Shown: positions 1 through 11,394 of the stretch, piece by piece | Position numbering within the stretch: the first letter of the stretch is position 1 | Layout of the letters: every line of letters starts with the position of its first letter | IMG/VR virus record: IMGVR_UViG_2531839129_000022 | Strand: one strand, 5' to 3' | Origin: a virus | Lineage: Duplodnaviria; Heunggongvirae; Uroviricota; Caudoviricetes | DNA: 11,394 nt | Notes under the pieces: model-generated | The model's input: the letters and a program-made list of their open reading frames with translations, nothing else | Database searches by the model: none | What the model was told of the DNA's origin: nothing | Translations under genes and position numbers: made by a program

Positions 1-49
1 GTCATACGCCGCCGGGCGGGGAATATCATGGGTATCCCCCTGCCAGAGT

Positions 50-388
50 TCAGCGAGCAGCAGCGCCACCGCCCGGTTCTGGTCTTCGTTCATAAATTTC
101 TTTCCTTCGGGTCTCCTGTTCCCGGACTGATGCCTTGTCGCGGTTGCACTGCCCGAGCGCCATCAACAGGTCAGCATTCCAGAGAAGGGATGCTCCCCAC
201 GTCAGGGGCTGTGGCATGGGCGGAACGGGCGTTGCTTCCGTCAGTTCTGCATCAGTTTCGGGCAGGAGCACCACCGATGGCACGGGTGCGTTTTTCGAGT
301 TCCCGCAACCTGTCAGCAGCAACGGCAGGCACAGGACGAGTGCTGCAATTGTCACCGGTAATGGCGGTTGTAATTTTTTGTTTTGCAT
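50..388 (-). CDS. o-spanin (Rz1-like outer-membrane lipoprotein), internal start within the 50..598 ORF
   Basis: From the internal Met (MQNKKLQPPLPVTIAALVLCLPLLLTGC...) the product has a signal peptide with lipobox LLTGC and a proline-rich mature region. It overlaps the 3' part of the i-spanin ORF in a different frame, directly downstream of the endolysin. Confidence 0.6.
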   Translation of the reverse strand: MQNKKLQPPLPVTIAALVLCLPLLLTGCGNSKNAPVPSVVLLPETDAELTEATPVPPMPQPLTWGASLLWNADLLMALGQCNRDKASVREQETRRKEIYERRPEPGGGAAAR

Positions 389-638
389 CATGATGTTCTG
401 TCTCGTCTGCCAGCCGTGCGGCACGATTTGCGGCACGGATAGCGGAAAATACCTGCATCGTCTGTTCCTGACCGTGTAACAACCATTCAGCAGTGTGGCG
501 GGCCTGTTGCTCCGTCTGTAATTCACGGCGCAGCGTCTGGTTATCGTGGCGGGTGCTGTCCAGCCTGTGCCACAACACCCCGGACAGAACGGCGGCAAAC
601 ACGGCAGCCAGCAGTAAACTTTTACTGGCGAAGGTCAT
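252..638 (-). CDS. i-spanin (Rz-like inner-membrane spanin subunit)
   Basis: 128 aa with an N-terminal hydrophobic TM segment (LLLAAVFAAVLSGVLW) followed by a charged, helical periplasmic region (RRELQTEQQARHTAEW...). Its start overlaps the lys 3' end by 17 nt. A G-rich Shine-Dalgarno precedes the ATG. Confidence 0.6.
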   Translation of the reverse strand: MTFASKSLLLAAVFAAVLSGVLWHRLDSTRHDNQTLRRELQTEQQARHTAEWLLHGQEQTMQVFSAIRAANRAARLADETEHHDAKQKITTAITGDNCSTRPVPAVAADRLRELEKRTRAIGGAPARN

Positions 639-1137
639 CCGCCCCCCTGATATTCCAGATAGCCATTTCCACTTCGCGACGGTTCATCAGTCCTTTCCAT
701 TTATGGCCTGCGGCAAACACCCAGCGGGCCATCTGGTCACGCGCTCCGGCGTAATCACCGGCATTGAGTTTTTTCAGCAGCGTTGATTTACTGAATGCGG
801 TAACACCGGTGTTGAAAATAAACGTTGCCAGCGCCGTTTTCTGATATGGCGTCAGCGGCACCCTGACAAGACGATCGATTGCCGCATAAACCGGTTTTAA
901 ATCACTGTCGAGAAGAGCCATACACTCCGCATGGCTGTAACGGCGCATTTCGATATCCGGCCCGGTATGTCCCACACAGACCGTAAGCACACCGGCAATA
1001 TCGCGGTAAGGCATATAAGCGATATTTTCCAGATGGATCAGAGACTGACGGGTCATTTCCTGATAACCACCCACACCGCCACCGGCAATCGTTGCCGCCA
1101 GCAGTGCGGCTTTCAGTTTTTTTGGTATCCCCGCCAT
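622..1137 (-). CDS. lys: SAR endolysin Lys (T4-lysozyme-like muramidase, GH24-type E...D...T catalytic triad)
   Basis: Translation MAGIPKKLKAALLAATIAGGGVGGY... has a Gly/Ala-rich signal-anchor-release segment, then HLENIAYMPYRDIAGVLTVCVGHTG with lysozyme-like catalytic E/D/T spacing. It matches the Mu endolysin as I recall it. Tandem ATG ATG at 1140..1135; the second is better spaced from the SD. Confidence 0.88.
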   Translation of the reverse strand: MAGIPKKLKAALLAATIAGGGVGGYQEMTRQSLIHLENIAYMPYRDIAGVLTVCVGHTGPDIEMRRYSHAECMALLDSDLKPVYAAIDRLVRVPLTPYQKTALATFIFNTGVTAFSKSTLLKKLNAGDYAGARDQMARWVFAAGHKWKGLMNRREVEMAIWNIRGADDLRQ

Positions 1138-1140
1138 CAT

Positions 1141-1231
1141 GCTTCCCTGAAAAAATGCGCTGATGGCAGTCTAAAAAATCAGATGGCAGGTGCGGGATTA
1201 TGGTGACAGGAAATAACCGGCAGGATGCCGG
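1141..1231 (-). promoter_or_regulatory. C-lys intergenic region; candidate C-dependent late promoter Plys (-10-like CATAAT at 1202..1197 on - strand)
   Basis: 91-bp gap between C stop and lys start. On the - strand a CATAAT hexamer sits 8 nt downstream of a perfect palindrome, with no obvious -35, as expected for an activator-dependent promoter. Confidence 0.4.
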
Positions 1232-1237
1232 TTATTT
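1211..1237 (-). promoter_or_regulatory. Perfect 12-bp inverted repeat AAATAACCGGCA-gga-TGCCGGTTATTT overlapping the C stop codon; candidate activator (C) binding site and/or middle-transcript hairpin
   Basis: Read directly from the sequence: arms 1211..1222 and 1226..1237 are exact reverse complements with a 3-nt spacer. Confidence 0.45.
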
Positions 1238-1654
1238 TGGGCTTTCAGGTGAGAACAGATCAGGCTGATGACGTCGTGTATGCAGCTTTCTCTGGCGGGC
1301 AATAATCTGGTAGATCTGCGGCTGGGACAGGCGATACTGGCGACGCAGTTCTTCCATGTTACGACCATTGAACTGGCAGTAAAGCAAATCGTCGCGTAAC
1401 GCGGTCAGGATCGTATCGCCGCAGGGGATGTAAAACTGCCGCCCGCCCAGAAAACAGGACAGGGCAACGGCCTGTTTACGGGCAAGCTCACGGGGATTGC
1501 TGACGTTCTGGCGTTTCAGTTCGTTTTCCAGAATATCAATCAGATCAACCACTGAACGGGGCCAGCGTGATTCCAGTTCCGGGGCCGGGATGTTATCAAT
1601 ATGCCCGATTAACTGGCGAATTGCCGGATCGTGTTCAAATAAATCATGCTGCAT
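1232..1654 (-). CDS. C: Late transcription activator C (Mor/C family)
   Basis: 140 aa MQHDLFEHDPAIRQLIGHID... The C-terminal block GGRQFYIPCG...NGRNMEELRRQYRLSQPQIYQIIAR is clearly paralogous to the Mor block GGGQVYIPRG...NGRNVSELTTRYGVTFNTVYKAIRR in the same window. A G-rich SD (CCGGGGGAAAAT) precedes the ATG. Confidence 0.9.
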   Translation of the reverse strand: MQHDLFEHDPAIRQLIGHIDNIPAPELESRWPRSVVDLIDILENELKRQNVSNPRELARKQAVALSCFLGGRQFYIPCGDTILTALRDDLLYCQFNGRNMEELRRQYRLSQPQIYQIIARQRKLHTRRHQPDLFSPESPK

Positions 1655-1669
1655 ATTTTCCCCCGGTTA

Positions 1670-1786
1670 ACAGACAAAAAGATACACCACGGCACTGATG
1701 GTTATCAGAACCACAAGGGCAATCACTTTTATCGCATTAATCAGCGTGGACGGCCCGAAACATTCATCACTGAATTTTCTGTACAT
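1670..1786 (-). CDS. Small hydrophobic ORF (39 aa, MYRKFSDECFGPSTLINAIKVIALVVLITISAVVYLFVC), possible single-pass membrane peptide in the middle operon
   Basis: Found by manual translation of the 217-bp gap between the upstream membrane ORF and C. It has an AAAGGGG SD-like element shortly upstream and a single hydrophobic stretch. It is below the ORF-track length cut-off, so support is weak. Confidence 0.25.
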
Positions 1787-1871
1787 GGTGCCCCTTTACC
1801 CGAACAGACGAGCGCGAAAACGAAAGGAGAGCCAGAACGTCAGCAATCCGGCCAGCGCCCAGATGACATAC

Positions 1872-2159
1872 TCAGGACCCGTTTTCAGTTGAGACGTTGC
1901 CATCACGGCTAATCCCAGCCCGGACAGCCCCCCCCAGCCAGGTCAGAGGCCAGACGAACCGGGCAAAATGTTCAGGCACCCGGCAGCTCATTATCAGCGC
2001 ATCCAGATAATCACCGGCAACACATAAAGCAACACTGAAAACCGAGGCACAGCAAAACATCAGCGCGCGCCAGCCACAAAACAGACTTATCCACAATAAC
2101 AGCGCCAGTAATACCACCGATAAAAAATCAGGCCACTGACGAGCAGAACGCTCAGACAT
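1872..2159 (-). CDS. Middle-operon small membrane protein (two predicted TM helices); start taken at MSERSARQ, which overlaps the upstream stop (ATGTCTGA)
   Basis: ORF track gives 1872..2210. The internal ATG at 2159 overlaps the TGA of the 2152..2370 ORF (translational-coupling arrangement). Hydrophobic segments: FLSVVLLALLLWISLFCGW and FCCASVFSVALCVAG. Confidence 0.45.
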   Translation of the reverse strand: MSERSARQWPDFLSVVLLALLLWISLFCGWRALMFCCASVFSVALCVAGDYLDALIMSCRVPEHFARFVWPLTWLGGAVRAGISRDGNVSTENGS

Positions 2160-2370
2160 AATGTTTCTCCCTGTAAAGCAGGCAATGATGAAGAATTTCC
2201 GGCATATCAACTGACTGCCAGCCTTTCATGTAATAACTGCCGTGGGTGCCATCATGACCGGTATAGTCGCGGGGCGCAGGACGTGGCCCACCGGCGACAC
2301 GGCGCAAAACCTCCTGACGCAGCCGCTCACGTCTGCCAAGATGAAAGGATGCATTCCAGCCTTTACCCAT
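2152..2370 (-). CDS. First ORF of the middle operon (72 aa, basic, function unknown)
   Basis: ATG at 2370 with GGGGAAAA about 6 nt upstream, located just downstream of the mor terminator/middle-promoter region. The product is Arg-rich with no recognisable domain. Confidence 0.4.
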   Translation of the reverse strand: MGKGWNASFHLGRRERLRQEVLRRVAGGPRPAPRDYTGHDGTHGSYYMKGWQSVDMPEILHHCLLYREKHYV

Positions 2371-2416
2371 GATGATTTTCCCCGGTACGGTTATTCATCA
2401 CAGGATATTGAGGACG
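2371..2416 (-). promoter_or_regulatory. Candidate middle promoter Pm core (Mor-dependent), between the post-mor hairpin and the first middle ORF
   Basis: Position is right for a Mor-activated promoter driving 2370 down to C. The - strand reads TCAATATCCTGTGATGAATAACCG with -10-like hexamers but no good -35, consistent with activator dependence. Exact boundaries are not determinable by eye. Confidence 0.35.
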
Positions 2417-2443
2417 TAAAAAAAGCCGGATTAACCGGCTTTA
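2417..2443 (-). terminator. Rho-independent-type terminator of the early transcript directly after mor (stem AGCCGG/CCGGCT, loop UUAAU, then U7 on the - strand); likely doubles as part of the Mor-binding dyad
   Basis: Read directly: + strand A7 (2418..2424), GCCGG, ATTAA, CCGGC, T. On the - strand transcript this is hairpin plus seven U. It begins 5 nt after the mor stop. Confidence 0.6.
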
Positions 2444-2447
2444 CTGT

Positions 2448-2837
2448 TTACAGAAGTGAGGGCTGGTACTGGCGGTATTTCAGCCGTCGCATCCGGCGAA
2501 TGGCCTTGTAAACCGTATTGAAAGTGACACCATAACGGGTGGTCAGTTCGCTGACGTTGCGACCGTTAAAATCATTCCAGATACGCAAATCCCGAATCAG
2601 CGAGTCCAGAACCTGACCGCGTGGAATGTAGACCTGGCCGCCGCCCAGATGCTTACAGATAGCCACAACAATCTCCAGTGAATGGGCAGGATCAACACCC
2701 AGCCGGGACAATTCCCCGCGCAGTAAATCGTTCAGCTCCGCCAGCAGTGCCGGAAAGCGTGACGTATCCTCTGCGGGATTGTCAAGATGTGCCAGGATGG
2801 TGTCATCCTGCAAATCACCAAATAAATCTTCCGTCAT
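2448..2837 (-). CDS. mor: Middle operon regulator Mor (Mor/C family transcription activator)
   Basis: 129 aa MTEDLFGDLQDDTILAHLDNPAEDTSRFPALLAELNDLL...; the C-terminal HTH block is paralogous to C. The start overlaps the gemA stop (ATGA). Confidence 0.9.
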   Translation of the reverse strand: MTEDLFGDLQDDTILAHLDNPAEDTSRFPALLAELNDLLRGELSRLGVDPAHSLEIVVAICKHLGGGQVYIPRGQVLDSLIRDLRIWNDFNGRNVSELTTRYGVTFNTVYKAIRRMRRLKYRQYQPSLL

Positions 2838-3385
2838 TGTGCCATCCTCCGCGTCTTTCTGGCATGGGCATAAGCCGCCGTCATGGCATCATAGCCGCGC
2901 AGTTCACGCCCGGACGGACTGACCGGCAATGGAAGCCCGTGACGGGAAAAGGCTTCACGAATACAGCGGATGTGCCACTGTTTCAGGGTTTCAAGCACAA
3001 CCTGCAACGATTCTCCGTGGCACCACGCCAGTGTGGAAACACCCTGTCCGCCGTTGCGTTTCGCTGTCAGGCGCTGAACATATTTATCCAGCGCCACATC
3101 ACCGCCATCGGTAATAAAACCGTCTTCTGCCATCTGCTGCCAGACTTTGTATACCTTCTCGCGGGGAGTGGCATACCCCTTAAAGCGGCGACGTGGATGT
3201 TTATTCAGCTTCTTAAAGCCGCGTTCTTTCATGGCATCGAGCACCTGTTCCAGTTGCGTGACCGTCAGCTCGCGGCAACTGGTTTTGCCCGTTTTCTGCA
3301 TCAGAAAAGCGCGGTAAGTGTCGTCGTCGAGTTGTAGCTCCCGACGGGCGACATGGATTAATTTAATCAGGGATGTGCGATTCAT
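2834..3385 (-). CDS. gemA: GemA (host gene-expression modulation protein)
   Basis: Translation from MNRTSLIKLIHVARRELQLDDDTYRAFLMQKTGK... matches Mu GemA as I recall it. Start chosen at 3385 because of a strong SD (GAGAGGTGAG-caa-ATG). The ORF-track N-terminal extension to 3553 has no RBS. Confidence 0.85.
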   Translation of the reverse strand: MNRTSLIKLIHVARRELQLDDDTYRAFLMQKTGKTSCRELTVTQLEQVLDAMKERGFKKLNKHPRRRFKGYATPREKVYKVWQQMAEDGFITDGGDVALDKYVQRLTAKRNGGQGVSTLAWCHGESLQVVLETLKQWHIRCIREAFSRHGLPLPVSPSGRELRGYDAMTAAYAHARKTRRMAQ

Positions 3386-3415
3386 TTGCTCACCTCTCAT
3401 ATTAAGGAATGAGAT

Positions 3416-3832
3416 ATGAAAATTGATTATGACGAGATAGCCAGAATATTTGATGTTTTTCTGGAGGCCGACACCGCATTCATTCGACTGGAAGATGTCG
3501 GCTGGGATTGTTCTCAGCGGCACAGCGACAGCCATCAGAAGCTGGTTTTCCATCTTCTGTTGCTGGTTGAAAATGGTTTTATCAGCAACAGATATCTGGA
3601 AACAGGCACCGCAAAAAGCATTGGTCTCACCCCAACAAGCCTCGGATATTCATATTCAGGCACCAGTGTCAGACTTACACAAGATGGTCATGATTTTGCG
3701 AAAGCACTACATCAAAAACCCATTCTTGAGCGCATAAAACAGGACCTTGCCGACGCCCCGATGACGCTCGTAACAGACGTCGGCAAACAGTGGTTAACCT
3801 CGTTTCTTAAAAAGAAACTCGGGATTGAATAG
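3416..3832 (+). CDS. Hypothetical protein, 138 aa, encoded on the strand opposite to the whole early operon (candidate accessory gene)
   Basis: It is the only substantial ORF in the 408-bp gap between gemA and the upstream early ORF; manual translation of all three - frames there gives nothing longer than about 25 codons. AAGGAA SD 7 nt before the ATG. Candidate extended -10 (TGgATTAAT, 3354..3362) inside the gemA 5' region. The stretch looks more AT-rich than its flanks by eye. No recognisable domain. Confidence 0.45.
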   Translation: MKIDYDEIARIFDVFLEADTAFIRLEDVGWDCSQRHSDSHQKLVFHLLLLVENGFISNRYLETGTAKSIGLTPTSLGYSYSGTSVRLTQDGHDFAKALHQKPILERIKQDLADAPMTLVTDVGKQWLTSFLKKKLGIE

Positions 3833-4120
3833 TTCCCTGTTCATACGTTGCAGCGCATCAAGGGCGGCGACAGCCGCCACTTTATTGTTACCATCAGCAA
3901 TAGTGCGGAGATTTTCAATAATCCAGTGAGGACTCAGTGACTCAGCAATAATGCCAAACCGGTACGCCATGACTTCATCAATAGCTTTTTCATGAGACGA
4001 CTCATATACAAAACTCACAAAGTCATGCACTTCTTTTTTCGGCAAACCACCAGCAATCAGCAGGGCGGCAAGCTCTTCTGATTTTGAAAATACACCATTA
4101 TTCATATCACTCACCTTCAC
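3794..4120 (-). CDS. Early-region hypothetical protein (108 aa)
   Basis: Same strand as the early operon; its start overlaps the stop of the upstream ORF by 14 nt (coupled). No recognisable motif. Confidence 0.5.
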   Translation of the reverse strand: MKVSDMNNGVFSKSEELAALLIAGGLPKKEVHDFVSFVYESSHEKAIDEVMAYRFGIIAESLSPHWIIENLRTIADGNNKVAAVAALDALQRMNRELFNPEFLFKKRG

Positions 4121-4865
4121 AATTCATGCACGCCGTGTCATCGCCCATATCGCAGTGGTTGCATTTCTGCCCGCCACAATGAGGGCACTCTTTCAGATAT
4201 TCAGGGGATTCATTCCCGCAGGTCGGGCATTCCTGTTTCACCGTGGTAAATGTCCCCGGCCACGAATACGATGTTTCACCGACTGTCTTTTTCCCCGTTA
4301 TTTCTGAATCAGAACTAATACAGTGTTTTTCAACCCATGCCACACGTGCTGAATTAAGGTGGCATCTGGCTAATTTGCTTTCGTTTATGTAATGTTCGCT
4401 CTCCCGGTTAAATGGCAATATCGCATTCAGCCCTGCTGAGATAAAGTCCGCATGTAATTGTTCTAATGCGGCTTCACTGTCTGCACCGGTTGATTCAAAA
4501 TAATCGTAAGCATTGGCACATAATCCGGCAGCCCGGATAAATACATCATCGCCCGTCTCCATTGCCCCATTCTTTAACCATTGGTTGTAGGCTGTATAAA
4601 AACTATAAAGTTGCTTTCTGATACAGGTAGTGGCAGTTCCGCCATTAACTGACGCTGGCGTAACATAGCCAGCTCTGCATAAAGCAGAACGAAGTATATC
4701 CAGAACCTGCCAGGCATCTTCTCCTTCAATCACGCTACAGTTTTTGTACACCAGGACGTCCCGGCCACAACTTTTATCAATACCCCAGTCTTCAAATTTC
4801 ACAACCAGCCTCCTGCACCACACCCGGTGCTGATGAAAAATCAATGATGAGATAACGCAGTACAT
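4107..4865 (-). CDS. Early-region protein with C-terminal double zinc-ribbon (four CxxC: CPTC, CPHC, CNHC, CMNC); function unknown
   Basis: 252-aa ORF from ATG 4865. An alternative GTG start at 4802 is preceded by AGGAGG with a 6-nt spacer and would overlap the upstream stop by only 11 nt. The Cys-rich tail is unmistakable in the translation. Confidence 0.55.
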   Translation of the reverse strand: MYCVISSLIFHQHRVWCRRLVVKFEDWGIDKSCGRDVLVYKNCSVIEGEDAWQVLDILRSALCRAGYVTPASVNGGTATTCIRKQLYSFYTAYNQWLKNGAMETGDDVFIRAAGLCANAYDYFESTGADSEAALEQLHADFISAGLNAILPFNRESEHYINESKLARCHLNSARVAWVEKHCISSDSEITGKKTVGETSYSWPGTFTTVKQECPTCGNESPEYLKECPHCGGQKCNHCDMGDDTACMNCEGE

Positions 4866-5331
4866 GGTCGGTGATATTCCAGGCGCCTGAACTGCAAATA
4901 AACCGCCCCAGCCAGATATCGATATAAGCCATCACAAAACGGGGCATTCCCTGTTTGCACATCTCGTCATCCACTTCTGCAACGATGTGAACGGACTCAC
5001 AGGTCAGCACGCCCGTCGCAAACTCTTTTGCCAGCGCGGGGATGGTATTACCTTCCACCCAGGGTAATGAGCGACGCCAGTTGCACCACACCGCATCATC
5101 AACAGCAGGCTGCTCAGTTGCGTTTCGTCTTACGGGCTGCTCTGTACGCGGGCGCGGTACGTCATAAAATCCGTTGCATTCGGTGAGCACTCCGGCATCA
5201 ACCGCATCACGCAGGAAATACACCATTGACGAGGGCAGCATATTCATTTTTTCAGCCAGAACGCCGCAGGTCAGACGCCCGTAAGCCCGTAATAATATGC
5301 TGACACCATTCAGAATTTTTGCATCAACCAT
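4792..5331 (-). CDS. Early-region hypothetical protein (179 aa) with a possible N-terminal winged-helix segment
   Basis: GAGGAA SD 6 nt upstream of the ATG at 5331. Follows gam after a 98-bp AT-rich spacer. N-terminal ILLRAYGRLTCGVLAEKMNMLPSSMVYFLRDAVDAGVL resembles a wHTH, but this is weak by-eye evidence. Confidence 0.5.
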   Translation of the reverse strand: MVDAKILNGVSILLRAYGRLTCGVLAEKMNMLPSSMVYFLRDAVDAGVLTECNGFYDVPRPRTEQPVRRNATEQPAVDDAVWCNWRRSLPWVEGNTIPALAKEFATGVLTCESVHIVAEVDDEMCKQGMPRFVMAYIDIWLGRFICSSGAWNITDHVLRYLIIDFSSAPGVVQEAGCEI

Positions 5332-5429
5332 GTTTTATTCCTCAGTAATCTGTTTCAGGCGCGAGCAATCCCCTGACGTATCGCGCCATAATTAAAAGAA
5401 TGTGAATTAATTAAATATTAATGGTGGTA

Positions 5430-5954
5430 TTAAATACCGGCTTCCTGTTCAAACGGAATAATGGAAAAATCTTCAATGCCTGATTTAACTGTAATTCCGG
5501 CAACACCTGCGACCGCTTTCGGTTCCAGCAAAATCGCTTCCTTGTTGATTTCCTGCTTCGTGCGAATAAAGCGTTGCAGGCCAAGACGCTCCAGCGTTTC
5601 CATCACTGCATCCATACCACGAATACTTACTGATGGTGGACGGACCCGCCACGATACATCACCGGTGACAAGATTCGCCGTCTTCACTTTGCCGCCGTTC
5701 GTCAGTTCGTCGCGGTTCGCTTCACACCATCCCTGAACGCCTTTTGAAAGGGTTTCAATATCGGTTTTAATCGGTGTAATCCGGGCCGCAAATTTCTCCG
5801 TAATTTCCGCGATGGCATCATTCATTTCCGTTTCCAGACGTGATGCTTCGCGCTGTAAATCCCCGATGCGTTTAATATCGGTAATCACCGCATCGCGGTT
5901 TTGTGGCATATAAGCCGCTGCGGCACTCTTGATGCGTTTTGCTGGTTTAGCCAT
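5430..5954 (-). CDS. gam: Gam, host-nuclease (RecBCD) inhibitor, Ku-like DNA-end-binding protein
   Basis: 174 aa MAKPAKRIKSAAAAYMPQNRDAVITDIKRIGDLQREASRLETEMNDAIAEI... matches Mu Gam as I recall it, in the expected position between B and gemA. Confidence 0.9.
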   Translation of the reverse strand: MAKPAKRIKSAAAAYMPQNRDAVITDIKRIGDLQREASRLETEMNDAIAEITEKFAARITPIKTDIETLSKGVQGWCEANRDELTNGGKVKTANLVTGDVSWRVRPPSVSIRGMDAVMETLERLGLQRFIRTKQEINKEAILLEPKAVAGVAGITVKSGIEDFSIIPFEQEAGI

Positions 5955-5973
5955 AAATTAAAGCTCCTGTTAA

Positions 5974-6273
5974 TTAATATCCGCTGTATACAATGCTGGA
6001 TACAGCCCGATTGCTTAATTCCATCTTTCGGGCAATGACATGAATATCCAGTCCTTCTTTATAAAGTTCACGACACAAATATTTGTCGTGTTCACTGATT
6101 CGGTATACACACAATGATATTCCGTGCCTTCTGGCATGTGCCCGGAGGGCGGTTGTGGCGACTTTCAGTTTTTCCGCCATTTCTTCAATGGTCATTTTCC
6201 CGACGTTGGCTTCGATAAATTCCCGGTCTTCGCGTGACCAGCGCTTACGATTACACTTCATGTCAGTCACCAT
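5974..6273 (-). CDS. Early-region small protein (99 aa) with HTH-like segments
   Basis: Start abuts the stop of the upstream ORF. Segments MTIEEMAEKLKVATTALRAHARRHGI and LDIHVIARKMELSNRAVSSIVY look like helix-turn-helix units. Confidence 0.5.
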   Translation of the reverse strand: MVTDMKCNRKRWSREDREFIEANVGKMTIEEMAEKLKVATTALRAHARRHGISLCVYRISEHDKYLCRELYKEGLDIHVIARKMELSNRAVSSIVYSGY

Positions 6274-6693
6274 TCAGTACAGCAGAGGCTCGCGCAGTGA
6301 TGCCGGAATATGCCGCAGCGATAACTGAACCGCTTTCAGGGCAAGCGAGGAATAACAGCAGCGCGCCCAGCCTTTTGCCATTAACCGGTAATCGCGCCAG
6401 ATACGCTGCCACATTTCACGGACTTTCTGGTCTGATGCGCAGATGTATTCCCGGTCCATGACGTACTCCCATAAATCCACGTTGAACGCACCGCCAGATG
6501 CAATGGCACGGGATATGCTTTCGCCGCAATAACGCGCACAGATGCTGTAATGGTCGAAAGTAATCAGGTAAGTTTTTTCACCATAGCCATCAACTTTTCG
6601 GGCGCAAATAAACTCGCGTAATTCACCGCCGTTGTTATTGCGTTTCTGAATTCGGATTAATGCCTGAATTTCATTTCGGATTTTGTTGTTCAT
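6274..6693 (-). CDS. Early-region hypothetical protein (139 aa)
   Basis: Same-strand ORF tightly packed in the early operon; no recognisable motif. Confidence 0.5.
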   Translation of the reverse strand: MNNKIRNEIQALIRIQKRNNNGGELREFICARKVDGYGEKTYLITFDHYSICARYCGESISRAIASGGAFNVDLWEYVMDREYICASDQKVREMWQRIWRDYRLMAKGWARCCYSSLALKAVQLSLRHIPASLREPLLY

Positions 6694-6707
6694 TGCCGGA
6701 ATTCCTT

Positions 6708-6971
6708 TCAGTGGCGTGTTTTTTCAACAGCCATTTCAGTGACACTGCCACCTGTGATGACACCATCGTTTTTCAAAATCTCAATGGCTTCATGAGCTGA
6801 CTCATTAATTATTTTCTGGCTTTTGTTAAGCACCAATAACGCCACCAGACCTGCAAGTGTAGCCTCATCCCCTTCCATTTCCACACTACCACCTACCGCA
6901 ATACTGGTGCGCAAATGCCGTCCTTTAGTTCCAGATACTGTATTTTTAATTTCAATAATTACCTTTGCCAT
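6708..6971 (-). CDS. Early-region hypothetical protein (87 aa)
   Basis: Same-strand ORF in the early operon, 14-bp spacing to its neighbour. Confidence 0.45.
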   Translation of the reverse strand: MAKVIIEIKNTVSGTKGRHLRTSIAVGGSVEMEGDEATLAGLVALLVLNKSQKIINESAHEAIEILKNDGVITGGSVTEMAVEKTRH

Positions 6972-6982
6972 TTTGTTTCTCC

Positions 6983-7186
6983 TTATTGATTAACGGGTGT
7001 TGCCTTTGTGCTTTTTACGTTCTTAAAGACATTTTCGCTGATGATGGGCGACATGCAGACCAGCCTGTGACCATCAATAAATTCAAAAGCAACACCACCC
7101 TCAACAGTCGTTTCCATTACACTGACATTATCAAGGTTGATTAACTTACTGATTCCCAGATTATCGTGAATGTTTATCACCATCAT
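6983..7186 (-). CDS. Early-region hypothetical protein (67 aa)
   Basis: Same-strand small ORF in the early operon. Confidence 0.4.
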   Translation of the reverse strand: MMVINIHDNLGISKLINLDNVSVMETTVEGGVAFEFIDGHRLVCMSPIISENVFKNVKSTKATPVNQ

Positions 7187-7193
7187 TAAAATG

Positions 7194-7421
7194 CTACCTC
7201 CAGATTATCTGACAACCATTAAGACGGGCCGTCCATACAGAACGGGCCACCCCGGACTTATGCTCCATAATCCTGACCGCGTTTTTTACCAGTTCCACCG
7301 GTGGGTAAGTGATTTCAAGAATCGGACGCGCCACGCCGAGATATGATTCATTTACATGACTCCCGCGCGCCTGTAACCAGTTCTGCGCATCCGTTGCCAT
7401 TTTTATATTTCGGGCCATCAT
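7194..7421 (-). CDS. Small early protein immediately downstream of B (75 aa); position and size fit the Mu Kil host-killing/cell-division inhibitor, but I cannot confirm the identity from sequence
   Basis: The ORF starts 15 nt after the B stop on the same strand. The kil assignment is from recalled Mu genetics (kil maps just after B, product about 8 kDa), not from sequence recognition. Confidence 0.5.
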
Positions 7422-7436
7422 AATTTCTTCTCCTTC

Positions 7437-8375
7437 TTAATTACGCAGCAGCGTTGAAATATCAACGTCCAGGTCTAATTCACGGAAAGCCTGACGCAGA
7501 TAATCTTCGTTAACACGCTCACCTTTACCGTGAGCCGTCATGGCGGCAAGGCGAAGTGAATGATTCAGAATGCGAAGCGCACCTGGTTTCTGCGCAATCT
7601 GCTGTAATAACTCCAGTTCATTTTCGCCGTTAATCTGCCAGGCATCCGCAATAGCTTTTACATCGGCTTTTTTTGTTTTATTAATTGCAGTACGCTTTGC
7701 AATACGGGAAAACAGACGGGCAAATTCAACCGTTCTGTTACCCCCCGTCATATTTGAATAAACCCGGTGATTTCCCATCAGTACAAGGCCAATACGGGTT
7801 GATTCCTGTAACAGGCGGAGTTCTTCCAGAACTTCGGCACCAAGATGATCAGCTTCGTCGATGATAACCAGCCCCTGTGTACCTTCAAGGCGACGTCGCA
7901 GGGCACGGGAGAGTGGCCCTTTACGGCGTGGTGCGTCATTCATTCCCAGCTCAAACGCCAGTTCAGTAAGACATTCCAAAACGCTAGCACAGGATGGCGT
8001 AATGGTGATCATCCAGACATTGTTATTGGTGCGGCGATATTCACGGGCCGCTTCGGTTTTGCCCACACCAGGATTGCCACATACAACAGCAATACTTTCA
8101 GTCAGGCTGGCAAAACGCATACTTGTCCAGATTTGTTTTACCGTCTGCGTTTCCACAAAGCGGGGCGGTTCAGGTAGTTCTGCAACTGCATGATATTTTT
8201 CCAGCCAGCGTTGCAGCATTTGTGAAACACGCTCGTTATCCCCGTTGTACTTATCATTGATAAAACTACTGATAGTTCCGGTAGAAAGTCCGCTCTCAAG
8301 AGCAATTTGTTTAAAGGTGGTTTCTTCATTTTCTACAAGCGTGCGCAGTCCTGCGCGAATATCGGAAATATTCAT
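7437..8375 (-). CDS. B: MuB transposition target-DNA activator (AAA+ ATPase)
   Basis: 312 aa. Walker A GNPGVGKT and Walker B LVIIDEADHL are present, with an N-terminal HTH-like region. Matches Mu B as recalled. Confidence 0.93.
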   Translation of the reverse strand: MNISDIRAGLRTLVENEETTFKQIALESGLSTGTISSFINDKYNGDNERVSQMLQRWLEKYHAVAELPEPPRFVETQTVKQIWTSMRFASLTESIAVVCGNPGVGKTEAAREYRRTNNNVWMITITPSCASVLECLTELAFELGMNDAPRRKGPLSRALRRRLEGTQGLVIIDEADHLGAEVLEELRLLQESTRIGLVLMGNHRVYSNMTGGNRTVEFARLFSRIAKRTAINKTKKADVKAIADAWQINGENELELLQQIAQKPGALRILNHSLRLAAMTAHGKGERVNEDYLRQAFRELDLDVDISTLLRN

Positions 8376-8413
8376 CTGAATAACCTCGTAATTAAATTTT
8401 GTTAAAACGTTAA

Positions 8414-10405
8414 TTAAATGACTTTTTTACGTCTGTTCTGTTCCAGAATATCCAGTGAATGATTCAGATATTCATCACGATCAGTTTCATATTCATCATC
8501 GGCTTCCTGGTATTTCACCTGCACCGTGTTACCGGAAGGCCGGAAAATACCAACAACCCTTGATTCTGGTGCTGCTGGTTCGGCTATCTGCGGCAGCAGT
8601 TCAGCAACTTCCAGCGCGTCCATTTGTTTCTGCGCCTTAATGGCTGCTTTAGTTGCAGATTTCAGTTGTTTCTGGCGGCGGCGATATTCACGGCCTGCCG
8701 CTGCATCATTAAACGCAACAGGTGCCAGACATTCCGCTTCACAGATAAACCGACCGTCCAGGGTGTAACAATAAACCGTGCTGTGTAGCTGCTGCGGATC
8801 AAACCTGACCACAACTTTTTTCACGCCGGCATTCATTAATGCCATGTTGTAATAAACGTTTTTCGCGCCTTTAAGGGAGCCGCCAACTTTAAGCGTAAAC
8901 TCGCCTTTGCGTGAAACGTTCACCGCCTCGGCAGGCAGTAACAGCATCCGTTTTTGTTCTTCGGTTGGCTTACGCACAATCGTTCTGGCGTATTCACGCT
9001 CGAAAACATCATCAAACGAGAGTTTGCCCCCGCACATTTCTGTTTCACGGCCTGTTCTGGCATTGAACATCGCCACACCTTCGGCAAGGGTTTTCAGAAA
9101 CAGCTCTGCATCAACAGCGCGGTCGCCATAGTTATCAGGTTTTGCCTGAGGATTTGGCCCCGTATATGCGCCAGCCAGTGCCGGATGCTTATCAACGTAT
9201 TCCTCAAGCCCACCAACACCGAAAGCACGTTCAACAGGTTTTGCCTGGCCCCAGCCTTTACCAGCAACAACGCTTGTCCAGTGCATTTTCGCACCCATCA
9301 GTAAAAACAGTCCCTTTGGATCGTCTTCTTTCACCTTAAAGCGGTAGCGATTGGGCGCGCCTCCCGTCAGCCATTTATTCGCTGCACCACGGGTGTTATC
9401 AATGGTGATGTGAAAATCCTCCGGGATACCGTAGCGAGTCACAACATCCATGAACGAGAGGCGAATTGAATCAATGTTCTCGCTCACATCGCAGCGCCAG
9501 CCCAGAATTTTTCGGGTTTTCACATCCTGCCAGAACCATGTTTTCGGGCGGATCACATCACCGTTAAACCAGCGTACAAAGACGTTATGCAGATAACCGT
9601 CGCCGTTGATCCACTGCATGGCATCCAGGTGTTCCACAGTTCGCTGTTGTGCCGGTATCAGATGCATCAGTGCATGTTCACCTTCACGGCAGGCAACAAC
9701 CATTGCCTCGTCCAGTTGCTGAATCCGGCGAAAGGCCGTGGCACGGGAGGGAATACTCCAGCCATGCTCGCGGGCTGCCAGTTCCAGACGCTCATAACAT
9801 TTGCGGAAGGCGGGTTTTTCCGGTCGCAGATAATCTGCGATCAGAAACTGCCAGGCATCCTCGTCAAATTCACTTTTGTGAACGTTGCGACGGGATGCAC
9901 CACGTCCATCAACAAGCGCAGCCGCCCAGTCAGGCTTCGCAAACTTCTGTACCTGGTAATACTTGTCCCGCAAAGTGGATGCGCTGACCTGGTAATGCCC
10001 TGCAACGGTCGCAAAAGCCGTTTTTGTTGAAATCCCCTGGTTCAGCATTTCGTCTGCAGCCTGAACCGCAGGCAACCATTTTTCAGCAAGTCTGCGCTGG
10101 GAATCGCTGGCGTTATCCCATTTGCTCCACAGTGCCTCACGATCATAATCATGGGCTTCCAGCGTGGGGCGGGCGATTTCAAAATACCCCAGGCTTGTTT
10201 CAATCTCTCCTTGTCTCAGCAATAACGCCGCTTTCGCTTCAACAGGTAAAGAGTTCGCATTGTATTCAATTGCTTTACCACCTTTGACACCTGCTCTAGT
10301 GCGGTTTTGCCATCCTTGCTTTTTAGCAACATAAATCACACCAGCCGATGTTTTCGGCAAACCAGGAAGATTCGCACACTCTTTCGGTGATACCCAAAGT
10401 TCCAT
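8414..10405 (-). CDS. A: MuA DDE transposase
   Basis: 663 aa from [32 protein letters not shown]... The ORF track starts three codons earlier at a GTG, but the ATG at 10405 has AGGTGA 5 nt upstream. The N-terminal domain is visibly homologous to the c repressor N-terminus in this window. Confidence 0.95.
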
Positions 10406-10406
10406 G

Positions 10407-10634
10407 TTATTCACCTGCTTGATATCGGCTAGGCCAGATTACTTCCGGTTTAGTTTCTAAGGCGTTAGCAATAATCTGCTCACCCTTTGGCCAGTGTCGT
10501 TCTAGCGCATTAGCTAATGTAGTTGGCGCATAACCAAACTGCCGGGAAAGAGCTGATAAAGAGAGCTTTCTTTTCTTAAGTCCCGCAATCACATCCGCAC
10601 GATGCCAATCACGGGCCTTTTCGTTGGAACACAT
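10407..10634 (-). CDS. ner: Ner, negative regulator of early transcription (small DNA-binding protein)
   Basis: 75 aa [48 protein letters not shown]... with an AGGAGG SD 8 nt upstream. The stop is 1 nt before the A start codon. Confidence 0.9.
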
Positions 10635-10803
10635 TTAAAAACCCTCCTAAGTTTTGTAATCTATAAAGTTAGCAATTTAACTAAGTGTAAAAACTTAGCT
10701 AGCTTGCTAAAAAGATAATTACTGAAAAGCTTTTTGTAAAGCTGCTTTTTGGTAAATTCCTTTGATTACTGATTAATGCATTGATAAATAAGGGGTTTAA
10801 ATT
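10635..10803. promoter_or_regulatory. Divergent control region between ner and c: repressor operators (O1-O3), early promoter Pe (- strand), repressor promoter Pc (+ strand); in Mu this region also acts as the transpositional enhancer
   Basis: AT-rich 169-bp gap between divergent c and ner. Repeated GCTTTT-n-GTAA-type motifs (GCTTTTTGTAAA 10728..10739, GCTTTTTGGTAAA 10744..10756, inverted TTACTGAAAAGC 10719..10730). Palindrome CTAAGT-gtaaaa-ACTTAG at 10681..10698. IHF-consensus match TATCAATGCATTA on the - strand at 10774..10786. Confidence 0.7.
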
Positions 10804-11394
10804 TTGAAAAGTAACTTTATAGAAAAGGGTGATACTGAAAAGTCAATTTGGTGTTCGCCGCAAGAAATTATGGCTGCTGATGGTATGCCTGGATCTGTTG
10901 CTGGTGTTCACTATCGAGCAAATGTTCAAGGCTGGACGAAGCGGAAAAAGGAAGGTGTCAAGGGGGGGAAAGCTGTTGAATACGATGTGATGTCGATGCC
11001 CACCAAAGAACGAGAGCAAGTTATTGCGCACTTGGGGTTATCCACACCGGATACTGGTGCTCAAGCCAATGAGAAACAGGATTCTTCGGAACTGATAAAC
11101 AAATTAACCACAACCTTAATCAATATGATTGAAGAGCTGGAACCAGATGAAGCACGCAAGGCACTGAAACTTTTAAGTAAAGGGGGGTTGTTGGCGTTAA
11201 TGCCTCTTGTATTTAATGAACAGAAACTTTACAGCTTTATAGGATTTTCACAGCAAAGTATTCAGACGTTGATGATGCTAGATGCATTACCTGAAGAAAA
11301 ACGCAAAGAGATTTTGTCAAAGTATGGGATTCATGAACAGGAAAGTGTTGTAGTACCTTCACAGGAACCACAGGAGGTAAAAAAAGCCGTATAA
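10804..11394 (+). CDS. c: Mu-type lysogenic repressor c (Repc), TTG start
   Basis: 196 aa (M)KSNFIEKGDTEKSIWCSPQEIMAADGMPGSVAGVHYRANVQGW... The N-terminal DNA-binding domain is homologous to the MuA N-terminus. The initiation codon is TTG, with AAGGGG about 9 nt upstream. The stop is the last codon of the window. Confidence 0.9.
   Translation: MKSNFIEKGDTEKSIWCSPQEIMAADGMPGSVAGVHYRANVQGWTKRKKEGVKGGKAVEYDVMSMPTKEREQVIAHLGLSTPDTGAQANEKQDSSELINKLTTTLINMIEELEPDEARKALKLLSKGGLLALMPLVFNEQKLYSFIGFSQQSIQTLMMLDALPEEKRKEILSKYGIHEQESVVVPSQEPQEVKKAV

Follow-up and report, generated by a model that had tools for sequence, protein, structure and literature searches.

Gene 19 of phage Mu (AAF01096.1; Mu_19) belongs to the middle operon activated by Mor, in which it is flanked by gene 18 and gene 20. 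In the updated Mu annotation (AF083977) the Mor-activated middle promoter immediately precedes gene 18 and a terminator immediately follows C. Gene 19 is 363 nt long and specifies a 120-aa product in Mu, D108 and Mu_3F6 as well as in prophages of E. coli strains such as W, and the Mu annotation describes the product as having four transmembrane domains in an N-in C-in arrangement. Samanta et al. (2021) proposed that gp19 and gp20 form a holin/antiholin pair. The findings of Chamblee et al. run contrary to this proposal: expression of 19, 20 or 19+20 did not cause DNP-triggered, holin-like lethality, gene inactivation had no significant effect on lysis, and gene 19 was reported to be dispensable (PMC9239132).

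The locus described here also shares features with the contingency loci of Neisseria, Haemophilus and Campylobacter, in which a poly-G tract lies within the ORF of a membrane protein and a change of ±1 toggles synthesis of the full-length product. The likeness extends to independent, recurrent changes in tract length. Frameshift decay of resident prophages is a further point of comparison, as in both cases a single-base indel disrupts a gene of a Mu-like prophage.

The stretch of DNA analyzed here (the window, 11,394 nucleotides) is the left end of a reverse-oriented Mu-like prophage. Across 87% of its length it shares 97.5% identity with Mu, and ner lies between the c repressor and A in the gene order (Table 1). 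A first-pass annotation of the window had drawn attention to an eight-base C/G run inside a membrane-protein ORF, and placed this run in the 1.2-kb Mor-dependent middle transcript that ends with C; the placement agrees with the aligned Mu annotation (AF083977). The ORF occupies the position of gene 19, between gene 18 and gene 20, with mor and Pm upstream and C downstream. Its residues 1–76 are ~97% identical to those of Mu gene 19. In contrast to Mu, the window has Gly77 (GGG) instead of Ser77 (AGT) together with an extra G, and as a result specifies a 95-aa product that is devoid of TM3b and TM4.

Table 1. Features of the window and their coordinates (nucleotides of the window)
Feature	Coordinates	Strand	Remarks
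c repressor	10804..11394	+	
A	8414..10414	-	
B	7437..8375	-	
gam	5430..5954	-	
mor	2448..2837	-	129 aa; middle-operon activator
Pm, Mor-activated middle promoter region	2385..2455	-	carried over from Mu AF083977 (promoter 9163-9233)
Early-transcript terminator hairpin	~2422..2442	-	Mu AF083977 terminator 9179-9200; terminator-like hairpin found at 2442..2422
Gene 18	2152..2370	-	72 aa; Phage_Mu_gp18; 3' end overlaps gene 19 start by 8 nt
Gene 19 ORF, frameshifted	1872..2159	-	95 aa; ATG at 2159, TGA 1872..1874; product = P0007
G8 homopolymer	1928..1935	-	GGG GGG codons 76-77 plus one extra G; +1 frameshift site
Out-of-frame gene 19 3' remnant	1796..1927	-	native codons 78-120 plus TAA 1796..1798
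Gene 20	1667..1786	-	39 aa; single-TM; phrog_19823; RBS overlaps gene 19 end in native arrangement
C	1232..1654	-	140 aa; Mor-family late activator; last gene of middle operon
lys	622..1140	-	

The eight-base run is present as the first-pass annotation claimed. C8 on the + strand (CCCCCCCC) corresponds to G8 on the coding strand, and the run encodes the Gly-Gly within the peptide segment PLTWLGGAVRAG. No other homopolymer in the window reaches eight bases, which makes this run the longest. When the window was subjected to mononucleotide shuffling, a run of at least eight of any base occurred in 41% of the shuffles and a G/C run of at least eight in 22%. By composition alone G8 is unremarkable, and its significance comes from comparison with relatives rather than from statistics. 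The second-longest G/C homopolymer of the window is a G7 run at 10962..10968 (+), inside the c-repressor ORF.

The 95-aa product joins residues 1–77 of the native protein to a hydrophilic tail of 18 out-of-frame residues, AVRAGISRDGNVSTENGS; in the program-made list of ORFs the same frame starts at an upstream TTG at 2210. The remnant downstream of the tract specifies the latter half of TM3 together with the whole of TM4 (LSGLGLAVMATSQLKTGPEYVIWALAGLLTFWLSFRFRARLFG). Removal of one G restored an ORF of 120 aa, with its TAA 9 nt before the gene 20 ATG and over the gene 20 RBS. The predicted products are 120 aa for G7, and 82, 95 and 83 aa for G6, G8 and G9, respectively. The G7-corrected product aligned with the phrog_4975 profile over residues 1–120 of 120 (E=7.3e-73), while the match of the protein as encoded was limited to residues 1–77. 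It was also identical to P0021, a protein found on 79 contigs, and 96% identical to the cluster representative P0001. All of the full-length matches to window positions 1650..2450 were 800 nt long, compared to 801 nt in the window.

Hydropathy analysis of the 120-aa form indicated hydrophobic segments at residues ~8–59 (two helices), 72–89 and 96–112; like Mu gp19, the corrected product thus has 120 aa, the full PHROG span and four hydrophobic segments. By the same analysis the 95-aa form retains only the first hydrophobic block (~8–59), segments 72–89 and 96–112 being gone, and the mean Kyte–Doolittle (KD) value of the tail falls from +0.75 in the native frame to -0.59 in the G8 frame. Downstream of the tract, comparison with the 84%-identical homolog P0002 (locus L047) gave synonymous/non-synonymous ratios of 4/6 in the 120-aa frame, and 1/9 and 3/7 in the other two, each drawn from few sites; the 120-aa frame was weakly favoured. 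Pfam and PADLOC searches returned no family for gp19, gp18 or gp20, and the PHROGs matches of all three were to entries of ‘unknown function’ only.

We conclude from these comparisons that the window ORF is, as judged at the sequence level, a +1-frameshifted and C-terminally truncated allele of Mu gene 19 (E19/Mup19, PHROG 4975). It has the gene order of this family and lacks the intact ORF with four transmembrane domains, N-in and C-in. The first-pass annotation had treated the 95-aa ORF as the gene and G8 as its normal state, a view that does not hold, as the window already contains the disrupted allele. Its proposal to translate the variants one base longer and shorter was fruitful: the -1 variant gave the longer, conserved 120-aa product, covering 120 of the 120 positions of PHROG 4975. 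The four-pass N-in/C-in topology could not form without TM3b and TM4, and the truncated product is likely to be non-functional.

Alignment of the tract region placed the relatives' sequence TGGCTGGGGAGTCTGTCC (TGG CTG GGG AGT CTG TCC, encoding W L G S L S) opposite TGGCTGGGGGGGGCTGTCC in the window. Alleles at codons 76–77 were collected by a variable-gap pattern scan supplemented with targeted look-ups. The resulting numbers of loci, which are biased by what was fetched, were 18 for GGGGAGT (Ser77; all phage records, e.g. Mu and D108, are among these), 12 for GGGGGGG (Gly77, G7, in frame), 7 for GGGGGGGG (G8, +1), 3 for GGGGGGGT (G7T, +1), 2 for GGGGGGT (Gly77, G6T, in frame), and 1 each for GGGGTGT (Cys77) and GGGGGG (G6). 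Codon 77 is therefore polymorphic among otherwise near-identical genes, being AGT (Ser), GGT or GGG (Gly), or TGT (Cys); all of these are small residues in the middle of the predicted TM3.

Complete E. coli genomes served as an unbiased subset of the relatives. In these, 25 of 25 copies, from 20 genomes, spanned 105 nt with 3–4 differences per 106 aligned positions relative to the window. These copies fit the in-frame AGT type, and none is of the G7 or G8 type. A pattern scan for the tract region in a contig collection holding one genome per species gave no match, the E. coli representative evidently being one without the gene. The homopolymer is therefore a derived feature of a minority lineage and not a conserved element of Mu-like phages.

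Among carriers of the tract the distribution was strongly skewed. P0021 occurred in 160 index blocks and P0026 in 103, both being in-frame Gly77 products (part of the P0026 entries are G6T), while each of the G8 products was found on 2–4 contigs. G9 and G10 products were absent among ~15 billion proteins. Exact look-ups of the ±1 products at the G4 run also found none on the one background used, the D108-type AGT allele. The usual state of the tract is therefore a stable, in-frame G7 in the great majority of carriers; these include L013, L016, L019 and L023–25.

The in-frame G7 allele encoding P0021 (e.g. IMG/VR UViG_2534681703_000016 and GCA_045080665.1) has a local haplotype identical to that of the window except for the tract, in which it has seven G residues rather than eight, with the frame intact and a product of 120 aa. 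Over the 750 nt from gene 18 to gene 20, the window haplotype was the same as that of the G7 loci L013, L016, L023 and L024 save for the extra G, and this G remained the only difference from the same four loci over ~2.4 kb (window-RC 8758 to 11131). A further G7 locus, L019, aligned with the window over 1398 nt with 0 mismatches and 1 gap. G8 was also found on a second haplotype, in E. coli O13:H15 (GCA_036436655.1, and the Logan assembly of SRR25183545; product P0008), which over 750 nt was identical to its G7 partners L031, L033, L034 and L037. A third G8 haplotype came from a metagenome (ENA ERZ15610048, and Logan ERR10692556; product P0035) and was identical over 750 nt to the G7 partner L035. 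As each of the three G8 haplotypes has an otherwise identical G7 partner, at least three independent G7 to G8 expansions have taken place, indicating that the tract is a real indel hotspot. The earlier suggestion that the tract is slippage-prone is thereby borne out: its length is not invariant among relatives, which vary between G7, G8, G7T and G6 calls, and the expansion to G8 recurred on at least three haplotypes. Literature searches did not find a description of this gene 19 hotspot, and a phage Tn-seq preprint on bioRxiv that they returned does not cover Mu genes 19 or 20.

Replication slippage is the standard mechanism for homopolymer indels. The G8 allele is probably an ordinary slippage frameshift in a dispensable accessory prophage gene, at a mild hotspot that is neither a conserved nor a programmed switch. 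In the history that we propose, codon 77 would have changed from AGT (Ser) to GGT and then to GGG (Gly), so that GGG at codon 77, GGG at codon 76 and the last base of the preceding CTG made seven consecutive G residues. Strand slippage during DNA replication would then have added the eighth. Ribosomes would be out of frame after Gly77, and the 120-aa four-helix protein would be replaced by one of 95 aa ending in the 18-residue hydrophilic tail. Termination would occur 85 nt before the gene 20 ATG compared to 9 nt in the native arrangement, and translational coupling to gene 20 could be weakened as a consequence. The G8 allele would persist because gene 19 is dispensable.

We considered whether the eighth G could be a sequencing or assembly artefact, in which case the true allele would be G7 and the additional base would stem from consensus calling in poly-G, perhaps made worse by the collapse of near-identical prophages. 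At 100% identity (8159/8159), the window matches contig APYN01000075.1, part of assembly GCA_000357305.2 from the E. coli P0299917 series. These are ETEC colonies from one patient in Dhaka, 9 of the 10 isolates being closely related (PMC4462620). Calls at the tract differed among the sibling assemblies: G8 in three, G7T in one (on two contigs) and G6 in one, and in another a contig ends at the tract. Two partial proteins, P0009 and P0014, stop precisely at ...WLGG, so that contigs break at the tract. In P0299917.6 the region is represented by two contigs, and the G6 and G7T products were found in NCBI assemblies only and not in Logan. The site is also one at which assembly runs into trouble. 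The disagreement between siblings could reflect real instability or technical trouble, and its interpretation is confounded by multiple prophage copies.

The evidence for G8 itself argues against this explanation. The P0299917 genomes were sequenced on the Illumina HiSeq2000, which is not a platform prone to homopolymer errors, at >200x and were assembled with Celera Assembler (PMC4462620). The exact 95-aa product (P0007) was present in three P0299917 protein records and on four contigs, and G8 appeared in three separate isolate assemblies as well as in a Logan re-assembly of SRR446943 that is independent of the depositors' Celera assembly. The G8 sibling contigs had no other homopolymer difference among them. 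In addition, the same +1 change was seen in the two unrelated datasets described above, each represented by two assemblies. An artefact at the eighth G is therefore unlikely, and the G8 of the P0299917 clone is most likely genuine and inherited. The possibility of an assembly-error hotspot, which the first-pass annotation had raised on equal terms, stands insofar as some contigs terminate precisely at ...WLGG and the G6 of one sibling is dubious; it fails for G8, which is no one-off error, being reproduced in several Illumina assemblies and in the Logan re-assembly.

The remaining sibling calls were considered individually. Contig APYM01000369.1, the source of the G6 call, has three further 1-nt indels, two of which are at sites where the siblings differ by substitution. 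These indels resemble the consensus of a collapsed repeat, and in view of the two that coincide with sites polymorphic between copies we discounted this G6 as evidence of -1 or -2 slippage. Both contigs of P0299917.6 carry G7T, on the window haplotype with the last G replaced by T. The simpler explanation for this allele is a G to T change in a G8 tract or an error in base calling. Its origin by +1 slippage from a G6T parent was rejected, as G7T is on the window haplotype while the G6T alleles (L030 and L032) are on others. Substitutions in the P0299917 siblings L020, L021, L022, L026, L027 and L038 fell at a recurring set of sites (window-RC 8599, 8674, 8758, 8884, 8890, 10789 and 11131), at two of which APYM01000369.1 has 1-nt deletions. 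The strain probably carries at least two near-identical Mu-like prophages, the draft contigs being in part a mosaic consensus.

A second alternative is that the tract is a phase-variable contingency locus, with frequent, reversible switching between ON (G7) and OFF (G6 or G8) states such that gp19 expression varies within populations. Genes for membrane proteins are typical targets of such switching, and the tract lies in the coding sequence of one. Its length does toggle the product, which is full-length (120 aa) for G7 and truncated for G6, G8 and G9. ON and OFF alleles were found on the same haplotype three times, and closely related isolates of one patient differed in their tract calls. 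Tracts at known contingency loci vary broadly in length and are mostly longer, and mismatch repair is active in E. coli. Unlike such loci, the tract described here is short (7–8), is absent from most members of the family, which have GGGGAGT instead, and is overwhelmingly in frame where it occurs. G7 dominates among carriers and products of G9 and G10 were absent, so that the family shows neither a conserved tract nor a broad distribution of lengths. The host is one with mismatch repair, and gene 19 has no known phenotype on which selection could act. Moreover, the tract calls in the P0299917 clone were all out of frame (OFF), with none ON. For these reasons we consider a phase-variable locus to be very unlikely, and conclude that the tract resembles a contingency locus in form only and behaves like any other homopolymer frameshift hotspot.

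We would likewise give very little chance to the idea that the G7 run created by Ser77Gly is a true, reversible ON/OFF switch of gp19 in one sublineage of Mu-like phages. If this were so, a phage gene would be phase-variable through a homopolymer in an E. coli host proficient in mismatch repair, and the switch would have left its traces in the three independent G8 alleles and in the tract calls that disagree between colonies of one patient.

In E. coli, transcriptional slippage has been described chiefly at long runs of A or T. Production of full-length gp19 from G8, whether through a +1 shift of ribosomes on GGG-GGG-G or slippage of RNA polymerase on C8, as a programmed means of setting a product ratio, is extremely improbable. 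The +1 frame would allow perfect re-pairing of tRNA-Gly, and the frame downstream is intact and open, but in homologs one unbroken ORF specifies all 120 aa, so that these neither conserve a shift site nor need a shift. G8 is a rare allele of recent origin from G7, and the codon after the run is GCU rather than a slow or stop codon, with no conserved stimulator identified.

The distribution of gene 19 bears on the persistence of slippage-derived G8 alleles. The order 18-20-C without gene 19 was found in SfMu, in a number of Mu-like phages of Yersinia and E. coli and in ~20 E. coli prophages from complete genomes. As gene 19 is dispensable, persistence of a frameshifted allele is unsurprising, and the truncated allele may well be neutral. 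Two gene 19 homologs from E. coli and Salmonella (P0011 and P0016) are 73 aa long and end in ...FVWPLT. This end implies a stop at W74 (W74*), two codons before the tract, which would be a separate knock-out of gene 19; P0016 is on a contig of 1366 nt and may instead be cut short by the contig end. Absence, nonsense mutation and frameshifting of the gene in Mu-like prophages together provide evidence from natural variation that gp19 is dispensable, in agreement with the published genetics.

The main consequence of this analysis is a correction to annotation: the 95-aa “membrane-protein ORF” becomes a frameshifted allele of Mu gene 19, the native product of which has 120 aa. It also illustrates how two point substitutions within one codon (AGT→GGT→GGG) can create an indel hotspot, at which the gene was knocked out at least three separate times. 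This is a new instance of a well-known event, and it opens no new mechanism or long-standing question. In Mu-like prophages from complete genomes of E. coli RM8082 (L006, 1913..) and FDAARGOS_1058 (L007, 1913..), the endolysin is annotated as ‘lysozyme, frameshifted’. Unlike this lysozyme decay, the lesion in the window is in a nonessential gene of the middle operon, such that the prophage may be fully viable, and it lies at a recurrent hotspot.

Several other features of the prophage were noted. A 138-aa ORF at 3416..3832 (+) is oriented opposite to the whole early operon and occupies a variable slot just upstream of gemA. It matched phrog_585 (unknown function) and had no Pfam or PADLOC match. 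In the Mu-like prophages L025, L032, L035 and L036 the same slot is filled by another gene in reverse orientation (88 or 79 aa). The slot could be a site for moron-type cargo. A 252-aa ORF of the early region at 4107..4865 (-) corresponds to phrog_6418, of unknown function. Its C-terminus is Cys-rich (CPTCG...CPHCGG...CNHC...CMNC), and its similarity to the DnaJ CXXCXGXG-type zinc finger was sub-threshold (17.3 bits against a cut-off of 32.7). Lastly, a 186-aa gene lies upstream of the 18-like gene in E. coli elppa5 (L009, 49..609), where its annotation assigns it to glycoside hydrolase family 108, and in Yersinia phage vB_YpM_5 (L010, 686..1246). The presence of this gene in some Mu-like elements shows that the leader region of the middle operon is another variable cargo site.

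Follow-up and report, generated by a model that had tools for sequence, protein, structure and literature searches.

The open reading frame at 3416..3832 in the early operon of a Mu-immunity, Mu-like prophage is, by comparative sequence evidence, a genuine protein-coding gene under purifying selection that is oriented against the operon around it. It is best read as an independently acquired accessory ('moron'-type) gene, lodged in a recombination-defined slot directly upstream of gemA. The window, i.e., the whole stretch of DNA analyzed, comprises 11,394 nt of IMGVR_UViG_2531839129_000022, and coordinates count from its first letter (Table 1). Its early operon is read on the - strand, with the gene order from right to left ner, A, B, kil, gam, early genes, gemA, mor, a t9.2-like terminator, and the middle and lysis genes. 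The window GemA shares 96% identity with GemA of SfMu and D108 and 93% with that of Mu. The ORF under study and the c repressor gene are the only credible + strand genes of the window. In the equivalent prophage stretch of E. coli SE11 all other annotated genes lie on the operon strand, in line with the preliminary description, which had singled out the ORF as the exception.

Table 1. Coordinates of the features discussed, counted from the first letter of the window.
Feature	Position	Strand	Remarks
t9.2-like terminator	2442..2422	-	after mor
mor	2448..2837	-	
gemA (gp16 family)	2834..3385	-	divergent from the + ORF; 'gp16 family protein' in SE11
Earlier candidate extended -10, TGGATTAAT	3354..3362	+	inside gemA; weak
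Mosaic cassette, 470 bp	3386..3855	.	gene with 30 bp upstream and 23 bp downstream; blastn breakpoints
Shine-Dalgarno-like AAGGAA	3404..3409	+	6 nt before ATG 3416; direct sequence reading
DUF2513-like/PHROG 585 ORF	3416..3832	+	ATG start, 138 codons plus stop; 138-aa product, pI 5.9
Convergent neighbour, 103 aa, phrog_1988	3794..4105	-	39-bp overlap of its last 13 codons with the + ORF 3' end
GC-rich hairpin, GGCGGCGACAGCCGCC then ACTTTATTGT	3863..3878	+	31 nt after the stop codon; terminator scan
Mu c repressor gene	10804..11394	+	193/196 residues identical to Mu repressor c (98%)

The ORF with its ATG, 138 codons and stop was read again directly from the sequence, as were the 408-bp gap that separates the gemA start (3385) from the - strand ORF next upstream, whose stop is at 3794, and the convergent overlap of 39 bp (3794..3832), all as first described. 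The Shine-Dalgarno motif assigned to it is also present, but its spacer counts 6 nt and not 7. The start codons of gemA and of the + ORF are 30 bp apart and the spacer between them holds the ribosome-binding sites of both divergent genes. Because the starts lie so close together, the promoter or 5' leader of either gene must fall within, or antisense to, the other. The earlier statement that the - strand of the gap has no ORF longer than about 25 codons was inexact: a 42-codon ORF with a GTG start lies at 3535..3663 and the gemA frame is open upstream to 3553. Neither this ORF nor the upstream extension of the gemA frame found any support as a gene.

The coding status of the ORF follows from its relatives and from the way in which they differ. 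The PHROG 585 family HMM gives a full-length match to the product, in which residues 1-137 align with profile positions 1-127 of 128 at E 5.5e-31 (108.5 bits). A word-indexed search yielded 29 full- or near-full-length homologues with 30-99% identity, nearly all of 133-146 aa, and a profile search among 1.8 billion representatives reached about 450 clusters (counted at 50% identity) at E<=1e-3, almost all of them single-domain proteins of 125-150 aa. When the window gene is compared with that of locus L007, whose protein is 62% identical, the differences are distributed as 41/23/72 over codon positions 1/2/3 of the + frame; changes among near-identical gene copies are likewise mostly at the third position. 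The ATG and the Shine-Dalgarno motif are conserved, and L007 agrees with the window in all of the 27 nt that precede the ATG, despite the 62% protein identity. The exact gene sequence is also present in the IMG/VR contigs L023 and L024. Full-length homologues down to about 30% identity together with the third-position bias put the ORF beyond chance. The earlier view of a real gene set against the early operon is thereby borne out by the PHROG 585 match, the homologues and the codon-position bias, and the + frame is kept across Mu-like phages, including distant ones. That the ORF is a chance frame or an untranslated antisense shadow of a - strand feature, for which the failure to find a promoter and the 42-codon - strand ORF might be cited, can practically be dismissed, since hundreds of full-length homologues, the third-position substitution bias in the + frame, the confident predicted fold and the conserved ATG and Shine-Dalgarno motif refute it as far as sequence analysis reaches.

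The gene has not been overlooked, since RefSeq already names it in E. coli SE11 (WP_000687313.1, 'DUF2513 domain-containing protein') on the strand opposite to all 22 neighbouring CDS. It is one more case of a known kind of cargo gene, and the annotation of the locus needs no revision, as the accessory gene is already there. Its membership in Pfam DUF2513 (PF10711; a model of 100 positions with a gathering cut-off of 29.6 bits) is nevertheless indirect, because the window protein itself remains below the cut-off with 15.8 bits (E 0.018, residues 39-110 only). The link runs through its homologues. Eighteen of the 24 aligned homologues match DUF2513 at E<=0.01 (best 3e-6), the profile-search relatives P0109 (48.4 bits) and P0167 (34.5 bits) exceed the cut-off, and more distant family members above it also match YjcQ (PF09639). 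The window protein thus shares with DUF2513/PHROG 585 the full-length phrog_585 match, the connection via homologues and the name given by the NCBI pipeline, but differs from the Pfam family in its low score and in a C-terminal extension of about 35 residues (two to three helices) past the end of the DUF2513 model. NCBIfam gave no match for the window protein, and no second Pfam domain occurs in longer family members. The Pfam DUF2513/YjcQ and PHROG 585 entries give no function, and no paper was found under the name DUF2513.

The product is predicted to be a small soluble protein with a winged-helix core. AlphaFold2, run with an alignment of 24 sequences, returned a model with a pLDDT of 92 and a pTM of 0.83. 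It begins with three helices, of which the second is short and the third long; an elaborated wing containing three short strands comes next, and three C-terminal helices close the chain. The alignment itself carries signatures of winged-helix domains (…LLLLVENGlIS… and RLTqdGHDFA). An acidic stretch (e.g., EGEEED in homologues) is located just before the putative recognition helix, and the family as a whole is acidic, with a median pI of 5.4 over 154 proteins of 120-150 aa. Both features weaken a classical DNA-binding model, and on the predicted structure DNA-binding and protein-binding roles appear equally open. Foldseek searches against the PDB and BFVD gave no significant match, and PDB sequence profiles produced chance-level matches only. 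A comparison with PadR/MarR/HxlR regulators, STIV F93 and TubR points in two directions. The motifs that end the recognition helix and the wing are present, and the C-terminal helices could mediate dimerisation as in PadR. However, identity amounts to only 11-21%, Foldseek gives E>=0.05 with TM 0.3-0.4, the wing of the window protein is long (~25 residues, with an extra helix and hairpin), and these regulators differ from it with respect to the acidic stretch before the recognition helix and the family pI of ~5.4. Across the contexts examined there is no conserved partner gene that would suggest toxin-antitoxin or operon logic; the protein therefore presumably acts alone, in the cytoplasm, by binding nucleic acid or another protein.

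The borders of the insertion are sharply drawn. In blastn comparisons Mu, D108, SfMu, FDAARGOS_1059 and JCKP02 are homologous to the window up to 3385, which is the first base of the gemA start codon; homology resumes at 3856 (SfMu type, JCKP02) or 4096 (Mu, D108). From the breakpoints 3385 and 3856 it follows that the cassette (3386..3855) includes, besides the gene and the 30-bp spacer, the final ~20 codons of the convergent neighbour. There is no DNA homology between 3386 and 4095 to the genes that Mu has between gp13 and gemA (Mu_54, Mu_14). When the protein was compared by tblastn with the corresponding loci of Mu, D108 and SfMu, nothing was matched (E>0.1) and no gene remnants came to light. 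The convergent neighbour, phrog_1988, occurs without this gene in SfMu and JCKP02. Among 72 complete E. coli genomes with Mu-like prophages sharing the gemA flank, only five carry the cassette and the others have different inserts. The variable cargo suspected at the outset is therefore what is found, with other sequence at the slot in Mu, D108, SfMu and JCKP02. In base composition the cassette is not atypical: its GC content of 45.3% compares with 54.7% for gemA, 43.6% for the other neighbour and a window mean of 49%, and corresponds to the 19th percentile of 470-bp windows.

Other Mu-like phages use the same position for different genes. Mu and SfMu have an unrelated 88-aa opposite-strand ORF in the slot (gp16 in SfMu, WP_021578945.1 in E. 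coli), D108 has an unannotated opposite-strand ORF of 119 aa in a 376-bp 'empty' gap, and the JCKP02 slot holds no opposite-strand ORF. The cassettes of Mu/SfMu and D108 resemble that of the window in their place upstream of gemA, in facing backward and in a 3' end that overlaps the convergent neighbour (39 bp in the window, ~62 bp in Mu/SfMu, ~53 bp in D108). Their ORFs, in contrast, lack sequence similarity to the DUF2513 protein, and none of the three alternative slot ORFs showed homology to DUF2513. The preliminary description had left open what the Mu reference holds at this locus. The comparison gives neither a homologue nor an annotated opposite-strand gene: the record shows Mu_54 (55 aa) on the operon strand, antisense to the 88-codon ORF. 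Mu_54 has no PHROG match, and the substitution pattern offers too few differences to decide between the strands of Mu orf88 and Mu_54. We found no literature on Mu transcript data for the slot upstream of gemA. A precise mosaic slot is thus defined at the gemA start codon, which repeatedly hosts backward-facing genes in Mu-like phages. What the reference records of Mu (Mu_54) and D108 (empty gap) show at this slot should be looked at again; annotation gaps are probable in both.

In distant Mu-like phages homologues with 31-62% identity retain both position and orientation. Where GemA is only 31-46% identical, as in prophages of the Mu-like type from E. coli, Salmonella, Citrobacter and others, the homologue (46-54%) is still found directly upstream of gemA on the opposite strand, mostly with the 39-bp convergent overlap retained. 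A convergent overlap of 39 bp (or 30 bp) recurs in L007, L008, L012, L040, L044 and L048, and in L061 and L092 the homologue is situated between gemA and mor. Terminator-like hairpins on the operon strand lie between the gene and gemA in L012 and L008-11. An extra + strand ORF of 134 aa in L011 was considered as a paralogue and rejected.

The family is spread well beyond Mu-like phages. In a lambdoid prophage of Serratia symbiotica the homologue lies on the opposite strand between the antiterminator Q and holin genes, and in P2-like elements it lies on the opposite strand within the baseplate operon, between the gene for the gpV-like spike and those for the gpW-like sheath initiator and baseplate J; a 94-aa ORF adjoins the gpV-like spike gene there. 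Other homologues follow repressor genes. In L038 the gene immediately before the homologue, on the same strand, encodes a CI-like HTH+S24 repressor. In L057 and L097 the homologue comes straight after Arc/Mnt-like genes that diverge from an antirepressor gene, and in L037 straight after an Arc/Mnt-like gene. In model phages such positions are expressed in the lysogen, with cI-rexAB of lambda and mnt of P22 as the examples. On marine bacterial chromosomes homologues stand in defence islands, with the candidate defence gene PDC-S19, a pair of SymE toxin-antitoxin genes and a CBASS of type I as neighbours (L018-20), one homologue being located directly upstream of a CBASS operon, or with a PDC-S02-like nuclease as neighbour (L089); other chromosomal copies are surrounded by housekeeping genes. 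The defence HMMs of PADLOC-DB 2.0 matched neither the window protein nor the homologue P0025, and their only matches were among the neighbours of chromosomal homologues (PDC-S19, the CBASS cyclase with a 2TM effector, and the PDC-S02-like protein). In phage-plasmids of 46-52 kb, where ParB-like genes are nearby, the homologue and its neighbours share one orientation, and co-orientation is also seen in some lytic-type contexts.

Orientation was counted over 20 homologue clusters, formed at 90% identity and flanked by 2.5 kb or more in both directions. Twelve are clearly opposite to both flanks, 13 when the window type is added, and about 15 with two more 'mixed' clusters. The window-type cluster had itself been scored 'mixed' through a spurious 219-codon antisense ORF inside gemA and was reassigned by RefSeq annotation. 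Overall, the family tends to face lytic operons or to follow lysogeny repressor genes directly.

This counter-orientation, in combination with the placement behind lysogeny repressors, fits expression in the prophage state rather than rapid early expression. We rate the chance that the window holds a real accessory gene expressed from the prophage state as somewhat better than even, and from its genomic setting the protein would most likely be a product of the lysogen rather than of lytic growth. The gene would have a transcript of its own, reading in the direction of c and starting within the gemA 5' end or past it, and this would be made in the repressed prophage, while c shuts off the early promoter Pe. 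Upon induction, transcription driven by Pe would run head-on through the gene and silence it, which would result in a simple switch that is on in the lysogen and off in lysis. The gene's own leader would at the same time be antisense to the ribosome-binding site and translation start of gemA.

The signals for such a transcript are less clear. The extended -10 element proposed in the preliminary description (TGGATTAAT) is indeed present inside gemA, but it is a poor match that promoter scans missed. The A expected at position 2 of a -10 hexamer is missing from its ATTAAT, and L007 (TGAATTAAC) has lost the T at position 6. Neither a consensus scan nor a more lenient scan detected a + strand sigma-70-like site upstream of the ORF in the window. 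Consensus scans of homologous loci placed -10-like elements 42-54 nt ahead of the ATG in several of them. Downstream, the hairpin at 3863..3878 (RNA fold z-score -2.8) is a possible, equivocal terminator for the + transcript. The assignment is confounded by coding constraint on the other strand, where the hairpin encodes the conserved AAVAAL motif of the neighbouring protein, and the T-tail behind it decays in L007 and L008. The window has no Rfam match and nothing remarkable in the way of local repeats.

Morons and lysogenic-conversion genes are familiar from rexAB, bor and lom of lambda, sieA/sieB of P22, and old, tin and fun(Z) of P2. A moron in the sense of Hendrix and Juhala is a single gene placed between two genes that are adjacent in related phages, with its own promoter and terminator, a composition unlike that of the adjacent genes and expression from the prophage as further criteria (PMC4378225). 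The window gene agrees with this picture in being inserted between genes that are otherwise adjacent or differently separated (breakpoints 3385 and 3856/4096), in its variable presence, and in an orientation or placement that fits expression from a repressed prophage. It departs from it in the unremarkable composition of its cassette. Promoter scans were negative in the window, with -10-like elements at several homologous loci, and the only terminator-like hairpin lies in conserved codons of the neighbour. The position of some homologues directly behind an immunity repressor parallels the textbook case of lambda rexAB behind cI. SieA, SieB and RexB, however, are membrane proteins, whereas the window protein is predicted to be a soluble winged-helix protein.

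As for the function of the product, protection of the lysogen against other phages, by exclusion or defence, is a plausible reading of the genomic contexts to which we would give a little less than an even chance. A candidate functional analogue exists in another transposable (Mu-like) phage with opposite-strand genes. The olg1/sie1 genes of the Pseudomonas phage Fc02 are read from the same strand as the repressor and run antisense to the early lytic operon, are expressed in the lysogen according to strand-specific RNA-seq, and confer superinfection exclusion (PMC9936078). They differ from the window gene in their location beside the repressor and ner instead of gemA and in encoding unrelated proteins, and transcript and phenotype have been shown for Fc02. 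A transcription-type regulator of host or phage genes is a more tentative proposal that the predicted fold would allow.

In its host-directed form this proposal holds that the prophage encodes a transcription factor that reprograms host genes, as a lysogenic conversion unrelated to phage defence. The winged-helix fold with the '...L..L.enGlI...' and 'RLT..G' motifs of PadR/MarR/HxlR-type domains, the positions typical of lysogen-expressed genes and the solitary gene without a partner would all suit such a factor. We consider it unlikely nonetheless, as both the surface and the N-terminal end of the putative recognition helix are acidic, Foldseek shows no significant full-length similarity to any regulator, and the defence-island neighbourhoods would be left unexplained.

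Alternatively, the insertion may serve the development of the phage itself at the gemA-mor boundary, where the protein, an antisense leader or head-on transcription would tune read-through from the early operon into gemA/mor and thereby determine when early expression gives way to middle expression, or keep Mor switched off in the lysogen. The strict synteny with gemA, even where GemA is only 31-46% identical, speaks for this, as does the location between gemA and mor in L061 and L092. With starts only 30 bp apart the two transcripts must overlap in antisense, operon-strand hairpins resembling terminators accompany the gene in L012 and L008-11, Mu/SfMu and D108 have other backward-facing ORFs at the same slot, and the fold is of the PadR/MarR class. 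Yet the family also resides in lambdoid, P2-like, phage-plasmid and non-phage chromosomal contexts that have neither gemA nor mor. The gene is moreover dispensable for Mu development, since the JCKP02-type slot is without a backward-facing ORF and most E. coli Mu-like prophages do not have the gene. A developmental role is thus decidedly improbable in our estimate.

The preliminary description had thought of host-interaction or anti-defence cargo. The cargo character of this suggestion has held, but a protein that blocks host immunity when the phage infects or is induced is less likely than one that works in the prophage state and, taken by itself, a slim prospect. A small, acidic, single-domain protein that is variably present in an accessory slot of the early region would suit such an inhibitor, and the homologue directly upstream of a CBASS operon could be cited in favour. 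On the other hand, the gene faces early and late operons in most phage contexts, homologues are placed behind lysogeny repressors, and the chromosomal copies in defence islands argue for a role on the host side. No named anti-defence protein was among the matches, in libraries that included no dedicated anti-defence set.

Beyond the single locus, the protein with its prophage-state expression preferred here belongs to a compact and widespread phage family (~450 clusters at 50% identity) whose genomic habits point to a role in the prophage state and which therefore provides a lead. A bolder generalization, which we put forward with reservation and think doubtful, is that DUF2513/PHROG 585 constitutes an unrecognised family of single-gene prophage effectors (exclusion/defence or immunity-linked regulators) that has repeatedly entered lytic operons of unrelated temperate phages in head-on orientation, and that the gemA slot is a dedicated backward 'lysogeny cargo' slot common to Mu-like phages, Mu included. 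If so, Mu_54 would be annotated on the wrong strand and the D108 slot ORF would be unannotated cargo, and induction would turn the cargo off because the cargo gene and gemA are transcribed antisense to each other. The conserved backward slot, the Mu/D108 annotation gaps and the family-wide orientation bias are side results worth a modest follow-up. The slot ORFs of Mu and D108 share a weak match to phrog_32893.

Opposite-strand reading frames occupy the slot directly upstream of gemA in both reference Mu and D108. In reference Mu an 88-codon ORF, running counter to the early operon directly upstream of gemA, matches phrog_8747; SfMu, as gp16, and E. coli prophages both have this ORF annotated on the strand opposite to the operon. 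The Mu record has Mu_54 (55 aa), which lies antisense to it and finds no match in PHROG; the Mu annotation may have chosen the wrong strand at this site. The corresponding interval of D108, an unannotated gap of 376 bp between gene 14 and gemA, contains a 119-codon ORF that overlaps gene 14 by ~53 bp. Both the D108 and the Mu ORF share a weak match to phrog_32893 (E 5e-7 and 6e-4).

Features in the window and in the compared loci (L-numbers)
Feature	Location	Coordinates	Strand	Remark
119-codon ORF	D108, L003 (NC_013594.1)	1953..2312	+ in locus	opposite-strand; phrog_38610
88-codon ORF	reference Mu, L002 (AF083977.1)	1936..2202; record ~7896..8162	+ in locus; complement in record	phrog_8747
GC-rich palindrome GGGCGGCGACAGCCGCC	window; same place in L007, L008	3856..3880 (window)		encodes AAVAAL in neighbouring protein
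252-codon ORF	window	4107..4865	-	phrog_6418
134-aa ORF	Salmonella Mu-like prophage L011	4982..5386	+	second opposite-strand ORF, gemA-mor interval
Intrinsic-terminator-like hairpin	L008-L011	~5945..5975	-	strong
Intrinsic-terminator-like hairpin	L012	5747..5725	-	strong
Intrinsic-terminator-like hairpin	L021	5911..5888	-	strong
Expected early promoter Pe	window	10740..10712	-	sigma-70-like site
Defence island	L018-L020			PDC-S19 candidate, SymE-type toxin-antitoxin pair, DUF2513 homologue, type I CBASS

The right-hand breakpoint of the mosaic cassette that holds the DUF2513 gene coincides with the palindrome, which could therefore act as a recombination linker. It forms an island of DNA conservation shared by the window, L007 and L008, relatives that are otherwise diverged. 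Further upstream in the operon, the region of the 252-codon ORF is another mosaic segment in the window. The window shares this ORF with the window-type IMG/VR contigs. Mu gp13 (phrog_5584) corresponds to only its C-terminal ~60 residues, and the SE11 annotation has several small ORFs in this region. At the DNA level, positions 4279..4808 have no match to Mu, D108 or SfMu.

One Salmonella prophage carries a second opposite-strand ORF, located between gemA and mor. Its product has no match in Pfam, PHROG or PADLOC and is unrelated to DUF2513. In two other loci (L061 and L092) the same position is occupied by a DUF2513 homologue itself.

In three lineages the DUF2513 gene and the next operon-strand gene, either gemA or a holin gene, are separated by strong operon-strand hairpins that resemble intrinsic terminators; the 30-bp spacer of the window has no such hairpin. 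Sigma-70 consensus-like sites are depleted over the whole window (1..11394): the count is 5, where shuffles give an expectation of 14.6 +/- 3.7. One of these five falls on the expected early promoter Pe.

In three marine metagenome contigs (L018-L020) the DUF2513 homologue is situated within a compact defence island, of which the SymE-type pair is found in L018 and partly in L020. The type I CBASS consists of a Cap15-like 2TM effector and a cyclase; the DUF2513 gene is co-oriented with the effector gene and precedes it by 147 bp.

Follow-up and report, generated by a model that had tools for sequence, protein, structure and literature searches.

On sequence comparison, the second of the two overlapping genes that follow gam in this prophage is a mosaic fusion which arose by replacement of Mu gp12, and the first is an ordinary gp11 orthologue. 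The window, that is, the whole stretch of 11,394 nucleotides that was analyzed (IMG/VR record IMGVR_UViG_2531839129_000022), corresponds to a Mu-like prophage's early region, on the minus strand. The original prediction listed two overlapping open reading frames, of 179 and 252 aa, as uncharacterised early proteins. Both frames are present on the minus strand (4792-5331 and 4107-4865), and their family matches show that they are real genes. However, the first is Mu gp11 (91% identity), the tail of the second is Mu gp13 (93-96%), and the supposed 252-aa protein is not one unit but the product of a cassette swap at the gp12 position. We have little doubt that the anatomy of the locus as a whole is that of the gp11-gp12-gp13 stretch of the Mu-like semi-essential early operon. 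The operon features are as follows.

5430-5954: gam, directly upstream of the gp11 orthologue (Pfam Phage_Mu_Gam, E 9.8e-42)
4792-5331, minus strand: Mu gp11 orthologue, 179 aa (PF25754; phrog_1949)
4809-4814, minus strand: Shine-Dalgarno sequence AGGAGG; the same site serves gp12 in Mu
4107-4802, minus strand: three-module mosaic gene, 231 aa (GTG 4802-4800, stop 4109-4107)
3794-4105, minus strand: 103-aa gene, next in the operon, a homologue of SfMu gp14 and vB_YpM_5 gp21 that is absent from Mu

The 179-aa protein is collinear with Mu gp11 over 174 aa. It matches phrog_1949 (residues 1-176 against profile positions 1-175 of 176, E 4e-104), and residues 90-166 match positions 1-77 of 78 in the Pfam profile Gp11_C (128 bits against a cut-off of 27, E 1.8e-37). 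These matches identify the frame as a real gene rather than a chance open reading frame. The gp11 relatives number 221, in E. coli and Salmonella Mu-like prophages, and the protein here is the variant with the C-terminal tail ...DFSSAPGVVQEAGCEI. Three segments can be distinguished in it.

5158-5331, minus strand: winged-helix domain, residues 1-58
5068-5157, minus strand: variable, basic, probably disordered linker (PRPR...RR...), residues 59-88
4834-5064, minus strand: alpha/beta Gp11_C domain, residues 90-166 (Pfam and model)

Residues 1-58, where the original prediction had placed a wHTH-like segment, show a winged-helix fold. The linker has a pLDDT below 50 at residues 61-87, a pI of 10.2 and the lowest conservation in the gp11 alignment. 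The Gp11_C domain is modeled with one main helix, a short helix and four strands (pLDDT mostly 70-86). With the aid of this basic linker, the winged helix could bind nucleic acid.

The evidence supports reading the 252-aa frame as a 231-aa gene that would start at GTG 4802. The AGGAGG (4814-4809) is followed by a 6-nt spacer and then GTG 4802-4800, and with the gp11 stop codon at 4794-4792 the two genes overlap by 11 nt, as originally predicted. The protein matches phrog_6418 from end to end (1-231 against 1-231 of 231, E 2.1e-165). The PGAP coding sequence WP_244588664.1 in E. coli JCKP02 has the same 231-aa extent and the same overlap, gene calls on two Logan contigs agree with it, and a 95% identical homologue (P0001) is likewise 231 aa long. 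Since the homology to Mu ends right after the common Shine-Dalgarno sequence, the swapped cassette brings its own start codon there. The upstream ATG 4865 is disfavored as a start by the Shine-Dalgarno sequence, the position of the junction and the three independent gene calls; stop codons do not exclude it. The 63-nt extension is open and identical in all four copies compared. Because it is an alternative frame of the conserved gp11 coding sequence, it is probably not translated as part of the second gene. Internal initiation at the in-frame GTG 4241-4239 could yield a free zinc module; no good Shine-Dalgarno sequence was seen for this codon. The parts of the second gene are listed below.

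4803-4865, minus strand: 5' extension of the 252-aa frame (ATG 4865), alternative frame of gp11
4279-4808, minus strand: 530-nt cassette without Mu homology
4632-4802, minus strand: N-terminal mini-module (~40 aa), residues 1-57, with tblastn relatives
4305-4631, minus strand: ~100-aa helical domain (phrog_2510), residues 58-166
4110-4277, minus strand: Mu gp13 part, residues 176-231 (core residues 190-231, 4110-4235)
4229-4218, minus strand: CPTC
4187-4176, minus strand: CPHC
4163-4152, minus strand: CNHC
4130-4119, minus strand: CMNC

The breakpoints of the cassette were placed by blastn against Mu, Yersinia vB_YpM_5 and SfMu and by alignment of the junctions. The cassette replaces the Mu gp12 coding sequence exactly, running from just after the Shine-Dalgarno sequence to the position of the former gp12 stop codon. 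The gp13 ATG lay in the replaced segment and was lost. With no stop codon in the cassette and no ATG left for gp13, translation runs on in frame into the eight-cysteine module of gp13, so that the product runs from the mini-module through the ~100-aa helical domain and a linker to the gp13 zinc module. A remote kinship between the cassette and gp12 was considered and rejected: the upstream 175 residues gave no blastp match to Mu gp12 at E <= 10, the hhalign probability was 0.1%, and there is no DNA homology over 4279-4808. Downstream, the ATG of the 103-aa gene, a start inferred from the N termini of homologues and the sequence, lies at 4105, one nucleotide past the stop codon of the 231-aa gene. 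The 103-aa protein is 83-84% identical to SfMu gp14 and vB_YpM_5 gp21 and matches phrog_1988. With the 11-nt overlap followed by the 1-nt gap, the three genes may be translationally coupled.

The mini-module has the core W-x-I-D-x-S-C-G-R-x-x-L-x-x-x-x-C-S-V-I-E. Its tblastn relatives (45-64% identity over ~35 aa) lie within modular proteins of Xanthomonas CP1-like phages, in gp58 of Pseudomonas phage phCDa and at the C terminus of ORF32 of Ab31.

The helical domain matches phrog_2510 with an E value of 3.4e-29. An exhaustive profile search, whose alignment is headed by the window protein, returned 847 representative clusters at E <= 1e-3, of which 263 reached E <= 1e-10, and tblastn matches were found in 259 phage records. 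The family extends from Drexlerviridae to large (~120-150 kb) virulent coliphages, some of which have up to four tblastn matches per genome. The family-wide invariant residues in an 83-member alignment (F, W, G-L-C, P-F and N) are all kept in the window sequence. Mostly the domain is a protein by itself, ~100-115 aa long and encoded among small early genes; fusions to DUF551, to a Lar-type zinc ribbon or to a dATP/dGTP pyrophosphohydrolase also occur. A distant relative (P0238) has a Lar-type ribbon (29.3 bits vs 28.6). Searches of Pfam, the PDB and PADLOC gave no match for the domain, and Foldseek against BFVD returned only uncharacterised members of the same family. From its distribution and fusion partners, the ~100-aa domain is a widespread, shuffled phage module without a family name. 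The model shows helices over residues 57-166, with pLDDT mostly 68-82 and a dip near residues 130-135. Mean pLDDT was 59.6 and 64.9 for the models of the two proteins, and 50-60 in the zinc tail; with such moderate models, fold arguments on the second protein are weak.

The C-terminal part of the fusion matches phrog_5584 (residues 176-231 against profile positions 5-60 of 60, E 3e-39) and is 93-96% identical to gp13 of Mu, SfMu and vB_YpM_5. Numbered along the 231-aa protein, its four CxxC motifs start at residues 192, 206, 214 and 225, and their spacing, CxxC-11-CxxC-3-CxxC-8-CxxC, is identical to that of Mu gp13. The predicted zinc-ribbon tail is real and conserved. None of the eight cysteines varies among the relatives examined; the alignment has further invariant G, N, E, P, E, K, G, K, D, G, D, D, N and E residues. 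The core ECPTCGNExPEYLKECPHCGxxKCNHCDMGDDTACMNCE, with the eight cysteines, is kept in proteins of 46, 47, 60, 63, 88, 231 and 271 aa. The module probably binds two zinc ions. As typical gp13 proteins are stand-alone, of 46-63 aa and with their own start codon, the tail is a fused derivative rather than a typical member of the family.

Searches for known functions gave few matches. Scans of both proteins with Pfam, NCBIfam and PADLOC passed only Gp11_C; a HypA match in these scans was a sub-threshold motif match. Sequence and profile searches of the PDB with both proteins, the gp11 alignment, the 83-member helical-domain alignment and the zinc-module alignment found nothing significant. In sequence, profile or fold there was no match to solved anti-defence proteins or to defence-system components, PADLOC models included. 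For the Lar restriction-alleviation ribbon (PF14354), the window protein had no match at E <= 1. Homology to structural or replication proteins, which would have spoken against the original prediction, was found for neither protein, and the Cys motif is kept in orthologues.

The semi-essential early region of Mu is non-essential, as the prediction had held for the growth of such phages, and the functions of its genes are described as 'largely unknown' (PMC3820752; PMC4553209). In the literature we found no paper on the function of Mu gp11, gp12 or gp13, only general statements on unknown semi-essential genes. Among 80 Mu-like loci, retrieved with gp11 as the query (gp11 homologues of 62-99% identity), the interval from gp11 to gemA has more than 20 gene arrangements, in which the presence of gp12 does not depend on that of gp13. 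The hypervariable slot, the acidic modules and the widespread small early-gene domain are compatible with the idea of an anti-defence or host-takeover role.

Our favored reading, which we hold tentatively, is that both proteins are accessory factors, acidic and protein-binding, whose genes fill a variable slot of the early region, as their composition, context and turnover suggest. The folded modules are all acidic: the pI is 4.9 for the winged helix (5 K+R vs 6 D+E, a net negative charge), 4.45 for Gp11_C, 5.2 for the helical domain and 4.35 for the zinc module. As none of them matches an enzyme or DNA-binding family, soluble cytoplasmic factors that bind other proteins early in lytic growth would be expected. 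The invariant 40-residue zinc module may be the constant binding element, which would tolerate between about 6 and 230 additional residues at its N terminus. The modules ahead of it may be exchangeable cargo that adds or changes the target, perhaps a host factor or a defence protein. A more specific version, in which the gp11-gemA interval is a counter-defence or host-takeover island, the ~100-aa domain a novel inhibitor family aimed at a defence or housekeeping protein of the host and the gp13 module their common docking element, seems unlikely to us.

It is equally doubtful that both proteins are auxiliaries of DNA transactions, such as transposition, replication or DNA-end handling, with unassigned early functions such as arm. 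The genes lie directly after gam, which encodes a DNA-end binder, in a region reported to contain gam, sot, arm and cim (PMC4553209), and gp11 combines a winged helix with a basic linker. In Klebsiella phage Kpn BU9, a gp13-like 50-aa protein is encoded beside an exonuclease, an SSB/annealing protein and a DNA polymerase, but this neighborhood argument comes from one phage. In its first half, the zinc module is similar to the zinc ribbons of RadA, eL40 and bL32 at E values of 0.03-0.9, all below the threshold; the RadA match (N-terminal ribbon, E 0.03) covers only a generic CxxC-x-CxxC knuckle pair. The acidity of the zinc module and the winged helix is unusual for nucleic-acid binders, and the coming and going of gp12 and gp13 among similar prophages fits a core replication role poorly.

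The distribution of the fusion bears on a further explanation, in which illegitimate recombination created it recently and by chance, with no selective effect; the modules at the N terminus would be carried along or inactive, and the gp13 part would be all that counts, if even that does. The fusion gene, a 696-nt reading frame, was recovered from complete E. coli genomes (2 of 5426, at 92.6-92.7% identity), from two Logan contigs and from IMG/VR (4 of the 80 loci). This rarity would fit such an accident, as would the first 171 nt, which encode the mini-module and are identical in every copy; the fusion is therefore young and could be merely tolerated. In the helical domain, dN/dS between the two closest copies is ~1, a value resting on 10 differences only. 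The fusion is nevertheless maintained. It is intact in four translated copies (the window, L004, L007 and L008) and in four IMG/VR open reading frames. The frame stays open across copies 7% apart in nucleotide sequence, and these copies have exchanged part of the helical domain with the stand-alone 129-aa lineage. With few substitutions, dN/dS between fusion copies lies at 0.30-0.55 for the whole gene and at 0.05-0.5 for its zinc part. A different Mu-like prophage has a long protein (P0010, 271 aa) in which the same zinc module was fused independently, and the window copy keeps every family-wide invariant residue of the ~100-aa domain. We consider a neutral accident improbable.

Improbable as well is the explanation that gp11 is a winged-helix DNA-binding regulator of transcription or immunity, for example with the cim function, and the mosaic protein unrelated cargo. 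In its favor, no gene of the interval is more constant than gp11, which was the query that retrieved the 80 loci. The protein has the winged-helix fold of MarR-, ArsR- or PadR-type regulators but no basic recognition helix or wing, its predicted recognition helix (SSMVYFLRDAVDA) containing one Arg and two Asp in a net negative domain. Its closest structural matches include the non-DNA-binding winged helices of APC2, ESCRT-II Vps36 and ribosomal eS25, and no HTH family in Pfam or NCBIfam matches it.

The main result is a clean annotation, with the start corrected, gp11 and gp13 identified, and a gene-boundary cassette swap that created a fusion described. If the two proteins are indeed protein-binding accessory factors, these prophages would offer a natural experiment, in which one backbone carries gp12 with a free gp13, only gp13, only the ~100-aa domain or the domain-gp13 fusion. 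A comparison of these variants on defence-carrying hosts could then provide the first functional assignment for Mu early genes that have gone without one since genome sequencing. Attention would also be drawn to a large phage domain family, that of the ~100-aa domain, which has no Pfam entry.

Compared with Mu gp11 (Mup11), the gp11 protein here is alike in domain order and in its position directly after gam, but its last ~10 residues differ, it is 3 aa longer, and the 3' end of its gene overlaps the new cassette. Mu gp12 (Mup12, formerly E13; PF26885 Phage_Mu_Gp12; phrog_2314) occupies the same slot as the cassette and uses the same ribosome-binding site, and the replaced DNA is similar in length (530 nt here vs 537 nt in Mu gp12). 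Mu gp13 (Mup13, formerly E14; phrog_5584) is a 60-aa eight-cysteine protein with the same operon position. Mu encodes it separately, in a gene that overlaps gp12 by its first 14 nt, whereas here it is a C-terminal tail without a start codon of its own. The DnaJ central CxxCxGxG domain (PF00684), the RadA N terminus, eL40 and bL32 give weak profile matches to the four CxxC knuckles, several followed by Gly, a likeness of motif type only. Membership in the DnaJ family was rejected, as the score was 17.3 bits against a gathering threshold of 32.7 (Mu gp13 itself, 18.2) and the spacing is unlike that of DnaJ.

Among other prophages, the stand-alone 129-aa proteins (P0002-P0005) are 59-69% identical across the helical domain, share its invariant residues and sit in the gp11-to-gemA slot of other Mu-like prophages. 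In contrast to these proteins and phrog_2510, the domain here lies between an extra mini-module and the gp13 zinc module. Within phrog_6418, the window protein, P0001 and WP_244588664.1 are all of one length (231 aa). The shuffled early proteins of prophages, such as those containing DUF551, are likewise built of mini-domains on short linkers, one of them the ~100-aa domain, but carry other modules; Ab31 and phCDa, the Pseudomonas phages whose context was examined, are not Mu-like. Nothing points to a new kind of system; the fusion is a rarer mosaic, which may resemble the lambda Ea22-type mosaic proteins.

The window, read here on the minus strand, represents the left-hand, early end of a Mu-like prophage and has the following genes:

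10804-11394, plus strand, repressor c
10407-10634, ner
8414-10414, transposase A
7437-8375, B
5430-5954, gam (Pfam Phage_Mu_Gam, E 9.8e-42)
4792-5331, minus strand, gp11-type ORF (179 aa), directly after gam and followed by the fusion gene
2834-3385, gemA (Pfam GemA), after a 103-aa gene
2448-2837, mor
1232-1654, C
622-1140, lysozyme

Using megablast against phage genomes, we found that Mu, D108, SfMu and Yersinia Mu-like phages match the window at 89-96% identity. Over positions 3700-5500, the coverage by any one of these phages does not exceed 61%, a first sign of a mosaic. The original prediction had described two ORFs after gam, the second with a 4xCxxC tail, and this observation was confirmed and refined.

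The mechanical ORF of the second gene starts at ATG 4865 and has 252 aa. We favour the start GTG 4802, which would give a 231-aa product; this start and its 11-nt overlap with the first gene, both originally predicted, are backed by several results. The sequence AGGAGG lies at 4814-4809, 6 nt 5' of GTG 4802, and Mu DNA homology ends directly after the common CAGGAGG. The 231-aa product matches phrog_6418 over positions 1-231 of the 231-position profile (E 2e-165). PGAP gives the identical 231-aa CDS in E. coli JCKP02 (WP_244588664.1), likewise with the 11-nt overlap, and the gene calls of two Logan contigs concur. The 63-nt extension between ATG 4865 and GTG 4802 is identical and free of stop codons in every copy, and it overlaps conserved gp11 sequence in a different frame.

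The last 56 residues of the fusion share 93-96% identity with gp13 (60 aa) from Mu, SfMu and vB_YpM_5. On this similarity the zinc tail is identified as Mu gp13, and the rest of the second gene replaces gp12. At the DNA level, nothing in Mu corresponds to window 4279-4808, which takes the place of the Mu gp12 coding sequence (2682-3218 of the compared Mu locus L001). The junction alignments show that identity stops after the ribosome-binding site upstream and restarts downstream at the base following the gp12 stop TAA. The Mu gp13 gene begins within the end of gp12, its ATG being part of a 14-nt overlap, and these 14 nt are missing from the swapped locus. The incoming cassette has no stop codon and is therefore read in frame into gp13 (...GKKTVGE/TSYSW...). 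Fusion residues 1-175 were rejected as a Mu gp12 relative (no blastp hit; hhalign probability 0.1%). Because the ATG 4105 of the next gene comes one nucleotide past the fusion stop, gp11, the fusion and the 103-aa gene are tightly coupled.

This 103-aa gene (3794-4105, minus strand; phrog_1988) is a homologue of SfMu gp14 and vB_YpM_5 gp21 with 83-84% identity and is absent from Mu; the mechanical ORF opens at GTG 4120, but the real start is placed at ATG 4105. In SfMu, the interval of about 515 nt separating gp13 from the gp11 homologue (L003 2410-2923), the position of gp12 in Mu, carries no annotated gene; SfMu also has an additional DUF5420 gene between gam and the gp11 homologue. A second cassette swap at a gene boundary places unrelated DNA (window 6992-7194) in the Mu gp6 slot; it holds a 67-aa ORF (6983-7186, minus strand) for which a Pfam match was not found, and Mu homology picks up again on both sides. 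On the strand opposite to the early operon, a 138-aa ORF (3416-3832, plus strand) matches phrog_585 (function unknown) end to end (E 5.5e-31). The surrounding segment 3386-3855 is without homology to Mu, SfMu or Yersinia phages, a GC-rich hairpin (GGCGGC-GACA-GCCGCC, 3863-3878, plus strand) follows 31 nt past the ORF, and the equivalent position in Mu is antisense gp15. This ORF could be a lysogen-expressed moron.

The cassette is itself modular. Fusion residues 58-166 were modelled as a five-helix domain with pLDDT mostly 68-82 and low confidence at residues 130-135. An exhaustive profile search with this ~100-aa domain found 847 representative clusters at E <= 1e-3 (263 at E <= 1e-10), mostly stand-alone proteins of 95-120 aa. 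By tblastn it was detected in 259 phage genomes, and the number of matching places in one genome reaches four among large (~150 kb) virulent coliphages, for example tuntematon and iGC_PHA_EC001; in Sf12 and Pondi its gene lies among small hypothetical early genes. In an alignment of 83 members, the residues F, W, G-L-C, P-F and N do not vary. No Pfam model gave consistent hits (0 among 83 members), and neither a PDB relative nor a PADLOC match was found for the family. Elsewhere the domain is fused to DUF551, a Lar-type zinc ribbon (as in the related protein P0238, 29.3 bits vs 28.6) or dATP/dGTP pyrophosphohydrolase.

Fusion residues 4-42 form a separate mini-module, which has relatives at 45-64% identity in Xanthomonas CP1-like phages, Pseudomonas phCDa (gp58) and Ab31 (ORF32 C-terminus), each time inside a modular protein. 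The 470-aa Ab31 ORF32 (L090 1238-2650, a Pseudomonas phage locus) joins N-terminal DnaJ-like CxxCxGxG repeats to this C-terminal mini-module, and its segment VVTKNESGAIVSVTRQDKEGRVLSVIAE recurs in the E. coli prophage protein P0268. Since ORF32 shares segments with both the fusion and P0268, such mini-domains are shuffled across phages of different genera. Prophages with the 129-aa stand-alone form of the domain carry a small ORF between gp11 and the 129-aa gene (L043 4440-4718, plus strand); read from its internal ATG, MIKSIGFVLLVGTCGN..., this ORF resembles a lipoprotein signal sequence containing a lipobox.

In the collected Mu-like loci, the zinc-module core ECPTCGNExPEYLKECPHCGxxKCNHCDMGDDTACMNCE hardly varies and keeps its eight cysteines throughout; a loss of the Cys motif in orthologues, which would have spoken against the original prediction, was not seen. 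The N-terminal sequence before the core is variable, the carriers being 46, 47, 60, 63 and 88 aa long besides the 231-aa fusion. A 271-aa protein with another N-terminus bears the module in another Mu-like prophage (L006 6001-6816, GCA_917191115.1), an independent long fusion at the gp13 position; this prophage has DUF3164 and DUF5420 genes at the position of gam in the window. Klebsiella phage Kpn BU9 encodes a 50-aa gp13-like protein (L009 2528-2680) with 48% identity and the same spacing of all eight cysteines. It has an acidic EYEEDE tail, and its gene lies directly 5' of an exonuclease, a Gp2.5-like SSB/annealing protein and DNA polymerase.

The first two knuckles of the module show a non-significant resemblance (E 0.03-0.9) to RadA, eL40 and bL32 zinc ribbons, and the DnaJ profile scored 17-18 bits, below its 32.7 cut-off. 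The weak RadA-like ribbon, the Kpn BU9 neighbourhood and the adjacency of gam would fit a role in DNA transactions, which we consider unlikely; the module is strongly acidic (pI 4.35).

The 179-aa protein has 91% identity to Mu gp11 over 174 residues, contains Pfam Gp11_C at residues 90-166 (128 bits, cut-off 27) and matches phrog_1949 end to end. These matches identify it as Mu gp11. A large protein database contains 221 relatives of it, none of them named and each from a Mu-like prophage of E. coli or Salmonella. In the AlphaFold2 model (mean pLDDT 64.9, built on 27 homologues), residues 1-57 fold as helix-helix-helix-strand-strand (pLDDT ~77), residues 61-87 are disordered and residues 90-165 form an alpha/beta domain. 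We did not call gp11 a DNA binder on the model alone, because the N-terminal domain has an acidic pI of 4.9, two Asp and one Arg lie in the predicted recognition helix, Pfam and NCBIfam scans gave no match to any HTH family, and only the linker is basic (pI 10.2). We regard a regulator role of gp11 as quite improbable.

We then scanned IMG/VR with the gp11 alignment and sorted the gp11-to-gemA ORFs of the resulting 80 loci against a small reference set. This interval has more than 20 arrangements: gp12 occurs with or without gp13, gp13 also without gp12, and a 108-aa gene, the 103-aa gene and gp14 are each variably present. The fusion was found in 4 loci, one of them (L010) identical to the window, and 4 further loci carry the ~100-aa domain in this slot as the 129-aa stand-alone protein. 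Of the complete E. coli genomes (5426), 35 have the gp13 segment and only 2 the full fusion gene. No difference separates the copies over the first 171 nt, so the fusion is of recent origin; in the JCKP02 copy the mid domain is partly swapped with the 129-aa lineage. The reading frame is intact in all copies translated, and overall dN/dS is 0.30-0.55 with few substitutions behind the figure. A fusion that is neutral as well as recent seems just as improbable as a regulatory gp11.

We are highly confident of the anatomy. The analysis shows the part identities and the start codon, the fusion created by the cassette swap, the conservation of the zinc module and the modular shuffling. All folded parts are acidic, and the genes lie in a non-essential early operon. 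Our leading but tentative reading is that gp11 and the fusion protein may be soluble accessory factors binding proteins rather than nucleic acids; the zinc module would serve as a constant docking element, with exchangeable cargo modules upstream of it, the target possibly being a host or defence protein. The searchable literature yielded nothing on gp11, gp12 or gp13.

The original interpretation of two uncharacterised host-interaction or anti-defence candidates was thus partly supported: the conserved Cys motif and the GTG 4802 start stood, while the parts turned out to belong to the catalogued Mu gp11 and gp13 families. The chief yields are a corrected gene model, the finding that the gp13 module is conserved and tolerates fusion, and the recognition of a large family of phage domains that lacks a name. 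Rather than a new kind of system, the locus represents a variant form of the Mu early region as already known, assembled from families that are catalogued but uncharacterised.

Follow-up and report, generated by a model that had tools for sequence, protein, structure and literature searches.

Mu carries, between the transposition gene B and gam, a semi-essential (SE) early region (AF083977 / NC_000929, 4315-5781) in which the genes Kil, E5, E6, E7 and E8 are annotated in that order, followed by gam. Deletion of the SE region abolishes the non-replicative killing of the host by Mu (PMC3325207). Two of its products have described phenotypes. Expression of Mu Kil kills E. coli and converts the rods to spheres, as stated in a passage of PMC3961180 that cites Waggoner et al. 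1989, and the spherical shape points to a block of cell elongation rather than of division. The Kil proteins of lambda and Rac, which are FtsZ-directed division inhibitors, have the name, the small size, the early expression and the host toxicity in common with Mu Kil, but they have no sequence similarity to it and, according to the same passage of PMC3961180, they produce filaments where Mu Kil produces spheres. The second product is Gnarl2 (Mu Mup07/E6; Silas et al., Nat Commun 2025), which came out of a screen of accessory genes for counter-defence. Gnarl2 shifts the O-antigen bands down and sensitises wild E. coli to T5 by 10^5-10^6-fold, and its authors argue against any help of the protein to its own carrier phage in entering the cell (PMC12373910).

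Here we analyse a run of five tightly packed small ORFs in a stretch of 11,394 nucleotides of viral DNA (IMG/VR record IMGVR_UViG_2531839129_000022; the window). An earlier note, made from the sequence, had read the run as a possible cluster of new host-shutoff and anti-defence effectors.

Results

The window corresponds to the left end of a Mu-like genome. At the nucleotide level it is ~97.5% identical to Mu across the alignable 87%, and it is 100% identical to contig APYN01000075.1 of E. coli P0299917.4. The ORF listing of the window contains five minus-strand ORFs of 75, 67, 87, 139 and 99 aa, separated by 7, 11, 14 and 0 nt, in exact agreement with the ORFs, the coordinates and the gaps of 0 to 14 nt given in the earlier note. 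The block starts 15 nt after the stop codon of B (7437-7439) and ends 19 nt before the start of gam (5954). Both flanking genes are on the same strand: the transposition protein B (MuB; 7437..8375, minus strand) is 100% identical to Mu B and matches Pfam Phage-MuB_C, and the host-nuclease inhibitor gam (5430..5954, minus strand) is 99% identical to Mu Gam and matches PF07352. By BLASTP, the identities of the five ORFs to their Mu counterparts are 100, none, 87, 95 and 99%, in order. In order, strand, spacing and flanking genes (B upstream, gam downstream) the block agrees with the Mu SE region, so the setting suggested previously holds: the block sits in the Mu early region known for host-killing functions. 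It corresponds to the catalogued Mu E-series set (kil, the E5 slot, E6, E7, E8) and not to a new effector cluster. The block is thus mostly ordinary, consisting of the already catalogued kil-to-gp9 genes of a Mu-like E. coli prophage. The exception is the gp6 position, where the window has an unrelated 67-aa gene; the earlier note had given no word that this ORF departs from Mu gp6.

The first four ORFs are preceded at 7-10 nt by the Shine-Dalgarno motifs AGGAG, GGAGG, AAGGAG and AAGGA, and would be translated from their own ribosome-binding sites. The fifth, gp9, starts at TGA-ATG, abutting the gp8 stop, and a GGTGA motif is found only before its internal ATG. By homology with Mu, the block would be transcribed as part of the long early (Pe) message, downstream of ner, A and B. 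Within the block, neither internal promoters or terminators nor antisense genes were detected above shuffle expectation, and an Rfam scan gave no match.

The first gene, kil (Mu gp5; 7194..7421, minus strand), encodes 75 aa from the first ATG, or 74 aa from the second ATG at 7418, as in the Mu annotation, and its ribosome-binding site AGGAG is at 7430-7434. Its product is identical to Mup05 at 74/74 residues, which confirms the previous assignment of this ORF to Mu Kil. The protein matches phrog_2743 over residues 1-75 of 75 (E=2.8e-43). It had no match in the Pfam scan library; a precomputed match to PF26843 (Kil_protein) exists for the identical gene of a related locus (L007). kil is the first gene downstream of B on the early strand in 44/44 surveyed loci that cover the region, with pN/pS of 0.03-0.14. 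From the literature on Mu Kil, the protein would kill the host and round the cells through blocked elongation. The description of this ORF as a cell-division inhibitor in the earlier note does not fit the spherical cells reported in that passage of PMC3961180. The label 'Kil protein for bacterial septation inhibition' in databases looks like a transfer of the name, and should be used with caution for Mu Kil since it conflicts with the reported phenotype.

The third gene, gp7 (E6; 6708..6971, minus strand), encodes an 87-aa orthologue of Gnarl2. It is 87% identical to Mup07 (NP_050611.1) over 87/87 residues and belongs to phrog_10252 (E=5.8e-54), and we confirmed by accession that NP_050611.1 is orf63/gnarl2 of Silas et al. 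This ORF had been counted among those with no recognisable motifs, a description that its identity as Mu gp7/E6, i.e. Gnarl2, replaces. The protein assayed in that study is the Mu one, and the window gp7, at the same locus, differs from it at 11/87 residues; by analogy with the Mu protein, gp7 may change the O-antigen/LPS of wild E. coli. Its pN/pS is 0.19-0.48.

The fourth gene, gp8 (E7; 6274..6693, minus strand; 139 aa), is 95% identical to Mup08, matches phrog_3690 over residues 1-139 of 139 (E=4e-93), and is present before gp9 in 45/45 loci with pN/pS of 0.19-0.25. The residues H48, C52 and C56 within FDHYSICARYCGE do not vary. In an exhaustive HMMER search, gp8 recovered only Mu-like relatives. 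Three further, long matches (P0032-P0034) are PPC, Ig and C2H2 repeat proteins, which we rejected as chance matches inflated by the repeats, and P0028, listed as a '43% identical' relative, is in fact gp8 with a frameshift: its middle part corresponds to alternative reading frames of the window. No significant match was found among PDB sequences, and the AlphaFold2 model, built on a 13-sequence alignment, has a pLDDT of 41.4 and is unusable. The 3' half of gp8 has almost no differences among Mu, D108, SfMu and the window. We considered a conserved DNA or RNA element there and rejected it: the wider set varies with the normal third-position bias, and Rfam gives no match. A search of the genome-contig collection with Kil and with the gp8 alignment gave no confirmed match, and a literature search on the RefSeq accessions of gp5-gp9 found no paper. 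We regard gp8 as a conserved orphan that has an invariant His/Cys/Cys motif and to which no activity can be assigned.

The fifth gene, gp9 (E8; 5974..6273, minus strand), is 99% identical to Mup09. The maximal ORF is 99 aa, and translation most likely starts at the internal ATG at 6261 to give 95 aa, because the homologues in databases are mostly 95 aa long, the upstream codon is GTG in SfMu, and the revised Mu record (AF083977) places the start at this internal codon. Several results are consistent with the helix-turn-helix (HTH)-like segments that had been noticed in the 99-aa protein. It matches phrog_323, 'transcriptional regulator' (D5-like), at E=6.1e-29. It also has ~15 weak HTH-type Pfam matches, all below their cut-offs (the best, in bits against the cut-off, are RWP-RK 21.4/29.3, HTH_Tnp_1 19.3/24.1 and Sigma70_r4_2 16.5/25.7), and none of the curated HTH models in Pfam and NCBIfam reached its own threshold. 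Relatives of gp9 carry precomputed matches to HTH_11, Sigma70_r4_2, HTH_23 and Sigma70_r4. In the family alignment, two HTH-like halves can be seen, the first of which is duplicated in one relative. The family profile matches weakly a tandem-HTH chain in the PDB (2lvs_A, E=0.009); a sequence search of the PDB with gp9 gave nothing significant. A Klebsiella phage and a Vibrio phage have homologues (48% and 34%, respectively). The single-sequence AlphaFold2 model consists of helices with a mean pLDDT of 44.8 and is unreliable; the AlphaFold2 models being unusable, the HTH call rests on the sub-threshold profile matches. We suggest that gp9 is a small tandem helix-turn-helix protein, presumably DNA-binding.

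The second ORF (6983..7186, minus strand; 67 aa) occupies the Mu gp6 position between kil and gp7 with the same junctions on both sides, yet it has no BLASTP match to Mup06. Mu gp6 itself is a 76-aa, Cys-rich, zinc-ribbon-like protein, and the invariant CPxC ... CCPWC cysteine pairs of the zinc-ribbon gp6 (phrog_3786) are absent from the 67-aa protein, which has a single Cys and no CxxC pairs. It is instead of a non-Mu type starting with MMVINIHDNLG (hereafter the MMV type; phrog_3375). In the profile comparison the MMV type and the zinc-ribbon type align with an hhalign probability of 0.2%, and by this measure the two are unrelated. Neither a tblastn search of the INPHARED phages nor a search of PDB sequences with the 67-aa protein gave a match, the latter in the sense of nothing significant. 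Its nearest family is a 70-aa MMV type (WP_201482032.1, E. coli A21; WP_089634572.1, MIN10), which has the same position after kil, a nearly identical stretch of 43 N-terminal residues and the same last six residues, ATPVNQ. In Mu-like prophages the MMV-type gene always lies directly after kil. The 67-aa form is 3 aa shorter than the 70-aa family and lacks its VHVGNHHHAE segment: the invariant V44-H45-V46-G47-N48-H49 .. H51-A52-E53 is kept in all seven other distinct MMV members, and the window has LVCMSPIISE there. The match to phrog_3375 is weaker for the 67-aa protein (E=4e-21) than for a 70-aa member (1.3e-33).

The slot is bounded on the left by the kil stop codon and on the right by AATCAATAAGGAGAA (6977..6991, minus strand), which takes in the two final codons (N-Q) with the stop codon, followed by the gp7 ribosome-binding site. 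This junction is largely conserved across both slot-6 types, with one variable position among the window, A21, MIN10, Mu and D108. Between these junctions, a patchwork tract at 7003..7057 (minus strand) differs from the 70-aa family by indels of -1, -5, -1 and -2 nt plus substitutions. In a six-sequence alignment inspected by eye, most differences from the 70-aa consensus, including the indel pattern, fit the zinc-ribbon allele of one surveyed locus (L014). The resulting tail, VFKNVKSTKA, resembles FFKQVKGAKV of Mu gp6, and the resemblance to Mu gp6, which comes through this tract, is limited to the last ~17 residues. On this alignment, the 67-aa gene is a hybrid whose first two-thirds are of the MMV type and whose 3' third is patched from the zinc-ribbon type.

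To map the variation across Mu-like loci, we surveyed 45 IMG/VR loci together with reference phages, with slot-6 and kil counts taken on 44 loci. kil, gp8, gp9 and gam are always present in the 44-45 related loci. Slot 6 holds the zinc-ribbon type in 26, the MMV type in five and nothing in 13 of the 44 loci, and slot 7 holds the Gnarl2 type in 19 and the D108 type in 26 of the 45. All six combinations of slot 6 and slot 7 occur. Among the reference phages, D108 and SfMu have the kil, gp8, gp9, gam frame in common with the window but no MMV-type gene; D108 pairs a zinc-ribbon gp6 with the alternative gp7, and SfMu carries a zinc-ribbon sub-allele that is 78% identical. The D108-type gp7 is only ~23% identical to the Gnarl2 type in the same position. 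The two slot-7 types nevertheless align with an hhalign probability of 79% (E=1.6e-5) and cross-match through phrog_2230, although part of this similarity comes from the shared N-terminus MAKVI.E. They are probably homologous, as very divergent versions of one family, with moderate support from these profiles.

The four testable ORFs (kil, gp7, gp8 and gp9) are intact and of the same length in nearly all of the 45 related loci. The pooled pN/pS is 0.03-0.25 among close relatives and 0.14-0.51 in the broader set, for the genes tested there (gp9 was left out). These ratios indicate purifying selection on kil, gp7, gp8 and gp9. Change is faster in the two slots, with pN/pS of 0.33-0.51 against 0.14-0.25 for kil and gp8. 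In the block, two rapidly changing positions are set in a constant framework made up of kil, gp8, gp9 and gam. Slot 6 is a true cassette site, occupied by one of two unrelated small genes or by nothing, and slot 7 has very divergent versions of what is probably one family.

Discussion

The identity, order and conservation of the genes, the slot polymorphism and the hybrid structure are direct observations of this study. We assign a probability of about 0.88 to the reading of the five ORFs as the promoter-proximal part of the semi-essential early region in a Mu-like transposable prophage, including the slot polymorphism and a hybrid gene in the gp6 slot. The outcomes that the earlier note had named as counting against its effector reading were that all ORFs match characterised Mu proteins, or that the coding signal is lost through frameshifts in relatives. 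The former is largely what we find, as four of the five ORFs match Mu and two of these have known phenotypes, although the 67-aa ORF is not Mu gp6.

One could still ask whether some of the five ORFs are chance reading frames in transcribed spacer, given that no protein reached a curated Pfam threshold in the scan library and that two have no known function. The lengths kept across ~45 loci and the pN/pS values well below 1 place the ORFs beyond chance, and the ribosome-binding sites, a PHROG family for each ORF and the annotation of the Mu homologues since the 1990s point the same way. We consider this explanation already refuted for kil, gp7, gp8 and gp9 and negligible overall, while for the 67-aa hybrid form alone a non-functional protein is possible. 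Another possibility is that Kil and the adjacent slot-6 protein work as a functional pair, e.g. as toxin and modulator, and that this accounts for the close linkage of their genes: a gap of 7 nt separates them, and the ribosome-binding site of the slot-6 gene shares bases with the kil stop codon. We reject such a pair as highly improbable because the slot is empty in 13 of the 44 loci, which have an intact kil followed by just a conserved 32-nt spacer. Moreover, two unrelated proteins occupy the slot beside a near-identical Kil, and truncated slot-6 genes stand alongside an intact kil in two loci (L006, L029). The idea of a dedicated anti-defence or host-shutoff island, in which most or all of the five proteins inhibit bacterial immune systems, can draw on the early operon, the small proteins, the two hypervariable positions, the discovery of Gnarl2 in a counter-defence screen (PMC12373910) and the toxicity of the SE region to the host (PMC3325207). 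However, Kil, gp8 and gp9 are not variable but conserved and under constraint, gp9 has the look of a DNA-binding regulator, and Gnarl2 acts on the O-antigen barrier and not on an intracellular immune system (PMC12373910). PADLOC gave no match for four of the proteins and only two marginal ones for gp9 (E=0.0036 and 0.014), and no anti-defence family name occurs among the Pfam, PHROGs and NCBIfam matches of the five. We therefore find an island of this kind unlikely.

The hybrid could have come from recombination between two co-resident Mu-like prophages, or from mis-assembly of a draft genome holding both. In the latter case, a short-read consensus would have mixed the MMV and zinc-ribbon alleles of two prophages over ~55 nt, and the real gene would be a normal one of 70 aa. 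This is a serious contender, to which we give somewhat less than even odds. MMV-like and zinc-ribbon-like bases alternate several times within ~55 nt, which is unusual for a single crossover. The exact 67-aa sequence is found only in the draft assembly of E. coli P0299917.4 (GCA_000357305), and the best match among 5,426 complete E. coli genomes is 93.9%. The contig stops inside the prophage, 2 nt past the window, and in the sister assembly P0299917.7 this place is taken by another, different chimera. The stretch of the window from B to gp8 alternates between resemblance to the L010 and to the L014 locus, which carry the two allele types on separate Mu-like contigs of one IMG genome. On the other hand, the indels sum to -9 nt and leave the frame open, which random consensus mixing need not do; patchy conversion tracts from heteroduplex mismatch repair are a real phenomenon; and Mu-like prophages are visibly mosaic throughout the survey. 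The 67-aa protein should be treated as a possible recombinant or assembly chimera and not as a representative of its family.

Beyond the assignment to the Mu SE region, we tentatively propose a two-slot accessory hot spot at gp6 and gp7, where recombination at fixed junctions shuffles alternative small proteins. The D108-type gp7 proteins could then be relatives of Gnarl2 with other O-antigen or host-target specificity, the 70-aa MMV protein could be a new host-surface or counter-defence effector, and hybrids such as the 67-aa form could be living intermediates. Taken as a whole, this proposal is speculative, and we would sooner bet against it than for it.

In summary, the gene cluster itself is of little consequence, being the textbook Mu early region with two genes of published phenotype. 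What is new here is the comparative part, the map of slot variation, and it could be of use in setting a constrained core (kil, gp8, gp9) apart from two positions that can be swapped. The map also supplies natural alleles, namely the D108-type gp7, the zinc-ribbon gp6 and the 70-aa MMV protein, for testing beside Gnarl2 in O-antigen and phage-sensitivity assays.

Identity and coding status of the five-ORF run

The window aligns with phage Mu at 97.5% identity over 87% of its length (megablast against phage genomes) and represents, in reversed orientation, a Mu-like genome's left end. Its genes run c, ner, A, B, then the five ORFs and gam, and continue through gemA, mor, and C to lys. All five ORFs lie on the minus strand: kil (7194-7421, 75 aa), the ORF in the gp6 position (slot 6; 6983-7186, 67 aa), gp7 (6708-6971, 87 aa), gp8 (6274-6693, 139 aa), and gp9 (5974-6273, 99 aa). 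The run begins 15 nt past the stop codon of the 312-aa upstream gene, its internal gaps are 7, 11, 14, and 0 nt, and the next gene follows after 19 nt; the ORF listing thus bears out the coordinates, the strand, and the 0-14 nt gaps of the five packed ORFs described in the earlier note. Shine-Dalgarno motifs can be read off the sequence 7-10 nt upstream of the first four ORFs, and gp9 directly abuts the end of gp8 (TGA immediately followed by ATG). Inside the run, we found no promoter- or terminator-like sites beyond the shuffle expectation, and an Rfam search of the window gave no match.

Mu records label the same interval Kil (Mup05), gp6/E5, gp7/E6, gp8/E7, and gp9/E8. The proposal that the first ORF is Mu Kil was correct (74/74 residues identical to Mup05), and gp7, gp8, and gp9 are 87%, 95%, and 99% identical to their Mu counterparts, respectively; the 67-aa ORF showed no pairwise similarity to Mu gp6. 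In PHROGs, the ORFs fall in phrog_2743 (Kil), phrog_3375 (67-aa ORF, function not known in PHROGs, E=4e-21), phrog_10252 (gp7), phrog_3690 (gp8), and phrog_323 (gp9, ‘transcriptional regulator, D5-like’, E=6e-29). Nothing reached the curated thresholds when the five ORFs were searched against Pfam and NCBIfam, and PADLOC gave no meaningful match. Pooled pN/pS in a close set was 0.03 for kil, 0.19 for both gp7 and gp8, and 0.25 for gp9; the set comprised two E. coli prophages along with Mu, D108, SfMu, and a Yersinia Mu-like phage. Across a wider set, 45 IMG/VR loci retrieved with the gp8 profile, pN/pS was higher for the slot genes (0.33-0.51) than for kil (0.14) or gp8 (0.25). In this set, kil, gp8, gp9, and gam were never missing from a locus that covered them, and ORF lengths were nearly always kept, the exceptions being a frameshifted gp9 (L052) and truncated slot-6 genes (L006 and L029). 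Judged by these coding signals, these are real genes, and the run is the known kil-gp9 block of Mu.

Mu Kil was reported to act on cell elongation

This block belongs to the semi-essential region, whose ORFs have been described as largely uncharacterised (PMC3820752) and whose deletion abolishes killing after infection by non-replicating Mu (PMC3325207). The earlier note called Kil a cell-division inhibitor, which is not the reported phenotype: in the passage of PMC3961180 citing Waggoner et al. 1989, Mu kil expression turns E. coli cells spherical, read there as inhibition of cell elongation, and the same passage explicitly contrasts this with the Kil proteins of lambda and Rac, which are unrelated and cause filamentation. 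Homologues of 7194-7421 are labelled ‘Kil protein for bacterial septation inhibition’ in PHROG/RefSeq, which is likewise at odds with the spherical-cell phenotype; the label seems to be a transfer from kil of lambda and Rac, to which Mu kil is unrelated.

Slots 6 and 7 are polymorphic

When the window was aligned with Mu, D108, and the E. coli prophages A21 and MIN10, DNA similarity ended at the kil stop codon and restarted at AATCAATAAGGAGAA, a stretch made up of the final two codons, the stop codon, and the gp7 ribosome-binding site. Between these points, Mu and D108 encode a 73-76-aa protein with an invariant CPxC...CCPWC and weak zinc-ribbon matches, and the window, A21, and MIN10 encode a protein containing ‘MMVINIHDNLG’ (MMV type). 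The probability in hhalign is 0.2%, and by this comparison the two types are unrelated. The MMV gene was found solely right behind kil in E. coli Mu-like prophages; of the 5,426 complete genomes of E. coli, seven carry it. Among the 44 IMG/VR loci covering slot 6, 26 carry the zinc-ribbon type, five the MMV type, and 13 no gene; being absent in one third of the relatives, the slot-6 gene is dispensable. Where the gene is missing, kil and gp7 are separated by a conserved spacer of 32 nt that includes a ribosome-binding site of its own (TAACGGCTTATTTATTTGTGAGGAATAACAAA, common to L036, L039, L041-L044, L046, L047, and L052), and the same loci share an alternative synonymous kil ending, ctggcgttaa. 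The conserved spacer and the distinct kil ending indicate that the empty slot is a stable lineage state, not a set of scattered recent deletions.

Slot 7 also has two types in the wider set, an 87-aa type (19 loci) named after Gnarl2 and an 89-aa type like D108 gp7 (26 loci, 40-100% identical within the type). They are only ~23% identical, but share the N-terminus MAKVI.E. and a terminal His, align profile to profile with a probability of 79% (E=1.6e-5), and the Gnarl2 type cross-matches the D108-type PHROG (E=0.005); they probably form a single, rapidly evolving family. Each of the six possible pairings of a slot-6 state with a slot-7 type was observed, implying that the two slots reassort.

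The gp6-slot gene of the window is a hybrid

The exact 67-aa sequence occurs in one assembly only, and all remaining distinct MMV-type proteins are 70 aa long, with the segment VHVGNHHHAE retained. The nucleotide differences between the window and the 70-aa alleles are confined to ~7057-7003 and consist of indels of -1, -5, -1, and -2 nt and several substitutions. Read by eye, the alignment matches most of them, the indel pattern among them, to the zinc-ribbon allele of L014, and the resulting tail, VFKNVKSTKA, resembles FFKQVKGAKV of Mu gp6. From B to gp8, the window switches between stretches like L010 (MMV type) and stretches like L014, two loci of one IMG genome. The sister assembly P0299917.7 contains a cleaner, different chimera (L006 3001-3226), with a 5’ part of the MMV type and a 3’ part of the L014 zinc-ribbon type joined out of frame; the product has 56 aa, and a gap of 55 nt comes after it.

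From these alignments, the gp6-slot gene of the window is a hybrid, probably recombinant and possibly artefactual. The data fit recombination (or gene conversion) between two Mu-like prophages residing in one host, and they also fit a draft assembly from short reads whose consensus is mixed. The fine-grained alternation makes a mixed consensus more plausible, as does the way the contig ends: the window is 100% identical to 5793-17186 of the E. coli P0299917.4 locus (contig APYN01000075.1), which stops 2 nt past window position 1 (L007 17186 of 17188), just after the lysis genes, implying an assembly break within the prophage. The sister contig ends at an apparently similar distance from the left end, and the contig ends of both genomes suggest a repeat, i.e., a second Mu-like prophage.

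gp8 and gp9

An exhaustive HMMER search with gp8 over 1.8 billion representatives retrieved Mu-like relatives only, leaving gp8 an orphan; three further matches were chance matches to repeat proteins and another was a frameshifted copy. Residues H48, C52, and C56 of gp8 are invariant inside FDHYSICARYCGE. The helix-turn-helix-like segments noted earlier in the 99-aa ORF are corroborated by phrog_323 and by ~15 helix-turn-helix-type matches in Pfam/NCBIfam, all below threshold. The gp9 family alignment displays two such halves, RW..E..F.....GKM...EMA.KL......L...A.R.GISL and LCRELYKEGL.I.VIA.KMELSNRAVS.IVY; the first half is repeated in one relative, several relatives bear precomputed HTH_11, Sigma70_r4_2, and HTH_23 matches, and the family profile weakly matches the solved tandem-HTH protein 2lvs_A (E=0.009). 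Homologues extend to one phage each of Klebsiella (48%) and Vibrio (34%). The 99-aa homologue in Mu_3F6 (LR595867.1 5591-5887) is annotated ‘COG1209: dTDP-glucose pyrophosphorylase’, an annotation incompatible with a small tandem helix-turn-helix protein. Most gp9 relatives are 95 aa long and begin at an internal Met; the upstream position reads GTG in SfMu, and in the revised Mu record, too, the gene begins at the internal ATG, so that gp9 of the window likely starts at 6261. The AlphaFold2 models were unusable (pLDDT 44.8 for gp9 and 41.4 for gp8), and our literature search found no function assignment for gp6, gp8, or gp9.

Over ~200 nt spanning the 3’ half of gp8 and the start of gp9 (6206-6406), the window, Mu, L004, L006, and L014 have no nucleotide differences and L010 differs at 3-4 nt, with the flanking segments differing by 5-15%; in separate alignments, D108 and SfMu show the same invariance. 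A functional DNA element was rejected because the segment varies normally in the wider set; the identity seems to reflect recent sharing of a recombinant segment.

Other variable segments of the early region

In L016, L021, L036, L037, L039-L041, L044-L046, and L053, MuB (7437-8375 in the window) is ~40-100% identical to Mu B and kil, gp8, gp9, and gam are still 80-100% identical, marking a strong mosaic boundary between B and kil. On the opposite strand of the early operon, between gp13/14-like genes and gemA, lies a 138-aa ORF (3416-3832, plus strand) matching phrog_585 (no function named, E=5.5e-31). MIN10 has an ORF of equal length at this position, annotated as a DUF2513 protein, and A21 a different 88-aa antisense ORF; the 138-aa ORF looks like a moron in a further variable slot. 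Another non-Mu segment is 4107-4865 (minus strand), a 231-252-aa ORF (phrog_6418) with CxxC pairs clustered C-terminally and a weak DnaJ_CXXCXGXG match (E=0.006), at the position of the 176-aa Mu gp12.

Proposed working of the block

By homology with Mu, the block would be transcribed from the early promoter within the ner-A-B-...-C transcript and translated from separate ribosome-binding sites, with gp9 abutting gp8. From the literature, Kil would round and kill the host. Mu E6/Mup07 (NP_050611.1) corresponds to gnarl2, listed as orf63 in an accessory-gene screen from 2025, in which its expression shifted O-antigen bands and raised T5 infection 10^5-10^6-fold in the wild strains ECOR1 and ECOR22 (PMC12373910); gp7, 87% identical, may likewise alter O-antigen. 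Profile matches suggest that gp9 is presumably a small DNA-binding protein, and family and profile searches assigned no activity to gp8 or the slot-6 proteins. The interpretation in the earlier note was right in part. The proposed early cluster of host-directed effectors fits Kil and Gnarl2, but it is not new here, and the conserved gp8 and gp9 are unlike arms-race genes. What this analysis adds to the known block is only the gp6/gp7 cassette polymorphism and the hybrid gp6-slot gene of the window.
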